DNA of 64,000 nt. Origin: Methylobacter sp. GTDB taxonomy: Bacteria > Pseudomonadota > Gammaproteobacteria > Methylococcales > Methylomonadaceae. The DNA lies in contig JAURVK010000068.1 of the NCBI GenBank assembly GCA_030655535.1, positions 7,316 through 71,315 on the forward strand. The letters run 5' to 3'. Each line of letters begins with the position of its first letter. Position 1 is the stretch's first letter. The notes under the pieces were generated by a model. It saw only the letters and a list, made by a program, of their open reading frames with translations. It made no database searches and was not told the DNA's origin. The translations under genes were made by a program, and so were the position numbers. Below, in pieces: positions 1-64,000 of the stretch.

Positions 1-969
1 TACCGGTTGTGCCGGATGGGCGCTGCCCCAGTTCCACAATTCCCAGAAAAATCCGTTGCACAAGGCGCTGAACGCCATCAGCAAGGCAGGCCCCCAATTG
101 CCTTGTGCCATTGCGGTGAACGGGTTCCATATACCTTTCCTGATCAGCTGTCCGGAGAAAATCGCCAGCGGCCCGATCCACATTACCCAGAACAGCGGAT
201 AGGGAAAAAACACCACCGCGAAGATCAGTAAGAAGCCGCCCCACAACAGCCGTCCGCCCGGTAACGTTATTTTGGGGCCGTTACTATAACGGCCGGTCAA
301 ACCGGGAAAGGTGTTAAGCAGGGTATACCATTCGAAAATGGCAGGCCAGACCGTGGTATAGGCGGTCAAATACAGCAGCACGACAGTGACATGGCTAAGT
401 TCCGGCATTGTGCTGTTGGGATAATACCAGTTGCCTAACGCGAAATAGTCGAAATACTCGAAATAGAACCAACCGACCAGCGAGACCAGGGCGCTGATGA
501 ACAGGGTTTTAGGACGCGCCGCTAACAGCGAATAACCGCCGCTGCGACGATAGGCCAGTCCGTCCAACGTTAGAATGAAACCCCACCACAACGGCGTGAA
601 GGCGTAATAGACCAAATCGCCGAAAGGCGTAATCCGCGTCCACATCAGCCACCAGAAAAATGACGTCAATGCCGCACCTAGCCAGAACCACACCGGAAAG
701 CGTGCCGGGGCGGGCTTAGGCGGCGGGGTCGGGATGGCAAAACCGAACCGTTGCGGGAACAGCAGGAAGAGTACGATGGCGGCTTCCACCAGCGCCAGCA
801 CAATGAAGATTGCCAAATTAAAACCGGGAGCACCTGCTACGAACAGCGACGGAAATACGCCGAAGCCGGGCGGAAAATGGGTTTCGGGATAAGCAATCCA
901 CGCCGCCGCTAACGGCAATACGATCGACAACACGATCGGCCAGACCAGACCACAGACACGTTGCATCAT
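1..969 (-). CDS. Multi-pass membrane protein of unknown function, truncated by window edge
   Basis: Not in the ORF track because there is no stop in the window. Manual translation from ATG 969 (SD GAGGAG upstream) gives MMQRVCGLVWPIVLSIVLPLAAAWIAYPETHFPPGFGVF..., open to position 1, with many hydrophobic Trp-rich segments. Confidence 0.75.
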   Translation of the reverse strand, partial: MMQRVCGLVWPIVLSIVLPLAAAWIAYPETHFPPGFGVFPSLFVAGAPGFNLAIFIVLALVEAAIVLFLLFPQRFGFAIPTPPPKPAPARFPVWFWLGAALTSFFWWLMWTRITPFGDLVYYAFTPLWWGFILTLDGLAYRRSGGYSLLAARPKTLFISALVSLVGWFYFEYFDYFALGNWYYPNSTMPELSHVTVVLLYLTAYTTVWPAIFEWYTLLNTFPGLTGRYSNGPKITLPGGRLLWGGFLLIFAVVFFPYPLFWVMWIGPLAIFSGQLIRKGIWNPFTAMAQGNWGPALLMAFSALCNGFFWELWNWGSAHPAQPV

Positions 970-987
970 TTTTCTCCTCGTTGGTTG

Positions 988-2673
988 TTAGAGTTGATTT
1001 ACCTGATCGTCATGGCGGCTCCGCTTGCGAAGGCGCTTGTTTGCGTACATTCGGCTATCGGCCAGATGTTTGAGCTTTTCTTGCCCCGAGGCTTCGTGGA
1101 CGTACGCAGTGCCGGAACTGGCACCGGCAGATTCAAACCCGCTGGCACGCATATCTTCGACAGCCTGTATCAGCATCGTCTCGACCCACGGCACATCGCC
1201 TTGTTCGCAGGTAATGGCAAACTCGTCGCCGCCCAGACGGTGCGCCTGCGCCCTGTCGCCCAAACGCTCGCTCAGGTGCCGGGCAAACGAACGCAACAAG
1301 CCGTCGCCGCGCTCATGCCCGAAACGGTCGTTGTAATATTTAAGGCCATCCATATCGATAAAAGTCAGACTGCCATGCGGCGGCAAGGTTTCCAGCGCCT
1401 GCTCCAGCGCCATGCGATTGGGCAGCCCGGTCAGGGCATCGGTGCGGGCAATGCTGTTACTGTGTGCCATGCGTTCCAGCGCGTATTCCTTTTCGCGGTG
1501 GAGCTGCGCAAACTGGTAAGATAACACCAGCGCCAGCAGCATGACCTCAACCGACACCGAAAACAGGCCCATGTGTTCGATGGTCAGTGTATCAAAGCCG
1601 CTACTGTTGGCTGAAATCGTTATGATTCCCAGCACAAAAAATGCGCCAATGGCGCACAGGTAAAGCCGTGCGGTAACACTACCCTCACGCATCCGCACAA
1701 TACCGGCAACCAAGCCGTAAGTCAGAAATAGGCCGACACCATAACGAGCGTTTTCCAATGACCAGTGCGGCATGATCAACGCCAGCACTATCAGGCCGCC
1801 CAGCAGCGACAGCAACACCAAGCCGGTCATATACAGGCGCGGGTAAATGTCGCACCGGATTTTCAGCAAGGCCATCACGAACAGAATATAAGCGCAATTG
1901 GAAAACAGGATGGGAAAGCTGACCAGATAAATCCAGTGCATCCCGAACAGGTCAGGAAATACCAACAGCGAGGTGCCGTTAAACAGCAGATTGCCGAGGA
2001 TGAAGAGCGAGTACATAGCCTCCGATAGGCGCCGACGCACTATCGCCAGTGTCGCATAGTAGAGCATCAAGCCCAAAAACATGCCCAGACACAGCAGCGT
2101 CAGTGTATTTCCCGGCTTGATTGCTTGTCGGTAGGTAGCCAACGTGCTCAGATAGGGCTGCGGCATGGCCAAAAAAAACGGGGATTTCAGTTCGGTCAGC
2201 AGGCGATAATGGCCGACGGGAAGATCGATTTCGCGGCCGTGACGCAGAAAAAAAGGGTTTATCTCGCTATAATTGCGGATGCCGCCGCGCAGATCGGCAA
2301 CCGGCTGTCGTTGCGTATTGACAATGATATGGCGAAAATACCCGATAGTGCTGGTGTTTTTGAGGTCCAGCACATGGCGGCCGGGGGTGTTAATTTCGAA
2401 GTCTGCCTGCTGCCAAAAATGGCCGCCGGTCAACGCGACTTGAGTTACCGGTTTGAATCCGGCAGCGGCAAGATCGGTTTGTCCCTGATAGACCCAGTCC
2501 GTCGGGGCCTGATACCAGCGTCCGGCAAGCTCAAGCATATCGGCCAGGCAGGGCCACGCCATGAGACATGCGATCACGCAAATGACCATCCGGAATGTCA
2601 TGCGCGAGAGCCCGGGTTTAAAGAACAGTTGAATTGGCCAAACTTCATCATACATCCTCGCAAAGGAATTCAA
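988..2673 (-). CDS. Diguanylate cyclase with periplasmic sensor and 7TM (7TMR-DISM-like) region
   Basis: Signal-like N-terminus, about 7 hydrophobic helices, C-terminal DALTGLPNR...DMDGLKYYND...RLGGDEF. The true start may be slightly downstream. Confidence 0.85.
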   Translation of the reverse strand: MNSFARMYDEVWPIQLFFKPGLSRMTFRMVICVIACLMAWPCLADMLELAGRWYQAPTDWVYQGQTDLAAAGFKPVTQVALTGGHFWQQADFEINTPGRHVLDLKNTSTIGYFRHIIVNTQRQPVADLRGGIRNYSEINPFFLRHGREIDLPVGHYRLLTELKSPFFLAMPQPYLSTLATYRQAIKPGNTLTLLCLGMFLGLMLYYATLAIVRRRLSEAMYSLFILGNLLFNGTSLLVFPDLFGMHWIYLVSFPILFSNCAYILFVMALLKIRCDIYPRLYMTGLVLLSLLGGLIVLALIMPHWSLENARYGVGLFLTYGLVAGIVRMREGSVTARLYLCAIGAFFVLGIITISANSSGFDTLTIEHMGLFSVSVEVMLLALVLSYQFAQLHREKEYALERMAHSNSIARTDALTGLPNRMALEQALETLPPHGSLTFIDMDGLKYYNDRFGHERGDGLLRSFARHLSERLGDRAQAHRLGGDEFAITCEQGDVPWVETMLIQAVEDMRASGFESAGASSGTAYVHEASGQEKLKHLADSRMYANKRLRKRSRHDDQVNQL

Positions 2674-2736
2674 ACGGTATCAGCCAAAATAGGAACCTAT
2701 CTAAGCATTTGTAACATAAAAAAACAGGAACTTACC

Positions 2737-3537
2737 TCACAAAACAAACAACTCCCTCATCTTCTTCCCGGGACTTTTCGCCCGCATAAACACTTCGCCG
2801 ACCAGGAAGCTGTAGATGTCATTATCCAGCATCAACTGCACGTCTTCGTGGCTATGAATGCCGCTTTCGGTGATGATTAAACGGTCTGCGGGAATATCGG
2901 CTTTTAAATCCAAGGTGGTCTGCAATGATGTTTCAAAGGTGCGCAGGTTGCGGTTGTTGATGCCGATCAGCTTGGTGTCCAGCGTTAGCGCCCTTTGCAG
3001 TTCTTCCGCATTGTGAACTTCCACCAATACATCCATGCCCAGTTTGGTTGCGGCGTCCGACAGTTCGTGCATTTGACTGTCTGCCAACGCGGCGACAATC
3101 AGCAATATACAGTCGGCGCCCAAGGCGCGGGCCTCAAAGATTTGATAGGGATCGATCATGAAATCTTTTCGGAGCACCGGCAGCGGGCAGCGTTCTCTGA
3201 CCATTTGCAGGTAAACTTCCGAACCCTGAAAAAACTCCTTATCGGTTAATACCGACAAACAGGTCGCACCGTTCATCGCGTAATCCTGCCCTATCGCGAT
3301 CGGATTAAAATCTTCCCTGATCACGCCTTTGCTGGGCGAGGCTTTTTTGATTTCCGCAATGATGGCCGGTTTTTTTGCCAAGACTTTGCTGTGCAGGGCA
3401 TTATAAAATCCGCGCGGACTTTCCACGCCTGCGGCAATTTCTTCCAGGTTGGCGATGGTCATGCCTGTTCTGCGTCTGGCTACCTCTTCGGCTTTTTTAG
3501 CGAGGATTTTTTTTAAAATATCTGGGGTATCGGTCAT
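2737..3537 (-). CDS. trpC: Indole-3-glycerol phosphate synthase
   Basis: [30 protein letters not shown] and ESGI motifs. Confidence 0.97.
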
Positions 3538-3551
3538 GGTTTCTGGTCGTT

Positions 3552-4568
3552 TTATGAAGTTTTTGAATAGGCGATCAATGCATCGAATTTGGCTTTTGCC
3601 GCACCGCTGGCGATAAGCTCTTGGGCTTTTGCTATGCCCGCGCTTAAAGAATCGGTGATATTGGCTGCATAGATTGCGGCCCCGGAATTGAGCGCCACTA
3701 TATCTCTGGCCGCTCCGGCTTGATTGTCCAGCACCGATTTTACCATCACCAGGCTGGAAGCCGCACCATCAACGGCCAATTCGGCCAGACTGGCGCGTTT
3801 AAAGCCGAATTGTTCCGGCGTAATCGTGTAACTGGCGACCACTCCGTCTTTAAGTTCGGCAATGGTTGACGGCGAGGCAATACTGATTTCATCGAGCCCG
3901 TCGTCGGCATTGACCACCAGCACATGCCGGCTGCCGAGTTTTTTTAGAACGTGCGCCAGCGGCTCTACCCACTCCTTGGCAAATACGCCGATCAACTGGT
4001 TCGGCGCACCTGCGGGATTCGATAACGGGCCCAACAGGTTGAACAGGGTTCTGACGCCCATTTCTTTACGGGCATTGCGGGTGTATTTCATAGCGCCGTG
4101 ATGTTTGGGGGCAAATAAAAAGCCGACGCCGATTTCATTAACGCAGTGTGCGACTTGTTCGGCGGTTAAATCCAGGTTTACTCCGGCGGCTTCCAGCACA
4201 TCGGCGCTGCCGCAACTGCTGGAAACGGAACGGTTGCCGTGCTTGGCGACCTGCCCGCCGGCTGCGGCGACAACAAATGCGCAGGTGGTGGATATATTAA
4301 AGGTATTCGCGCCATCGCCGCCGGTGCCGCAGGTGTCTATAACATGGTCGCCTGTTACCATCACTTTTCCGGCCAGTTCGCGCATCACTTCGGCAGCGGC
4401 GGCAATTTCGTCGATGCTTTCGCCTTTACAGCGCAGCGCGATTAAGAAGCCGCCGATTTGCGCATCGGTCGCATTGCCGCTCATGATTTGTCGCATCACC
4501 TCGCGCATTTCATCGGAGCTAAGGTTTTGTTTGTTCAGCAGAACTTGCAAGGCTTGTTGTATATGCAT
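3552..4568 (-). CDS. trpD: Anthranilate phosphoribosyltransferase
   Basis: [13 protein letters not shown] and [18 protein letters not shown] motifs. Confidence 0.97.
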
Positions 4569-4603
4569 TCAGATGTATATTTTGTATTTGGAAATTGAAA
4601 ATA

Positions 4604-4689
4604 GAACGCAGATGACGCTGATGAATATGATTAAATAAGATTTTTTGACTTATCTGTGCTCATCATAATTATCAGCGTCATCTGCGTTC
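4604..4689. repeat. Palindromic element with 9-bp-periodic arms
   Basis: GAACGCAGATGACGCTGAT (4604-4622) and its exact reverse complement (4671-4689). Confidence 0.8.
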
Positions 4690-4699
4690 CATTATAAAG

Positions 4700-6055
4700 T
4701 CAGCCGTTCAACTCATCCTGCAAGCGCTGATAAATGCCGCCGAAACTGCCGTTGCTCATCAACACATAATGTCCGCCGTAACGCGCTTCAGATTTAAGCT
4801 TGGCGATAACTTCATCCAGCGATGGGTAGATTTCAATGTTGCCGGCGTACTTTTTCAGCTCGCCTAAATTCCAGCCCAGCGCTTCCGGTTGGTAGATGAT
4901 CGCCAGATCGGCATGACCCAAAGATTCCGCCAACGTTTTGGTATGCACGCCTAACCGCATGGTATTCGAGCGCGGCTCGACTATCGCGATGATGCGCTCC
5001 TGTCCCACCTGCTTGCGCAAGCCGTCCAGCGTCGTTTGTATCGCGGTCGGATGATGGGCAAAGTCGTCGTATAAGGTCACGCCGTTGATGTTGGCGATCA
5101 CTTCCATACGGCGTTTTACATTTTTAAACTGACCCAGCGCGGTTATCGCATCCTTGGGTAAAATGCCGACATGTCTTGCGGCAACTATCGCCGACAACGC
5201 GTTGTAGACATTATGCTCGCCGGTTAACGACCACTCGACACAGCCTTGGGCTTGGTTATCCATGACTACCTCGAATTGACTGCCGTCGCCGTTGATTAGC
5301 CGGGCGTTCCATTGCGCGTCCGAGTTGATCGAAGTCTTCGCAACCGGCGTCCAGCAACCCATCGCCAATACCTCATTGATATTGGCATCGCATTCAGGGC
5401 TGATTATCAGGCCCTCGCCGGGCACCGTCCTGACCAGATGGTGAAATTGTTTTTTGATTGCCTCCAGATCGGGAAAAATATCGGCATGGTCGTATTCCAG
5501 ATTATTCAGGATGACTGTTCTGGGGCGGTAGTGGACAAACTTTGAGCGCTTGTCGAAAAACGCGGAATCGTATTCATCGGCCTCGATCACAAAAAAGTCG
5601 GATTCTCCCAGCCGCGCCGAAATACCGAAATTTAACGGGATGCCGCCGATCAAAAAACCCGGATTAAAACCCTGATGTTCCAATATCCAGCTGAGCATGC
5701 CGGTGGTGGTGGTTTTACCGTGGGTTCCGGCAACGCCCAGCACCCATTTGCCCTGCAACACATGCTCTGCCAGCCATTGCGGACCGGACACGTATCTGAG
5801 CCCCCTGTTAAGCACCGCTTCGACTTCCGGGTTGCCGCGCGACAAGGCATTGCCGATAATCACCAGATCGGGTTTTCCGTCCAGATTTTCAGCCCGATAG
5901 CCTTCCATTAACACGATGCCTTGCTGTTCGAGCTGTGTGCTCATCGGCGGATAAACGTTTTGATCGGAACCGCTGACCTGATGCCCCAGCTGCCGCGCAA
6001 TGACGGCCAGCCCGCCCATAAATGTGCCGCAAATACCTAAGATGTGAATATGCAA
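4700..6055 (-). CDS. mpl: Murein peptide ligase
   Basis: MHIHILGICGTFMGGLA, AGTHGKTTT, EADEYDSAFFDKRSKF and DDFAHHPTAI motifs. Confidence 0.96.
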   Translation of the reverse strand: MHIHILGICGTFMGGLAVIARQLGHQVSGSDQNVYPPMSTQLEQQGIVLMEGYRAENLDGKPDLVIIGNALSRGNPEVEAVLNRGLRYVSGPQWLAEHVLQGKWVLGVAGTHGKTTTTGMLSWILEHQGFNPGFLIGGIPLNFGISARLGESDFFVIEADEYDSAFFDKRSKFVHYRPRTVILNNLEYDHADIFPDLEAIKKQFHHLVRTVPGEGLIISPECDANINEVLAMGCWTPVAKTSINSDAQWNARLINGDGSQFEVVMDNQAQGCVEWSLTGEHNVYNALSAIVAARHVGILPKDAITALGQFKNVKRRMEVIANINGVTLYDDFAHHPTAIQTTLDGLRKQVGQERIIAIVEPRSNTMRLGVHTKTLAESLGHADLAIIYQPEALGWNLGELKKYAGNIEIYPSLDEVIAKLKSEARYGGHYVLMSNGSFGGIYQRLQDELNG

Positions 6056-6075
6056 TGTCTTATCCTGAGTTGAAA

Positions 6076-6612
6076 TTATTTTTTGCCTAGCGGTTTTGTG
6101 TCGGGCTTATCTCCCGGTTTTCCATCTGCGCCGTCTTTGCTTGTCGCTTCTTCTATCGGCACTTCCGCCTCTTCTTTTGCCCCGGCTTTCTCCAGTATCT
6201 CAATAACTTTTTTATGGGCAATTTTTTGGGCTCTGCCCATAACAGTCACATTTTGTTTATCCAGGGCATTAACATCGGCTCCGGCTGCAATCAATAAATT
6301 GACAATATCTTCATTGCCGAAAACCAGCGCATCCATTAACGCTGTTACGCCTAAATTATCGGCGAGGTTTATATCGGCTCCGTACGCTAACAGTAATTTA
6401 ACAATGCGTACATTGCCGTTAAAGCTAGCGGCCATTAAAGCGGTGCGACCGCCGGATGTTTTACTGTTAACATCTATCCCTTGCGCCAGCAAAGCTTCTG
6501 CTCTATCAATCTTGCCCATCATTGCCGCCGCAAATAAATCTTGACCATCTTCTGCATGCGTCGCTGTGGACAAGACTAATAATAGGATTAAAAAGCAGTC
6601 TTTGTATTTCAT
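6076..6612 (-). CDS. Exported ankyrin-repeat protein
   Basis: Signal peptide followed by GRTALMAA...LLAYGADIN and GVTALMDA...GADVN repeats. Confidence 0.9.
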   Translation of the reverse strand: MKYKDCFLILLLVLSTATHAEDGQDLFAAAMMGKIDRAEALLAQGIDVNSKTSGGRTALMAASFNGNVRIVKLLLAYGADINLADNLGVTALMDALVFGNEDIVNLLIAAGADVNALDKQNVTVMGRAQKIAHKKVIEILEKAGAKEEAEVPIEEATSKDGADGKPGDKPDTKPLGKK

Positions 6613-6683
6613 ACTGAATAGTTACTTGCGTTTAATGAAAAGTTACGATGAAATAATCAATATATAACCCATATGATCTAATA

Positions 6684-7061
6684 ATGAACGAAAAAAACAA
6701 AATAATAGTTGAGGCCACACCTCTTTTTATAGAAGCGCAATCTTCTCCCGATGAGGATCGCTATGTCTTTGCCTACACTATCACTATTACCAATGCCGGA
6801 GAAATACCGGCAAAACTGCTCCAGCGTCATTGGCTGATTACCGATTCCAATGGCAAGATCCAGGAAGTCAGGGGCGATGGGGTCATAGGCGAACATCCTT
6901 ATCTTAAACCCGGCGAGTCTTTTCGTTACACCAGCGGCGCGATGATAGAAACACCCGTCGGCACCATGCAGGGCGACTATACGATGCATTCGGATGATGG
7001 CGATAATTTCAGGGCAGACGTACCCCGGTTTACCTTGTCCATCCCAAGAACCCTGCATTAA
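6684..7061 (+). CDS. apaG: ApaG protein
   Basis: YVFAYTITITN, RHWLITD and GDGVIGEHP motifs; adjacent to apaH. Confidence 0.95.
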   Translation: MNEKNKIIVEATPLFIEAQSSPDEDRYVFAYTITITNAGEIPAKLLQRHWLITDSNGKIQEVRGDGVIGEHPYLKPGESFRYTSGAMIETPVGTMQGDYTMHSDDGDNFRADVPRFTLSIPRTLH

Positions 7062-7063
7062 CA

Positions 7064-7909
7064 ATGTCTATTTATGCTATCGGTGATATTCAAGGCTGTT
7101 TTGATGAATTATTAAGACTCCTCGATACCATTTGTTTTAATGAGCATACCGATCAACTGTGGTTTGCCGGTGATCTGGTCAATCGCGGCCCTAAATCTTT
7201 AGAAACCCTCCGTTTTGTCAAATCGCTGGAAGATTCTGCAATCGCGGTGCTCGGCAACCATGATTTGCATTTACTGGCTGCGTCCTGCGCGCCCAAAATA
7301 GCCAATAAAAAAGACTCGCTGTTACCGATACTTGAAGCGCCGGACAGGGACGAGTTAATCGATTGGCTAAGACATCGTCCATTTTTCCATTTTAACGATG
7401 ATTTCTGCCTGCTTCATGCCGGTCTTCCGCCACAATGGGATTTTAAAAAAACCCAAAAAATGGCCTTGCTGGCGGAACAGGCTCTAAGAAGCCCTGATTA
7501 TCAGGCGTTTTTAAAACAAATGTACGGCAACAAGCCCAATATTTGGTCATCCAACTTAAAAGGCGTCGAAAAGCTGCGTTTTATCATCAATTGCTTTACC
7601 CGTATGCGTTATTGCGATGATGATGGCCGACTGGATTTTGTCCATAGCGGGCCTATCGGCTCTCAACCCAAAAGTCTTGTTCCGTGGTTTACGGTGCCTA
7701 AACGTAAAAACGCAGACATGCGCATTATCTTCGGTCACTGGTCCACCTTAGGCTATTACGAGGGGCAAAACTGTTACGCCATCGATACCGGCTGCCTTTG
7801 GGGCGGCCGACTCACCGCTTTAAAACTGGGTGAACCGGTGCAGCGTTTCAGCATTGATTGCCCGGAATCTAAAAAGCCCAATAAAAATTATCCGGCTGTA
7901 GCAGGTTAA
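7064..7909 (+). CDS. apaH: Symmetrical diadenosine tetraphosphatase
   Basis: GDIQGC, GDLVNRGP, LGNHDLH, FGHW and DTGC motifs. Confidence 0.96.
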   Translation: MSIYAIGDIQGCFDELLRLLDTICFNEHTDQLWFAGDLVNRGPKSLETLRFVKSLEDSAIAVLGNHDLHLLAASCAPKIANKKDSLLPILEAPDRDELIDWLRHRPFFHFNDDFCLLHAGLPPQWDFKKTQKMALLAEQALRSPDYQAFLKQMYGNKPNIWSSNLKGVEKLRFIINCFTRMRYCDDDGRLDFVHSGPIGSQPKSLVPWFTVPKRKNADMRIIFGHWSTLGYYEGQNCYAIDTGCLWGGRLTALKLGEPVQRFSIDCPESKKPNKNYPAVAG

Positions 7910-7921
7910 CCTATTAACCCA

Positions 7922-7969
7922 TGTAGGAGCGGCTTTAGCCGCCCAGTGGCGACTGAAGTCGCCCCCACA
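7922..7969. repeat. GTAG-type REP doublet
   Basis: TGTAGGAGCGGCTTTAGCCGC...GCGACTGAAGTCGCCCCCACA between convergent apaH and folA; near-identical copy at 40036-40080. Confidence 0.8.
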
Positions 7970-8007
7970 TCCAGTTGCTTAACCGTCAGAATAAAGTTGA
8001 CTGAGTG

Positions 8008-8499
8008 CTAGCCTTTTCGTTTTTCCAGCTTCAAAAAACTGTAGCTGAACGATACATCGGGATCGTCGTCTATATCTTCCCTCTCCACCTCAAGCCATTG
8101 ATCAGCATCCATCTCGGGAAAAAACGTATCGCCGGGGAATTCCTGATGTATTTGCGTCAGGTAGAGCGTATCGGCAACAGGCAGCATCGACTTGTAAAAA
8201 TCCGAACCGCCGATAACAAAAATCTCATCGCTGTCGCCGCAACTTGCCAGCGCCTGGTCAATGTCGTTAAACACCAGACAGCCCGGTTGGCTGTATGACG
8301 GATTCCTGCTGATAATGATATTGGTGCGCCCCGGCAACGGCCTGCCTATCGATTCATAAGTTTTTCTGCCCATCAAAATGGGCGCCCCCATGGTTATTTT
8401 TTTAAATCTTTTAAGGTCGGCGGACAAATGCCAGGGCATTTGATTGTTCAGGCCGATAACCCGATTGCTCGCCATCGCAACGATAAGTGATATTTTCAT
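8008..8499 (-). CDS. folA: Dihydrofolate reductase
   Basis: MPWHLSADLKRFK, MGRKTYESIGRPLPGR and GDTFFP motifs; start taken at MKISLIVA. Confidence 0.96.
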   Translation of the reverse strand: MKISLIVAMASNRVIGLNNQMPWHLSADLKRFKKITMGAPILMGRKTYESIGRPLPGRTNIIISRNPSYSQPGCLVFNDIDQALASCGDSDEIFVIGGSDFYKSMLPVADTLYLTQIHQEFPGDTFFPEMDADQWLEVEREDIDDDPDVSFSYSFLKLEKRKG

Positions 8500-8547
8500 T
8501 TTAATGCAGTATTCTTTAGCCATTGAATTTTACTCAAGCATCATACT

Positions 8548-9567
8548 ATGAAAAATATACTGGTTGTATTTACCGGCGGAACTATCGGTTCTGTTGCAAC
8601 TGACGGCACCATCAATACAGCTGGCAGCGCATCATTCAAATTGATTCAACTGTTTCAACAGCATGACGAAAATCACCGTCAAATCCATTTCGACACCATC
8701 CAGCCCCTACAGATTTTAAGCGAGAACCTGGCTCCCCGTGCCTGGAAAACCATCATTGCAGCCATAGAAGCCAGTCAGCCCGGGCAATACGACGGCATCA
8801 TCATGACTCACGGCACCGATACCTTGGCTTATACAGCTTGCGCGTTGAGCTTTTATTTCCATGCCGCCCAGATTCCGCTGCTGCTGGTTGCCAGCGATTA
8901 TCCTTTGAATCATCCTAAAGCCAACGGTATTGAAAACTTTATCTGTGCTGTCGAATTTATCCTGCAAATAAACCGCCCCGGGATTTTTGTTCCCTATCGA
9001 AACCAACAGCAAACGACCCAACTTCATAGAGGCACTCGCCTGACCTGTTCCTTACAGTTAGGCGGCGATTTTTTTAGCGTTCAGGGTAAGAGTTATCTGC
9101 AATTTGAAAACCGGCAGTTTTCATTATTAAATTCAGCTGCCCAACAAACGTCGACCCGGCGTATCCCGTTAAAAGCCGATTTTTCCGAGCGTATTTTAAT
9201 GATAAAACCCTATCCCGGACTGGATTACACCAGATTCAACCTGGAAAATGTCGATGCTGTTTTGCATGATTTATATCACTCCGGCACCGCCTGCGCATCC
9301 TTGCAATGGGGCGAAAACTATTCGTTAGTAGAATTTATAAAGCGCTGCAAAAAACAAGATGTCAGCGTTTATCTGGCTCCGGCGATTAAATCAGCCGATG
9401 CCTATCAAAGTACACAAACTTTGATTGAGCAAGGCGCTGAAATAATCTGGAATATGTCGATTGAAGCCGCTTATGTAAAACTGCTGCTGGCTTACGGCAA
9501 TTTTAATGATAAGCGGGAAATAATGGATTTTATGATCGAAGATATTGCCGGTGAACATCTCTCCTAA
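8548..9567 (+). CDS. Asparaginase/glutaminase family protein
   Basis: TGGTIG and THGTDT catalytic motifs. Confidence 0.85.
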   Translation: MKNILVVFTGGTIGSVATDGTINTAGSASFKLIQLFQQHDENHRQIHFDTIQPLQILSENLAPRAWKTIIAAIEASQPGQYDGIIMTHGTDTLAYTACALSFYFHAAQIPLLLVASDYPLNHPKANGIENFICAVEFILQINRPGIFVPYRNQQQTTQLHRGTRLTCSLQLGGDFFSVQGKSYLQFENRQFSLLNSAAQQTSTRRIPLKADFSERILMIKPYPGLDYTRFNLENVDAVLHDLYHSGTACASLQWGENYSLVEFIKRCKKQDVSVYLAPAIKSADAYQSTQTLIEQGAEIIWNMSIEAAYVKLLLAYGNFNDKREIMDFMIEDIAGEHLS

Positions 9568-9579
9568 AACAGTAATACC

Positions 9580-10194
9580 TTACTCAGCAATAAAGTGATT
9601 CTGATAATCTTCCATAGCTCGTCTAATCACCTCATGCGCTTCTTCCCGTCCGTAAACATTGGTTATTTCGCAGGAGTTCTTTTCGCTCGGCAGGTGTTTA
9701 TAGGTCAGGAAGTAATGTTTCAGGCGATTGATATAAGACTCCGGGCAGTCTGATACGTCATTCCATTGCCGATAAAACTCGTCGCCTTTCATCACCGCAA
9801 TAATCTTGTCGTCGGCTTCTCCTCCATCCAGCAAACGGAAACCGCCGATCGGTATCGCTTGTAAAAGAATATCGCCATGCGTCACATTGCGCTCACTTAA
9901 AACGCAAATATCCAGCGGGTCTCCATCGCCTTTGATAACGGTTTTTCCCGATTTTATTGCGGCATATTCGGCAACTCTGCCTGCGCAATAAGTTTGCGGA
10001 ATAAATCCGTACAACGTAGGAACGGTATTGGAAAACTTTTGCGGTCGGTCGATTTTAAGATAGCCGGTTTCTTTATCGATTTCGTATTTGACGGTATCCG
10101 ACGGGACGATTTCGATGAAAGCCGTAACGATGTCCGGCGCATGGTCGCCCGGACTGATGCCGTGCCAAGGGTGTGCTTTGTATTGTATATTCAT
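9580..10194 (-). CDS. ppa: Inorganic pyrophosphatase (family I)
   Basis: HPWHG, KYEIDK, YGFIPQT, DGDPLD and DDKII motifs. Confidence 0.93.
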   Translation of the reverse strand: MNIQYKAHPWHGISPGDHAPDIVTAFIEIVPSDTVKYEIDKETGYLKIDRPQKFSNTVPTLYGFIPQTYCAGRVAEYAAIKSGKTVIKGDGDPLDICVLSERNVTHGDILLQAIPIGGFRLLDGGEADDKIIAVMKGDEFYRQWNDVSDCPESYINRLKHYFLTYKHLPSEKNSCEITNVYGREEAHEVIRRAMEDYQNHFIAE

Positions 10195-10271
10195 AGATGA
10201 TAGTTAATTTTCCTTAGAAAATAGCCGGTTATTAAAAAATGGAATATAGATACTGCAGATTAAACCGATAA

Positions 10272-10299
10272 AAAAGGCAAAAGGCAAAAGGCAAAAGGC
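10272..10299. repeat. Heptamer tandem repeat (AAAAGGC)x4
   Basis: Read directly; related heptamer runs at 52376-52409 and 55869-55887. Confidence 0.85.
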
Positions 10300-10354
10300 A
10301 AAAAAACCTTGCGCCTACAAATCCGTATCGCCTATTTTTGGCATCCGTGTCTCA

Positions 10355-11188
10355 TTAAACGGAAATCGGCGCCTTGATAGGGTCGTGCGTCTGGTAATCG
10401 ACGATTTCAAAATCTTCATAGTGATAATCGAATATCGATTCCGGCCTGCGTTTTATTTTTAATGTCGGCAATGCGTAAGGCTTGCGGGTCAATTGCAAGT
10501 TAGCCTGCTGCTGATGATTCAGGTAAAGATGCACGTCGCCGCCGGTCCAGACAAAATCACCCACTGCCAAATCGCACTGCTGAGCGACCATATGCGTCAA
10601 TAAGGCATAACTGGCTATATTGAACGGCAAACCCAAAAACGTGTCGCAGCTGCGCTGATAGAGCTGACAAGACAGTTTGCCGTCGGCCACATAGAACTGG
10701 AAAAACGCATGACAGGGAGATAGAGCCATTTTGCCCAACGCCACATTTTGCTGGGGGCTGATGCTTTCATCCGGCAAATCCGCGACATTCCAGGCGGAAA
10801 CGATAATCCGGCGGCTGTTCGGCGTGTTTTTAAGTTGTTCGATGACTTGCTGAATCTGGTCGATATGCCGACCGTCGGGTGTGGGCCATGAGCGCCACTG
10901 ATGGCCGTACACCGGGCCTAAATCGCCGTTTTTATCCGCCCATTCGTTCCAGATACTGACGTTATGCTCATGCAGATACGCCAAATTAGTCTCTCCTTTC
11001 AAAAACCACAGCAATTCATATATTATTGATTTTAAATGTGTTTTCTTGGTTGTAACCAGTGGAAAACCTTCCTCCAGCGGAAAGCGCATCTGATGACCGA
11101 AAATGGACAAGGTGCCGCTGCCGGTTCTGTCGCCTTTCAGGCTGCCTTCGGTGATAATTTTATCGAGTAATTCTAAATATTGCTTCAT
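10355..11188 (-). CDS. thyA: Thymidylate synthase
   Basis: DRTG, ELLWFL, PCH, YQRSCD and PFNIASY motifs. Confidence 0.97.
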
Positions 11189-11265
11189 GCGATTTTTTCA
11201 TGACTATATGGTTTTTTAACAAAATTTACGGGCATTGTCAGTTATATCGACATTAATTATTCACT

Positions 11266-11439
11266 TACAGCGTTTTCAAATTCAGTTAATTACTAAAATA
11301 TCTACGATGCTTATTGAAACTATAGCGTGCGGGAATGCAAGCTTTGCTTGCCAGCGCAGGCGAAGCCTGCACTCCAGCGACCATGATAACGACATAGCCT
11401 TTTAATGGTTAGTAACTAATTTAAATTGAAAACGCTGTA
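11266..11439. mobile_element. 174-bp MITE with terminal inverted repeats, containing a REP-like doublet
   Basis: TACAGCGTTTTCAAATT...TTAATTACTAA versus TTAGTAACTAA...AATTGAAAACGCTGTA, with TA at both ends; internal palindrome pair at 11329-11378. Confidence 0.75.
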
Positions 11440-11440
11440 T

Positions 11441-11710
11441 GTCGACTCATTTTCGGCTTCACGGAAGGCTTCCAGCCTAACTTCCATACCGCCTGACGCA
11501 GCCAACGTATTAACTATAGGGTTTACCTGTGTAAGCATGGCTTGCTTTTTTTAGCGTGCTGATGACGGTGTTTTTGTTAATCCCCAACACTCGTCCCGTA
11601 TCACGAATGCCGCCGCCATTGATCGCCATCTCCACCACTTGGCGTTTGACTCCAGGAACATAGGCCTTACCGTGTTCTCTATAGCGGATAAAGCCGTCGT
11701 TTTGAAACAC
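11441..11710 (-). pseudogene. IS1-family transposase remnant (InsA-like C-terminus and frameshift region)
   Basis: VVEMAINGGGIRDTGRVLGINKNTVISTLKK is a typical IS1 HTH, followed by an A7 slippery run; truncated next to the MITE. Confidence 0.8.
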
Positions 11711-11719
11711 GCTTAATAG

Positions 11720-12511
11720 TTACTTATTTGGAATACTTGTCTTATGCGCAAAATAAAATAACCCAGCGCCAATCAAGATCATCGGCGTTGACAGAATCTG
11801 CCCCATAGTCACCCAGTCCAAAGCCAAATAACCTAATTGCGCGTCCGGCACTCTGAAAAACTCGACAAAAAACCGGAAGCATCCGTAAAAAAACAGCGCC
11901 ATGCCGGTCGTGGCCATAACCGGCCTGGGTTTGCTGGAATACACCCAGAGGATGACAAACAAGACGAAGCCTTCTAAAAAGGCTTCGTACAATTGCGAAG
12001 GGTGACGGGCTAACGGGCCGCCGGTAGGAAAGACCATGGCCCAGGGTACGTCGGTGGGCCTGCCCCATAATTCGGAATTGATAAAGTTGCCGATACGACC
12101 GGCGCCCAAACCTATAGGCGCCAGCGGCGCGATAATGTCGGTTAGTTGCATCATCGTGCATTGCTGTTTTTTTGCAAACAACCACATGGCGATAAAAACA
12201 CCCAACATGCCGCCATGAAAAGACATGCCGCCTTGCCATATTTTAAACAGGACAAGCGGATTGCTCAGAAATTCACCAAAATTATAAAACAGGATGTAGC
12301 CGATTCTGCCGCCCAGGATCACGCCGAGTGCACCGTAAGTCACCAGATCTTCTATGGCTTCAGGTTTAATCGGCGACCAGGACTGTTCAGCGCGTTTTTG
12401 CCCTATAAACCAGACGGCGGCAAAACCGATCAGGTACATCAATCCGTACCAGTGAATTTTTATCGGGCCTAAGCTAAAGGCAATAGGGTCGATTTGTGGG
12501 AAATTCAGCAT
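11720..12511 (-). CDS. lgt: Prolipoprotein diacylglyceryl transferase
   Basis: HWYGLMY, GGRIGY, GGMSFHGG, GRIGNFIN and HPSQLYE motifs. Confidence 0.97.
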   Translation of the reverse strand: MLNFPQIDPIAFSLGPIKIHWYGLMYLIGFAAVWFIGQKRAEQSWSPIKPEAIEDLVTYGALGVILGGRIGYILFYNFGEFLSNPLVLFKIWQGGMSFHGGMLGVFIAMWLFAKKQQCTMMQLTDIIAPLAPIGLGAGRIGNFINSELWGRPTDVPWAMVFPTGGPLARHPSQLYEAFLEGFVLFVILWVYSSKPRPVMATTGMALFFYGCFRFFVEFFRVPDAQLGYLALDWVTMGQILSTPMILIGAGLFYFAHKTSIPNK

Positions 12512-12514
12512 AAT

Positions 12515-12649
12515 TGTCGTGTGAAATAATTAGTGAAAAAATGGGTATTGATAAATAACACTTTTTTCATTATTTATGTCAACCAATGCGTGCCATTTTG
12601 ACACAAATAATGAAAAATTTCGGAATTTTCGACACTAATAGTGAAAAAA
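12515..12649 (+). repeat. Transposon end with spaced putative TnsB sites
   Basis: Sites at 12523-12541, 12562-12580 (inverted), 12600-12618 and 12631-12649. Confidence 0.75.
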
Positions 12650-13112
12650 TCCATCTCCTAACCTGCTATTTAAATAGAGAAGTCTCTGATTTAAGTTTAA
12701 CTGATTTGGATTGTTGAGGCTTGATGAGTTTTGACCATTTAGAGTAGATCTATCGGGAACTGGCTAGCTAACTAGTTAAATTTTAAATCCTTATTCCCAT
12801 CTAAAATTAAATTCGGTATGTGTAACGGTTTGCGTTTGAAGATCGCCGTGCTCGCATTTAATGCAGTTTCCTGCTCAGAATAACTGCAAATGAAAACAGG
12901 TCATCAAACAATCATTTGTTGGATTGCCTATAGCAGTTCTTGGTTGCGGGGTTGAAGCCAAACAGTAAGAAAACGTCCGGTATAATTCGATTTCAACCCC
13001 TCGAAAAGGTAAAATTAGACCAATGCCTCTTTCTGAGCATCGGGTAGGCATGTGGATTTGTTTAACGAATACTAAGCGCACCTAACTATGTAAATAACCA
13101 TCCAGGATATTC

Positions 13113-13823
13113 ATGACCCGTCGATTCGAAAAAAAGCGCCCCCCATTCATTACGCTGCCTCGGCACAAACGTAGCGATGAGGTCATCCGCCTCAAAGGAC
13201 GAATGAAGCGCGACTCTGACGAATATGGCGGAATGTTCACAAGCCACTTGGTTCTCGATGAACCTGGCCGGCCGGACTTGTACAGTCAGTGGTTTGATTT
13301 CTATTTCCCAGGCCTGGATCGGTTTACGATCTGGAATGCGGCTTTCGTGACTGCACGCAAGGCATTTTGGGATGCGGCCCATGAACTTGCTTACCAACGC
13401 ACGGCTGCAATGTTGACGCCGGAAGAGCATTCGGCTGAGTCCAATATGGAATTCGAGCCCGCGGAATTTTCCAATACCGGCAAAGTCTTGAGCTACCGAC
13501 TGATTGAGCGGAAGAAGATGCAATACGAGAAATTTGGCGGACTGACTTTCTTCGAGCAATGGGAAAAGCTGGAATCCGAGATCGTCCGCGAAGCCCCGCC
13601 GACCATCCATGAGTTTTTCCGTCTTGATCGTAGTTATGCTTATGGTGTCGGACTGTACATCGTTCTCGATGTAAACGTAATCGACCGCACAGCGATTGAA
13701 CAAGCCATTACCAAATTTCGAGCAATAGGTGAAACCGATTGGCAGGCCGTCAATCCAGTGCCGAGTGAACGACTCCCCGTTGTGAGCGAAAAAGAAGCCT
13801 TGGCGGCAATTAATTGCAAATGA
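13113..13823 (+). CDS. Hypothetical protein (transposon cargo)
   Basis: 236-aa ORF with plausible composition, co-oriented upstream of hsdR; no family recognised. Confidence 0.65.
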   Translation: MTRRFEKKRPPFITLPRHKRSDEVIRLKGRMKRDSDEYGGMFTSHLVLDEPGRPDLYSQWFDFYFPGLDRFTIWNAAFVTARKAFWDAAHELAYQRTAAMLTPEEHSAESNMEFEPAEFSNTGKVLSYRLIERKKMQYEKFGGLTFFEQWEKLESEIVREAPPTIHEFFRLDRSYAYGVGLYIVLDVNVIDRTAIEQAITKFRAIGETDWQAVNPVPSERLPVVSEKEALAAINCK

Positions 13824-13952
13824 AAATCAGAAAATAGACGACAATAAGGGGTTTGTACTGTAGAGATTTCGGGGGTGAACTTCGGAATGAGAGCCGCCAC
13901 GCGCTTATAGCAGGGTACTTGACCAACCAAGAGTCATGCTGAAGAAGGAATT

Positions 13953-16406
13953 ATGAGCAAAAAAACCCTGAGCGAATCCGATATTTGCGCTAAGTACATC
14001 ACGCCAGCCGTCATTCAGGCCGGATGGAATGATGCACTTCAGATTCGTCGCGAAGTATTTTTCACTAAAGGGCGCATCATCGTCCGTGGCAAGCTGGTTA
14101 CGCGGGGCAAGGCCAAGCGGGCTGATTACGTCCTGTATTACCAGCACTTTCCGATTGCCCTGATCGAGGCCAAGGACAACAACTGCGCCGTGGGCGACGG
14201 GATGCAGCAGGCGCTGGATTACGCCGTCACGCTGGATATTCCCTTTGTATTCGCATCCAACGGCGACGGCTTCGTGTTTCACGATCGCACCGGCCTGAGC
14301 GCACAAATCGAAACCACGCTGGTCTTAAACGCATTTCCAAACCCAGCCACGTTGTGGGCGCAATACTGCACCTGGAAGGGGCTGGCCCCCGAGCAGGAGA
14401 AGATTGTCCTGCAACCTTATTACGACGACGGCAGCGGCAAGGAACCGCGCTACTACCAGCGCAATGCCATCAACGCCACTGTCGAAGCCATCTCCAAGGG
14501 TCAAAACCGCATTTTGCTGGTCATGGCAACCGGCACCGGCAAGACCTACACTGCTTTTCAGATTATCTGGCGGCTTTGGAAGGCGGGGCAGAAGAAACGC
14601 ATCCTGTTTTTGGCTGACCGCAACGTGCTGATCGACCAGACCATGGTCAACGACTTCCGCCCCTTCGGCGCGGCCATGGCCAAACTCAGCACCGGAGCCA
14701 AAACCATCGAACGGGCTGACGGCAGCGTGGAGGTCATTACGACAGCCATCGATAATAAAGTCCGCCGCATCGACACCGCCTATGAAATCTATCTCGGACT
14801 GTATCAAGCGATCACCGGCCCGGAAGAGCGACAAAAGCTGTTCCGCGAATTTTCGCCCGGCTTCTTCGATCTCATCGTCATCGACGAGTGTCATCGGGGC
14901 AGCGCCGCCGAAGATTCCGCTTGGCGGGAAATCCTCGAATACTTTTCCGATGCCACGCAAATCGGCCTCACCGCCACGCCCAAAGAAACCGAGTATGTTT
15001 CCAATATCCATTACTTCGGCGAACCGGTTTACACCTACTCGCTCAAGCAGGGCATTCGTGACGGCTTCCTTGCCCCCTACAAAGTCATCAAGGTGCATCT
15101 CGATGTGGATGTAGAAGGCTACCGTCCTCAGTCAGGGGAAACCGACCAGTATGGTCACGAAATCGAAGACCGCATCTACAACCAAAAGGATTTTGACCGG
15201 AACCTTGTGATCGACGAACGCACCCAGCGCGTCGCTAAATGGGTGTCAGACTATCTCAAACAAAGTGGCGACCGGTTCCAGAAGACCATTGTCTTCTGCG
15301 TGGATACCGAACACGCCGCCCGGATGCGACTAGCCTTCATCAATGAGAACCAGGACCTCGTCCAACAGAACGCCCGCTACGTCATGCGTATTACCGGCAA
15401 CGATAAGGAGGGGACAGATCAGATCGGTAACTTTATTGACCCGGAAGCCAAATACCCGGTCATCGTCACCACCTCACGCCTGCTTTCCACCGGGGTTGAT
15501 GCGCAAACCTGCCGGTTGATTGTGCTCGATCGTGAAATCGGCTCCATGACCGAGTTCAAGCAGATTGTCGGACGCGGCACCCGTGTTCACGAAGACACCA
15601 AGAAGTATTACTTCACCCTGATTGACTTCCGCAAAGCCACCCATCACTTTGCCGATCCTGAATTCGACGGCGAACCGGTGCAGATTTACGAACCGGGTGA
15701 AAATGATCCGGTTACTCCGCCGGATAATGTGCCGCCGTCAGGAGACGAAGAGCCCATTCCGACTCATCCCGGCGAAGATGAAACCGTGGTGGACGAGCCG
15801 CCCGACATTACCTTACCGCCTGGGACGAACGAGCCTCCCGCCAAGTACTACGTCAAAGGCAAGCCTGTCTCTGTTCTCACCGAGCGGGTGGAATATCTCG
15901 ACGAAAACGGCAAGCTGGTGACTGAATCCCTGCGCGACTATAGCCGCAAGGCTATCCGCCAGCACTTTGCCAGCCTTGATCAATTCCTGCGCCGCTGGAA
16001 ATCAACCGAGCGCAAAGAAGCCATTATTGAAGAATTGGCGGAAGAGGGCTTGCTTCTGGAGCCGTTATTGGAAGAAGTCGGCAAAGACCTCGATCCCTTC
16101 GATCTGATTTGCCACATTGCCTTCGATCAGCCGCCCTTGACCCGGCGCGAACGTGTCAACAATGTCAAAAAACGCGATGTTTTCAACAAATATGGCTTGC
16201 AAGCCCGTGCAGTGCTTGAAGCTTTGCTCGCCAAATATCAGGACGAAGGCATCGTCACCGGTCTCGACAACGTCAAGATTCTGGAAATCCCCCCATTCAA
16301 CACGATGGGAACCCCCATTCAGCTTATCAAGGAATTCGGCACCCGAGCCAGCTTTGAAAATGCTGTCCATGAACTGCAAGCCGCCCTCTATCAGGACATT
16401 GCATGA
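13953..16406 (+). CDS. hsdR: Type I restriction enzyme R subunit (EcoAI/EcoEI-like)
   Basis: ADYVL...IEAK nuclease motif, [19 protein letters not shown] and QIVGRGTR motifs; EcoEI-like C-terminus. Confidence 0.95.
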
Positions 16407-16440
16407 CTGAAGCGTTTCACACCAGGAAAGAAGAACAGGT

Positions 16441-17249
16441 CTCACGCCAAGGCGCAAAGACGCCAAGATACAAATTCAACATTTTTACTTTGGCTTTTCT
16501 TGGCTCCTTGGCGCCTTGGCGTGAGCCACCAAATATAATCAGGAGATTGCATGATTGAAGAATTTCACGCCAAGGCGCCAAGACGCCAAGAGCCCAGCGA
16601 GGAAGTTGACCGACTTGCAACCCTAGTCGTCGATGCCTGCGTAAAAATTCACAAGTCGCTGGGTCCCGGACTACTTGAAAGCGTGTATGAACGGATTCTC
16701 GCTCACGAGCTCGAACAAAGGGGGTGCCAAGTAGCCCGGCAGGTTTCCATACCGATCACCTATTGCGGAATGACTTTTGAGGAAGGCTTCCGTGCTGATT
16801 TGCTTGTCAATAAGTTGTTGATCATTGAACTCAAGTCAATAGAAAAACTTCTTCCAGTACACAAGAAGCAGGTGTTAACCTACCTGCGGCTAACCGGCCT
16901 ACATCTCGGTCTGTTAATCAATTTTGGTGAAGAACTAATGAAGACCGGCATTCACCGCATCATTAACAACCGGATGACATGAAAGGGTGACTCACGCCAA
17001 GGCGCAAAGACGCCAAGAAAAGCGTTTTCCTTTGTGTCTTGGCGGCTTGGCGTGAGGCTTTCTTTTTGGCTTCGGAGCGCAACCGGCAATCCATGCCAGC
17101 GACGAATCAATTTTTTTACTTTATCTTCTCTTGGTGCCTTGGCGTGAGTCACCCAGTTATGTCAGCAAGAAACACCGTTAAATCCATTTCAGCAATGAAT
17201 CGATTTTTTTATTTTAACTTTTCTTGGCGCCTTGGCGCCTTGGCGTGAG
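16441..17249. repeat. Cluster of 8-bp-periodic palindrome arms around the GxxExxY gene
   Basis: Left arms YTCACGCCAAGGCGCMAAGACGCCAAG at 16441, 16564 and 16991. Right arms (...CTTGGCGTGAG) end at 16525, 17056, 17148 and 17249. Confidence 0.92.
16551..16982 (+). CDS. GxxExxY protein (PD-(D/E)xK nuclease-like)
   Basis: LGPGLLESVY signature, RADLLV...IIELKS and GLLINFG; SD AGGAG upstream. Confidence 0.93.
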   Translation: MIEEFHAKAPRRQEPSEEVDRLATLVVDACVKIHKSLGPGLLESVYERILAHELEQRGCQVARQVSIPITYCGMTFEEGFRADLLVNKLLIIELKSIEKLLPVHKKQVLTYLRLTGLHLGLLINFGEELMKTGIHRIINNRMT

Positions 17250-17259
17250 TCGTCCAGTT

Positions 17260-18717
17260 ATGTCAGCCAGAAATACCGTTAAATCCATTCAAGACATCAT
17301 GCGGCAGGATGTCGGCGTCGATGGCGACGCTCAGCGTCTTTCCCAGCTGTGCTGGATGTTCTTTCTGAAAATCATCGACGATCAGGATCAGCAATTGGAG
17401 GTGATGCAGGACAACTACCGTTCGCCGATTCCAGAGGCCTTGCAGTGGCGGACGTGGGCAGCCGACCCGGAAGGTATCACTGGCGATTCACTGCTAACCT
17501 TCATCAACACCGAGCTATTTCCAAAGCTCAAGGAACTGCCAACAACAGGCCAGAACGCCAATCGCAGCCGCGTGGTGCGCAGCGTGTTTGAAGATGCCTA
17601 CAACTATATGAAATCCGGCCAACTGCTGCGCCAGGTCATCAACAAAATCAGCGGCGTGGACTTCAACGACTTATCGGAACGCAAGCACTTCGGCGACATT
17701 TACGAACAGCTGCTCAACGACCTGCAAAGTGCGGGCAATGCGGGTGAGTATTACACCCCCCGTGCTGTCACTGCGTTCATGGTGGATCGTATCGACCCCA
17801 AGCCGGGAGAAATCCTGTTCGACCCCTCCTGTGGCACGGGCGGCTTTCTCACCTGTTCCATTCGCCACATGCGCGACCGCTATGTCAAAAAGGTCGAAGA
17901 CGAACAGGCTATGCAGGCCAGCCTGCGCGCCGTGGAGAAGAAACAGCTTCCGCACATGCTCTGCGTTACCAATATGCTGCTGCACGGTATTGAAGACCCC
18001 AGCTTCGTGCGCCATGACAACACCTTGGCACGGCCTTATATCAGCTATGGCCAGGCCGACCGGGTAGACATCATTCTTACCAATCCGCCGTTTGGCGGAA
18101 AGGAAGAAGACGGCATTGATTCCAACTTTCCCCCGCACTTCCGCACCAAGGAAACTGCCGACCTTTTTCTGGCATTGTTCATCCGCCTATTAAAGCCCGG
18201 TGGTCGCGCCGCCATCGTGTTGCCCGACGGCTCATTGTTTGGCGAAGGTGTCAAAACCCGCCTCAAGGAACACCTGCTGGAGGAGTGCAACCTGCACACC
18301 ATCGTGCGCCTGCCCAACAGCGTGTTCAAACCCTACGCAAGCATCGGCACCAACCTGCTGTTCTTCGAGAAGGGCGAGCCGACCAAAGACATCTGGTTCT
18401 ACGAACACCGTGTGCCGGAAGGCCAGAAGGCCTATTCGATGACCAGACCCATTCGCATCGAGCATCTGCAAGGTTGCGTGGACTGGTGGGGCGGGCCGGA
18501 ACGCCGAGACCGGCAGCAAACCGAAGTCGCTTGGAAAGTTAACTTAGATGAGATCAAAGCTCGTAACTACAACCTCGACTTCAAGAATCCGCATACCGTG
18601 GCCGATGACCATGGTGACCCGCAAGAGCTGCTGGCCAAGTTGGAAAAAGACGAACAGAAAGCCGCCAGTCTGCGCGATCAGCTCAAGTCTATTCTGGCTA
18701 AGGCGTTGCTGCGATGA
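17260..18717 (+). CDS. hsdM: Type I R-M methyltransferase subunit
   Basis: GEYYTPR, DPSCGTGGFL and NPPF motifs; start at MSARNTVKSIQDIMRQD (17260), not 17224. Confidence 0.95.
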   Translation: MSARNTVKSIQDIMRQDVGVDGDAQRLSQLCWMFFLKIIDDQDQQLEVMQDNYRSPIPEALQWRTWAADPEGITGDSLLTFINTELFPKLKELPTTGQNANRSRVVRSVFEDAYNYMKSGQLLRQVINKISGVDFNDLSERKHFGDIYEQLLNDLQSAGNAGEYYTPRAVTAFMVDRIDPKPGEILFDPSCGTGGFLTCSIRHMRDRYVKKVEDEQAMQASLRAVEKKQLPHMLCVTNMLLHGIEDPSFVRHDNTLARPYISYGQADRVDIILTNPPFGGKEEDGIDSNFPPHFRTKETADLFLALFIRLLKPGGRAAIVLPDGSLFGEGVKTRLKEHLLEECNLHTIVRLPNSVFKPYASIGTNLLFFEKGEPTKDIWFYEHRVPEGQKAYSMTRPIRIEHLQGCVDWWGGPERRDRQQTEVAWKVNLDEIKARNYNLDFKNPHTVADDHGDPQELLAKLEKDEQKAASLRDQLKSILAKALLR

Positions 18718-20510
18718 ACGCCGAACTCCTGCTGCAACACTTCGAACGCCTCAGTGAAGCGCCGGATGCCATCCCGCGTTTGCGGCGCTTTATTCTGGAT
18801 TTGGCGGTGCGCGGCAAATTGGTTGAACAAGACCCTAACGATGAACCGGCAATGGAGTTGTTGAAGCGGATTCAGGCGGAAAAGGACGGGCTGGGACTCA
18901 CGCCAAGGCGCAAAGGCGCCAAGAAAAGCGAAAAAGCCGATCAAGAAACGCTTGGCGACTTGGCGGCTTGGCGTGAGATGCCTTTTAGAATTCCTAGGGC
19001 TTGGGCATGGATCAGTTTGGGAGAGCTGGGTCTAACGCAGACGGGCACAACACCCTCAAAGAATCTCGGGGATAATTTCGGAAAGCACATTCCGTTCATA
19101 AAACCGGGCGATCTTTATCCTAACGGTGTCGATTACTCTAACGAAGGTCTCAGTGAGGATGGCCTGAAAGATTCCGGGAGAATTGCATCAGCAGGGTCAC
19201 TCTTGATGGTGTGTATTGGAACTATCGGGAAATGCCAGCTCGTGAATCGAGACTGCTCGTTTAATCAGCAAATCAACGCTCTTACACCATACGATAGCTT
19301 GGCCTCAAACTATTTATTGGCAGCATGTCTTTCTGACTTTTTCCAGAAATCTGCGTGGACAGCATCAGCGCGGACAACTATCGCCATCTTGAATAAAGGC
19401 AAGTGGGAGCGACTAAGACTACCTATCCCACCCCTCGCCGAACAACACCGCATCGTCGCCAAGGTGGATGAATTGATGGCGCTGTGTGACCAGTTGCAGG
19501 CGGCGCAAACTGAGCGCGAACAAAGCCGCGACCAACTGGTGGCGGCCAGCTTTCACCAGTTGCAGGATTCTAATGGTTTCACGCCAAGGCGCCAAGACGC
19601 CAAGAGAGACGAAAAGGCAGAACAGGAAAATCTTGGCGCCTTAGCGCCTTGGCGTGAGTCTGTTTTTCTTCAAAACCTTCCGCGTCTGACCACCCGCCCG
19701 GCACACATCAAACAACTGCGCAAGACCATCCTTAACCTCGCTGTGCGTGGCAAACTCGTCCCTCAAGACCCCAACGACGAACCAGCGGCGGAATTACTCA
19801 AGCGAATACAGGCAGAGAAAGCGCAGTTGGTGAAGGAGGGGAAGATCAAGAAGGACAAACCGCTGCCACAGATTTCAGAAGTTGAGAAGCTGTTTGTACT
19901 GCCGAGGGGATGGGAGTGGGTGCGCATGCAGGCAGCTTTTGATGTGCGCGATGGAACCCATGACACTCCGAAATACGTCGAGGATGACGGAATCCCACTA
20001 ATAACCAGCCGAAATTTTGTAAACGGAAAAATATCGTTCGATGACGCTAAACTTATTTCGCTGAGTGACCACAATTCCATTAAGAAGCGTTCAGGTGTAG
20101 ATAGAGGCGACATTCTCTATTCCATGATCGGAGGCAATATCGGAAATCAGGTTTTCGTTGATACTGACCGTGAATTCAGTATCAAGAACGTAGCCTTGTT
20201 CAAGTACTACACGAAGAAAGAACCGCTGCCGGAGTACCTGAACCTGTTTCTTAAGACAGTGACAATTGGCTTACAAAACGAGGCCGTAGGCGGTGCTCAG
20301 CCCTTTGTCTCTTTGTCATTGCTCAGAAATATTCCTTTTCCGATCCCACCCATAACCGAGCAACATCGCATCGTCGCCAAAGTCGATGAACTAATGGCGC
20401 TATGCGACCAACTGGAAGCCCAGCTCATCACTACAGAGACCGACAGCCGCAGCCTGCTTGAAGCCGTGCTGCATGAAGCTTTGGCTCCGGCGCCAGAGGA
20501 AGCCACCTGA
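18714..20510 (+). CDS. hsdS: Type I R-M specificity subunit with two in-frame palindrome insertions
   Basis: Two LAVRGKLVxQDPNDEPA and two PIPPxxEQHRIVAKVDELMALCDQL conserved regions around two TRDs. Confidence 0.95.
   Translation: MNAELLLQHFERLSEAPDAIPRLRRFILDLAVRGKLVEQDPNDEPAMELLKRIQAEKDGLGLTPRRKGAKKSEKADQETLGDLAAWREMPFRIPRAWAWISLGELGLTQTGTTPSKNLGDNFGKHIPFIKPGDLYPNGVDYSNEGLSEDGLKDSGRIASAGSLLMVCIGTIGKCQLVNRDCSFNQQINALTPYDSLASNYLLAACLSDFFQKSAWTASARTTIAILNKGKWERLRLPIPPLAEQHRIVAKVDELMALCDQLQAAQTEREQSRDQLVAASFHQLQDSNGFTPRRQDAKRDEKAEQENLGALAPWRESVFLQNLPRLTTRPAHIKQLRKTILNLAVRGKLVPQDPNDEPAAELLKRIQAEKAQLVKEGKIKKDKPLPQISEVEKLFVLPRGWEWVRMQAAFDVRDGTHDTPKYVEDDGIPLITSRNFVNGKISFDDAKLISLSDHNSIKKRSGVDRGDILYSMIGGNIGNQVFVDTDREFSIKNVALFKYYTKKEPLPEYLNLFLKTVTIGLQNEAVGGAQPFVSLSLLRNIPFPIPPITEQHRIVAKVDELMALCDQLEAQLITTETDSRSLLEAVLHEALAPAPEEAT
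18897..18977. repeat. 81-nt palindrome in frame in hsdS (copy 1)
   Basis: 27-nt arm, 27-nt loop, 27-nt arm; encodes LTPRRKGAKKSEKADQETLGDLAAWRE. Confidence 0.92.
19578..19658. repeat. 81-nt palindrome in frame in hsdS (copy 2)
   Basis: 27/27/27 layout; encodes FTPRRQDAKRDEKAEQENLGALAPWRE. Confidence 0.92.
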
Positions 20511-20755
20511 CCGGCATTGCCGAGGGTCTAATATCGTTGGGTAAAACCCATACCGAAAACTCCTCTGATTTTCGCTTTTTGTACCCAGCAAAACCGGTGA
20601 TTCCGGCGGGGCGGCTTTGCCATACCGTAAACATTTATTTTTATGAGGCATAATCTTGATCTGATTGTTTGCATCAAAAGCAATGCGGGGTATTCAAGAC
20701 CGATCCTGTGGAAGTCTAAATTTCACCTCATATCAGGAATATTCAATATTTTACC

Positions 20756-20986
20756 TCAATGGACATTGCCTGGTTGTTGATCAACCACTACTTTTCGATC
20801 GGTAAAGATGGTTTCAATTGTGGCAGGCGATACCATGTTGCCATTTTTTCGGCTGACGATTTCCAGGTTAATCTCGAGCTGTGGATCGCTCATATACTGG
20901 TATAAAGTCTCCAGAGGTATCTCAATCTTCTTTACCGGATTCCTGCCTTCGAGAATTCGCAAGATAATAGCCAAAGGTTCAAACAA
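20756..20986 (-). pseudogene. Short hypothetical ORF or gene fragment
   Basis: 76-aa ORF with TTG start in the AT-richer right part of the element; no family recognised. Confidence 0.3.
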
Positions 20987-21244
20987 TTCAAATGCACTCT
21001 ATTGGCCGATAGCTTCTAATCGCGTCAATCGGCAATTACAAAGCATCCATTCCATACATCATGTAGCCATTCTAAATACAGGCATATCAAATCTTTCATA
21101 GCTCAACCTTACTTAATGAGTAAAGCCCATCAAAAAGCCGGTGCTACACAGCCTGTATCCAAACAACTAAGCAAACCATAAGGCTCGCCCAGTTTTCTCA
21201 ATCCTGCTTAAATTTGGGTGAACTCCAAAATAATGCCTGCCGGA

Positions 21245-21314
21245 TTTTTTCACTATCTGTGTCACTACTTTTTCACTAACTTGTCATTTTTTTCATTAAT
21301 AGTGTCATTCGACA
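21245..21314 (-). repeat. Transposon end with three closely spaced putative TnsB sites
   Basis: TTTTTTCACTATCTGTGTC (21245-21263), CTTTTTCACTAACTTGTC (21268-21285) and TTTTTTCATTAATAGTGTC (21288-21306), then terminal ATTCGACA. Confidence 0.8.
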
Positions 21315-21317
21315 AGA

Positions 21318-23795
<2,478 letters not shown>

Positions 23796-23809
23796 CTAAT
23801 GGTTGCGAA

Positions 23810-23825
23810 TGTTCCACATGGAACA
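23810..23825. promoter_or_regulatory. parS site
   Basis: TGTTCCACATGGAACA, one mismatch to the palindrome TGTTCCACGTGGAACA. Confidence 0.8.
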
Positions 23826-24902
23826 TTACACGGATTTTATGGTGCCATGTTCCACGTGGAACATTTTGTAATTTTTAATTTGACTTAAATCGCCAAAATC
23901 ATTTTTTTCGGTTGCTGTAATAAATACCTGACAAGCCATTTCTGATAAATAGTTTAATAATTTAGCCCGGTTAATCACATCGAGTTCTGCTGCGAAATCA
24001 TCAATCAAAATACAGCCTGTTTGGCTCTGTTCATTGGCAAGCAATTGAACCTGTGCCAATTTCAAACTCATGACTAATAATTTTAATTGCCCGCGTGAAA
24101 CAAAATCCTTTGCCAAGCGGTTATTAACCAATAACTGAAAATCGCCACGATGAGGCCCGCTATGGGTAAATCCATAACGCAGGTCTTTATCCCGATCATC
24201 AATTAAAACCCGATTAAATTCCTTGGCAGTATCCCAACCGGACACAAGCTTCAGATCGATACCATCAAGGGTGAGAAATCTGCCGATAATTTCGATAAAA
24301 ACAGGTTTGAATTTTTCTAAATATTGCTGACGGAAACTATCCACTATTGTACCGTAATAAACGAGTTCTTTATCCCAAACATTAATTTGTTCAAGACGCT
24401 TTGTTTTTAACAGGGCATTGCGTTGAGATAAGGATTTTTTAAACTTACGCCAGGCAGGTAAAAAGTTTTGGTCATTATTGAAAACGCCCCAATCTAAAAA
24501 CTCTCTCCTTAGCTGTGAACCGGCATCAAGTAATTCGTAACTTTTTGGATGAATAAGTTGCAACGGCAATGCATAGGCTAAATCCGAGCGTTTTTGTTTC
24601 GATTGCTGATTGATATGGATTTCACTGTTTTTGCCATCAAGCTGTATGCCTAACTGTAACTGACTTCCATTTTCCTGCAAGGTTTGCGCTGAAACGACTA
24701 AGCGATCTTTGGTGAAATTGATAACGGACTTGATAGCTGAACAACGATAAGATTTAGCTCGTCCTAAAATAAAAATAGCTTCAAGTAGAGCGCTTTTTCC
24801 ACTGGCATTTTCTCCAACAACCAAATTGATTGTTGGAGAGGGGATTATCGATTCTTTTTGGATATTTCTGACTGAGTAAATATCCAGTTTCAACAAACTC
24901 AT
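23826..24902 (-). CDS. recF: DNA replication/repair protein RecF
   Basis: GENASGKS Walker A, GPHRGD, SRGQLK and LIDD motifs; dnaN-recF-gyrB synteny. Confidence 0.96.
   Translation of the reverse strand: MSLLKLDIYSVRNIQKESIIPSPTINLVVGENASGKSALLEAIFILGRAKSYRCSAIKSVINFTKDRLVVSAQTLQENGSQLQLGIQLDGKNSEIHINQQSKQKRSDLAYALPLQLIHPKSYELLDAGSQLRREFLDWGVFNNDQNFLPAWRKFKKSLSQRNALLKTKRLEQINVWDKELVYYGTIVDSFRQQYLEKFKPVFIEIIGRFLTLDGIDLKLVSGWDTAKEFNRVLIDDRDKDLRYGFTHSGPHRGDFQLLVNNRLAKDFVSRGQLKLLVMSLKLAQVQLLANEQSQTGCILIDDFAAELDVINRAKLLNYLSEMACQVFITATEKNDFGDLSQIKNYKMFHVEHGTIKSV
23848..23863. promoter_or_regulatory. parS site within the recF 3' end
   Basis: Perfect palindrome TGTTCCACGTGGAACA (Pseudomonas-type parS). 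Confidence 0.88.
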
Positions 24903-24913
24903 TACTGCAATTT

Positions 24914-26014
24914 TTACAGTCTCATCGGCATAACAATAAATTTATACCCGCAATCACCCGGTTCATCTATAAAACAACTGCTGGCATTACTCGCAATGGT
25001 CAAAACCGCCAGCTCGGAATCCAGATTTGAAACAGCATCCAATAAATACTGGGCATTAAAAGCGATTGTTAAGGGTTCGCCGATATATTCAATAATCAAT
25101 TCTTCCTCGGCTTCATCATGTTCCGGATTATGCGTACTGATTTTTAGCCTGTCAGGAGTAATATCGAAAGTCACTCCCTTGAATTTTTCATTCGACAAGA
25201 TGGCAACACGAGTCAATGCGTCTTTTAAAACTTGTTTTTGAATATGAATCTGATTGAAAAATTCTTGCTGAAAAACTTTACCGAAATCGGGATATTTTGA
25301 ATCGACCAATTTTGCCGAGAAAATCAGGTTCTTTATGAAAACCCGAATATTGTTGCTGGAAAATTCAACTTTCAGTTCGGCTTCAGGATCATCGAGCAAT
25401 CGACTCAATTCAAGCACACCTTTTCTGGGAAGAATAATTCTGGCTTCAAAACCGGTAGCCTGATCCAGATTATCTTCGTAAATAGACAAGCGATGTCCAT
25501 CAGAGGCAACCAGTTTAAATTTACTGTTGGATACATGAAACAACAAGCCGTTCAGGTAATAACGAACATCCTGATTAGCCATGCAGAAGACCGTCTTATC
25601 AAGCGCTTTTTTAAATTTACCGGCAGTGATGAATAAATGATTCTCTAACTCGGATTCGGCAAATTCAGGATAATTATCGGCGGGTAAACAACTCAGCGAA
25701 AAACGACTGCGACTTGAGGCTATTTTCACCTTATCGTCCTGCAACTCGAATTTGATTTCAGCTCCGCTAGGTAGCAGCCTGCAAATGTCCAGGAATTTTC
25801 TGGCCGGTACGGTAATCATTCCTGGCGTGGCCGTTGCGATATTGATTTTAGCAATAATCTGAATTTCCAGATCCGTACCCGTTAAAATCAGCTGGTCTTC
25901 CTTAATAACAATCAGTACATTGGAAAGAATAGGCATGGTTTGCCTCTTTTCTATTACGCTGACTATTTGCTGCAAAGGAATCAGGATTTCTTCTCTATTA
26001 ATAATAAATTTCAT
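24914..26014 (-). CDS. dnaN: DNA polymerase III beta clamp
   Basis: QDVRYYLNG, SDGHRL and terminal VMPMRL. Confidence 0.98.
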   Translation of the reverse strand: MKFIINREEILIPLQQIVSVIEKRQTMPILSNVLIVIKEDQLILTGTDLEIQIIAKINIATATPGMITVPARKFLDICRLLPSGAEIKFELQDDKVKIASSRSRFSLSCLPADNYPEFAESELENHLFITAGKFKKALDKTVFCMANQDVRYYLNGLLFHVSNSKFKLVASDGHRLSIYEDNLDQATGFEARIILPRKGVLELSRLLDDPEAELKVEFSSNNIRVFIKNLIFSAKLVDSKYPDFGKVFQQEFFNQIHIQKQVLKDALTRVAILSNEKFKGVTFDITPDRLKISTHNPEHDEAEEELIIEYIGEPLTIAFNAQYLLDAVSNLDSELAVLTIASNASSCFIDEPGDCGYKFIVMPMRL

Positions 26015-26201
26015 AAAAGAATATTTTTCTATTATTACTATTAGCTTAAAAGGAAACTGTGGAAAACAGCTTTTTATCCTTAAAAATCAATTAGCTATAT
26101 TGTTAAAAACAATGTGGTTAACGATGCATTTTAAAGTGTATGACTTGTGGTTAAATAAAGGTTGTTAGCAAAAATACATGTTATCCACAGCTTGCACCCG
26201 G
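26015..26201. promoter_or_regulatory. DnaA-box cluster with AT-rich tract (oriC candidate 1)
   Basis: TGTGGAAAA 26058, TGTGGTTAA 26113 and 26146, TTATCCACA 26181; TAT/TAC triplet run at 26030-26044. Confidence 0.7.
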
Positions 26202-27518
26202 TTAATGTGACAGGGTTCTCAACAGGTTGGAGTAATCTTCCGCAATTTTATTATCTGCTTCTTTTAACTCGGCAATCCGTTTACAGGCATTCATTACAGT
26301 AGTATGGTCACGACCGCCAAAAGCATCGCCAATTTCAGGAAAACTGTGCGATGTTAATTCTCTGGCTAAGCACATAGCCATTTGTCGCGGTCGGGTAATG
26401 GATTGTTTTCTGTTTTTAGAAGACAAATCGGCAACTCGAATTTTAAAATATTCGGCCACTGTTTTCTGAATATTGTCGATATTAACGAGTTTATCCTGCA
26501 AAGAAATTAAATCATGCAGCGCTTCCTTGGTAAAGTCGATGGTGATGTCACGTCCGGTAAACTGTGCGTTGGCAATGACTCGCCGCAAAGCGCCTTCCAG
26601 ATCTCGGACGTTGGAAGGAATCCGTTTGGCGATAAAAAAAGCCACATCCTGAGCTAATTCAATATTAACTAAAGCAGCTTTCTTCATTAAAATAGCGGCC
26701 CTGGTTTCCATATCGGGAGGCTCGATTAAAACAGGAAGTCCCCAACCAAACCGTGATTTTAAACGATCTTCAAGACCTATAATTTCCTTTGGATATTTGT
26801 CGCAGGTTAAGATGACTTGATGCTTTTTTTCCAGTAAGGTATTGAAAGTATGGAAAAACTCTTCTTGAGAGCGCTCCTTGCCGGCAAAAAATTGAATATC
26901 GTCGATTAACAGCACATCAACGCCACGATAAAATTCTTTAAATGCATTAATGGAATTTTGCTGTAATGCCCTAACCATATCCTGAACGAATTTTTCAGAG
27001 TGCAGATAAACGACAGTTGCCGAGGGATTTTTTTGTAAAACAGCATTGCCTATCGCATGCATCATATGGGTTTTACCCAAACCTGAACTGCCGTAAATAA
27101 GTAAAGGGTTATAAGCTTTACCGATATTTTCAGAAACCTGCATGGAAGCCGCCCTGGCCAACTGATTGGACTTACCCTCAACAAAATTGTCGAAGGTAAA
27201 TGCCTTATTGAGAAAGTTTGGACTGGTTTTTTGAGTACCGGCAGGCTTTGCTATTTTTGCAGCAGGTGTAACGGATGAATTTTTGGAACCAATTTCAAGA
27301 CTTAAATGTAATGTTCCATTGGTAAACTCATAAATCGTTTCTTCAATTTTTGCAAAATGATGCTCTTTAACCCAGTCCAGTACAAACCGGTTTGGGGCTA
27401 ATAATTTTATGTGTCCATCGCTTTCTATGGCCTGAAGGGGTCTTATCCATGTACTGAAGTCGGAACCTGAAATTTCATTTTCAAGTTTAGCAAGACAGTT
27501 GTTCCAAATTGAGCTCAT
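26202..27518 (-). CDS. dnaA: Chromosomal replication initiator DnaA
   Basis: [24 protein letters not shown] and GGRDHTTV motifs. Confidence 0.98.
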
Positions 27519-27601
27519 TGAAATAGTAAAAAAGTTGATTAGTGTAATGAAGTAATTTTGCGTTTTATCACTATACAGTAATAAAACATTGCTCTACAGA
27601 A

Positions 27602-27630
27602 TTGACAGGCCTAGCTGTTTATTTTATCAT
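27602..27630 (+). promoter_or_regulatory. Sigma70 promoter of rpmH
   Basis: TTGACA-17 nt-TATCAT. Confidence 0.7.
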
Positions 27631-27686
27631 CCGCTGTCTTTTTTATCTGTTTTTGTTAACATTCATCTGATCAGGCCTTAAATACA

Positions 27687-27821
27687 ATGAAAAGAACATA
27701 TCAACCTAGTAAAATTAAACGCGCAAGAACCCACGGTTTTCGTGCAAGAATGGCAACAGTCGGTGGCCGTAGAGTTATCAATGCTCGTAGAGCAAAAGGA
27801 CGCGCCCAGTTAACCGTTTAG
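27687..27821 (+). CDS. rpmH: 50S ribosomal protein L34
   Basis: Manual translation [44 protein letters not shown] (too short for the ORF track). Confidence 0.97.
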
Positions 27822-27832
27822 TTGATGGTTGT

Positions 27833-28201
27833 GTGGCTGAAGAAGTTTTTAGTTTCCCCCCGCAGTTACGGTTAAAAAAACCGGCTGAATATAAAAAGGT
27901 TTTTGCTAAGCCTGTAAAATCAAGCGACCAATATTTTACCCTGTTAGCTATACGGAATGATTTTGATCATCCGAGGCTGGGCTTGGCAATTGCTAAAAAA
28001 AATATAAGAAAGGCAGTACAAAGGAATGTGATTAAACGAACTGTCCGGGAAAACTTTAGAATAAAACAACATGGTTTAGGGAATATTGATATTGTTGTTT
28101 TGGCTCGTAGAGAAGCCGTGGATGCTCCATTGGATTTGTTAAGAAAATCCTTGGAAAGGCATTGGCTTAAATTGGTATCCCGATGCGATTCATGCTCATA
28201 G
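27833..28201 (+). CDS. rnpA: Ribonuclease P protein component
   Basis: RLGLAIAKK...AVQRNVIKR; synteny. Confidence 0.95.
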
Positions 28202-28416
28202 CGATTATAAGGTTCTACAGGTACTTTATTAGCCCTCTGCTTGGAAGCCGCTGTCGCTTCTATCCAAGTTGTTCAAGTTATTCTCTGGAAGCGCTTCAGC
28301 TCCATGGAGCCATTATCGGCTCCTATCTCACCCTCAAAAGATTATTAAGATGCCATCCGTTCCATGAAGGTGGCATTGATCCCGTTCCAGAAAAATTTGG
28401 TAATAAGAATGGATAA
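28183..28416 (+). CDS. yidD: Membrane protein insertion efficiency factor
   Basis: [10 protein letters not shown] and [14 protein letters not shown] motifs. Confidence 0.95.
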
Positions 28417-30124
28417 TATAAGATTTGTACTGATCGTTACTTTTGCAATGCTTGTTTTTATGCTGCAACAAGCTTGGCAACAGGATTATGGCCCGAAACC
28501 TGAAATTGCTGCTGTTGTAGATACCGTAGCGACCAATACCAAAGAAGATTTACCCTCTGCCGCAGGTGCTTCAGCCCACACAGAAACGGCAGATCAAGAT
28601 ATTACAGCCGTTCCATTGGCAACATTGTCATCTGCCAACATCATTACCGTTAAAACCGATGTGCTTGCCCTCGAAATTGATACCAAAGGAGGCACAATCC
28701 AAAATCTGGATTTAATAACCTACCCGGAAGAAAAAGCCAATAGTGTGGTAAATAGTATGCGCGCATTGATTGGTTTACCGGCCGCAGAAAAAAACACCGC
28801 CCCCGTACGTTTATTTAACAGCAACCAAGAAAAGTTATTTGTCGCTCAAAGTGGTTTAATTGCCGACAGTGGTTTTGCGACGGCGCCGAATCATCATACG
28901 GTATTTAAAAATGAACAAGAACATTATGAACTAAAACTTGGCGAGGATAGTTTAACGGTACCCTTAACATGGACCGATAATAATGGCCTGACCATTACCA
29001 AATTATTTACCTTTAAGCGCGGCAGTTACCGAATAACACTGGAACAAAAAGTTAAAAATGATTCTGAAAAGGATTGGTCCGGCAGACAATACAGCCAGCT
29101 ACTCAGAGTTCCTGATACCTCAAGCAGTGCCGGCGGAATGCTGACCGGCGGTATGAGAGCTTATGCCGGCGGCGTTATTTACACCGAAAAAGAAAAATAC
29201 CAAAAAATAAGCTTCGACGATATGGATGATGAAAATCTTGATGTTGCGACCACGGGTGGTTGGACAGCAATAATTCAGCATTATTTTGCCTCAGCATGGG
29301 TTCCGCCTGCGGATCAAGAAAACCACTTCTATACCAAAACGCTGAATGACGGACGTTATGTGATCGGAACTTATTCTCCATTAGTCACCGTTAACGCAAA
29401 TTCAAATGTTCAATTTACGGCTCAATTATTCGCAGGGCCTAAAATCCAGCCGATGATGGAAGAAACCGCGCACGGTCTTGAGCTTACCGTTGATTACAGT
29501 TTTTTAACCTTTATCGGCAAACCGATTTATTGGGTATTGAATCAGATTCATGATGCAGTCGGTAATTGGGGCGTAGCCATTATTGGCGTAACATTATGTA
29601 TTAAATTACTGTTTTTCCCTTTATCGCAAGCCAGTTATAAATCAATGGCTAAAATGCGTAAAATTCAGCCGCGTCTTAAAGAACTGCAAGAACGTTTTGC
29701 CGATGACAGACCGCGTTTCAATACCGAAATGATGGCCCTGTATAAAAAAGAAAAGGTTAATCCTTTGGGCGGCTGTCTACCTATTTTGGTACAGATTCCG
29801 GTGTTTATGTGTTTATATTGGGTATTGAGCGAAACCGTTGAGTTTCGTCAAGCGCCTTTCATGTTATGGATACAGGATTTATCAATACAGGATCCGTTTT
29901 ATGTATTGCCGGTTATCATGGGCATCACCATGAAAATTCAGCAGGGCTTAAATCCTGCACCAATTGATCCGATACAGGCTAAAGTCATGAAGATGTTCCC
30001 GATTGTCTTTACCATCTTCTTCCTGTTTTTTCCGGCCGGTTTGGTTTTATATTGGGTGGTCAACAATACCCTGTCTATTATTCAACAGTCGTATATCACC
30101 CGGCAAATAGCTAAAATGCCATAA
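28409..30124 (+). CDS. yidC: Membrane protein insertase YidC
   Basis: [16 protein letters not shown] and NPLGGCLP motifs; start at MDNIRF (28409). Confidence 0.96.
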
Positions 30125-30135
30125 CGTGGGCTAAA

Positions 30136-31482
30136 ATGGATATTGAAAACCTAGATACCATTGCAGCCATTGCAACACCGCCAGGGAATGGCGGTGTCGG
30201 TATTATCCGCATTTCGGGGACATTAGTTCCCGAAATCGCCAAGCAACTGATTCACCGAGCATTAACTCCCCGACTGGCCTTGTATTCATCTTTTTACGAT
30301 GACGACGGCTCAGTGATCGATTCCGGCATCACCCTTTATTTTTCGGCTCCGGCCTCGTATACCGGCGAACACATACTTGAACTTCAAGGTCACGGCGGCT
30401 CGATTGTACTAGACATGTTGCTGCGACGGGTTTTATCGCTAGGCGCTAGATTAGCCAATCCCGGCGAATTTACCGAACGCGCCTTTCTTAATAACAAACT
30501 TGATTTAGCCCAGGCGGAAGCCGTCGCCGACTTAATAGAAAGCAGCACCGAACAATCGGTGCGGTCGGCACAAAAATCGATGCAGGGCGTTTTTTCAGTA
30601 CAGATCAATGAACTGGTCGAAGAACTGACCGAACTCCGAATTTACGTCGAAGCGGCCATCGATTTTGTCGATGAAGAAATCGATTTTCTGACCGACGGCG
30701 TGGTCGAAAACCGGCTAGTCAAATTACAGCAGCGCATAGAACAAATCCAAAAAACCGCACAACAAGGCCGTTTGCTGCGCGACGGCATGACTGTAGTATT
30801 AGCCGGCAAACCGAACGCAGGAAAATCCAGCCTGCTCAATGCGTTGGCCGGGCATGAAGCCGCGATAGTCACCGACATCGCCGGAACCACGAGAGACGTG
30901 TTAAAAGAACGCATCCAGCTGGACGGCATGCCCTTGCATATCATCGATACCGCGGGCTTGCGCGAAAGCGAAAACTCGATAGAACAAGAAGGTATCCGCA
31001 GAGCCCACCAAGAAATCAACAACGCCGATAAAATTTTATTGCTGATCGATGCCAGAGAACCGGAAATAGAATCAATCTTAAAAACCTTGCCTCCCGGCGG
31101 CAACATCACCAAAGTCTACAACAAAATAGACCTGCTTGGCATAGAGCCGGAAATCAAACAAACAGAATCAGGCCCTCAAATCTACTTATCCATTAAAACC
31201 GGCAACGGCATGGAGCTGTTAAAACAGCACCTCAAACAGAGCGTCGGTTTTAACGAGGCTACGGACAATGTTTTTATTGCTCGAAGACGGCACATAGAAG
31301 CCTTAAACAAAGGCCATGAGTTTGTTGATAGCGCCTTAAACCAGTTAAGAGGCAGTCAGGCCGGAGAACTGGTCGCGGAAGACTTAAGACAAGCTCAAAA
31401 CAGTCTTGCAGAAATTACCGGAAAATTCACCTCGGATGATTTACTGGGAAAAATATTTTCCAGTTTCTGTATTGGAAAATAG
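30136..31482 (+). CDS. mnmE: tRNA modification GTPase MnmE
   Basis: GKPNAGKSS, GTTRD, DTAG and terminal FCIGK. Confidence 0.98.
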   Translation: MDIENLDTIAAIATPPGNGGVGIIRISGTLVPEIAKQLIHRALTPRLALYSSFYDDDGSVIDSGITLYFSAPASYTGEHILELQGHGGSIVLDMLLRRVLSLGARLANPGEFTERAFLNNKLDLAQAEAVADLIESSTEQSVRSAQKSMQGVFSVQINELVEELTELRIYVEAAIDFVDEEIDFLTDGVVENRLVKLQQRIEQIQKTAQQGRLLRDGMTVVLAGKPNAGKSSLLNALAGHEAAIVTDIAGTTRDVLKERIQLDGMPLHIIDTAGLRESENSIEQEGIRRAHQEINNADKILLLIDAREPEIESILKTLPPGGNITKVYNKIDLLGIEPEIKQTESGPQIYLSIKTGNGMELLKQHLKQSVGFNEATDNVFIARRRHIEALNKGHEFVDSALNQLRGSQAGELVAEDLRQAQNSLAEITGKFTSDDLLGKIFSSFCIGK

Positions 31483-31622
31483 CAGCCAGTCCGACACGTT
31501 CCGGTGTAGTCCATATTTCCTAAATAAAATCAGACGCTTACTATATTTTATTGCAGTGATGTATCAGCTCGCAACAGTGCTCAGGTGCGAGCATCCCCGA
31601 CTAAGGATTGGGGCCGGGGCAT

Positions 31623-33491
31623 TCAGCTGTAGCGTGAACAGGGCTTTATCTTAAATTTGGCAAAGATCTCTGCCTGAACAGAGGAATTCACTAAATCATG
31701 AAAAGCATATCGCTCCAGTAACTGTTCACTCGGTTTACCAAAAATATAACCCTGCCCATAATCGATACCCATTTCTCTTAAAAAATGAATCGTTTTTGGA
31801 CATTCAACAAATTCAGCTATGGTTTTTTTACCCATTTTTTTTGCAATCTGATGCATTGATCGCACCAACATCTGATCTGTTTCATCATTCAACAAATTCG
31901 TAATAAACTGACCATCAATTTTCACATAATCAACAGGAAACGTTTTCAAATAGTTAAAAGAGCAAAAACCGGCACCAAAATCATCCAACGCAAAATGACA
32001 GCCCAATGCGCGAATGTGATTAATCATCGACCTTGTTTGTTTATAATTCTCTACCGCCGCTGTTTCAGTAATTTCAAAGGTAAGACGTTCGGCTCTGACA
32101 CCGGTCATTTCAAGTTTTTGTTTAATCATTGGCAATAAAGATAGATCCTGAAAAGCAACACTGGACAGGTTGACAGCCAAAGAAATATGCAACTGCTCGA
32201 CGGGCAGCGCAGCAAGATAATCAATGGCACTTTCGACTACCCATAAATCAATACCATGAATCAACCCCATTCTTTCAGCTGCTGGAATAAACTCACCTGG
32301 ATCAATCATTACACCATCTTCGTCCCTTAATCGAATTAAGACTTCATAATGAGAAACCTCACCATTAATGAGTTTCACAACTGGCTGAAATACCAGAAAA
32401 AAACGTTTGCTTATTAAAGCCTCTCTTATGATTGGAACCCAATAAATATCACGATGCCTTTCTCTAATGGCAGCATCTTCGCTGTCATATTTCCATACTG
32501 TATTTCCTCCATAAGTCTTGGCCATACAACAAGCCTGATGGGCCTGAAAAATGAGTTCTCGGGGGTGTAGTATTGATTTTGCAGAATTTAACGAACTTAA
32601 TCCTATAGAAACAGTGATATTGTAAGCAATTTTTTCTATTATAAAACGAAAATTATCTATAGATGTTTTGATTTTTTTCGACCAGATTTCAGCCTGAATA
32701 ATTGTGCAGTTATCCAGATAAAGACCGAATTTATCGGAGTCGATCCGGGCAAACAGTCCAACATTATTTAACGCGTTTCTTATCAAACCGATGACTTCTA
32801 CTAGCAAACGATCTCCAACATCAAAACCTTCCAGTTCATTAAACAAACTGAACCGGTCAAGGTCGATAAACAACAGCACACTGTCCTGAGAAAAGTTTCT
32901 ACTGCTATTCCGGTTCAATGTCAGCTGAATATGCTGTTCTAAACTGCTCCTGTTAAGCAGACCGGTGAGTTCGTCATGTACAACCAGGTACCTGAGCCTT
33001 GCATCGACAAGTTTACGTTCAGATAATTCCGTTAATAGCCTTTCTTCCTGTTTATAGCGCAGATATTTTTCATTTTTTAAACAAATGAAAAAATTAACAG
33101 CCATTTGCAACTCAACCGAGCTATAGTGCTCTTTTAGATGATGAACAAGATACCGATCACCTAAAGTCCAATCAAAATCTGAATATAAGGTTTTTTTTAA
33201 AACAATAATAGGAATAAATACGCCACCGTCCCCATCGGAAAAAGATTTGTACAAATCTTTAATCTGACAACCGGGTAAGTCATCACTGATAATAATTAGG
33301 CCTATCGCTTCCGGATTTTCGTAATATTCCCTGGAAATCTTATAAATTTCAGTGCCATTAACGGCAAATTTAAAATTATAAAAACCCTTGTTCTGTAATT
33401 CCTCGGTGATCCTTGCTACTGAAGACTCATTAGTTTCAGCAATAATAATAACTTCTTGTTTCCGCGAATCAAATAACACACTAATCTCCAA
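31623..33491 (-). CDS. c-di-GMP phosphodiesterase (receiver-like N-terminus, degenerate GGDEF, EAL)
   Basis: GGDEF site reads DSDKF; EAL domain has EVLIR, EITE, DDFGAG, KIDG and QGY. Confidence 0.88.
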   Translation of the reverse strand: MEISVLFDSRKQEVIIIAETNESSVARITEELQNKGFYNFKFAVNGTEIYKISREYYENPEAIGLIIISDDLPGCQIKDLYKSFSDGDGGVFIPIIVLKKTLYSDFDWTLGDRYLVHHLKEHYSSVELQMAVNFFICLKNEKYLRYKQEERLLTELSERKLVDARLRYLVVHDELTGLLNRSSLEQHIQLTLNRNSSRNFSQDSVLLFIDLDRFSLFNELEGFDVGDRLLVEVIGLIRNALNNVGLFARIDSDKFGLYLDNCTIIQAEIWSKKIKTSIDNFRFIIEKIAYNITVSIGLSSLNSAKSILHPRELIFQAHQACCMAKTYGGNTVWKYDSEDAAIRERHRDIYWVPIIREALISKRFFLVFQPVVKLINGEVSHYEVLIRLRDEDGVMIDPGEFIPAAERMGLIHGIDLWVVESAIDYLAALPVEQLHISLAVNLSSVAFQDLSLLPMIKQKLEMTGVRAERLTFEITETAAVENYKQTRSMINHIRALGCHFALDDFGAGFCSFNYLKTFPVDYVKIDGQFITNLLNDETDQMLVRSMHQIAKKMGKKTIAEFVECPKTIHFLREMGIDYGQGYIFGKPSEQLLERYAFHDLVNSSVQAEIFAKFKIKPCSRYS

Positions 33492-33522
33492 ACAGAATTG
33501 TCAGGCATAATAATCAGATTTT

Positions 33523-33578
33523 AGGGAACTTCTAAAAACCTCGTTAAACGCGAGCGTAATCTATTTTTAGAAGTCCTC
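33523..33578. repeat. Small inverted-repeat (MITE-like) remnant
   Basis: AGGGAACTTCTAAAAA ... TTTTTAGAAGTCCTCT. Confidence 0.5.
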
Positions 33579-33739
33579 TTTATATTTTTATTGCTTACGA
33601 AACTCAAACTGTCTAAATTGACACTAGCTCTAATAATTTATTTTTCTTGAATTCCTTCAAATCCTAACTAGTCTTTATGACAATGGTTCATTATGTGAAC
33701 TCCATCGGATAAAGTATAGACAATAAAATTTAATTTCCT

Positions 33740-34582
33740 ATGTTAGCCGCCATTTCTTCTAATTTAAAAATTTCAGATCTGTTCAGGGGTGATTTGCAAT
33801 TAACTTCACCGCCGAACATCTATTTTGAACTGAAACAAACCATTGAAAACCCTGATAAATCAATTACGGATATCGGTTTTATCATTGAACAAGATCTTGC
33901 ATTATCGATCCGGACGCTTAAAATAGTTAACAGTGCTTTTTTTGGTCTTCCTGGACAAATCGCATCGATTAAGTACGCTATAACCATTATTGGTGTCCAG
34001 AAATTACAAAATCTGGTACTGGCTACTGTAGTTATTGACAAGTTTTCATCAATGCCCGGAGGTCTCCTGTCCATGCAAGACTTCTGGGCCAGAAGTTTAC
34101 GTTGCGCACTCATTAGCAAAGAACTCTGCATTTATCACAACAACAAGAACGACCTTGACTCAATGTTTATTTGCGGATTACTGCACGATATTGGCCAACT
34201 GGTTTTCTACCGCAGAATTCCTGAATTAGCACGTCAAATCGGTCTTTTAATTGAGTTGAACGATGTTGATGAAATTGAAGCAGAAAACAATATACTTGGT
34301 TTTAATCATTATCAGACAGGTGCCGAATTAGCCCGGTTATGGAGACTACCTGAAATCATCATTGAAACCATCGCTCAACATGATAATCCTGATTATACCG
34401 GCGTGTTTGCAGATGCAGCATCAATTATAAGAACCGCTAATTATCTGTGTAAAATTGACGCAAAGCACCCCTTTCCAAATATTGTTTACAATAATATACC
34501 GGCAAACGATTTGAGTAACATCATTGATAAAGTTCGTAATCAATTTGAAGCTATTTTTAAACTCTTCTACTCAACACATTAA
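33740..34582 (+). CDS. HDOD domain protein
   Basis: LKIVNSAFFG, GLLHDIGQL and LARLWRLP motifs. Confidence 0.9.
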   Translation: MLAAISSNLKISDLFRGDLQLTSPPNIYFELKQTIENPDKSITDIGFIIEQDLALSIRTLKIVNSAFFGLPGQIASIKYAITIIGVQKLQNLVLATVVIDKFSSMPGGLLSMQDFWARSLRCALISKELCIYHNNKNDLDSMFICGLLHDIGQLVFYRRIPELARQIGLLIELNDVDEIEAENNILGFNHYQTGAELARLWRLPEIIIETIAQHDNPDYTGVFADAASIIRTANYLCKIDAKHPFPNIVYNNIPANDLSNIIDKVRNQFEAIFKLFYSTH

Positions 34583-35105
34583 ACTAAAAATTATACTCAT
34601 TAACATCAATGCACCAATCTAAGGTATCGCAACGAAATTAAGGATTTTAGGGAATAACTATTTATCGGTTGGCTTAAGGAATATGGTTACGTTATTTTAG
34701 GTGTTGTTGAATAAATCAGTTTACCTACGATGGCGAACTCTAGTTTCTCAAGTTGTTTTAGATAAGCAACCTGATGCGCGAGTAATTATCCACCGCCACA
34801 CGTTTCAAACCTTGGCGACACACAGCGAGACCAACATATTCAAATTATTGCGCAACAATGGCGAATCGCATGGCAGCAAAAAACGTAAGCACGGATCATT
34901 GTGTTTGCACTCAATAGAATGACAATGAGCATGCCGGTGTCCATAAAAATCCAGCTAACGCTAGAGATTGGTTGATTTTGGCTAAAGTTTGATTTACTCA
35001 ACAACGCCGATGCAGAAGGTAAAACAATGCAGGAGTATAAGCGGGGAAAAGTCTTATACCATATCAGAAAACCGGATGGTATCCTGATATGGTTTCAGGT
35101 CGGTT

Positions 35106-35492
35106 TTAGATCAAACTTTTCAAGTCATTGAATGCTTTTAGCGCATTTCTTAATTCTTGTTCAGCTTCTTGTAACGCTGCTTCTTTAGCATGTTTTCTGG
35201 CCAACTTTAGTATGTTATTAGCTTTTGAGCGAGCAATATCAACTTTATCATTAGCATTGATTTCTTTGCTTGCATCCGATGCGTCTTTAATAAGTTCGGC
35301 AACTTGTTCCCCTTCCGAACCACTAGTCACAGCATCCAGCGCTACTTTAATCTTACCGGTTACTATATCAATTGCCTCAGCAGGAGCATATGTAATTCTA
35401 CCAGCATCAGTTTCAGCCAATACTGAAGTTGAAACTGCACCCATAGAAGCTGCAATTAATAAAGATAGTAAGATTTTTTTTAAGATTTTCAT
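35106..35492 (-). CDS. Small exported helical protein
   Basis: Signal peptide (VLA-E) and Ala/Lys-rich helical mature part. Confidence 0.8.
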   Translation of the reverse strand: MKILKKILLSLLIAASMGAVSTSVLAETDAGRITYAPAEAIDIVTGKIKVALDAVTSGSEGEQVAELIKDASDASKEINANDKVDIARSKANNILKLARKHAKEAALQEAEQELRNALKAFNDLKSLI

Positions 35493-35787
35493 ATTAGCCA
35501 GTCCTCAAGTATTGTTATATTGGAGTTAAGCATTACAACTATTTTAAAAAATAGCTATGTGCCAAAGCCAATTCTAACACATTTTGAATCTTTTCAACCA
35601 GCCATGAAAGAGTGATTTATAGTGAGTTTTGAATTTTAAAATCAGATCCAATCACATTGATAAGATGATTGAATCTGGCTTTATAGCATATATATGCCTT
35701 CGTTAATTAAGCTACATAGACCTGTCTGCCAATCAAGGTCATCATGCGTTTGTTATGCCGCTTAATCAGATCAGGTTTCTATAATTA

Positions 35788-36171
35788 TTAATGAGTTAAA
35801 TCGTATTTAGCTTTCATTTCTGTAAATAATGCTAAAGATGACGCTAAGTCAGCTTCTCCAGCTTCAACATTACCAGTATCAATAGACTTACGAGCGGTTT
35901 TTAATAGACTGGTCGCTTTTTGACGTTGACGTTCGGTAAGTTCAAAACGGAATTCTTTTGAATCATGGGCAGCTTTAAGAATATCTTTTGAAGCGCTTGA
36001 TAAGTCGCCACTTTTAATTGCGGCTTGAGCAGTTGCTATTCCTGCAAGGGTTTTTTCAATGGCTTCTTTAACTGCCGCTTCGCCTTCAGGCGCAGCAAAA
36101 GCAGAAGATGAAATTGCAGCCATAGACATTGCCATAACAAGAGAAACTACGATTTTTTTAAATGCTTTCAT
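35788..36171 (-). CDS. Small exported helical protein, probable paralog of 35106-35492
   Basis: Signal peptide (AFA-A), same length and helical pattern. Confidence 0.8.
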   Translation of the reverse strand: MKAFKKIVVSLVMAMSMAAISSSAFAAPEGEAAVKEAIEKTLAGIATAQAAIKSGDLSSASKDILKAAHDSKEFRFELTERQRQKATSLLKTARKSIDTGNVEAGEADLASSLALFTEMKAKYDLTH

Positions 36172-36325
36172 TGATTATATAAACCTATATTATTGATATT
36201 TAATGTATTCAGCATAACTATTAAAATGCAAATTTATGCGAAAAAGCAAAAATTCAACATTAATGAATGGCTAATACCGCAAGCCATTCTAGCACATAAA
36301 AAAGTGAATTCGAGGTTAATGAGAA

Positions 36326-36517
36326 TTATTCATCATCCCGCTTAACATCAATGATTATTTCTCCTGCATCATTTTCGGACACAATAAATAAAATCGGCGC
36401 ACAGCAAACCGAACAGTCTTGGTAATATTGCTGCGGCCCGGAACTGGTGTCTACCAATACATCCAGGGATTCGCCGCAATACGGGCAAACGATAATAATT
36501 TCATCGGGATCGTGCAT
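36326..36517 (-). CDS. CPXCG-motif cysteine-rich protein
   Basis: CPYCGE...QDCSVCC. Confidence 0.88.
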   Translation of the reverse strand: MHDPDEIIIVCPYCGESLDVLVDTSSGPQQYYQDCSVCCAPILFIVSENDAGEIIIDVKRDDE

Positions 36518-37350
36518 TATTGAACCTTTTTGAGCAAAGCGTCCAGCCAGGACATGGGCAGAATGCGTTTAAGAAAAGCAAATAAATAAGTCGGAAAAGT
36601 CACGTAATAACGTGTTTTAGGACGCTTCGCTTCCAGTGCGTGGATAACTTTTTCGGTAACGGCAACAGCCGGCAAAGTAAAAGGCGCTGCCGCTCCTTGT
36701 TTTTGCAAGCGCACTTCCATGATTTTATAGGTTTGATTGTGGTAGCTGTGGGTCGGGTCTATATTTTTTTTGTACAGGGCGAAGGTATTTTTTCTAAAGT
36801 CGCTTAGGATCGGCCCGGGTTCAACCAGCGAAATATGAATATTAGTGCCGTAAAGCTCCAGGCGCAGGGTATCAGCCAAACCTTCCAGAGCAAACTTGCT
36901 GGCATTATAAGCTCCCCTATAGGGCATCGCGACAAGTCCCAAAATGGAACTGTTATAAATAATGCGTCCATGCCCCTGTTGGCGCATCAAGGGGATGATC
37001 AGATTGGTCAGTTCATGGGTGCCGAACAGATTGGTTTCAAACTGAAACCTGAGTACATCGCGCGTTAAATCCTCAACGGCACCTGGCTGACCAAAAGCAG
37101 CATTGTTAAATAAGGCATCAATTTTTCCACCGGTTAATTGAACTGCCAAATTAACCGCTTGTTGAATGCTGTTGCTGTTAGCCAAATCCAGTTGTATTGC
37201 GGTAAAACCTTGCTGTTGTAAACGGGAGACATCGCCCTGTTTCCTTGCGGTAGCAATAACATGGTGACCGCGTTTTTTTAATGCTACAGCGGTAGTGTAA
37301 CCAATGCCGGTAGAGCAACCGGTGATTAATATTGTTTTAGATGGGATCAT
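36517..37350 (-). CDS. Short-chain dehydrogenase/reductase
   Basis: TGCSTGIG, NNAA and YNASK motifs. Confidence 0.92.
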   Translation of the reverse strand: MIPSKTILITGCSTGIGYTTAVALKKRGHHVIATARKQGDVSRLQQQGFTAIQLDLANSNSIQQAVNLAVQLTGGKIDALFNNAAFGQPGAVEDLTRDVLRFQFETNLFGTHELTNLIIPLMRQQGHGRIIYNSSILGLVAMPYRGAYNASKFALEGLADTLRLELYGTNIHISLVEPGPILSDFRKNTFALYKKNIDPTHSYHNQTYKIMEVRLQKQGAAAPFTLPAVAVTEKVIHALEAKRPKTRYYVTFPTYLFAFLKRILPMSWLDALLKKVQ

Positions 37351-37381
37351 TAAGACAATTAATTGTGATGAGCCGGTCGAA

Positions 37382-37948
37382 TTACTTAACTAATTCCTGC
37401 TCGCTAAAATAAAAGGTTTTTCCGTTGCTGCAACTGACTAAAAAAACCAATGCTTTTTTGGTGCTTTGACTATGCAATTCAGATGATTCAACACGGATAC
37501 ATAACCCTGTAGCCAATGCTTTTTCTGCTGCCTGCCTCCTTAATCGCTCAATTTCGGGAAGTCTGTTCTGATAATTTTTGACGACATCCGGTAATTGATC
37601 GTGAACATAAGGGGGAATAGAAAATGCTGAAAATTTCTCGGGGTTATTTTTAATCAGAAACTGATTTTTTGCACTTTCATTCGCTGCTTCTTGTTTTAAC
37701 TGGGTTTCTTTTCTCAGTAACAGCTCTTGCTGAAGTTTATCATCTTGTTCTTTTTGCTCTAAAACTTGTTTTCCTTGCTCCGGATCACTAGAACCGCCTG
37801 TTTTAACATTAATTTGTTCAGTTTTTTGCGCCTGATCGCAAGGCTTTGATTGGTAATTTATTTTTCCGGTAACGTCCGTACATTTGTAAATTCCTGCAAA
37901 AGCACAGCTAGAAAAAAGACTTCCTAAAATAAGCAGTGTAGTTCTCAT
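37382..37948 (-). CDS. Exported DUF4124-like protein
   Basis: Signal peptide then IYKCTDVTGKINYQSKPC; start taken at MRTTLL. Confidence 0.75.
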   Translation of the reverse strand: MRTTLLILGSLFSSCAFAGIYKCTDVTGKINYQSKPCDQAQKTEQINVKTGGSSDPEQGKQVLEQKEQDDKLQQELLLRKETQLKQEAANESAKNQFLIKNNPEKFSAFSIPPYVHDQLPDVVKNYQNRLPEIERLRRQAAEKALATGLCIRVESSELHSQSTKKALVFLVSCSNGKTFYFSEQELVK

Positions 37949-38009
37949 TTTTTCCTCGATTGCTCTTTCATAAGTAACAGTTCGCAAGAATATAGGTGAT
38001 AAAGACAAG

Positions 38010-38420
38010 CGGATTAAAATAATAATTGATTTTTAAATCAAGTGCCTAAGATGTTCCAATAAGCGCTATTAAATAATAAGTTATTGATTTTACAATAAAA
38101 TAAACCATTGAGTACAGTAGCCCCGCTGATAACGATAATTTGTTCAAATTAATAATAACAAATTAAAAGTATTTAAAATTTATTATTATTATTAAGTAAG
38201 CATGATCTTGTTGATAAGTCATTTTTTATCAAAAAAATCAGCTTGTTGTAATAGATGGTAAGGTGCGTTTAAGATTATCCAGATGCTGTGGATTGATTGT
38301 GGGTAACTAAGGGATTAAGGTTATCCACAATCTCATCCACAACTTATTAAGAGTTTTTTAACAGATTTACTCTATGTTGTCTTGCTCAATAACTGTATAA
38401 AATAGGCAAGTTTTCGTTGA
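38010..38420. promoter_or_regulatory. AT-rich intergenic region with DnaA boxes and IHF site (oriC candidate 2)
   Basis: TTATCCACA 38321; variants at 38209, 38275, 38287, 38298 and 38333; IHF consensus match TAAGTTATTGATT 38077-38089; TAT run near 38180. Confidence 0.7.
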
Positions 38421-38530
38421 AAAGATGATTAACCGACAATAAATGGGTCGGTTAAAACCTGCCTGGTGCTTAATGTATAAGGCTTGCGTACTGTGTTTAC
38501 GATTAATAACCTCATCATGTCAGAACAATT

Positions 38531-39523
38531 ATGTTAGAAAAAAACGGCAATAAAGATACGGTTCAACCGGCATTAATGCGGTTGAAAAATTATATTAATC
38601 AAGAGATTATCGGACAGGATGTGCTGGTCGAACGGATGTTGATCGGCCTGTTGTCCGACGGTCACATTCTGGTTGAAGGCGCTCCGGGTCTTGCCAAGAC
38701 CCGGGCGATCAATGTATTAAGCAAAGGCATACAAGGCGATTTTCATCGGGTACAGTTCACCCCCGATTTATTGCCTGCCGATTTAACCGGCACTGAAATT
38801 TACCGTCCCCAGCAAGGCACCTTTGAATTTCAAAAAGGGCCTCTGTTTCATAATTTGATATTGGCTGATGAAATCAACCGATCACCGGCGAAAGTGCAGG
38901 CGGCGTTATTGGAGGCGATGGCCGAGCGGCAAATAACCGTAGGTCAGGCGACTTATCCGCTGCCGAAATTGTTTATGGTGATGGCAACGCAAAACCCTAT
39001 TGAGCAGGAAGGCACTTATCCGCTCCCGGAAGCGCAGCTGGATCGTTTTTTGCTACATATAAAAATTGATTATCCAAAAGCGGAACATGAAAAAAATATT
39101 TTGCATTTGGCCAGAACGGAAGCGCGTTCCGGTTCGGTAAGAAATGGCGAGCAGTTCGAGCCGCTTGAGCAAAAGACTTTGTTTGCGGCGCGTAATGAGG
39201 TGCTGGATTTGCATATGGCAGAAAGCCTTGAACACTATTTGCTGCAAATTATTCTGGCTACCCGCAATCCTGCGGCTTATGGACAGGATCTGGCGGCCTG
39301 GTTGCAATATGGCGCAAGCCCTAGAGCCAGCATAGCGCTGGATCGCTGTTCCAGAGCTAAAGCCTGGTTGGCGCAACGCGATTTTGTCAGCCCGGAAGAT
39401 ATTCAGGACATGGCTTTTGACGTGTTACGGCATCGCTTGATATTGTCATACGAGGCCGAGGCGGAAGGCATTACCACGGATCATGTTATTAACGAACTGA
39501 TTGCCCGAGTTGCTGTACCTTAA
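38531..39523 (+). CDS. MoxR-family AAA+ ATPase
   Basis: EGAPGLAKT, QFTPDLLPAD, DEINR and YPLPEAQLDRF motifs. Confidence 0.95.
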   Translation: MLEKNGNKDTVQPALMRLKNYINQEIIGQDVLVERMLIGLLSDGHILVEGAPGLAKTRAINVLSKGIQGDFHRVQFTPDLLPADLTGTEIYRPQQGTFEFQKGPLFHNLILADEINRSPAKVQAALLEAMAERQITVGQATYPLPKLFMVMATQNPIEQEGTYPLPEAQLDRFLLHIKIDYPKAEHEKNILHLARTEARSGSVRNGEQFEPLEQKTLFAARNEVLDLHMAESLEHYLLQIILATRNPAAYGQDLAAWLQYGASPRASIALDRCSRAKAWLAQRDFVSPEDIQDMAFDVLRHRLILSYEAEAEGITTDHVINELIARVAVP

Positions 39524-40464
39524 TGTTTTTTGCTAAACAAGCAGGCCTAGCCAAGGCCTCAGCCAGTGAATTGGTTTCCGTGTCGTTAAAAACGCTGATC
39601 GATTTGGCCAGACCGGCAGCGGGATTAAATCTGAAACATTCAGCCATACGTGCCGGACAGAGCGGCGGTTATGTGTCGCGTTTTAAAGGTCGCGGCATGG
39701 AGTTTGAAGAAGCCAGGATTTACCAACCGGGCGATGACATACGCAGCATCGATTGGCGGGTCACCGCGCGCACCGGAAAAACCCATACCAAGGTGTTTCG
39801 CGAGGAACGCGAAAGGCCGGTGTTTATTTCTGTGGATAACCGCGTTGCGATGCATTTTGCGACACGCGGTGTTTTTAAATCGGTACTGGCTGCCAAACTA
39901 GCCGGTTTGCTGGCATGGGCGGCTCAGCATCACGGCGACAGGATTGGCGGGCAGATATTTACGGCAGATGTGTGCCGGGAATTAAAACCGCAAAACGGCA
40001 GGCATGCGGTATTGCGGTTTTTAAATGCTATTGTTTGCGGGAGCGACTTTAGCCGCCGGGCGACTGAAGTCGCTCCTACAGCCGCCCCCACCGTTACCTT
40101 GGAACAGGCGTTGGCAAGGCTTATGTTCCATGTCCGTCCCGGCAGTCGGGTTTATATGATCAGCGATTTTCGTGGCATTAATGATCAGGTTGAAAACTAT
40201 CTGGCAAAGCTGTCGCGACATTGCGAGGTGGTGTTGATTTTTGTCTACGATCCGCTGGAAAGTCATTTGCCGGAAAAAGGCCGATATCGCTTTACCGACG
40301 GGAAACGTGATGTGGTGATTGATACCGGCGACCTTCAGCGGTTATTAAAATATCAGCAACATTTTACCCAGCGGCGGTATCAGCTGGAGCAGATAGCAAA
40401 AAAATTGGGTCTGGCGTTTATTCAATGCAGTACCACAGACAATCCGATACAACGTTTAAGATAA
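39523..40464 (+). CDS. DUF58 protein with an in-frame REP insertion
   Basis: GRGMEFEEARIYQPGDDIRSIDWRVTAR and ISDF motifs. Confidence 0.92.
   Translation: MFFAKQAGLAKASASELVSVSLKTLIDLARPAAGLNLKHSAIRAGQSGGYVSRFKGRGMEFEEARIYQPGDDIRSIDWRVTARTGKTHTKVFREERERPVFISVDNRVAMHFATRGVFKSVLAAKLAGLLAWAAQHHGDRIGGQIFTADVCRELKPQNGRHAVLRFLNAIVCGSDFSRRATEVAPTAAPTVTLEQALARLMFHVRPGSRVYMISDFRGINDQVENYLAKLSRHCEVVLIFVYDPLESHLPEKGRYRFTDGKRDVVIDTGDLQRLLKYQQHFTQRRYQLEQIAKKLGLAFIQCSTTDNPIQRLR
40036..40080. repeat. REP doublet inserted in frame (CGSDFSRRATEVAPT)
   Basis: 45 nt, same family as 7922-7969. Confidence 0.82.
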
Positions 40465-40935
40465 ATGAATCCTACTCTCCTTGATTTAAAAGACATCCAC
40501 GAACCCGAAGTCATAGGCTGGTGGCCTCCGGCTATCGGCTGGTGGATCTTGGCGGTATTAACTCTGTTGCTGATTATTTTTTTTATCTGGCTATATAAAA
40601 GGCTGACCCGCAAGACTGCGCTTAAAACGGCCGGAAAAATATTGACTCAGATCAAACATGACACTACGCGGGATAACCTTCAAAAATTATGCGCTGTTTC
40701 GGTACTGCTCAGGCGGGTAGCTATCAGTGTGTCGCCTCGGGTAAAGGCCGCCGGTTTAACCGGACGCCAATGGCTGGCATTTCTTGACGATTCGGTAAAA
40801 GCTGCGCCGTTCACCGAGGGTATCGGTCAACTTCTGGCGGATGCGCCCTATCGAAAAACGCCGCCGACAGAACTGGAAATTTCCCAACTGATCGACCTAT
40901 GCGAAGACTGGCTTAAAGCCCAGGTAAAAACATGA
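40465..40935 (+). CDS. DUF4381 membrane protein
   Basis: LKDIHEP..IGWWPPAIGWW; position in the MoxR/Bat operon. Confidence 0.85.
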   Translation: MNPTLLDLKDIHEPEVIGWWPPAIGWWILAVLTLLLIIFFIWLYKRLTRKTALKTAGKILTQIKHDTTRDNLQKLCAVSVLLRRVAISVSPRVKAAGLTGRQWLAFLDDSVKAAPFTEGIGQLLADAPYRKTPPTELEISQLIDLCEDWLKAQVKT

Positions 40936-41912
40936 TTCACTTTGAATGGCCTTGGTTATTGACCGCTTTACCCTTGCCCTTATTAATCCGCTGGTTGTTT
41001 CCTGCAAACAAACCTGTTGAACAGGCGGCATTAAAAGTTCCGTTTTTAGACGATTTTTCCGATGTCGAAACCCGGTCTGTTGCCCAAACTCAAGCATGGC
41101 CGTTATTGCTGGCGGCGCTTGCCTGGTTGTTACTGGTCATCGCCTGTACCCGCCCGCAATGGCTGGGCGAGCCGATTGAGCAGGCGGTCAGCGGTCGGGA
41201 TTTAATGTTGGCGGTGGATTTGTCCGGCAGTATGGAAGAACAGGATTTTGTGATTAACAAGCGGGCTGTCGACCGGCTGACAGCTGCCAAAGGCGTTGCC
41301 GGAGATTTTATCAACCGGCGTGTCGGCGACAGGGTGGGCTTGATCCTGTTCGGAACCCAGGCCTATTTGCAAACGCCGTTAACCTTCGACCGAAAAACCG
41401 TGATGACCTTATTAAACGAGTCTGTCATCGGCTTGGCAGGAGACAATACCGCGATAGGCGACGCGATCGGCTTGGCGGTCAAGCGTCTTAAAGGTGAGTA
41501 CACCAATAGCCGGGTATTGATATTGATGACTGACGGCGCCAATACCGCCGGTGAAGTATCACCGTTAAAGGCCGCCGAATTGGCCGCCGCTAATCATTTG
41601 AAAATTTACACGATCGGCATAGGCGCAGATGAAATGATCGTGCGCAGTTTTTTTGGCAACCGCAAGGTTAACCCCTCTGTCGATCTGGACGAGAAAACCT
41701 TGATCAAGATTGCCGAAAGTACCGGCGGCCAATATTATCGGGCCAGAAATACCGATGAGCTGAATAATATCTACATGAGGCTGGACGAGCTGGAACCGGT
41801 TGAAAAAGATAAACAATATTTCAGGCCCCGTAGCGAATTGTATTTCTGGCCGTTGTCGCTGGCATTGGGTCTGGCGGCGGTCATTGCTTTGTCGAAGGTG
41901 CGATTGCGATGA
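40932..41912 (+). CDS. VWA domain protein (BatA-like)
   Basis: DLSGSM MIDAS, TAIGDAIGLA and MTDGAN motifs. Confidence 0.92.
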   Translation: MIHFEWPWLLTALPLPLLIRWLFPANKPVEQAALKVPFLDDFSDVETRSVAQTQAWPLLLAALAWLLLVIACTRPQWLGEPIEQAVSGRDLMLAVDLSGSMEEQDFVINKRAVDRLTAAKGVAGDFINRRVGDRVGLILFGTQAYLQTPLTFDRKTVMTLLNESVIGLAGDNTAIGDAIGLAVKRLKGEYTNSRVLILMTDGANTAGEVSPLKAAELAAANHLKIYTIGIGADEMIVRSFFGNRKVNPSVDLDEKTLIKIAESTGGQYYRARNTDELNNIYMRLDELEPVEKDKQYFRPRSELYFWPLSLALGLAAVIALSKVRLR

Positions 41913-43729
41913 ATATAGCCGAGTTTCATTTTATCAGGCCGTACTGGCTATTGGCCGGCTTACCTTTTCTGGCGATATTGGTGTTAATGCTCAGAAACAA
42001 GCTAAGTCAGGGCAACTGGTCGGCAGTATGCGACGCCGCATTATTGCCGTATCTGTTGCAGGAAAAGCCGGGCAAGCAAAGCCGTTGGCCGTTAACAGCC
42101 GGAGCCATCGCCGCCCTGTTGGCGATTATTGCGCTGGCCGGGCCAACCTGGGAACGATTGCCGTCGCCGGTATTTAGAAACGATTCGGCGCTGGTCATTG
42201 CGCTGGATTTATCCCGTTCCATGGATGCTGCCGATATTAAACCCAGTCGTTTGATTATGGCGCGTTACAAAATCGCCGATATGCTAAAGCAGCGCAAAGA
42301 CGGCCAGACCGCATTGCTGGTTTATGCCGGCGACGCGTTTACCGTTACGCCGCTGACCGATGATACCCAGACCATAGACAGCCAGTTGTCGGCATTAAAT
42401 ACCGACATTATGCCCAGTCAGGGCAGTAATGTTACGTCGGCATTGGACAAAGCCGTTGAATTGTTCAAGCAGGCCGGCCTGCAAAAAGGCCGGATCTTGT
42501 TGGTTACCGATGGTGTTGATGTGGATAAAACCTTGCCCGCAGTAAAATTATCGGATAAATACCGCTTGTCGATATTGGGCGTCGGAACCGATGACGGCGC
42601 ACCGGTAGCGCTGCCTGAAGGCGGATTTCTTAAAGATGGGGAAGGTACTATAGTGGTGCCCAAATTAAATTCCCATGAGTTATCGAAGCTGGCGCAGGCA
42701 GGCAACGGCATTTATCAAACCATAACGACAGATGACACCGACATTCAAACCATACAGGCGACCCTGGATAGACCGGTAAAGCAGTCTGGCAACGAAAACA
42801 ACAACTTATTATTGGATCAATGGGCGGATAAAGGCCCCTGGTTATTATTGCTGGTTTTGCCGCTGGCCGCGTTGACGTTCAGAAAAGGCCTGTTATGTTT
42901 TGCCTTATTGCTGATCTTGCCCTTGCCTAAAAACAGTTATGCGTTGGGCTGGCGGGATTTATGGCAGACCAAGGACCAACAGGCGCAACAGGCTTATAAA
43001 AAGCAGGATTTTGCCAAGGCGGCGGAGCAATTTGAAAACCCGGATTGGAAGGCGGCTGCAGAATTTAAAGCTGGGCAACAAGAGTTAGGTGAATTGAAGA
43101 CTCCAAAAACAGCGGTTGGTTTTTATAATCAAGGCAATGTGTTGGCTAATTCCAACAGATATGAAGAAGCTATAAAGGCTTATGATGAAGCTTTGAAAAG
43201 GGCTACTGACCGACAGCTTATCGAAGATGCTAAAGCTAATAAGGACATCGTAGAAAAAGCACTGGAAAAACAAAAAGAAGAGCAAAAGAAACAAGATCAG
43301 CAAAAAAAGGATAATAAACAACAATCCAAGGGCGATTCCCAGCAAAACAAGGAGGGCGAACAATCGGAAAAATCCGACGAACAGAAACCGGATCAAAATA
43401 AAACCGAGGAAAAGCCCGAACAAAAGCCGGAGCAGAAGCAATCGGACAAACAACAGTCTGAAGAAAAGCAGCAGCAAGATAAAGCCGAGCAAAAAAAGCC
43501 GGAAGCCGAAAAGCCCCAGCAAGCCGAGCAGGGCAAAGACGAAGCCAAGAAGGAGCAAGCCAAACAACAAGCGCCTGTTAACGCCGAGCCATCGGATGAA
43601 CAACAGCAAGCCAACGAACAATGGCTCAAAAGAATTCCCGACGATCCTGCCGGCTTGTTAAAACGTAAATTTAAATACCAATACGGGCAGCGAGGTCGTC
43701 AAACAACGGGCGATGCCGACGGTTGGTAG
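41909..43729 (+). CDS. VWA plus TPR protein (BatB/BatC-like) with Q/K/E-rich linker
   Basis: DLSRSM, TDG, YNQGNVLA TPR and WLKRIPDDPAGLLKRKF. Confidence 0.9.
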   Translation: MNIAEFHFIRPYWLLAGLPFLAILVLMLRNKLSQGNWSAVCDAALLPYLLQEKPGKQSRWPLTAGAIAALLAIIALAGPTWERLPSPVFRNDSALVIALDLSRSMDAADIKPSRLIMARYKIADMLKQRKDGQTALLVYAGDAFTVTPLTDDTQTIDSQLSALNTDIMPSQGSNVTSALDKAVELFKQAGLQKGRILLVTDGVDVDKTLPAVKLSDKYRLSILGVGTDDGAPVALPEGGFLKDGEGTIVVPKLNSHELSKLAQAGNGIYQTITTDDTDIQTIQATLDRPVKQSGNENNNLLLDQWADKGPWLLLLVLPLAALTFRKGLLCFALLLILPLPKNSYALGWRDLWQTKDQQAQQAYKKQDFAKAAEQFENPDWKAAAEFKAGQQELGELKTPKTAVGFYNQGNVLANSNRYEEAIKAYDEALKRATDRQLIEDAKANKDIVEKALEKQKEEQKKQDQQKKDNKQQSKGDSQQNKEGEQSEKSDEQKPDQNKTEEKPEQKPEQKQSDKQQSEEKQQQDKAEQKKPEAEKPQQAEQGKDEAKKEQAKQQAPVNAEPSDEQQQANEQWLKRIPDDPAGLLKRKFKYQYGQRGRQTTGDADGW

Positions 43730-43947
43730 GCGGTTTTCTTAAAATATCGGTTGATTAATCTAAATGATGTTTCAATCCACACCCGACCTCATCCGTCGAG
43801 TGACAACCGCCGACGGATAGAGGTCGGTGGATTGTTTCTCCCCGTGAACGAGGAGGTTACCAAAAAAGGATAATGATGCCGGTGCATCGTTGTCAAATTC
43901 AAATAATCCCCCTGAAGGGGGAGGATTCAGACCAGCGAAGAAATTTG

Positions 43948-45645
43948 ATGAACATGAACGCTATAAAAAAAATATTCTTTCTTCTGTTACTGTTGAGTTT
44001 TGTGCCTGCCAACGTACTTGCAGCGCAAATCAGCGTGTCGTTCGATCGTAACCCGGTTAGTGTTAATGAATCCTTCCAGATCATTTTTACGGCCAATGAC
44101 ACGCCGGATAAAGACCCCGATTTCACCCCGCTGGAACAGGATTTCGAGATACTCGGTCAAAGCCAGAGTAGCAATTCGTCATGGATTAACGGACAGTCCA
44201 GCAGAACCATACAGTGGACGCTTAACGTGATGGCCAAACATTCCGGCAGTCTGATTGTTCCGGAGCTGAAGTTTGGCGATGATGTCAGTCAGTCGGCAAC
44301 CATTCTGGTTACTGAGGCGACGGCCAATAAAGCCGTCGATACCGACGACGATTTGTTTCTGGAGGTTGAGGCGAACCCTCAAAGCCCCTATGTGCAATCC
44401 CAGGTTCTGTTTAGCGTGCGCTTATATAGAAGAGTGGAAATCACTCAGGCCGCTTTGAATGAGCCGGAACTGGGCGAAGCAGTGATTGAAAAGCTGGGCG
44501 ATGACAGTAATTACAATACCCGGATCAACGGGGTGAATTACCTGGTTACCGAGCGCAAGTATGCGATTTTTCCGCAAAAAAGCGGTTCTGTGACCATCAA
44601 GCCGCTGGTATTAACCGCAGAGGTTGTGGCTAATAGCCGTCCGAATTTTAACGGCTTTTTTAACTCCCAGACGACTCGAACCAAAAAGATTTTATCCAGA
44701 TCGGTGACGCTGGAGGTGAAACCGGTTCCGGCAACTTTTACCGGACAGCATTGGCTTTCGGCGGAACAACTGGTGTTAAAAGAAGAATGGTCGGGCGATA
44801 ACCAGCAAATGAAAGTCGGCGAACCGTTGACTCGAACCTTGACGCTGTTGGCAAAAGGCACGACAGTCGGCCAATTGCCCGAGCTAAATGTTGGGAAAAT
44901 TGACGATCAGTTGAAAACCTATCCCGATCAGCCGGTATTGCGAGAGCAGAAGAAACCGGATGGGTTGATTGCTTTCAGGGAAGAAAAAATTGCCGTCATT
45001 CCATCTAAAGCGGGATTCTATAAATTACCGGCGATAGAAATTCCCTGGTTTAACAGTCAAAGTCAAAAGATCGAAGTCGCCAAAATCCCGGAAACCACGA
45101 TTACGGCGCTTGGCACGACGAAAGTCCAGCCAGCTCCGGCGGTGCCGACTGCTCCGACCGTATTGCCGCCGCAAAAAATCGAAACGGTGCCGATGACTCA
45201 GCCCCAACAACAAAACATTTGGCTATGGATTGCGGCATTTTTGGCGGCCGGTTGGTTGGCGACATTGGCTTATTTTTTGATCAAGCGTCCGGCTAAAAAA
45301 CCGGTAGTGGAAAAAAACGAGCTGGAAATAGGTTTGGAAGCTAGCGTAAAAAATCTGAAAAAAGCCTGTGCCGATAATAATGCCGTAGCGGCCAAAGATG
45401 CCTTGCTGGCATGGGGACGACAAAAGTATAGGGATGGTGTGTATGCCGCCAGCCTGGGTGCAATCGCCGCAGAAAGCGATGCCCGGTTAAGGGATGAGAT
45501 CCTGCATTTGAACCGGGTTTTATATGGCAAGGGCGCAGATCAGTGGCAGGGGAAAAAACTGTTTCAGGCATTTGTTGAAAATAAAGCCAGAGAAAAAATA
45601 GCGGTTGCGGACGATGATAAATTGGAACAGCTTTATCGTTTGTGA
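43948..45645 (+). CDS. BatD-family protein
   Basis: Signal peptide after MNMNAIKK, Ig-like repeats and a C-terminal TM; operon context. Confidence 0.88.
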   Translation: MNMNAIKKIFFLLLLLSFVPANVLAAQISVSFDRNPVSVNESFQIIFTANDTPDKDPDFTPLEQDFEILGQSQSSNSSWINGQSSRTIQWTLNVMAKHSGSLIVPELKFGDDVSQSATILVTEATANKAVDTDDDLFLEVEANPQSPYVQSQVLFSVRLYRRVEITQAALNEPELGEAVIEKLGDDSNYNTRINGVNYLVTERKYAIFPQKSGSVTIKPLVLTAEVVANSRPNFNGFFNSQTTRTKKILSRSVTLEVKPVPATFTGQHWLSAEQLVLKEEWSGDNQQMKVGEPLTRTLTLLAKGTTVGQLPELNVGKIDDQLKTYPDQPVLREQKKPDGLIAFREEKIAVIPSKAGFYKLPAIEIPWFNSQSQKIEVAKIPETTITALGTTKVQPAPAVPTAPTVLPPQKIETVPMTQPQQQNIWLWIAAFLAAGWLATLAYFLIKRPAKKPVVEKNELEIGLEASVKNLKKACADNNAVAAKDALLAWGRQKYRDGVYAASLGAIAAESDARLRDEILHLNRVLYGKGADQWQGKKLFQAFVENKAREKIAVADDDKLEQLYRL

Positions 45646-45747
45646 TTAGAACGACCAAAGCCGGCTTTGGACTCCAACCATCACAAATGCAGGAGTGCAA
45701 AGCTTGCTTTGCAATTTAATAGGTGCAGGTCCAGCATTTTCGGCGAA

Positions 45748-46299
45748 TTACAATGCCTTAAAATATTCCAGCGCCATAAACAGCGCGGCAATTGAACGGG
45801 CTTCGGTACATTCGCCGGTAGATAATAATGCATTGATATTGTTCAATTTCCAGGGAATCACTTCCAGCTCTTCCGGTTCGTCGCCTTCCAGTTTTTCGGC
45901 ATATAAATCCTGGGCAAGCACAATCTCGGTCATGTGTTCCAGATAGGACGGTGCGATCGAAAAAGAGCTTAAATGATGCAGGCTTCTGGCGCCAAAGCCG
46001 ACTTCTTCTTTCAGTTCCCGGTTTGCGGCATCCAGAAAAGATTCCCCTGCATCGGTTTTACCCTTGGGTAAGCCCAATTCATAACGATGCACGCCGGCGG
46101 AATATTCCCTGATTAACAATACCGTTTCCGCATCCAGCATCGGCACAATCAGTACGGCACCGCCACCGGGATTACCACGAGCCAGGCGTTCGTAGTTGCG
46201 CAGTTCGCCATTGCTGAATTCAATATCCAGCGATTCGATGCGAAATAACCGGCTGGTGGCGATGGTGGTTTTGTTAAGGATGATCGGTTTTTGGCTCAT
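45748..46299 (-). CDS. nudE: ADP-compounds hydrolase NudE
   Basis: Nudix box ANRELKEEVG, LEGDEPE and EARSIAAL; divergent from yrfG. Confidence 0.92.
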   Translation of the reverse strand: MSQKPIILNKTTIATSRLFRIESLDIEFSNGELRNYERLARGNPGGGAVLIVPMLDAETVLLIREYSAGVHRYELGLPKGKTDAGESFLDAANRELKEEVGFGARSLHHLSSFSIAPSYLEHMTEIVLAQDLYAEKLEGDEPEELEVIPWKLNNINALLSTGECTEARSIAALFMALEYFKAL

Positions 46300-46341
46300 T
46301 GTGTTATTTTATGAAATATTTTTTTGTAAATATAACGCACT

Positions 46342-47013
46342 ATGATGATTGATTGGAAGATGGATTGGAACAAGGTTGACACTGTGTTGCTGGATATGGA
46401 TGGCACGCTGCTGGATTTGAATTTTGATAATCATTTCTGGAAGGAGTTTGTACCGCTTAAGTTTGCCGAAAAACAGGGCTTGTCGATAGAAGCCGCAAAG
46501 CGGCAGTTGGAGCCGCGCTTTAAAAGTATGGAAGGCAAGCTGGAATGGTATTGTCTGGATTACTGGAGCGAGGTTTTAGCGCTGGACATTGCCGGATTGA
46601 AAGCGGAAATTTCCGGGTTGATTGCCGTATTGCCGCATGTCATGGAGTTTCTGGAAAAAGCCCATCAATCGCCCAAAAAAGTGTATTTAGTCACCAATGC
46701 GCATCGGGGCAGTCTGGGACTTAAAATGGAAAAAACCTGCTTGCAGGCGTTTTTCGACGGCATCATCAGTTCCCATGATCTGGGCTATCCGAAGGAACAT
46801 GCCGAGTTTTGGCGGTTGTTGCAACAGCGTGTCCCGTTTGAAAAGCAAACCGCAGTGTTGATCGATGATAGTCTGGCGGTACTCAATTCCGCCAAGCGGT
46901 TCGGTATAGCGCATTTAATTTCGGTGAGCAGGCCCGACACCCGGCAGCCTAAAAAAGAAATAACCGCTTATCCTGCCATTGAGGATTTCCGGGAGTTGAT
47001 GGCTGGTCTGTAG
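46342..47013 (+). CDS. yrfG: GMP/IMP nucleotidase (HAD family)
   Basis: LLDMDGTLLDL.FDNHFW and WYCLDYW motifs. Confidence 0.9.
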   Translation: MMIDWKMDWNKVDTVLLDMDGTLLDLNFDNHFWKEFVPLKFAEKQGLSIEAAKRQLEPRFKSMEGKLEWYCLDYWSEVLALDIAGLKAEISGLIAVLPHVMEFLEKAHQSPKKVYLVTNAHRGSLGLKMEKTCLQAFFDGIISSHDLGYPKEHAEFWRLLQQRVPFEKQTAVLIDDSLAVLNSAKRFGIAHLISVSRPDTRQPKKEITAYPAIEDFRELMAGL

Positions 47014-47166
47014 GTTGGTTTACAGACATTGACTTTAATGTCAACACGAAGTTCACGAAGAAGAAGCTTAACTATTCAGCGTTCCATTGTATTTGATGGT
47101 TGTAAAGCAAAGTAAAAACTTCGTATCTAAGCAATTGCTCCTGCACCCATACAGTCGTAATTTGAT

Positions 47167-48480
47167 TTACGCGTTTTTGTTGTGATGAGGACGCTTCCCC
47201 TGATATTCGCTTTTGATTCTTTCAGGTCTTTTTTCCGGCTTTACAATTTCGGCCAACAGGTCGGCTGTAATGGGTAGCACCGGAATTTTCTGGCCAATGT
47301 ATTCCTCGATATCCGGCATTGAATAGGCGTATTGTTCACAGATAAAACTGATCGCGACACCGCTGGCGCCAAAACGCGCCGTGCGACCGATTCTGTGTAC
47401 ATAATCTTCGACATCCTGCGGCAGATCGTAATTAAACACATGAGAAACATCGGCAATATGCAGGCCCCTGGCCGCAACATCGGTGGCAATCAACAGGGCG
47501 ATTTTGTTTTCCTGAAAATCGCTTAACAAGCGCTGGCGTTTGTCTTGCGGGACATCACCGCTGAGCGCGGCAGTTTTGTAGCCGTTAGCGTTGAGGGTGT
47601 CATCGAGCCGTTCGGCACAGCGCTTGGTGTTAACGAAAATAATGCTGCGCTGCGGCTGATGCTGATTCAATATGCCGACCAATAAAGGGATTTTTTGCTC
47701 ATTCGAAGGACAAAATGCGCTTTGTTGTATGGCTTTAGAGGTGACTTCTTCGGTTTCGATGCGAATCAACACCGGATTGTTCATGTGCTCATAAGCCAGC
47801 TCGGTGACTTTGTAGGATAAAGTCGCCGAGAACAGCATATTCAAGCGCTGATCCGGCGACGGCATACGGCGCAATAAAAAACGGATGTCTTTAATAAAAC
47901 CCAAATCGAACATGCGGTCGGCTTCATCCATTACCGTGACTTGCACATTATCCAAGGTGAACGCATTTTGCCGGTAAAAGTCGATGATGCGGCCGGGTGT
48001 GCCGATGATAATGTCGACATTGGACTTTAGGCTGTCCAATTGTTTTTGGTAGTCGGTGCCGCCGTAAATCAGCGCCAGTTTAAGATTAAGATGCTTGCCC
48101 AGTTGCAAGGCATCCTTGTGGATCTGAATGGCTAGCTCGCGGGTTGGTGCGAGAATAATAGCTCTGGGATTGTTGCCTTTGTTGCTTTTGGCAACGACTT
48201 TGACCGCAGGTGCTTCGGCATCGATGTCGACGGTTTCAAGCTCTGAATCGTCGGCGTCATCATTAATTAAATACTGAAAAGTAGCCAGCAAAAAAGCGGC
48301 GGTTTTGCCGGTTCCGGTTTGGGCTTGCCCCGCAACATCCTTGCCTCGTAAGGATAAGGGTAGGGCCTTTTTTTGGATCGGGGTGCAGTGATCAAAGCCG
48401 GCATCTTTTAAGCTGCGCAGGACGGAATCAGACAATTCAAGATTGCTGAAGCGGGTTTGGGTTAAATGTGTATTATTCAT
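47167..48480 (-). CDS. rhlB: DEAD-box RNA helicase RhlB
   Basis: AQTGTGKT, DEADRMFDLGF and HRIGRT motifs; divergent from trxA-rho. Confidence 0.93.
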   Translation of the reverse strand: MNNTHLTQTRFSNLELSDSVLRSLKDAGFDHCTPIQKKALPLSLRGKDVAGQAQTGTGKTAAFLLATFQYLINDDADDSELETVDIDAEAPAVKVVAKSNKGNNPRAIILAPTRELAIQIHKDALQLGKHLNLKLALIYGGTDYQKQLDSLKSNVDIIIGTPGRIIDFYRQNAFTLDNVQVTVMDEADRMFDLGFIKDIRFLLRRMPSPDQRLNMLFSATLSYKVTELAYEHMNNPVLIRIETEEVTSKAIQQSAFCPSNEQKIPLLVGILNQHQPQRSIIFVNTKRCAERLDDTLNANGYKTAALSGDVPQDKRQRLLSDFQENKIALLIATDVAARGLHIADVSHVFNYDLPQDVEDYVHRIGRTARFGASGVAISFICEQYAYSMPDIEEYIGQKIPVLPITADLLAEIVKPEKRPERIKSEYQGKRPHHNKNA

Positions 48481-48521
48481 AGTGCATAGCATAACGTAAA
48501 AATCAAATCAGCTGAAATTGA

Positions 48522-48550
48522 TTGACTCCCAGCTTCATCCCTCCTATAGT
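48522..48550 (+). promoter_or_regulatory. Sigma70 promoter of trxA
   Basis: TTGACT-17 nt-TATAGT. Confidence 0.6.
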
Positions 48551-48559
48551 TTTGGTTTC

Positions 48560-48607
48560 CGGCAACCGCTCCCTGCGTTGCCCTACTTCCTGCATCCGTG
48601 CAGTCGT
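48560..48607 (-). repeat. Two-hairpin mini-element in the trxA 5' leader
   Basis: Reverse complement ACGACTGCACGGATGCAGGAAGTAGGGCAACGCAGGGAGCGGTTGCCG matches 49064-49110. Confidence 0.85.
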
Positions 48608-48626
48608 AATTTTTTGGAGAAATAGT

Positions 48627-48953
48627 GTGAGCGATTCAGTCCTTCATGTAAGCGATAGTGAATTTAACGAAGCTGTTATTAAAGCGGCGGGGCCAGTACT
48701 GGTTGATTATTGGGCTGAATGGTGCGGACCGTGCAAAATGATTGCACCGATTCTGGATGATATTGCCAAAGAATATACGGGCAAACTGACCGTTGTAAAA
48801 TTAAACATAGACGAAAATCCGGAAACTCCTCAACACTACGGTGTACGCGGCATTCCAACATTGATGCTGTTCAAAGACGGCGAAGTGGAAGCGACTAAAG
48901 TGGGCGCATTGTCAAAATCGCAACTTGCCGCCTTTCTTGACAGCAACATATAA
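48627..48953 (+). CDS. trxA: Thioredoxin
   Basis: WCGPC; GTG start after SD GGAGA; 108 aa. Confidence 0.97.
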
Positions 48954-48956
48954 AAC

Positions 48957-49185
48957 ATGACCTCCACGGACAGATATTTGCTCCTGCATTACCCTACTAC
49001 ACGCCATTCATGGCGTTATGCAATATCTGCATTGCCTACAGGATGTAGGTAAGGGGCGTGAGCACGACTGCAAGGATGCAGGAGGTAGAGCAACGCAGGA
49101 GCAGTTGCCGAGGAGCGGAAGCTTTCCCCGCATCCCTGTGGGTTATGGAGCGAATGCAGAATGATTGCCGGGAGCAATCACTGCC
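48957..49185. mobile_element. Nest of five mini-elements between trxA and rho
   Basis: Removing the inner segments restores copies of elements found at 61169-61213, 61904-61999 and 61917-61965. Confidence 0.8.
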
Positions 49186-49188
49186 CCC

Positions 49189-49226
49189 TACTCAGCCCGT
49201 CATAAAATATTGGACGGGGCTGAGTA
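49189..49226. terminator. Hairpin upstream of rho (terminator/attenuator-like)
   Basis: TACTCAGCCCGTC...GACGGGGCTGAGTA. Confidence 0.45.
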
Positions 49227-49362
49227 CTTGAGTTACACTTATGCGGTGTGCTAATCACGCGCACCCAATCATATCGTCCGATAAACTACACCCCTGAATT
49301 ATAATCCTGTCCTAGTCGTTGCGGTTTAACACCGTAGTTACTTTTCCTTGAGTTGTCCTTTT

Positions 49363-50619
49363 ATGAATCTAACTGAGTTAAAACTAAAACAAATAAGTGA
49401 AGTTATTGAAATCGCCGAGTCCCTTGGGCTTGAAAATGTAGCCAGATCGCGAAAGCAGGATTTGATTTTCGCCATCCTGAAAAAACAGGCGAAAGCCGGC
49501 GACGATATATCAGGCGATGGTGTGCTGGAAATTTTACAGGATGGTTTTGGTTTTTTGCGTACGCCGGGCTGTTCTTATTTAGCGGGTCCAGACGATATTT
49601 ATGTTTCGCCCAGTCAAATCAGACGATTTTCTTTAAAGACAGGCGATACGATTAGCGGAAAGATCAGACCGCCCAAAGATAACGAACGTTATTTCGCGAT
49701 GCTCAAGGTTGACCAGATCAATTTTGAACCTCCGGAAAATACCAAAAACAAAATCACCTTCTCAAACCTGACTCCCTTATTTGCCAAACAAAGATTCGTC
49801 CTTGAACAGGGCAACGGCACCAGCGAAGATTTGACCGGACGGATGATCGATTTGATCGCCCCCATCGGAAAAGGTCAACGCGGTTTGATCGTATCGCCGC
49901 CTAAAGCCGGTAAAACCATGATCCTGCAAAGCCTGGCCCAGGCGATTGCAGAACAAAATCCCGAGTGTTATCTGATTGTCTTGTTAATCGACGAACGTCC
50001 CGAAGAAGTCACCGAAATGGAGCGCTGCGTTCGCGGCGAAGTCATTTCCAGCACCTTTGACGAACCGGCAACTCGGCACGTACAGGTTGCAGAAATGGTC
50101 ATCGAAAAGGCGCGTCGATTGGTCGAACATAAACACGATGTAGTCATTTTGTTAGACTCGATTACGCGTCTGGCCCGAGCTTATAACACTGTTGTGCCTT
50201 CATCGGGCAAGATATTGACCGGCGGTGTCGACGCCAATGCGTTGGAAAAACCGAAACGTTTCTTCGGTGCGGCGCGAAATATTGAAGAAGGCGGCAGCCT
50301 GACGATTATTGCCACGGCGCTGGTTGATACCGGATCAAGAATGGACGAGGTTATCTATGAGGAATTCAAGGGCACCGGCAACATGGAATTGCATCTGGAT
50401 CGCAAGATTGCCGAGAAAAGAATTTACCCGGCGATTAACATTAATCGTTCCGGTACGCGTCGCGAAGAGTATCTGATTGATCCCGATACCCTGCAAAAAA
50501 CCTGGATCTTGCGCAAGATTCTTCAGCCCATGGACGAAACGGCGGCTTCAGAATTTTTGATCGGCAAGCTTAAAGATTTTAAAACCAATGCCGAATTTTT
50601 TGATTCGATGAAGCGGTAG
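49363..50619 (+). CDS. rho: Transcription termination factor Rho
   Basis: MNLTELK, DGFGFLR, PPKAGKT and EFKGTGNME motifs. Confidence 0.98.
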
Positions 50620-50757
50620 TGTTTCTGCATCATCCATAAACCCCTTAAGTACAAGATAAGACGGTAGCCGAGCGCTCATCGTTATAGCTAGGTTCCGCTG
50701 ATTGCCGAACGCCGGACAAGGAACCGGCGTAAAGGTTTTTTAAGGCAGTTGTGGATA

Positions 50758-50808
50758 GCTGGAGTGCAGGCTTCGCCTGCAAGCGCAAGCAAAGCTTGCA
50801 CTCCGGCT
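50758..50808. repeat. GGAGTGCA-type REP-like doublet
   Basis: GCTGGAGTGCAGGCTTCGCCTGC...GCAAGCAAAGCTTGCACTCC; inverted copy at 11329-11378, half copy near 45691-45712. Confidence 0.8.
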
Positions 50809-50824
50809 GCACTAATGCGTAGCG

Positions 50825-51016
50825 ATGGACGGCGAAGTCTGGATGGGCCGCAACCGCTTTGAAGCCGTTTCCGGCGCAGTGCGTCAACAAACGCCAAATG
50901 ATGTTTTATGGCGGCAGATCCAATATCGCATTTTTGAGCTACCCGATAGCCCGGGTGATTTTTTTGCCCGTATTGTTGAAATGCAGCGCATCACCCAGCC
51001 AGCGTGCCTTGGCTGA
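50825..51016 (+). pseudogene. Fragment of an ATP-dependent DNA ligase (Lig E-like)
   Basis: DGEVWMGRNRFEAVSGAVR...W..I.Y.IFELP resembles motifs III/IIIa of minimal ATP-dependent ligases; N- and C-termini missing. Confidence 0.6.
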
Positions 51017-51052
51017 CGCAGGGTGAGCGAACAAATCGGCTTGTCAAAGCGC

Positions 51053-51325
51053 TCAGCCTTTTGGCGGCACATAGCCTTCCGGCATTTCGTTGTTATCTTC
51101 AAACAGAAACTTGGTTCGTTCTTCTGCCAAAAATTCCCGGGCTTTCGGGTCGAAACTGGCCAATTTCCCTTCGTTAATCAGTATGGTTTGCTTGGCTAAC
51201 CATTCTTTCCAGGCTTGTTTGGAGATTTTTTCAAATATTTCCTGACCTTTTGGCCCCGGAAATGGCGGTGTATCCAAGCCTTCGGTTTCTATTCCCAATT
51301 TTACGCAGTTAACCAGTCTAGTCAT
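51053..51325 (-). CDS. yggX: Fe(II)-trafficking/oxidative damage protection protein
   Basis: [24 protein letters not shown] and PEGYVPP; downstream of mutY. Confidence 0.92.
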
Positions 51326-52371
51326 TTTATTCTCGTGTGTGATTGTAACAGCAGCTTAATCGGTGCGGCTAAGCCTAGCTTATTAAGCTGCTCGACTTTA
51401 TACCAGACAGTTTGATTGGCTTCCATCACAAAATTAATAGGGTTATCGGAGCATTGAACCAGTAGCGGCGTGTAGTCCAAATGATAATGGGAAAAGGTAT
51501 GACGTTTGGTTGCCAGTATCCGCTGATCGGCAATAGGAATATTATGGGTCAAGCACCAGTCGTTTGCAGCGGTAATGCTGTCGAATTCCGGCAGACTCCA
51601 CAAGCCGCCCCAGATGCCGGTTGGCGGTCTTTTTTCCAGCAATATTCGGTTGTCGGCATTGCTCAGCATTAAAAAAGTGACTTGTTTAACAGCTTGGATC
51701 TTGGCAGGTTTCCTGGTTGGAAACGCCGAAATATTATCGGCACGTCTGGCCAAACAACCGGCATTAAGCGGGCAGGCCTCACAAGCGGGTTTGTTGCGGG
51801 TACAGAGCGTTGCGCCCAAGTCCATGATAGCCTGGGTGTAATCCGCGACCCGATTTATCGGAGTTAACTTGGCGCTGATTGCCCAGAGTTCTTTGTTGAC
51901 GGCGCTGTTGCCGGGCCAGCCGTCAACGGCTTTAAACCGGGTCAGTACCCGTTTGACATTGCCGTCAAGTATCGGTTGGCTTTTATTAAACGCAATGCTC
52001 AATATGGCTCCTGCGGTTGACCGGCCTATGCCGGGTAATGCGAGCAGTTCATCCAGGGTATCGGGGAAGCGATTTTGTTCGGCAATAAGCTGCGCCGTTT
52101 TGTGCAGGTTACGGGCGCGGGCGTAGTAGCCCAAGCCGGACCATAGATGCAGAACCTCATCGACAGGGGCGTTTGCCAAACTCGCTACATCGGGAAACTT
52201 TTCTATAAAAGTATTGAAGTAAGGGATAACGGTAGCAACCTGGGTTTGCTGCAACATGGTTTCGGAGAGCCAAACGCGGTAAGGCGTAAGGTCTCGTTGC
52301 CAGGGCAGGTCTTTACGGCCGTATTGATCGAACCAGGCGAGAATATTTTGTTGAAAAGCGGATGGACTCAT
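51322..52371 (-). CDS. mutY: A/G-specific adenine glycosylase
   Basis: [22 protein letters not shown], HhH motif and 4Fe-4S cysteines. Confidence 0.96.
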
Positions 52372-52436
52372 AGGGGGCAAGGTTCAAGGCGAAAGGCGAA
52401 AGGCGAAGAATTTGGATGGCTTGTGGACTGCTTTTT

Positions 52437-54551
52437 TCACCTGCTCTCTCTCTTTAAAAAGTTTTTTAACAAATCACCGACACCAGGGCCTAATTTTTTG
52501 TCGATTTTATTGATTAACTTATCAATTTTGGCTTTGTTTTTATCGGTCAATAATGATGCTATATCTATGGAATAGGACGGCTTGCTGAACGTTCCGGCAA
52601 TATGGATGGCTGCTGCACCTTTAATTTGTTCCGGTTCACCGGCAGTCGCGTCGGCATTGAGTAACTTGGCATCGATTTTATAGTCCAGGGCTTCAGAATT
52701 TAGATTGACGCTGCCCTTGCCATCGACCTGTAATTTGGAGGATTTGGCGACAAGGTCGTTGTTTTGGATGATGCCGTTAGTGATGGTCGCCGTACCGCTC
52801 ATATCTGAAAATAATGTCTGGTCGTTTTTAGGGTCTGTGGGCAAAGCAGAACCTTTAATCAGCGCCTTGCCGCTATCGATTATTTGTTGCAGATTAAAAC
52901 CTTTAATAACGGAATCTTTAACCAGGAAACTCAAGCGGCCATTGAGTGAGGATTTAAGTTCATTAGTCTTATTGCCCTGTCCTTGCAGTTGGGTGGATGC
53001 GTTTACGATGCCGCTCATTCGAGCTTCACCCAGGTAGTCTTTCAGCAAAGGTTCGAGTTGTACATGATCGATTTTTTCGTTTACAGCCAGTGTCGGCTTG
53101 TCGTCGTGGGTATTCATGGTGAGATTGCCGGAATAGCTTCCCCGGTAAAACCGATTAACCGATTGTTGGGTGTTAATAATGCCGTTTTTTGCGTTTAGTT
53201 TGAGATGAATATCCTGCATAAGCAAGCCGTTGGCTTTAAGTTTTCCCATAGACACAGTGCCTGCGGCATTAAGTTTTCTCAAGGTTTCAACAGGCAGAGC
53301 GTTTGCGCCGACCGCTAAAACGATGGCCGGATTTGCAATCGGTTTGGATGCTTTATCGGCAGGAGGTAAATAACGGTCGAGATCAAGAGCATCAGTATGT
53401 AAATCAAATACGATAGCGGGTAATGCAAAGTCTTGAATGCCGACGGAACCGTTCACTTGGGTATCGTCCAGCGACAATAGCAGATTTTGCAGATCTGCCG
53501 ATTCAGCCGTGGCGGTCAAGTCAAAATTAATGGCCAGCTTGCTTAGGGCATTGGCATCCTGCCTCGCAGGCAACGCGATGGCCAATTGCTGCATCACTTT
53601 GGCGGGACTGAATGCTGCAATGCTGACCGGGCCTTGAAAAGAGGGTTTATCCTTAATGGCGGTGCCGGTTAATTCGGCTAACAGCGTCACATCGCCCGAT
53701 TGGAGCTGCAACCCGGAAATTTTAGCCGTTTGTTTTGTCAAATCCAGAGCTATATCGGCGACAGTTAATGCGGTGGTTAACGCTTTGCCGGGAACGCTTT
53801 CACCTGAGGTAGTGACTTGCAGGTCGGTACCGCGTAACGCAAAAATATCGAGTTGTTGATTAACGCTTAATTCGGTGTTGAGTTTGACGGCCTGGGTTAT
53901 TTGGGATTGGCTGTCTACAGCGATCAGGGAAACGGCTAAGCCTGCCGGTTTATCGAAGGTGAATTTATCGGCATTCAGGTTAAGATCTGTTATTTCGATG
54001 TGCTTTCCGGTTTGCCGGTCGTTCCAGTTAATCCGGGCATTTTCAATGGCCATGCCGCCGATGGCAAAAGTCGCCAGCGCTACGGTGGGTATTGGCTGTT
54101 CATCCTGTTTGCCTATGTCCCCGGTTGGGGCGGGCGGTATCTTCCCCGATCCGCTTAGATCGTCCCAGTTGCCGATGCCTTGTTCGTTTTTGGCAAGGTT
54201 TAAAACCAGGCCTTTTAAGACTATGCGGTTGACTTCTATTTTTTTTGATAACAGCGGCAGTAACCGTACTTTTACATTGCTTTGTTCTAGGGTTGCAAAA
54301 GCTGGATCTTCAAATCCCGGCGCATTGCTCAGCTCCATTTTTCCGGTTGAAATACCGATCCAGGGAAATAGCGAAAGTTTTAATTCGCCATCCAGTATCA
54401 GGTCACGGCCGGTCTTATCTTTAACTGCGGCGGCAATTTCAGGCTTAAAGTCATTAGGATCGATAACGAAAGGCAGGATGCAGGCGGCGGCAATCAGCAG
54501 TAAAACCAGTGTAGCTATTGTCGATAAGATAATTTTAAACGGGTTTCCCAC
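52437..54551 (-). CDS. asmA: AsmA family protein
   Basis: N-terminal anchor, DPNDFKPEI...LSLFPW; asmA-mutY-yggX synteny; GTG start assumed. Confidence 0.85.
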   Translation of the reverse strand: MGNPFKIILSTIATLVLLLIAAACILPFVIDPNDFKPEIAAAVKDKTGRDLILDGELKLSLFPWIGISTGKMELSNAPGFEDPAFATLEQSNVKVRLLPLLSKKIEVNRIVLKGLVLNLAKNEQGIGNWDDLSGSGKIPPAPTGDIGKQDEQPIPTVALATFAIGGMAIENARINWNDRQTGKHIEITDLNLNADKFTFDKPAGLAVSLIAVDSQSQITQAVKLNTELSVNQQLDIFALRGTDLQVTTSGESVPGKALTTALTVADIALDLTKQTAKISGLQLQSGDVTLLAELTGTAIKDKPSFQGPVSIAAFSPAKVMQQLAIALPARQDANALSKLAINFDLTATAESADLQNLLLSLDDTQVNGSVGIQDFALPAIVFDLHTDALDLDRYLPPADKASKPIANPAIVLAVGANALPVETLRKLNAAGTVSMGKLKANGLLMQDIHLKLNAKNGIINTQQSVNRFYRGSYSGNLTMNTHDDKPTLAVNEKIDHVQLEPLLKDYLGEARMSGIVNASTQLQGQGNKTNELKSSLNGRLSFLVKDSVIKGFNLQQIIDSGKALIKGSALPTDPKNDQTLFSDMSGTATITNGIIQNNDLVAKSSKLQVDGKGSVNLNSEALDYKIDAKLLNADATAGEPEQIKGAAAIHIAGTFSKPSYSIDIASLLTDKNKAKIDKLINKIDKKLGPGVGDLLKNFLKRESR

Positions 54552-54693
54552 AATACTCTCCTTACGTAAAAATGTAATGACAATCAATTATGGAATATGA
54601 ATGTCTACTTATAACAGCTGTTGCCAGTTAAACGCTAATTGGGTAGAGTCTAAATCACTGTCTGCTTATTATAATTAAAAACGAGGTGTAAAA

Positions 54694-54978
54694 ATGTTGC
54701 ATTTGGCTAGATTTGCTGCGATTGCAGTTCTTGTATGGTTTTATATGACCGCAAAGGAAAAAGGAGAGTCGCCTATTAACTGGGCTATCACCGGATTGAT
54801 TGGTTATTGGATCACCTGGTGGGTGGTTAAGCTGGCAGTGGTTCCGGGTTTAATGGGAATGGTTGCTAAAAATCCCACAGGCGCTTTTTTGGTTTATCAG
54901 ATACCCGCTCTATGCGCAATCGGTGCGGCTTTTTTTATCAGAAAGAAATTGTTGGCAGGTGCTGCTGAAAAAAATTAA
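54694..54978 (+). CDS. Small membrane protein, hypothetical
   Basis: SD GAGGTG; three hydrophobic segments. Confidence 0.7.
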   Translation: MLHLARFAAIAVLVWFYMTAKEKGESPINWAITGLIGYWITWWVVKLAVVPGLMGMVAKNPTGAFLVYQIPALCAIGAAFFIRKKLLAGAAEKN

Positions 54979-55044
54979 ATGGCAATATAAAACGCGGGCA
55001 CTGTTTCATTCGCGGATGTTGATTTCAGGGGGTGTCATTTGTTT

Positions 55045-55103
55045 TTACCATGAAGAGCATGAAGGGCTCGAAGAATTTACTGTATTTACTTCCTTCATGG
55101 TAA
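55045..55103. repeat. Palindrome with 9-bp-periodic left arm
   Basis: TTACCATGAAGAGCATGAAGGGCTCGAAG...CTTCATGGTAA. Confidence 0.65.
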
Positions 55104-55233
55104 TAAAAACAAGTTATAAGCTGGATAAAGGATCAATGAGATATTGTTACGCATCAGCACCCTCATTCCCCTTGCCCGATTCTTTGATTATGTTGAAAAT
55201 AGCGGCACATCAGGAGTGCAACCCAATAACAAC

Positions 55234-55863
55234 ATGAACCTAAAAAAACGCCTGGAAATTTTCGATCGACTGGCTGTAGCCATACCCGAACCGACTACGG
55301 AACTGCATTCCACCAGTCACTTTGAGTTATTAATTGCGGTGGTTTTATCGGCTCAGGCGACCGATAAGGGCGTTAATAAAGCGACCGCTAAATTATTTCC
55401 CGTCGCCAACACGCCCCGCGACATTTTGGCGCTGGGCGAGACGGGCTTGAAAGAATACATCAAGACCATCGGCTTATTTAACAGCAAGGCGGCTCATATC
55501 ATCACGCTTTGTCGGCAATTGCTCGATAAGCATGAAGGTCAGGTGCCGGAAACGCGGGAACAGTTGGAAGCGCTGGCGGGAGTCGGCAGAAAGACCGCCA
55601 ATGTGATACTCAATACAGCTTTTGGCCGACATACGATTGCGGTGGATACGCATATCTTCAGGGTTGCCAACCGTACCGGCATTGCGCCCGGTAAAAATGT
55701 GCGGGAAGTGGAACGCAAGCTGGATAAATGGGTGCCTAAACAGCATAAAAAAGATGCGCATCATTTGCTGATTCTGCATGGTCGTTACACCTGTATTGCC
55801 AGAAAGCCGCGTTGCCAGAGCTGTGTGATTGAAGATTTGTGCGAATACCAGCAAAAAACCTAG
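55234..55863 (+). CDS. nth: Endonuclease III
   Basis: LSAQATD, GVGRKTANV, VDTH and C-terminal 4Fe-4S cysteines; start at MNLKKR. Confidence 0.96.
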   Translation: MNLKKRLEIFDRLAVAIPEPTTELHSTSHFELLIAVVLSAQATDKGVNKATAKLFPVANTPRDILALGETGLKEYIKTIGLFNSKAAHIITLCRQLLDKHEGQVPETREQLEALAGVGRKTANVILNTAFGRHTIAVDTHIFRVANRTGIAPGKNVREVERKLDKWVPKQHKKDAHHLLILHGRYTCIARKPRCQSCVIEDLCEYQQKT

Positions 55864-56016
55864 ATTCCAACCTTGAACCTTGAACCTCTTTTTTCATTCT
55901 TTATTCAGTCGATTTTGATATGATAAGCTGCATTTGATATTTTTTACGTATCGAGATATTTCCCGACCTAACCGCCGGGAGCGGATTGAAACTTATACCA
56001 ATACTCTGGAGTCAAA

Positions 56017-56577
56017 ATGAAAAAAATTAATAAAACACCTTTAGCTGCTGCAATGGGCGTTGCTTTTTTATCAACTTTTGCTGCAACTGCGGTTAATGCG
56101 GAAGCTAATCCTTTCGGTATAACTGAAATGTCTTCCGGTTACATGCAAGTAGCTGCTGCCGATAAAGCGGCTGAAATGGCTTGCGGTGCGGCCATGGGCG
56201 GCATGGAAAAGCCTAAAACAGCCGAAGGCGCATGTGCCGGTAATAAAAAAACTAAAGAAGCAAAAGCTGCTGACGGTTCATGCGGTTCGATGATGAAAGA
56301 CGGCAAAATGAAACCGGGTATGGAAGCTGCCTGCGGCGCGATGATGAAAGGTAAAGAAGGCGCTTGCGGCGATATGGCTAAAGGCAAGGAAGGCGCATGT
56401 GGCGCTCAATGCGGCGAAGGCATGAAGTCTTGCGATGCAGCAAAAACCAAAGAAGGTGCTTGTGGCGCGATGATGAAAGGTTGCGGCGAAGATATGAAAG
56501 GTTGCAGCGAAATGTCTAAAGGCAAAGAAGGCGCTTGCGGCGACAAAATGAAAGCTAAAGACGCAGCCGGAAAATAA
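56017..56577 (+). CDS. Exported Cys/Met-rich RiPP precursor (HvfA/EGKCG-like, here EGACG repeats)
   Basis: Signal peptide, ANPF...GY motif, 12 Cys mostly in E-G-A-C-G-like repeats; directly upstream of DUF692. Confidence 0.88.
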   Translation: MKKINKTPLAAAMGVAFLSTFAATAVNAEANPFGITEMSSGYMQVAAADKAAEMACGAAMGGMEKPKTAEGACAGNKKTKEAKAADGSCGSMMKDGKMKPGMEAACGAMMKGKEGACGDMAKGKEGACGAQCGEGMKSCDAAKTKEGACGAMMKGCGEDMKGCSEMSKGKEGACGDKMKAKDAAGK

Positions 56578-56599
56578 GTTTAAATCGCGTCATTTAGTG

Positions 56600-56626
56600 C
56601 AGAGGGCATGGTAATCATGTCCTCTC
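56600..56626 (+). terminator. Hairpin after the precursor gene
   Basis: GAGGGCATG-GTAAT-CATGTCCTC; no long U tract, so possibly an mRNA-stabilising stem. Confidence 0.45.
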
Positions 56627-56655
56627 GTTCCCATCAAATCAGATAAGGTGTTCTT

Positions 56656-57507
56656 ATGGACACAAGCCAAAATCTCGTTCACGGCGCCGGATTAGGTCTA
56701 CGGCGGTCTTTTTTAAGTCAAATTGTAGAATCGCCTCCCGAAGAGGTCGGCTTTTACGAAGTCGCGCCGGAAAACTGGATCACCATCGGCGGAAAATACG
56801 GCAAACAGTTTCGGGCGATGACCGAACGCTTTGATTTTATTTGCCATGGATTATCGTTGTCGATAGGCAGTACCGATCCGTTGGATGAAAAATTCGTCCG
56901 TGAAGTCAAGCAGTTCATGGCCGAACATCAAATCAAATTTTACAGCGAACATCTAAGTTATTGCAGCAAGGACGGGCATTTATACGATCTGATGCCGATT
57001 CCGTTTACCTCGGAAGCGGTGACTCATGTTGCAGCAAGGATCAAGCGCGTCCAGGATATTCTGGAGCATAAAATAGCCATCGAAAACGTGTCCTATTACG
57101 CAGCACCCGGCCAGGAAATGGCCGAGATCGATTTTTTCAATGCCGTTATCGAAGAAGCGGACTGCGATGTGCTGATCGACATCAACAATATTTACGTGAA
57201 CAGCGTTAACCACGGCTACGATGCCGAAGCCTTTTTAAAAGCCATGCCTGCACACCGTATCGCTTACGCACACATCGCCGGACATTATGTGGAGGCAGAA
57301 GATTTTTTGGTCGACACCCACGGTGCAGATGTAATCGACCCGGTCTGGAAATTGCTGGGCAAAGCTTATGAGCTTTACGGCGTGTTTCCGACGCTGTTGG
57401 AGCGGGATTTTAATCTCCCGGCGATGGATGAGTTAATCAAGGAAGTTAACACCATCAGCGCCATACAAAAGGCCTGGGGCACACAACATGCACGACAATT
57501 CGCCTGA
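56656..57507 (+). CDS. DUF692 multinuclear non-heme iron oxidative enzyme (MNIO)
   Basis: GLGLRR, EVAPENW, HGLSLS, SEHLS, ENV, DINNIYVN, HIAGH, DTHG and LLERD motifs. Confidence 0.95.
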   Translation: MDTSQNLVHGAGLGLRRSFLSQIVESPPEEVGFYEVAPENWITIGGKYGKQFRAMTERFDFICHGLSLSIGSTDPLDEKFVREVKQFMAEHQIKFYSEHLSYCSKDGHLYDLMPIPFTSEAVTHVAARIKRVQDILEHKIAIENVSYYAAPGQEMAEIDFFNAVIEEADCDVLIDINNIYVNSVNHGYDAEAFLKAMPAHRIAYAHIAGHYVEAEDFLVDTHGADVIDPVWKLLGKAYELYGVFPTLLERDFNLPAMDELIKEVNTISAIQKAWGTQHARQFA

Positions 57508-58276
57508 GACCGAGATGAGCGTCGACTTTAAAGCCAAACAGCTGGAGTTTTCAGCCTATATCCGGAACCCTGAAAACAATCCGCCGCCTGTCGATGTTCA
57601 GCCGCAGCGCATGGCGATGTATCGCGAGCTGTTTTTTAATAATATCGACAGTTTTTTGTCAGCCAATTTTCCGGTGTTGCAGGCAATATTGGATGACCGA
57701 CAATGGTTTGAGCTGGGGCAGGATTTTTTTGCCAAGCATGTCAGTCGTTCGCCGCATTTTTCAAAAATCCCGGAAGAGTTTCTGGATTATCTGCAAAACG
57801 AGCGGGACGGCTCGAATGATTTTCCGTTTATGCTGGAGCTGGCGCATTACGAATGGGTGGAAATGGCTTTATCCATTGCCAAGGAAACCGTACCCGATCG
57901 TCAGAATCCGGATAACCTGCCTTATCAGCGCATCCGGTTGTCGCCTTTGGCTTGGCCGCTGGCTTATCAATATCCCGTCCAAAAAATATCGCCCGATTTT
58001 TTGCCTGAAACGGCGCCGGAACAAGCCACGTTCTTGGTCGTTTATCGCGATCCCGATGACGAGGTTAATTTTATAGAAATTACCCCGATTACTTACCGAT
58101 TGCTGGAAATAATTCAGGAGCATGACGAGGTATTGGTTGAAGATTGCCTAAAGCAAGTTACCGAGGAAATGAATCATCCCAATCCTGAAATGATTATCGC
58201 TGGCGGCTTGCAGATACTAAAAGAATTGGCTGAAAAGACGATTATTACGGTTGCTGACTTGGGTAGGCAGAAATAA
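57488..58276 (+). CDS. DUF2063 MNIO partner protein
   Basis: F..YIRNP, RMAMYRELFFNN and ELAHYEWVE motifs; follows DUF692. Confidence 0.9.
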   Translation: MHDNSPETEMSVDFKAKQLEFSAYIRNPENNPPPVDVQPQRMAMYRELFFNNIDSFLSANFPVLQAILDDRQWFELGQDFFAKHVSRSPHFSKIPEEFLDYLQNERDGSNDFPFMLELAHYEWVEMALSIAKETVPDRQNPDNLPYQRIRLSPLAWPLAYQYPVQKISPDFLPETAPEQATFLVVYRDPDDEVNFIEITPITYRLLEIIQEHDEVLVEDCLKQVTEEMNHPNPEMIIAGGLQILKELAEKTIITVADLGRQK

Positions 58277-58348
58277 GTCGGTGGGTGTTGCCGGAAACGC
58301 CTGTTTTCGCTGTCGCTCGAACAAGCTTATTCCGGTTTACAGGGCTAA

Positions 58349-58813
58349 TCAATTAACCTGCGGCGCCCTGGAAAAATTAGGTCCTTTAGGATGGGCGTTC
58401 TGTTGCAGGCAATGATAAGCCGCATTTTCATACTTGATGACTAAAGACTGGGCATTTTTATGCTCGCCGATAAATTTTTCGGCTTCTTCTGCGGTTAAAT
58501 CTTTCATCAAAAATTTAGCGATACACATGCAAGGCTGAGTATATTGCGCCGCATCGGCCTCTTTATTAGTTGAATGCTTCAATTCTCTTTGTACGCATTG
58601 CTTGGCAAAATCATGCTCAAATTTGTGTTTTTGTATATCGGTCACTGGGGTGTCATGGGAATGATCGAAGGGATTATGTACTGCGGCAACGGTCGCAGGT
58701 TTTGCGGCTGGCGTTTTTTCTTTATCATCCGAACAACCGGTCATTGATAATGCGATAGTCATGCCGATCAATGCAGCAATAAAGATTTTTTTTGTAAATA
58801 GGGTCGTTTTCAT
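58349..58813 (-). CDS. His/Cys-containing lipoprotein, hypothetical
   Basis: Lipobox MTGC, HNPFDHSHD and four further Cys. Confidence 0.75.
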   Translation of the reverse strand: MKTTLFTKKIFIAALIGMTIALSMTGCSDDKEKTPAAKPATVAAVHNPFDHSHDTPVTDIQKHKFEHDFAKQCVQRELKHSTNKEADAAQYTQPCMCIAKFLMKDLTAEEAEKFIGEHKNAQSLVIKYENAAYHCLQQNAHPKGPNFSRAPQVN

Positions 58814-58978
58814 AAATTTAAAATCGTAAATAGTCTAATCAGGGTTATTCGAACTTTATCATTTTATTAGCACTGGTTCTACTCTTCGTCGTCGTTCATA
58901 TCAAGATGTTTGCAAATAGCGCTATTCGTTGTGCGTCTGTTTTCGTTATCATGGGGTTTTCATTGATGATTTTCGCCC

Positions 58979-61891
58979 ATGTCTTTTATTAACAACCTCG
59001 AAGCCGAATTTGCAGCGCTACCGGATCGGTTAACAGCAACGGCCATTGATTCGCTGGCGAAATGGGATGAACGGGTCAAGGCGCTTAAGCTTGATTTTAC
59101 TCAAACGCCTGAGTTTAACGCATCGATTGCCAAGGTTTGGTGTTCCAGTCTGTTTGTTGCCGAGAGCTGCACCCGCAAGCCTGAGTTGCTGGCCGATCTG
59201 GTCAATTCCGGCGATTTATCGGCTATCTATGGCGAAAACAGTTATGTCGAAAAATTAGCGCAATCGCCTGCCGACTCGCAAGCCGGATTAATGATCAAAC
59301 TGCGCCATTTCCGGCGCAGGGAAATGGTCAGGATAGCGTGGCGGGATTTGGCCGGTTGGGCCGAATTATCGGAAACGCTGAGCGATTTATCGCATCTGGC
59401 CGATGCCTGCATTCAATATGCGCTGGATTTTCTCTATCGAGAGGCCTGCGAGCTGCGCGGCACGCCATTATTAGCCGACGGCACACCTCAGCAGATCGTG
59501 GTGCTGGGCATGGGCAAATTGGGCGCTTACGAATTGAATTATTCTTCCGACATCGACCTGATTTTCGCCTACGCAGAAGACGGCGTATTGCCGGACAGGA
59601 AAGAAACCACCTATGGCGAGTTTTTTACCAAGCTGTGCCGCAGTCTGGTGAAGGTTCTGGATGAGAGCACCGTGGACGGCTTTGTATTTCGTACCGATAT
59701 ACGTTTAAGGCCTTATGGCGATAGCGGCCCTATCATCATGAACTTTGACGGCATGGAAAACTATTACCAGACCCAGGCCAGGGAATGGGAGCGTTATGCG
59801 ATGATTAAGGTGCGCCAAGTTGCCGGGGATTTTACCGTGGGCGCACAACTGATGGTCATGTTCAGGCCTTTTGTGTACCGCCGTTATCTCGATTACGGCG
59901 CGTTCGAAGAATTGCGTTCGTTAAAGGCGCAGATCACCCAGGAGTTAAGGCGCAAAGACCGCAGGGAAAATATCAAGCTGGGGCCGGGCGGCATCCGCGA
60001 AATCGAATTTATCGGCCAAGCTTTTCAGCTGATACGCGGCGGCAATGACAAAGCCTTGCAAACGCGTCCCATTCTGGATGTCTTGCAACTGCTAGGCGAG
60101 CTGGAGTTGCTGCCGCAAGCCGATGCCGATCAATTAAAGCAGTCATACCGCTTTTTGCGCCGGGTGGAAAACCATATCCAGCAATATCAAGATCTGCAAA
60201 CCCACGATTTGCCGTCAGACCCGTCAGTGCAGCGGATATTGGCGTATTCGCTGGATTATTCCGACTGGGCTGGCTTTAAGCATGACCTGGATAAGGTAAG
60301 AGCACAGGTGCACGAAGTCTTCGACCAGGTTTTTTCGTTATCAAAACAGGATAGTACCAATCAGAACAGCCAAAAAATCTGGGCTTGCGTGGCCGATGAT
60401 TCCGAGTTGATGGATTATCTAAAAGAATGCGGCATTGATGATACCGGCACCCTACTGGCTGCAATAAAAGATTTTAAACATTGCGCCGCCATCAGAAGAA
60501 TGACGACCAAAGGTGCGGGCGTACTGGATCGGTTGATGCCGCAATTAATAGAAGCCGTGCAGCAGGTTGATAACCCGGATGAGACCTTGTTGCGGATACT
60601 TGGCTTGTTTGAGGCGGTAGCGGGCCGGAATGTGTATTTATCGTTATTGTCTGAGAATCCTAATGCCCTGTCTCAATTGATAAAATTATCATCGGCCAGT
60701 CCGTGGATTTGCGCTTATTTATCGCATTATCCGGTGTTATTCGATGAATTGCTCGATACTCGTTCTCTTTACGAGCCGCTTAAAAAAACCGATCTTGATC
60801 AACAGCTCGATATTTTGCTGGCTCAAATTGAGGTACAGGATTTGGAACAGCTGATGGTGGTGCTGCGCCAGTTTAAACAATTGAATGTGTTAAGAGTGGC
60901 CGCCGCCGATATTATGGGCGCAATTCCGCTGATGGTGGTCAGCGATTATCTGACCTATATCGCCGAAAGCATCGTCAGCCATGTTGTTGAACGTGCGTGG
61001 CTGATGCTGACCGACAAGCACGGCTTGCCGCCCGATACCGATAATACTTCCTTAGGCTTTGCGGTCATCGGTTTCGGCAAACTGGGCGGTATCGAGCTGG
61101 GCTACGGTTCCGATCTGGATCTGGTATTTTTGTACGATTGCCGGGACGGCAATGCGATGACCAATGGCAAAGCTTTCGCTCCTGCTCACGCCCCTCGCCT
61201 ACGTCCTGTAGGCGAAAAGCCGATTTCCTGCGCCCAGTTTTATGGTCGTTTGGGGCTGAGGGTTAGGCATATTCTGGATACCAAAATGTTGTCCGGCGTG
61301 CTTTACGAAGTGGATATGCGCTTGCGGCCCAATGGCGACTCCGGCTTGTTGGTCGGTCATATCAATGCTTACGAGGATTATTTGAAAAATCAGGCTTGGA
61401 CCTGGGAGTTACAGGCGCTGGTCAGAGGCCGGTTTGTTGCCGGTGATCCGCAATTGAAAGTTCAGTATGAGGCTATTCGCAGTCGGGTTTTGAGTTTGCC
61501 TCGGGATACTGAAAGCTTAAAAAAAGAAGTCCGCGAGATGCGCGAAAAAATGCGCGAGGCTTCGGCGGCCAATAAAGACCAGTTTGATCTCAAACAAAGC
61601 AAAGGCGGTATTGCTGATATTGAGTTTATAGTACAATTCGGTGTTTTAGATCGGGCCGCTAGAAATGTAGCGTTAACGACCTACACCGATAATGTAAGGC
61701 TGCTGGAAGGCTTGCAACAGCAGGGTTTTATGTCCCAAGCCGATGCGGAAACACTTAAAAATGCTTACTGCACCTATCGGGATTTCGGTCATAAACAGGT
61801 CTTGCAAGGGGATAAGGCGGTTATCGCCGAGGCCGAAGTGGCCAAAATAAGCGCTCAAGTCGAACAGATTTGGCATAAATACATGGAGTAG
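58979..61891 (+). CDS. glnE: Glutamine synthetase adenylyltransferase with a 15-aa insertion
   Basis: GMGKLG..ELNYSSDIDL and GFGKLGGIELGYGSDLDL nucleotidyltransferase motifs. Confidence 0.97.
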   Translation: MSFINNLEAEFAALPDRLTATAIDSLAKWDERVKALKLDFTQTPEFNASIAKVWCSSLFVAESCTRKPELLADLVNSGDLSAIYGENSYVEKLAQSPADSQAGLMIKLRHFRRREMVRIAWRDLAGWAELSETLSDLSHLADACIQYALDFLYREACELRGTPLLADGTPQQIVVLGMGKLGAYELNYSSDIDLIFAYAEDGVLPDRKETTYGEFFTKLCRSLVKVLDESTVDGFVFRTDIRLRPYGDSGPIIMNFDGMENYYQTQAREWERYAMIKVRQVAGDFTVGAQLMVMFRPFVYRRYLDYGAFEELRSLKAQITQELRRKDRRENIKLGPGGIREIEFIGQAFQLIRGGNDKALQTRPILDVLQLLGELELLPQADADQLKQSYRFLRRVENHIQQYQDLQTHDLPSDPSVQRILAYSLDYSDWAGFKHDLDKVRAQVHEVFDQVFSLSKQDSTNQNSQKIWACVADDSELMDYLKECGIDDTGTLLAAIKDFKHCAAIRRMTTKGAGVLDRLMPQLIEAVQQVDNPDETLLRILGLFEAVAGRNVYLSLLSENPNALSQLIKLSSASPWICAYLSHYPVLFDELLDTRSLYEPLKKTDLDQQLDILLAQIEVQDLEQLMVVLRQFKQLNVLRVAAADIMGAIPLMVVSDYLTYIAESIVSHVVERAWLMLTDKHGLPPDTDNTSLGFAVIGFGKLGGIELGYGSDLDLVFLYDCRDGNAMTNGKAFAPAHAPRLRPVGEKPISCAQFYGRLGLRVRHILDTKMLSGVLYEVDMRLRPNGDSGLLVGHINAYEDYLKNQAWTWELQALVRGRFVAGDPQLKVQYEAIRSRVLSLPRDTESLKKEVREMREKMREASAANKDQFDLKQSKGGIADIEFIVQFGVLDRAARNVALTTYTDNVRLLEGLQQQGFMSQADAETLKNAYCTYRDFGHKQVLQGDKAVIAEAEVAKISAQVEQIWHKYME
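61169..61213 (-). repeat. 45-nt mini-element inserted in frame in glnE
   Basis: Reverse complement is 41/45 identical to the reconstructed element 49034-49063 + 49111-49125; encodes KAFAPAHAPRLRPVG. Confidence 0.88.
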
Positions 61892-62043
61892 GGGCGATCC
61901 GGCACGACTGCATGGACAGATATTTGCTCCTGCAATATCTGCATTCACCACATCCCTGTGGATTATGCAGGAGGTAGAGCAACGCAGGAGCAGTTGCCGA
62001 GGTCGCCCGTTTAAACAAGGGCGACCTGCCGGATCGCCCCTAC
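61888..62043. repeat. GTAG-type REP doublet interrupted by two nested mini-elements
   Basis: GTAGGGGCGATCCGGC|AGGTCGCCC pairs perfectly with GGGCGACCTGCCGGATCGCCCCTAC once 61904-61999 is removed. Confidence 0.88.
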
Positions 62044-62079
62044 AATAAAATAAATAAACTTAATATTGGAGAATAAACG

Positions 62080-63003
62080 ATGACGATGGACGATAGAGAC
62101 GGCGTTATTTGGCTGGATGGAAAGTGGGTTGAGTGGCGCGAAGCTAAAGTCCATGTATTGACGCATACCTTGCACTATGGTCTTGGGGTATTTGAAGGCA
62201 TAAGAGCGTATCACGCGGATAAAGGCACGGCGATTTTTAGGATGCAGGAACATACGGATCGCCTGTTTCGTTCCGCGCACATCATGAATATGAAAATGCC
62301 GTACGGTAAAGACGAGCTGAACCAGGTTCAGCTCGATGCGGTGGCTAAAAATAATCTGGATAGCGCCTATATTCGCAGCATGTGTTTTTTAGGGTCTGAA
62401 GGCATGGGGCTAAGAGCCGATAACCTGAAAGTTCATGTTATGGTTGCAGCTTGGTCATGGGGCGCTTATTTGGGTGCGGACAGCATAGAGCACGGCATTC
62501 GCATCCGTACCTCGTCTTATACCCGCAACCATCACAACAGCACCCTATGCAAAGCCAAAGCCAACGGCAATTACATCAACTCCATTCTGGCGCTACAGGA
62601 AGCCTTGTCCAATGGTTACGATGAAGCGTTGATGCTGGATCATGAAGGCTTTGCCGCAGAAGGCAGCGCCGAAAACCTGTTTATCGTGCGCAACGGCAAA
62701 ATTTACACGCCGGAAACCACTTCCGCATTGGAAGGCATCACCCGCGATACGGTCATGACGATTGCCAGAGAACAAGGCTATGAAGTGATTGAAAAACGTA
62801 TTACCCGCGATGAGATTTACATTGCCGATGAAGCGTTCTTTACCGGTTCTGCGGCTGAAGTGACGCCGATCAGGGAGTTGGATAATCGCGCCATAGGTTC
62901 CGGCAGTCGTGGACCGATCACCGAGCAGTTACAGTCGCTGTATTTCGATTATGTGTATGGACGCCGGGACGATCATGCCGACTGGTTGACTTACGTTGCT
63001 TAA
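62080..63003 (+). CDS. ilvE: Branched-chain amino acid aminotransferase
   Basis: LHYGLGVFEGIRAY, KANGNY, EGSAENLF and LEGITR motifs. Confidence 0.96.
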   Translation: MTMDDRDGVIWLDGKWVEWREAKVHVLTHTLHYGLGVFEGIRAYHADKGTAIFRMQEHTDRLFRSAHIMNMKMPYGKDELNQVQLDAVAKNNLDSAYIRSMCFLGSEGMGLRADNLKVHVMVAAWSWGAYLGADSIEHGIRIRTSSYTRNHHNSTLCKAKANGNYINSILALQEALSNGYDEALMLDHEGFAAEGSAENLFIVRNGKIYTPETTSALEGITRDTVMTIAREQGYEVIEKRITRDEIYIADEAFFTGSAAEVTPIRELDNRAIGSGSRGPITEQLQSLYFDYVYGRRDDHADWLTYVA

Positions 63004-63052
63004 GGATTTGAAAGAGCCACCTATCCTTTAATGTATCGACATCTAAACAACA

Positions 63053-63270
63053 CGTCATCCCGGCAGGGAATGCCGGGATCCAGTAGCCAGGGATGGCAAC
63101 CTCAGATCCCGCTAACCGTTTTTAGCTACATGAAACCCTATTGGTTTGTTTCTCGCATCCTTGTGTTCTGGATTCATGCGGAACATCCCTGTCCCGCACC
63201 CTGTCGGGTGGCTACGCCATGCAAATTGGTGATCCTGCCGATTTGTCCGGCAATCTCTGCCGGAATGACG
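63053..63270. repeat. GTCATCCCGGC-type palindromic repeat pair with a 72-nt insertion in the right arm
   Basis: CGTCATCCCGGCAGGGAATGCCGGGATCCAG ... CTGGAT[63174-63245]TCCGGCAATCTCTGCCGGAATGACG. Confidence 0.75.
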
Positions 63271-63275
63271 GCGAA

Positions 63276-64000
63276 ATGACTAGCGTAGATGCAAATGCCC
63301 CCAACGGCACAAAAAAAATCTTAGTCGTCGGCCCCTCCTGGGTCGGCGATATGGTCATGGCGCAAAGCCTGTTTATAGCGCTGAAACACAGCCATCCGGA
63401 TTGCCGGATAGACGTGCTGGCTCCGTCATGGACATTATCCTTGCTGGAAAGAATGCCCGAAGTGAGCGAGGCCATTGCCATGCCTTTGCCGCGCGGCAAG
63501 TTTGCTTTGATGGATAGAATCAAACTGGGTCTGAGTCTGCGCTCTGAAGGCTACGATCAGGCCATCCTGCTGCCCAATTCATGGAAATCCGCAATCCCGC
63601 CGTTTTTTGCCAATATTCCGGTTCGTACCGGTTACATCGGCGAATGCCGCTGGGGTCTGCTTAACGATGCCAGAAAGCTGGATAAAAACCTGCTGATCAT
63701 GACTGTGCAGCGGTTTGTCGCATTGGGCTTGCCCGCTGACGCGTCTATGCCGCCGGTGTGCCCAAAGCCTGCGTTAACGATCAGCAAAGACCGGCAACAG
63801 GCGGTCATCGATAAATTCAAGTTAACGCCAGTCGCGGCGGCGGCATACACACCAAAAATCCTGGCCTTATGTCCCGGTGCCGAATACGGCCCGGCAAAGC
63901 GCTGGCCGACCGAGTATTACGCCGAAGTCGCCCGGCATAAAATCGACCAGGGCTGGCAGGTCTGGCTGTTCGGTTCCGACAAGGATAAAGCCGATGCGGC
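63276..64000 (+). CDS. waaF: Lipopolysaccharide heptosyltransferase II (partial, runs off the window)
   Basis: Manual translation KKILVVGPSWVGDMVMAQS...LPNSWKSA...LCPGAEYGPAKRWP. Confidence 0.93.
   Translation, partial: MTSVDANAPNGTKKILVVGPSWVGDMVMAQSLFIALKHSHPDCRIDVLAPSWTLSLLERMPEVSEAIAMPLPRGKFALMDRIKLGLSLRSEGYDQAILLPNSWKSAIPPFFANIPVRTGYIGECRWGLLNDARKLDKNLLIMTVQRFVALGLPADASMPPVCPKPALTISKDRQQAVIDKFKLTPVAAAAYTPKILALCPGAEYGPAKRWPTEYYAEVARHKIDQGWQVWLFGSDKDKADA

What the first reader, a model, noticed from the sequence alone, without database searches (positions are those of the whole stretch)
12515..21314. Unannotated Tn7-like transposon ends define the gyrB 3' end as a probable attachment site
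Seen: TGT...ACA termini with related terminal octamers, three closely spaced 19-bp motifs at the gyrB-proximal end and four spaced motifs (one inverted) at the other end. The element begins 3 bp after the gyrB stop and ends 3 bp before the lgt ATG. Known: Tn7-family elements have this asymmetric TnsB-site layout, and the compact end sits next to the conserved target gene recognised by TnsD/TniQ. Inference: this is a site-specific element targeting gyrB that has lost its tns genes or is mobilised in trans, and carries defence cargo. The 5-bp flanks (ATAAT versus AGATT) match only 3/5, so a target-site duplication is not demonstrated.
Basis: partly seen in the sequence, partly recalled or inferred. 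Interest (0 to 1): 0.82.

Follow-up and report, generated by a model that had tools for sequence, protein, structure and literature searches.

The report
Tn7-like transposon relic behind gyrB
An 8.8-kb jumping-gene remnant carrying a restriction-modification system, but none of its own transposition genes, sits in the two-base gap between the gyrB and lgt genes; intact relatives in many bacteria sit at the same spot, so the end of gyrB is likely a dedicated landing site, probably read by their TnsD-type protein.

Summary
Confirmed. Window 12515-21314 has real Tn7-like ends: three tight sites beside gyrB, four spaced sites (one inverted) beside lgt, spaced as in intact relatives. Twelve of 29 same-genus loci have the empty junction, gyrB-stop, 2 nt, lgt-ATG. 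The element has no tns genes, and none were found in its 88%-complete genome. Relatives with the same ends encode TnsA, TnsB, TnsC and TniQ. In 29 of 78 loci of this TnsB family gyrB is in view, and the compact end lies 2-10 bp behind its stop; these span 18 named genera. All 22 informative loci encode a ~600-aa TnsD-like TniQ, 11 of them no other, so it is the likely gyrB reader (untested). Perfect 5-bp duplications flank 11 of 17 relatives, including tns-less minis; the window's 3/5 match likely reflects a collapsed stack of insertions. Targeting is not exclusive: the same ends recur on plasmid-type DNA, six times upstream of kfrA. I found no paper naming gyrB as a site; this scan noted gyrB sites before in three other genomes.

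The parts
11720..12511 (-). lgt, host gene; only copy found in the genome; directly follows gyrB in empty alleles
   Evidence: Pfam PF01790; single tblastn hit; empty junctions
12510..12514 (-). lgt-side copy of the target duplication (ATTAT on the minus strand), which supplies the AT of the lgt start codon
   Evidence: Equals the last base of the gyrB stop, the 2-nt gap and AT in empty alleles; same register in 6 other filled genomes
12515..12647 (+). Spaced (left-type) end: TGT plus sites at 12522, 12581 (inverted), 12599, 12630
   Evidence: offsets 59/77/108 equal those of intact elements in G187, G225, G062, G111; 71-79% identical to its best relatives
13113..13823 (+). 236-aa cargo ORF of unknown family
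   Evidence: No hit in Pfam, NCBIfam, PADLOC or the ESM Atlas
13953..16406 (+). hsdR, EcoAI/FtnUII-family type I restriction subunit; nuclease and helicase motifs present
   Evidence: NF046051 above cut-off; motifs
16439..17258 (+). GxxExxY nuclease gene (16551-16982) framed by palindromic repeat arms; a later insertion between hsdR and hsdM
   Evidence: TIGR04256; repeats; a related cargo in run X7 lacks 16397-17259
17260..18717 (+). hsdM, type I methyltransferase
   Evidence: PF02384, PF12161; SAM-binding and NPPF motifs
18714..20510 (+). hsdS, with two 80-bp GxxExxY-type hairpins read in frame (18898-18977, 19579-19658)
   Evidence: PF01420
21165..21194 (-). Decayed copy of an inverted repeat that lies inside the compact end of several relatives
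   Evidence: Fuzzy match; role unknown
21247..21314 (-). Compact (right-type) end: TGT plus three tight sites, next to the att gene
   Evidence: 96-99% identical over 69-74 nt to ends in other genomes (L192, L196, L199)
21315..21319 (-). gyrB-side flank (AATCT on the minus strand); 3/5 match to the lgt-side copy
21318..23783 (-). gyrB; its 3' end is the attachment gene. The TnsD-binding stretch is inferred to lie in the last ~25-75 nt (about 21343-21393, codons for LMGDxVEPRRxFI)
   Evidence: TIGR01059 above cut-off; conservation of 52 occupied gyrB tails; position of the binding stretch inferred by analogy to Tn7 (recalled)

Best explanation
The segment is a Tn7-like element without transposition genes that sits 3 bp behind the gyrB stop, at a spot shared with intact relatives, and it was likely placed there by a ~600-aa TnsD-like TniQ that probably reads the last codons of gyrB. 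SHOWN: the ends, the empty site, the cognate tnsABC-tniQ relatives, the fixed distance and orientation, 5-bp duplications in relatives, and tns-less minis with perfect duplications. INFERRED: TnsD binds the gyrB coding end, loads TnsC, and TnsAB inserts the element with its compact end toward gyrB, a few bases past the stop; the 5-bp duplication leaves both the gyrB stop and the lgt ATG intact. INFERRED: the site was hit more than once and recombination between stacked elements left a young gyrB-side end and an older lgt-side end around an R-M cargo, which explains the 3/5 flanks. The copy can move only if Tns proteins arrive in trans.
For: Empty sites in 12 of 29 genus loci and in a relative in run X7. 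Five near-complete genomes have elements with these ends and tnsA-B-C-tniQ-tniQ behind gyrB. Of 78 loci of this TnsB family, 29 show the gyrB C-terminus; 28 match an end pattern 2-10 bp past the stop and the 29th shows a TGT end at +4 by eye. Nine of nine tested are gyrB, not parE. None of the other 49 loci shows a compact end abutting a different host gene. Across all fetched loci, 52 of 74 distinct gyrB tails have an end 2-13 bp downstream, mode 4 (the set is enriched by how it was collected). All 22 informative gyrB loci encode the long TniQ, 11 no other TniQ. Its model (pLDDT 91.7) has a TniQ core followed by helix-turn-helix units. Perfect duplications in 11 of 17 relatives, among them tns-less minis. 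Tandem stacks at gyrB in G036, G187, G062, G022, G237. Compact end 96-99% like relatives against 71-79% for the spaced end.
Against: No binding or transposition assay. The window's own duplication is 3/5. About half of the family's compact ends are not at gyrB: of 51 matches, 26 are at gyrB or in its stacks, 4 abut another Tn7-like end at a place not determined, 8 lie at plasmid-maintenance genes, 2 beyond ygjP and 11 elsewhere. No tns gene was found in the genome (88% complete) and no contig of run X1 laid on a relative's tns genes at 80% likeness, so current mobility is not shown. Spaced ends vary between subfamilies, so lower identity is not a clean age measure. One gyrB locus (L146) has its tns genes pointing the other way. 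Seven of the 29 loci could not be scored for TniQ (six cut by contig ends, one decayed).
Confidence: 0.82

Rival explanations
1. One old insertion: both ends come from a single event, the tns genes were deleted in place, and the 5-bp duplication decayed by two mutations.
For: The lgt-side copy equals the expected ATTAT; the gyrB-side ATCT differs by two changes in DNA that is probably unselected. No internal end or tns remnant is seen.
Against: The adjacent compact end is 96-99% identical to ends in other genomes, so two changes in the next 5 bp are unlikely. Six of 17 relatives also have mismatched flanks, mostly in stacks. Two genus relatives show the same TAA-TC-TGT start, the trace expected of an earlier insertion (L006, L027).
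Confidence: 0.3
2. gyrB is not read by sequence: elements collect there because TnsC or TniQ is drawn to a structure near oriC (supercoiling, replication or transcription end), or to ends already present.
For: gyrB lies next to dnaA and the likely origin. The ends also occur at other places. New elements often land on older ends.
Against: The distance to the stop is tight (mode 4 bp) and the orientation fixed in 18 named genera with different downstream genes. First insertions into empty sites fall at one register.
Confidence: 0.07
3. The shorter TniQ, or another partner, rather than the long TniQ, targets gyrB.
For: Eleven of 22 informative gyrB loci also encode a shorter TniQ; an Xre-type gene precedes tnsA in 49 of 78 loci.
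Against: Eleven of 22 have only the long TniQ. TnsE and Csy3 are absent from the five intact elements tested; the single hits in G187 lie far away.
Confidence: 0.06
4. The repeats are host regulator sites or chance AT-rich matches, and the R-M island arrived by another route.
For: The element itself has no transposase.
Against: Same sequence and spacing as the ends of tns-bearing elements with perfect duplications; absent from empty alleles.
Confidence: 0.01

Closest known systems
Tn7 TnsABC+TnsD pathway into attTn7 behind glmS (PMC11406308, passages and section 11 read)
   Same: TGT/ACA termini, one tight and one spaced end, tight end next to the att gene, insertion just outside an essential gene, 5-bp duplication, stacks that build islands.
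   Different: Target is gyrB. The long TniQ matches Tn7 TnsD only in the TniQ core. No TnsE in the intact elements tested. Three tight sites, not four.
parE-targeting Tn7-like elements, e.g. Tn7017 and the Acinetobacter parE branch (PMC11014353, PMC11406308, bioRxiv 2020.07.02.184150; passages read)
   Same: Protein-guided insertion behind a type II topoisomerase B-subunit gene; often two TniQ genes.
   Different: Target is gyrB by HMM. The targeting TniQ is ~600 aa against ~486 aa reported for parE. No parE-adjacent element appeared among TniQ relatives. Common ancestry of the two selectors was not tested, as I had no parE-type sequence.
nrdB-targeting Tn7-like elements (PMC11014353; bioRxiv 2025.07.27.667033; passages read)
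   Same: In a 400-genome class sample, weaker matches to the long-TniQ profile include elements next to nrdB and nrdJ genes.
   Different: Different target gene; their ends and exact insertion points were not mapped here.
Tn5053/Tn402 family (res-site targeting; PMC11406308 table; end sequence recalled)
   Same: TGTCG-type termini (recalled); ends found near resolvase and par genes on plasmid-type DNA.
   Different: This family has TnsA and a chromosomal att site.

Membership tests
Tn7-like transposons | TGT...ACA termini | tested here: met
Tn7-like transposons | Asymmetric arrays of TnsB-type sites, tight end next to the att gene | tested here: met
   that TnsB binds them is inferred
Tn7-like transposons | tnsA, tnsB, tnsC, tniQ inside the element (autonomy) | tested here: not met
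   None in the element or genome (positive controls in 106, 107). It is filed as a non-autonomous derivative
Tn7-like transposons | Cognate tnsABC-tniQ linked to the same ends in relatives | tested here: met
   (L223 has a 93% identical compact end and tnsABC)
Tn7-like transposons | 5-bp target-site duplication | tested here: inconclusive
   3/5 in the window; perfect in 11 of 17 relatives
TnsD-guided att-site pathway | Fixed distance and orientation to a conserved gene | tested here: met
TnsD-guided att-site pathway | TniQ with a C-terminal DNA-binding extension present in all elements at the site | tested here: met
   22 of 22 informative loci; HTH units
TnsD-guided att-site pathway | Sequence-specific binding of TnsD to the gene end | not testable with these tools
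   Needs a binding or transposition assay
parE-targeting Tn7-like elements | Insertion behind parE | tested here: not met
   9 of 9 relatives tested, and the window's gene, are gyrB
CRISPR-associated transposons (type I-F3) | Cas7f/Csy3 in the element | tested here: not met
   Not in five intact elements; other Cas types not searched by family
Tn7 / Tn6022 TnsE pathway | tnsE in the element | tested here: not met
   (PF18623 only; a highly diverged TnsE could be missed)

The most novel reading that the evidence does not exclude
This is a widespread two-pathway Tn7-like family without TnsE or CRISPR: the long TniQ homes to gyrB, and the short TniQ directs insertion into plasmids by recognising the protein-coated promoter of kfrA (and similar par or resolvase promoters). 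That would be an undescribed plasmid-targeting mechanism, used in trans by tns-less minis that carry defence and metal-resistance cargo between methanotroph plasmids and chromosomes.
Probability: 0.3. Interest if true: 0.78.

Novelty: new variant of a known kind. Interest (0 to 1): 0.5.

Why it matters
It adds gyrB to the short list of protein-read Tn7-like attachment sites (glmS, parE, nrdB, comM, tRNA genes) and names the candidate selector, so the claim can be tested with one transposition assay. The site is used across Beta- and Gammaproteobacteria and is a hotspot for defence islands beside the replication origin of methanotrophs. A gyrB-homing system could serve as a single-copy integration tool in such hosts. 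In this genus the insertion splits gyrB from lgt, only 2 nt apart, yet leaves both codons intact. New att sites turn up regularly and this copy is a relic, so the surprise is moderate; the plasmid kfrA pathway would raise it if real.

Tried and rejected
Search for tns genes in trans: none in the genome by tblastn, Pfam or profile; the two TniB-family hits lie in 761- and 868-aa frames, and that family rang in 13 of 14 controls, so they were rejected. Laying four runs on a relative's tns genes gave only short diverged pieces, none in X1; not proof of absence. No second copy of the ends in the genome. Outward promoter for lgt in the spaced end: one weak match (9/12), below the 2.4 expected by chance; RNA run X11 does not cover the ends, so lgt expression is open. 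A link to parE-type selectors: none found in 78 loci plus 10 distant TniQ loci from 9 genomes; not excluded. A conserved ~400-aa ORF before tnsA as second selector: only 3 of 78 loci, no named family; rejected as a core gene. A metagenome scan with a broad TniQ alignment did not run. Wobble-position conservation in gyrB tails did not single out a binding motif. The TniQ tree is the quick version only and was used for description. Literature: no paper held Tn7-like + gyrB + attachment site + TnsD; other searches returned no use of gyrB as a site; kfrA + tniQ gave 3 listings that I did not open.
Full report
Observation. The window shows TGT at 12515 (+) and at 21314 (-), 8,800 bp apart. The gyrB side has three tight sites (21307, 21286, 21264). 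The lgt side has four spaced sites, the second inverted (12522, 12581, 12599, 12630). The element starts 3 nt after the gyrB stop and ends 3 nt before the lgt ATG. A matrix built from 23 relatives' sites places six window sites in the top 8 of the genome. Contigs of run X1 cross both junctions unchanged (X1 may be the source sample).

Empty site. Of 29 same-genus gyrB loci, 12 run gyrB stop, 2 nt, lgt ATG with no repeats. By eye, 12 show a Tn7-like end within a few bases of the stop (some decayed) and 5 are unclear. A relative in run X7 also joins 12512 to 21317. In the window and the six other filled genomes where lgt was in view, the end meets lgt at one register, ACA-A(T/C)TAT-G. The first insertion therefore duplicated the last base of the stop, the gap and the AT of lgt. 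By arithmetic only 8 cut positions keep both codons, and the observed one is among them (inference).

Cognate machinery. The element holds no tns remnant. The genome (2.76 Mb, 88% complete) gave no TnsA, TnsB or TniQ hit, while control genomes did. G036 has two stacked elements between gyrB and lgt, each with TnsA, TnsB, TnsC and TniQ; the second has ends of the window's type. Its long TniQ led to five near-complete genomes (G187, G225, G062, G237, G111) where such elements follow gyrB. In four of them the spaced-end offsets (59, 77, 108) equal the window's; G237's distal end is truncated. A second end type, with its own TnsB and a 22-25% identical TniQ, uses the same site.

Breadth. A scan of species-representative genomes with the TnsB alignment gave 78 loci. 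Twenty-nine show the gyrB C-terminus within the flank. Twenty-eight match an end pattern 2-10 bp past the stop and L142 shows a TGT end at +4 by eye. They come from 18 named genera, among them Methylomonas, Methylobacter, Methylotenera, Cupriavidus, Zoogloea, Chromobacterium, Advenella and Cellvibrio. Nine of nine tested pass the gyrB cut-off and fail the parE cut-offs. In the other 49 loci the compact end is mostly out of view; the four clear ones abut other ends. Over all fetched loci, 52 of 74 distinct gyrB tails carry an end 2-13 bp downstream; this set is enriched by design.

Selector. All 22 gyrB loci with the region intact encode a 595-685-aa TniQ; 11 have only this one and 11 also a shorter one; 7 could not be scored. 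The long protein has a TniQ domain and excisionase- or MerR-like HTH units. Its AlphaFold model (46 sequences, pLDDT 91.7) matches solved TniQ and TnsD proteins mainly in the core. TnsE and Csy3 are not in the five intact elements. That the long TniQ binds the gyrB end is an inference from this pattern and from Tn7 (PMC11406308, section 11). The conserved codons LMGDxVEPRRxFI lie 40-77 nt before the end of the stop codon and are the likely site (inferred).

Duplication. Eleven of 17 relatives with both ends in hand have a perfect 5-bp duplication; six do not, mostly in stacks. Tns-less elements with perfect duplications occur at gyrB (G062, G022) and elsewhere (L209, L212, L215, L219), so mobilisation in trans happens in this family. 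The window's compact end is 96-99% identical to ends in other genomes, its spaced end 71-79%. I favour a collapsed stack (about 0.65) over decay of one duplication (about 0.3).

Against exclusivity. A family-wide search with the compact end gave 51 matches in 39 of 346 genomes; I fetched the 37 not yet seen. In all, 26 are at gyrB or in its stacks, 4 abut another end at an undetermined place, 2 lie beyond ygjP and 11 elsewhere. Five lie about 90-375 bp upstream of a divergent kfrA gene, one upstream of a resolvase and two (one element) upstream of parA. A sixth kfrA case is on the complete mobilizable plasmid L229. Four of the six KfrA proteins are 69-76% identical and two are distant, with different insertion points, so several events are likely. 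Short-repeat arrays lie just outside these ends; that KfrA binds such arrays is recalled. This looks like a second, plasmid-directed pathway; the short TniQ is my candidate, untested. Only 3 of 72,556 plasmids hold a distant long TniQ.

Cargo. A type I R-M system with intact reading frames and motifs, a 236-aa orphan and a GxxExxY cassette absent from a related cargo. Restriction activity is untested. R-M modules are the commonest defence cargo of Tn7-like elements (PMC8649781, passage).

Known or new. Papers seen: PMC10293859 (passages; term search of 3 supplements, no gyrB or gyrase), PMC8649781 (passages; one supplement, cut when stored, no gyrB), PMC11406308 (passages, section 11), PMC11014353 (passages), PMC12452197 (passages; gyrB only as a marker), bioRxiv 2020.07.02.184150, 2021.08.16.456562 and 2025.07.27.667033 (passages). 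They name glmS, comM, yhiN, parE, nrdB, nrdD, tRNA and guide-read sites, not gyrB. Searches found no use of gyrB as a site. Subscription papers and bioRxiv supplements were not visible and may list it. Distant matches to the long-TniQ profile lie next to nrdB, nrdJ and comM-type genes, none next to parE. Earlier notes of this scan report gyrB sites in three other genomes; I formed my reading before seeing them and did not check their loci.

Verdict. A real, non-autonomous Tn7-like element at a gyrB attachment site used by a broad family: a new variant of a known kind. Confidence 0.82 for the mechanism as stated; interest 0.5.

Noticed in passing
L174, L182, L184, L186, L201, L229 (kfrA); L183 (resolvase); L196, L199 (parA): Ends of the same family recur just upstream of plasmid-maintenance genes, with perfect 5-bp duplications in tns-less elements (L209, L212, L215); a possible second targeting pathway.
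   Followed up: partly
window 16439-17258, 18898-18977, 19579-19658: GxxExxY nuclease gene framed by palindromic arms built on a 7-nt repeat; two 80-bp hairpins are read in frame inside hsdS. The 10 arms matched in the genome all lie in this cargo.
   Followed up: partly
window 12515-12650; L037, L044, L047, L048, L051 upstream of lgt: The only lgt copy is cut off from gyrB and must be expressed from element DNA. Five relatives keep a similar terminal ~30 nt before lgt although the inner end differs; selection or crossover position, unexplained.
   Followed up: partly
L031, L039, L040, L046, L077: A second Tn7-like clade with different end sites and a single 614-aa TniQ uses the same gyrB site and stacks with the first.
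   Followed up: partly
L035:13082 (-), L036:135 (-): Compact ends about 100 bp beyond the 3' end of ygjP in two genomes of the genus; a possible secondary chromosomal site.
   Followed up: no
L106, L110, L126, L130, L131, L139 just inside the compact end: A stem-loop with A and T runs directly follows the third site, placed to stop gyrB read-through (seen by eye).
   Followed up: no
L209, L214, L215, L216; G062 mini (L082): Tns-less elements of this family carry genes that look like heavy-metal efflux and mer-type functions (judged from N-terminal sequence, not scanned).
   Followed up: no
L236 (G709), L240 (G793): Distant Tn7-like elements lie next to nrdJ and nrdB genes.
   Followed up: partly
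window 13113-13823: 236-aa cargo ORF with no family hit, directly before the R-M operon.
   Followed up: partly

Follow-up and report, generated by a model that had tools for sequence, protein, structure and literature searches.

The hsdS gene of this Methylobacter sp. operon contains two in-frame hairpins of a repeat family that likewise flanks a neighbouring gene of the GxxExxY nuclease family. We consider it likely, with a probability of roughly 0.78, that the hairpins are selfish passengers, each tolerated in a predicted flexible linker of the specificity subunit, and that the first target-recognition domain (TRD1) is exchanged at its ordinary borders. This reading builds on the identity of the repeats, their clustering at the nuclease gene, the cassette alleles of the operon, the borders of the TRD1 swaps, and a second palindrome found at the same hsdS sites. 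Taken by itself, the passenger status of the hsdS hairpins is highly probable; that the nuclease is the agent by which the repeat spreads is a slightly better than even proposition.

The window (the whole 64,000-nt stretch of DNA that was analysed) contains an EcoAI-type type I operon in the order hsdR, GxxExxY gene, hsdM and hsdS (Table 1), and the named homologues of its proteins belong for the most part to Methylococcales. Only one hsdS of an EcoAI-type operon and a single copy of the GxxExxY gene were detected in the genome (G000). The GxxExxY protein scores above the curated cut-offs of both profiles that match it, with 142 bits against 35 for TIGR04256 and 139 against 22 for PF13366; no solved structural relative of it was found in the PDB.

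Table 1. Features of the restriction operon and its hairpins, in positions of the window.
Feature	Position	Strand	Basis or remark
hsdR, EcoAI/FtnUII-type restriction subunit	13953..16406	+	NF046051, 1170 bits
hsdR end and arm start	16390..16424	+	near copy at 16538-16572, 30/35 alike
Intergenic hairpin A	16441..16525		arms 16441-16467 and 16499-16525; upstream of GxxExxY; folding z −8.8
GxxExxY protein, PD-(D/E)XK family, 143 aa	16551..16982	+	TIGR04256, PF13366
Intergenic hairpin B, downstream of GxxExxY	16991..17056	.	arm comparison, folding
Two extra right arms, first ~30 nt of hsdM after each	17130..17289	+	17130-17188 vs 17231-17289, 54/59 alike
hsdM	17260..18717	+	ATG at 17260; listed ORF opens at TTG 17224 in last arm
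hsdS, 598 aa, two Methylase_S stretches	18714..20510	+	Pfam
Hairpin 1	18897..18977	.	in frame, residues 62-88, occupies pre-TRD1 linker position
TRD1, unit exchanged in relatives, ~441-444 nt	18987..19427	+	joints 18986-19428, 18986-19431
Central conserved helix, residues ~239-288	19428..19577	+	tracks backbone rather than TRD1
Hairpin 2	19578..19658	.	in frame, residues 289-315, loop behind central helix
Native hsdS direct repeat	19422-19501 and 20340-20419	+	80 nt, 80% alike, 918 nt apart

As the initial annotation had described them, the hsdS hairpins are each 81 nt long with a 27+27+27 layout, and each opens with the first base of a codon in the uninterrupted 598-aa frame. They flank TRD1 as direct copies with a spacing of 681 nt, are identical to each other in 66/81 positions, and have loops as similar as claimed (18/27 identical). 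Each arm is built of three bases and three 8-nt units, 24 of the 27 arm positions are complementary in each hairpin, and the DNA folds with z = −8.4 (hairpin 1) and −7.9 (hairpin 2), values equalled by 0/200 shuffles. Hairpin 1 occupies the place of a basic linker seen in the second repeat and in hairpin-free alleles (29 aa vs 20 aa), also as proposed, and hairpin 2 represents a net gain of 18 aa relative to the hairpin-free allele L201; the two hsdS sites are non-equivalent. The pair does flank TRD1, but the description of it as bracketing that domain is incomplete, as it also encloses the 147-150 nt of the central conserved helix. The multiple-of-3 lengths and spacing are found because an intact hsdS frame demands them; among 56 family hairpins from other genomes, length modulo 3 is split 22/17/17.

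No repeat indicative of a target-site duplication is present at the flanks of either hsdS hairpin, and host sequence is replaced relative to L201, the DNA of which is only ~80% alike. A clean empty site close in sequence, of the kind that would fix the insertion chemistry, was not found among the compared loci. We dropped the possibility that the loops derive from host linker trapped between two inserted arms, since the two loops share homology although their sites do not.

The two copies in hsdS are real, and they do not stand alone, with 8 further arm copies at 16441-17249 around the GxxExxY gene. Allowing up to 6 mismatches, the 2.76-Mb assembly (88% complete) contains 10 copies of the arm, or 11 with a shorter pattern; all 10 fall within 16441-19658, i.e. 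3.2 kb, 8 of them surrounding the GxxExxY gene between hsdR and hsdM, and none was found in unrelated genes of this genome. The arms of hairpin 1 and of hairpin B, behind the GxxExxY gene, are alike in 35/36 and 19/19 letters. Operon-local clusters of arms are also seen elsewhere, with 8/8 matches in 3.1 kb in G149 and 5/5 in 2.5 kb in G121. The family as a whole was found at 121 loci from many phyla, and we estimate ~390 stretches. Six long-frame candidates among the 56 hairpins yielded one clear case in an unrelated host gene, an in-frame family hairpin in a DNA polymerase III alpha-type gene, within its helix-hairpin-helix region (L038:436-3801, Thiodictyon record).

A survey of GxxExxY genes in the order (30 loci including our own, one of them unscored) revealed a strong hairpin within ~300 nt of 19/29 scored genes vs 0/55 control windows, the latter being mostly coding and not a matched control; 10/29 had no strong hairpin. 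Conversely, a GxxExxY match was found near 6/121 arm loci (4/80 with flanks up to 3 kb, 2/41 with short flanks). The arm sequence varies with the lineage of the GxxExxY protein. Judged from sequence, the partnership between GxxExxY and the hairpins thus appears to be loose. The link that the initial annotation had drawn between them stands insofar as the gene is framed by the repeat family, but not for the protein as catalyst of a TRD1 switch.

Comparison of related operons revealed an allelic series (L194, L195, L152 and L137 are the same sequences as P0009, P0008, P0002 and P0026, and were counted once). At one end, L201, from the same genus, has no arms and an hsdR-hsdM gap of 3 nt, with HsdR 91% and HsdM 93% identical to ours; contigs of two other runs also join hsdR directly to hsdM, on short sides. 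L194 carries the full hairpin-gene-hairpin cassette and an hsdS with hairpin 2 only. In L195 and L161 the hsdR-hsdM gap holds a hairpin but no gene, and hsdS hairpins are present; L196 has identical hairpins on either side of the GxxExxY gene, and its hairpin 2, 69 nt long, belongs to another arm type. Relatives have lost the GxxExxY gene from between direct copies of the hairpin (L196 vs L195; joint 16514-17138), and therefore arm-to-arm deletion does happen in the operon.

Host flanks are duplicated beside the arms in the window, namely the hsdR end and the hsdM start. The AGGAG and ATG of the GxxExxY gene are supplied by the near copy of the hsdR 3' end at 16538-16572, and the N-terminus of the protein translates a lone left arm (16564-16590). 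A DNA pattern for the junction of hairpin 2 and hsdS retrieved 12 metagenome loci, six with hsdS (two near-duplicate sets); the other six were rejected as chance matches with no arms. L245 (G324:C188) has ~75 nt of central hsdS copied behind the hsdS stop, together with a hairpin whose loop is a different one and 9 nt of the right flank. We also noted that the inverted repeat in the window extends past the arms (16972-17022 with 17129-17164 and 17218-17268), the end of the GxxExxY gene pairing with the start of hsdM.

A mechanism can be proposed in which a hairpin-GxxExxY-hairpin cassette would enter the hsdR-hsdM gap, and the nuclease would recognise its own arms, probably when these are extruded as a hairpin or single-stranded, and cut them. 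Repair from nearby arms would then copy, convert, duplicate or delete arms within a few kb, and might sometimes carry 30-75 nt of host flank along. Copies landing in hsdS would survive only when in frame and in a permissive loop; the survivors would be inherited with the backbone, and TRDs would be reassorted between strains by recombination in native conserved regions.

It is possible, if rather unlikely, that the nuclease is itself a passenger, so that GxxExxY and DUF559 (the nuclease gene of the second palindrome, below) would be captured cargo and the hairpins would be spread by host processes such as template switching, slippage and recombination, or by an unlinked transposase. Such an origin would account for the many arm loci, the majority, that have no nuclease gene nearby, for a genome with 57 arm matches genome-wide and only a distant GxxExxY homologue (G186), and for the flank duplications, which fit replication slips. 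It sits less well with the way in which arm sequence tracks nuclease lineage, with two unrelated nuclease families each having its own palindrome in the same operon, and with the confinement of arms to the operon in G000, G149 and G121.

The initial annotation had offered tolerated insertion into flexible linkers as its second reading, and this one is supported. An AlphaFold model (16 sequences, mean pLDDT 76) has pLDDT <50 at residues 65-87 and 288-317, matching both hairpin peptides; it contains three other low-confidence segments. Related peptides also recur at the linkers of related HsdS. Among the best 120 of 5475 HsdS matches, picked by residues 1-57 alone and called at the peptide level, 9 have a related peptide before TRD1 (one of these was recognised by eye), 5 have one in the centre and 6 have one ahead of TRD2 (some of them single-arm); the pre-TRD1 and central sites are both filled in 4 of these 120, and P0011 has all three linker sites filled. 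One peptide variant is found in the first linker of P0054 and in the third linker of P0049. A third repeat-like peptide was noted in P0027, P0036, P0038, P0002 and P0090, where it splits hairpin 1, lies ahead of the start of hsdS or occupies the central loop.

The same HsdS sites have received another element. In four genomes of the same genus, an unrelated C-rich/G-rich palindrome lies in frame in hsdS, before TRD1 in L004 and L007 (2/4 loci) and centrally in L003, L007 and L011 (3/4), and these genomes have a DUF559 gene between hsdM and hsdS (Pfam was run on 3/4 genes). HsdS linkers act as a sink for palindromes linked to nucleases, of at least two unrelated families, and ten more central-loop peptides resemble other palindromes at the peptide level. 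The DUF559 palindrome is also scattered outside the operon in three of the four genomes. In L202-L205 (G026, G036, G009, G002) it occupies 4-8 places in each operon, among them the stretch behind hsdR, the tail of hsdM and in-frame positions in hsdS, and L203 and L205 contain tandem decayed units of it. The operon of the window also marks insert-tolerant sites in HsdS.

One observation could count against the passenger reading. A hairpin-peptide profile run against 1.84 billion proteins retrieved 23 matches, of which 9 were HsdS or pieces of HsdS, a share partly due to how the query was constructed, and the others mostly short frames over repeats; this richness in HsdS could also mean targeting or benefit.

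The borders of TRD1 exchange were read from related alleles. The hairpin-peptide searches returned 16 HsdS (6/12 and 15/21 candidates), all of which have hairpin 2, with hairpin 1 in 8 and the native linker in 7, and one being truncated. According to the initial annotation TRD1 might be exchanged between the hairpins; instead, the swaps in relatives end at the native border of TRD and conserved region, 147-150 nt before hairpin 2. Both swap joints listed in Table 1 come from single contigs (runs X6 and X5, sides 48 and 27), and in 9/10 loci, two pairs of which are near-duplicates, DNA likeness resumes at 19419-19437. P0001 and P0004 have TRD1s that are 94% alike, yet differ at 9/45 positions of the helix before hairpin 2, and P0004 and P0006 show 0/45 helix differences with TRD1s only 16% alike; the unit between the hairpins therefore did not move as one. 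On the left, only 9 nt separate the swap border from hairpin 1, but this border does not discriminate because it is also the ordinary TRD border.

TRDs of hairpin-bearing alleles are shared with alleles that lack hairpins. The TRD1 families of the former recur at 70-83% in hairpin-free HsdS; the TRD1 of the window is 78% like that of P0114, which has no hairpin 2, and its TRD2 is 97% like the TRD2 of P0079, an allele without either hairpin. The nine two-hairpin alleles carry TRD1s of 7 families and TRD2s, which no hairpins bracket, of 8 (assigned partly by eye). In a quick-method tree (136 columns, 78/128 branches open), which provides a hint only, hairpin alleles are scattered among hairpin-free ones. 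The native hsdS repeat offers homology as long as that of the hairpin pair, and is present without hairpins. In the alleles compared, TRD1 was swapped at ordinary borders rather than between the hairpins.

The hairpins might still act at a distance, if the nuclease cut at hairpin 1 or 2 and thereby raised the rate of ordinary TRD exchange with crossovers in native conserved regions. The proximity of the left border to hairpin 1 would agree with this, as would P0013-P0016, in which three TRD1s and two TRD2s occur in combination with a crossover in the central region that holds hairpin 2; however, these sequences come from 2-3 kb contigs and may reflect strain mixture, assembly joins or true shuffling. 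Hairpin-free alleles draw on the same TRD pool, L195 and L161 retain hsdS hairpins without a GxxExxY gene in the operon, and TRD1 diversity is not in excess of that of TRD2, all of which make such a hot spot improbable.

We regard it as highly improbable that the hairpins are retained because they serve the hsdS message or its protein, for example in pausing, mRNA processing or the spacing of recognition sites. Hairpin 2 stays at 81 nt with related loops from Methylococcales to Thiodictyon, and has perfect arms, in different letters, in L161 and L137; this might be longer persistence than a neutral insert would show, and to that extent counts against the passenger reading as well. Arm-to-arm correction can yield arm symmetry without function. 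Covariation of the arms over 9 copies was no better than in shuffles (2 two-sided pairs, a number reached in 213/500 shuffles), hairpin 1 is decayed in L195 (folding z −1.5), no Rfam family reached threshold for the hairpins, and among the best 120 of 5475 HsdS, 112 by a strict pattern or ~104 by a wider one are peptide-free at all three sites.

Deletion of TRD1 between the hairpins, which the in-frame spacing would permit, left no trace in the proteins and contigs compared. The junction is absent from 162 proteins, though its 371-aa product fell inside the searched length range; short HsdS that might be taken for junction products (P0010, P0012 and ten of <480 aa) are truncated instead. Among contigs, no 681-nt deletion and no rearranged or circular form was seen, the contig of the likely source run being intact at a depth of ~10. 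None of 15 listed of 32 contig joints lay between the hairpins (a second listing showed 11 joints). Two joints, 18925-19636 with 39 foreign letters and 18928-19579, were rejected as deletions, having 29-nt sides in one contig each and fitting other repeat copies.

The least credible reading is the original one, in which a TRD1 cassette is exchanged, deleted or excised between the hairpins by GxxExxY as an invertase-free switch of specificity: the direct orientation, mutual identity and in-frame spacing of the hairpins, the 7 TRD1 families and the arm-to-arm loss of the GxxExxY gene all speak for it, but against it stand the right swap border, the helix that does not travel with TRD1, the 8 families of the unbracketed TRD2, the missing junction, the intact source contig and a genome with no second TRD donor. 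A tempting false lead is thereby removed.

Among known systems, the hairpins are closest in manner to RPEs and other intragenic MITEs, which the relevant passages of PMC10969869 describe as palindromes in frame in coding genes with an apparently fold-compatible translated peptide. Like RPEs, the hsdS hairpins are palindromic, in frame and translated as a conserved peptide at predicted fold-compatible sites. They differ in length (81 nt vs ~150) and in their occurrence in many phyla, which set them apart, in arms made of three 8-nt units and clustered around a PD-(D/E)XK nuclease gene, and in replacing the host linker instead of inserting cleanly. As in MITEs, terminal inverted repeats are present (the 27-nt arms); unlike in MITEs, target-site duplication is absent at the hsdS hairpins. 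The gene that lies between the arms is GxxExxY, and no transposase partner was seen in the operon.

REP/REPIN elements are short palindromes that cluster around one small gene and track its lineage, that gene being RAYT, an HUH transposase. The arms described here likewise cluster at one small gene and follow its lineage; however, the framed gene encodes a PD-(D/E)XK member (TIGR04256/PF13366) rather than an HUH transposase, and copies are also found inside coding sequence. The nuclease family table of PMC3424549 supplies the family assignment of both small nucleases, listing PDDEXK_3 as of function unknown, and its passages on PDDEXK_3 and Vsr/DUF559 contain no mention of flanking palindromes. 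Neither the GxxExxY repeats nor the DUF559 repeats were found described in the literature searched, from which most subscription papers are missing.

The exchange of TRDs itself resembles DoMo, in which, as set out in the portion of PMC3077401 on this process, TRDs of type I S genes are replaced by recombination at conserved flanks in an x-TRD1-y-x-TRD2-y layout. Here, too, repeated conserved flanks surround both TRDs, and TRDs are common to positions 1 and 2 (P0006 TRD2 and P0092 TRD1, 91%; P0008 TRD1 and P0047 TRD2, 86%). In contrast to DoMo, the flanks bear foreign hairpins, which ride along and do not serve as crossover repeats on the right side. The pneumococcal tvr (SpnIV) locus is an excision-reintegration shufflon with direct repeats, circles and changed specificity, in which several hsdS sequences are served by a dedicated recombinase, according to the sections of PMC6265443 that describe it. 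Our locus differs in its single hsdS and in the lack of any rearranged form in the contigs; one hairpin-bearing hsdS per genome was seen in each of 5 other genomes. No linked site-specific recombinase was found in the ORF lists for 10000-30000, five ORFs of which were profile-scanned; the other ORFs around the operon are what we take to be housekeeping genes. By the features compared, the hsdS hairpins work in an RPE-like way, yet they belong neither to RPEs proper nor to classical MITEs, RAYT systems or hsdS shufflons.

If each nuclease does spread the repeat that belongs to it, two large families of unknown function would gain a testable role, and RPE-like protein insertions a candidate enzyme. 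The allelic series of the operon (empty, gene-less, full, and with one or two hsdS hairpins) is ready for testing nuclease-driven spread. A broader idea, which we hold to be decidedly doubtful, is that small PD-(D/E)XK nucleases (GxxExxY, DUF559), each with the palindrome that belongs to it, make up a class of transposase-free mobile repeats that write hairpins into permissive DNA nearby; hairpins lodged in HsdS linkers would then be cut by the nuclease and, as hot spots, accelerate the exchange of TRDs; if true, a selfish repeat would tune the pace at which restriction specificity changes.

The surroundings of the operon yielded three minor observations. A 236-aa ORF (13113-13823) upstream of hsdR gave no Pfam or NCBIfam match. 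The operon is part of a restriction island (12512-21317) located between lgt and gyrB, beside the dnaA-dnaN-recF-gyrB cluster, these genes being recognised from their translations. A 76-aa ORF on the minus strand (20756-20986) resembles the tail of a pyrophosphohydrolase-type gene.
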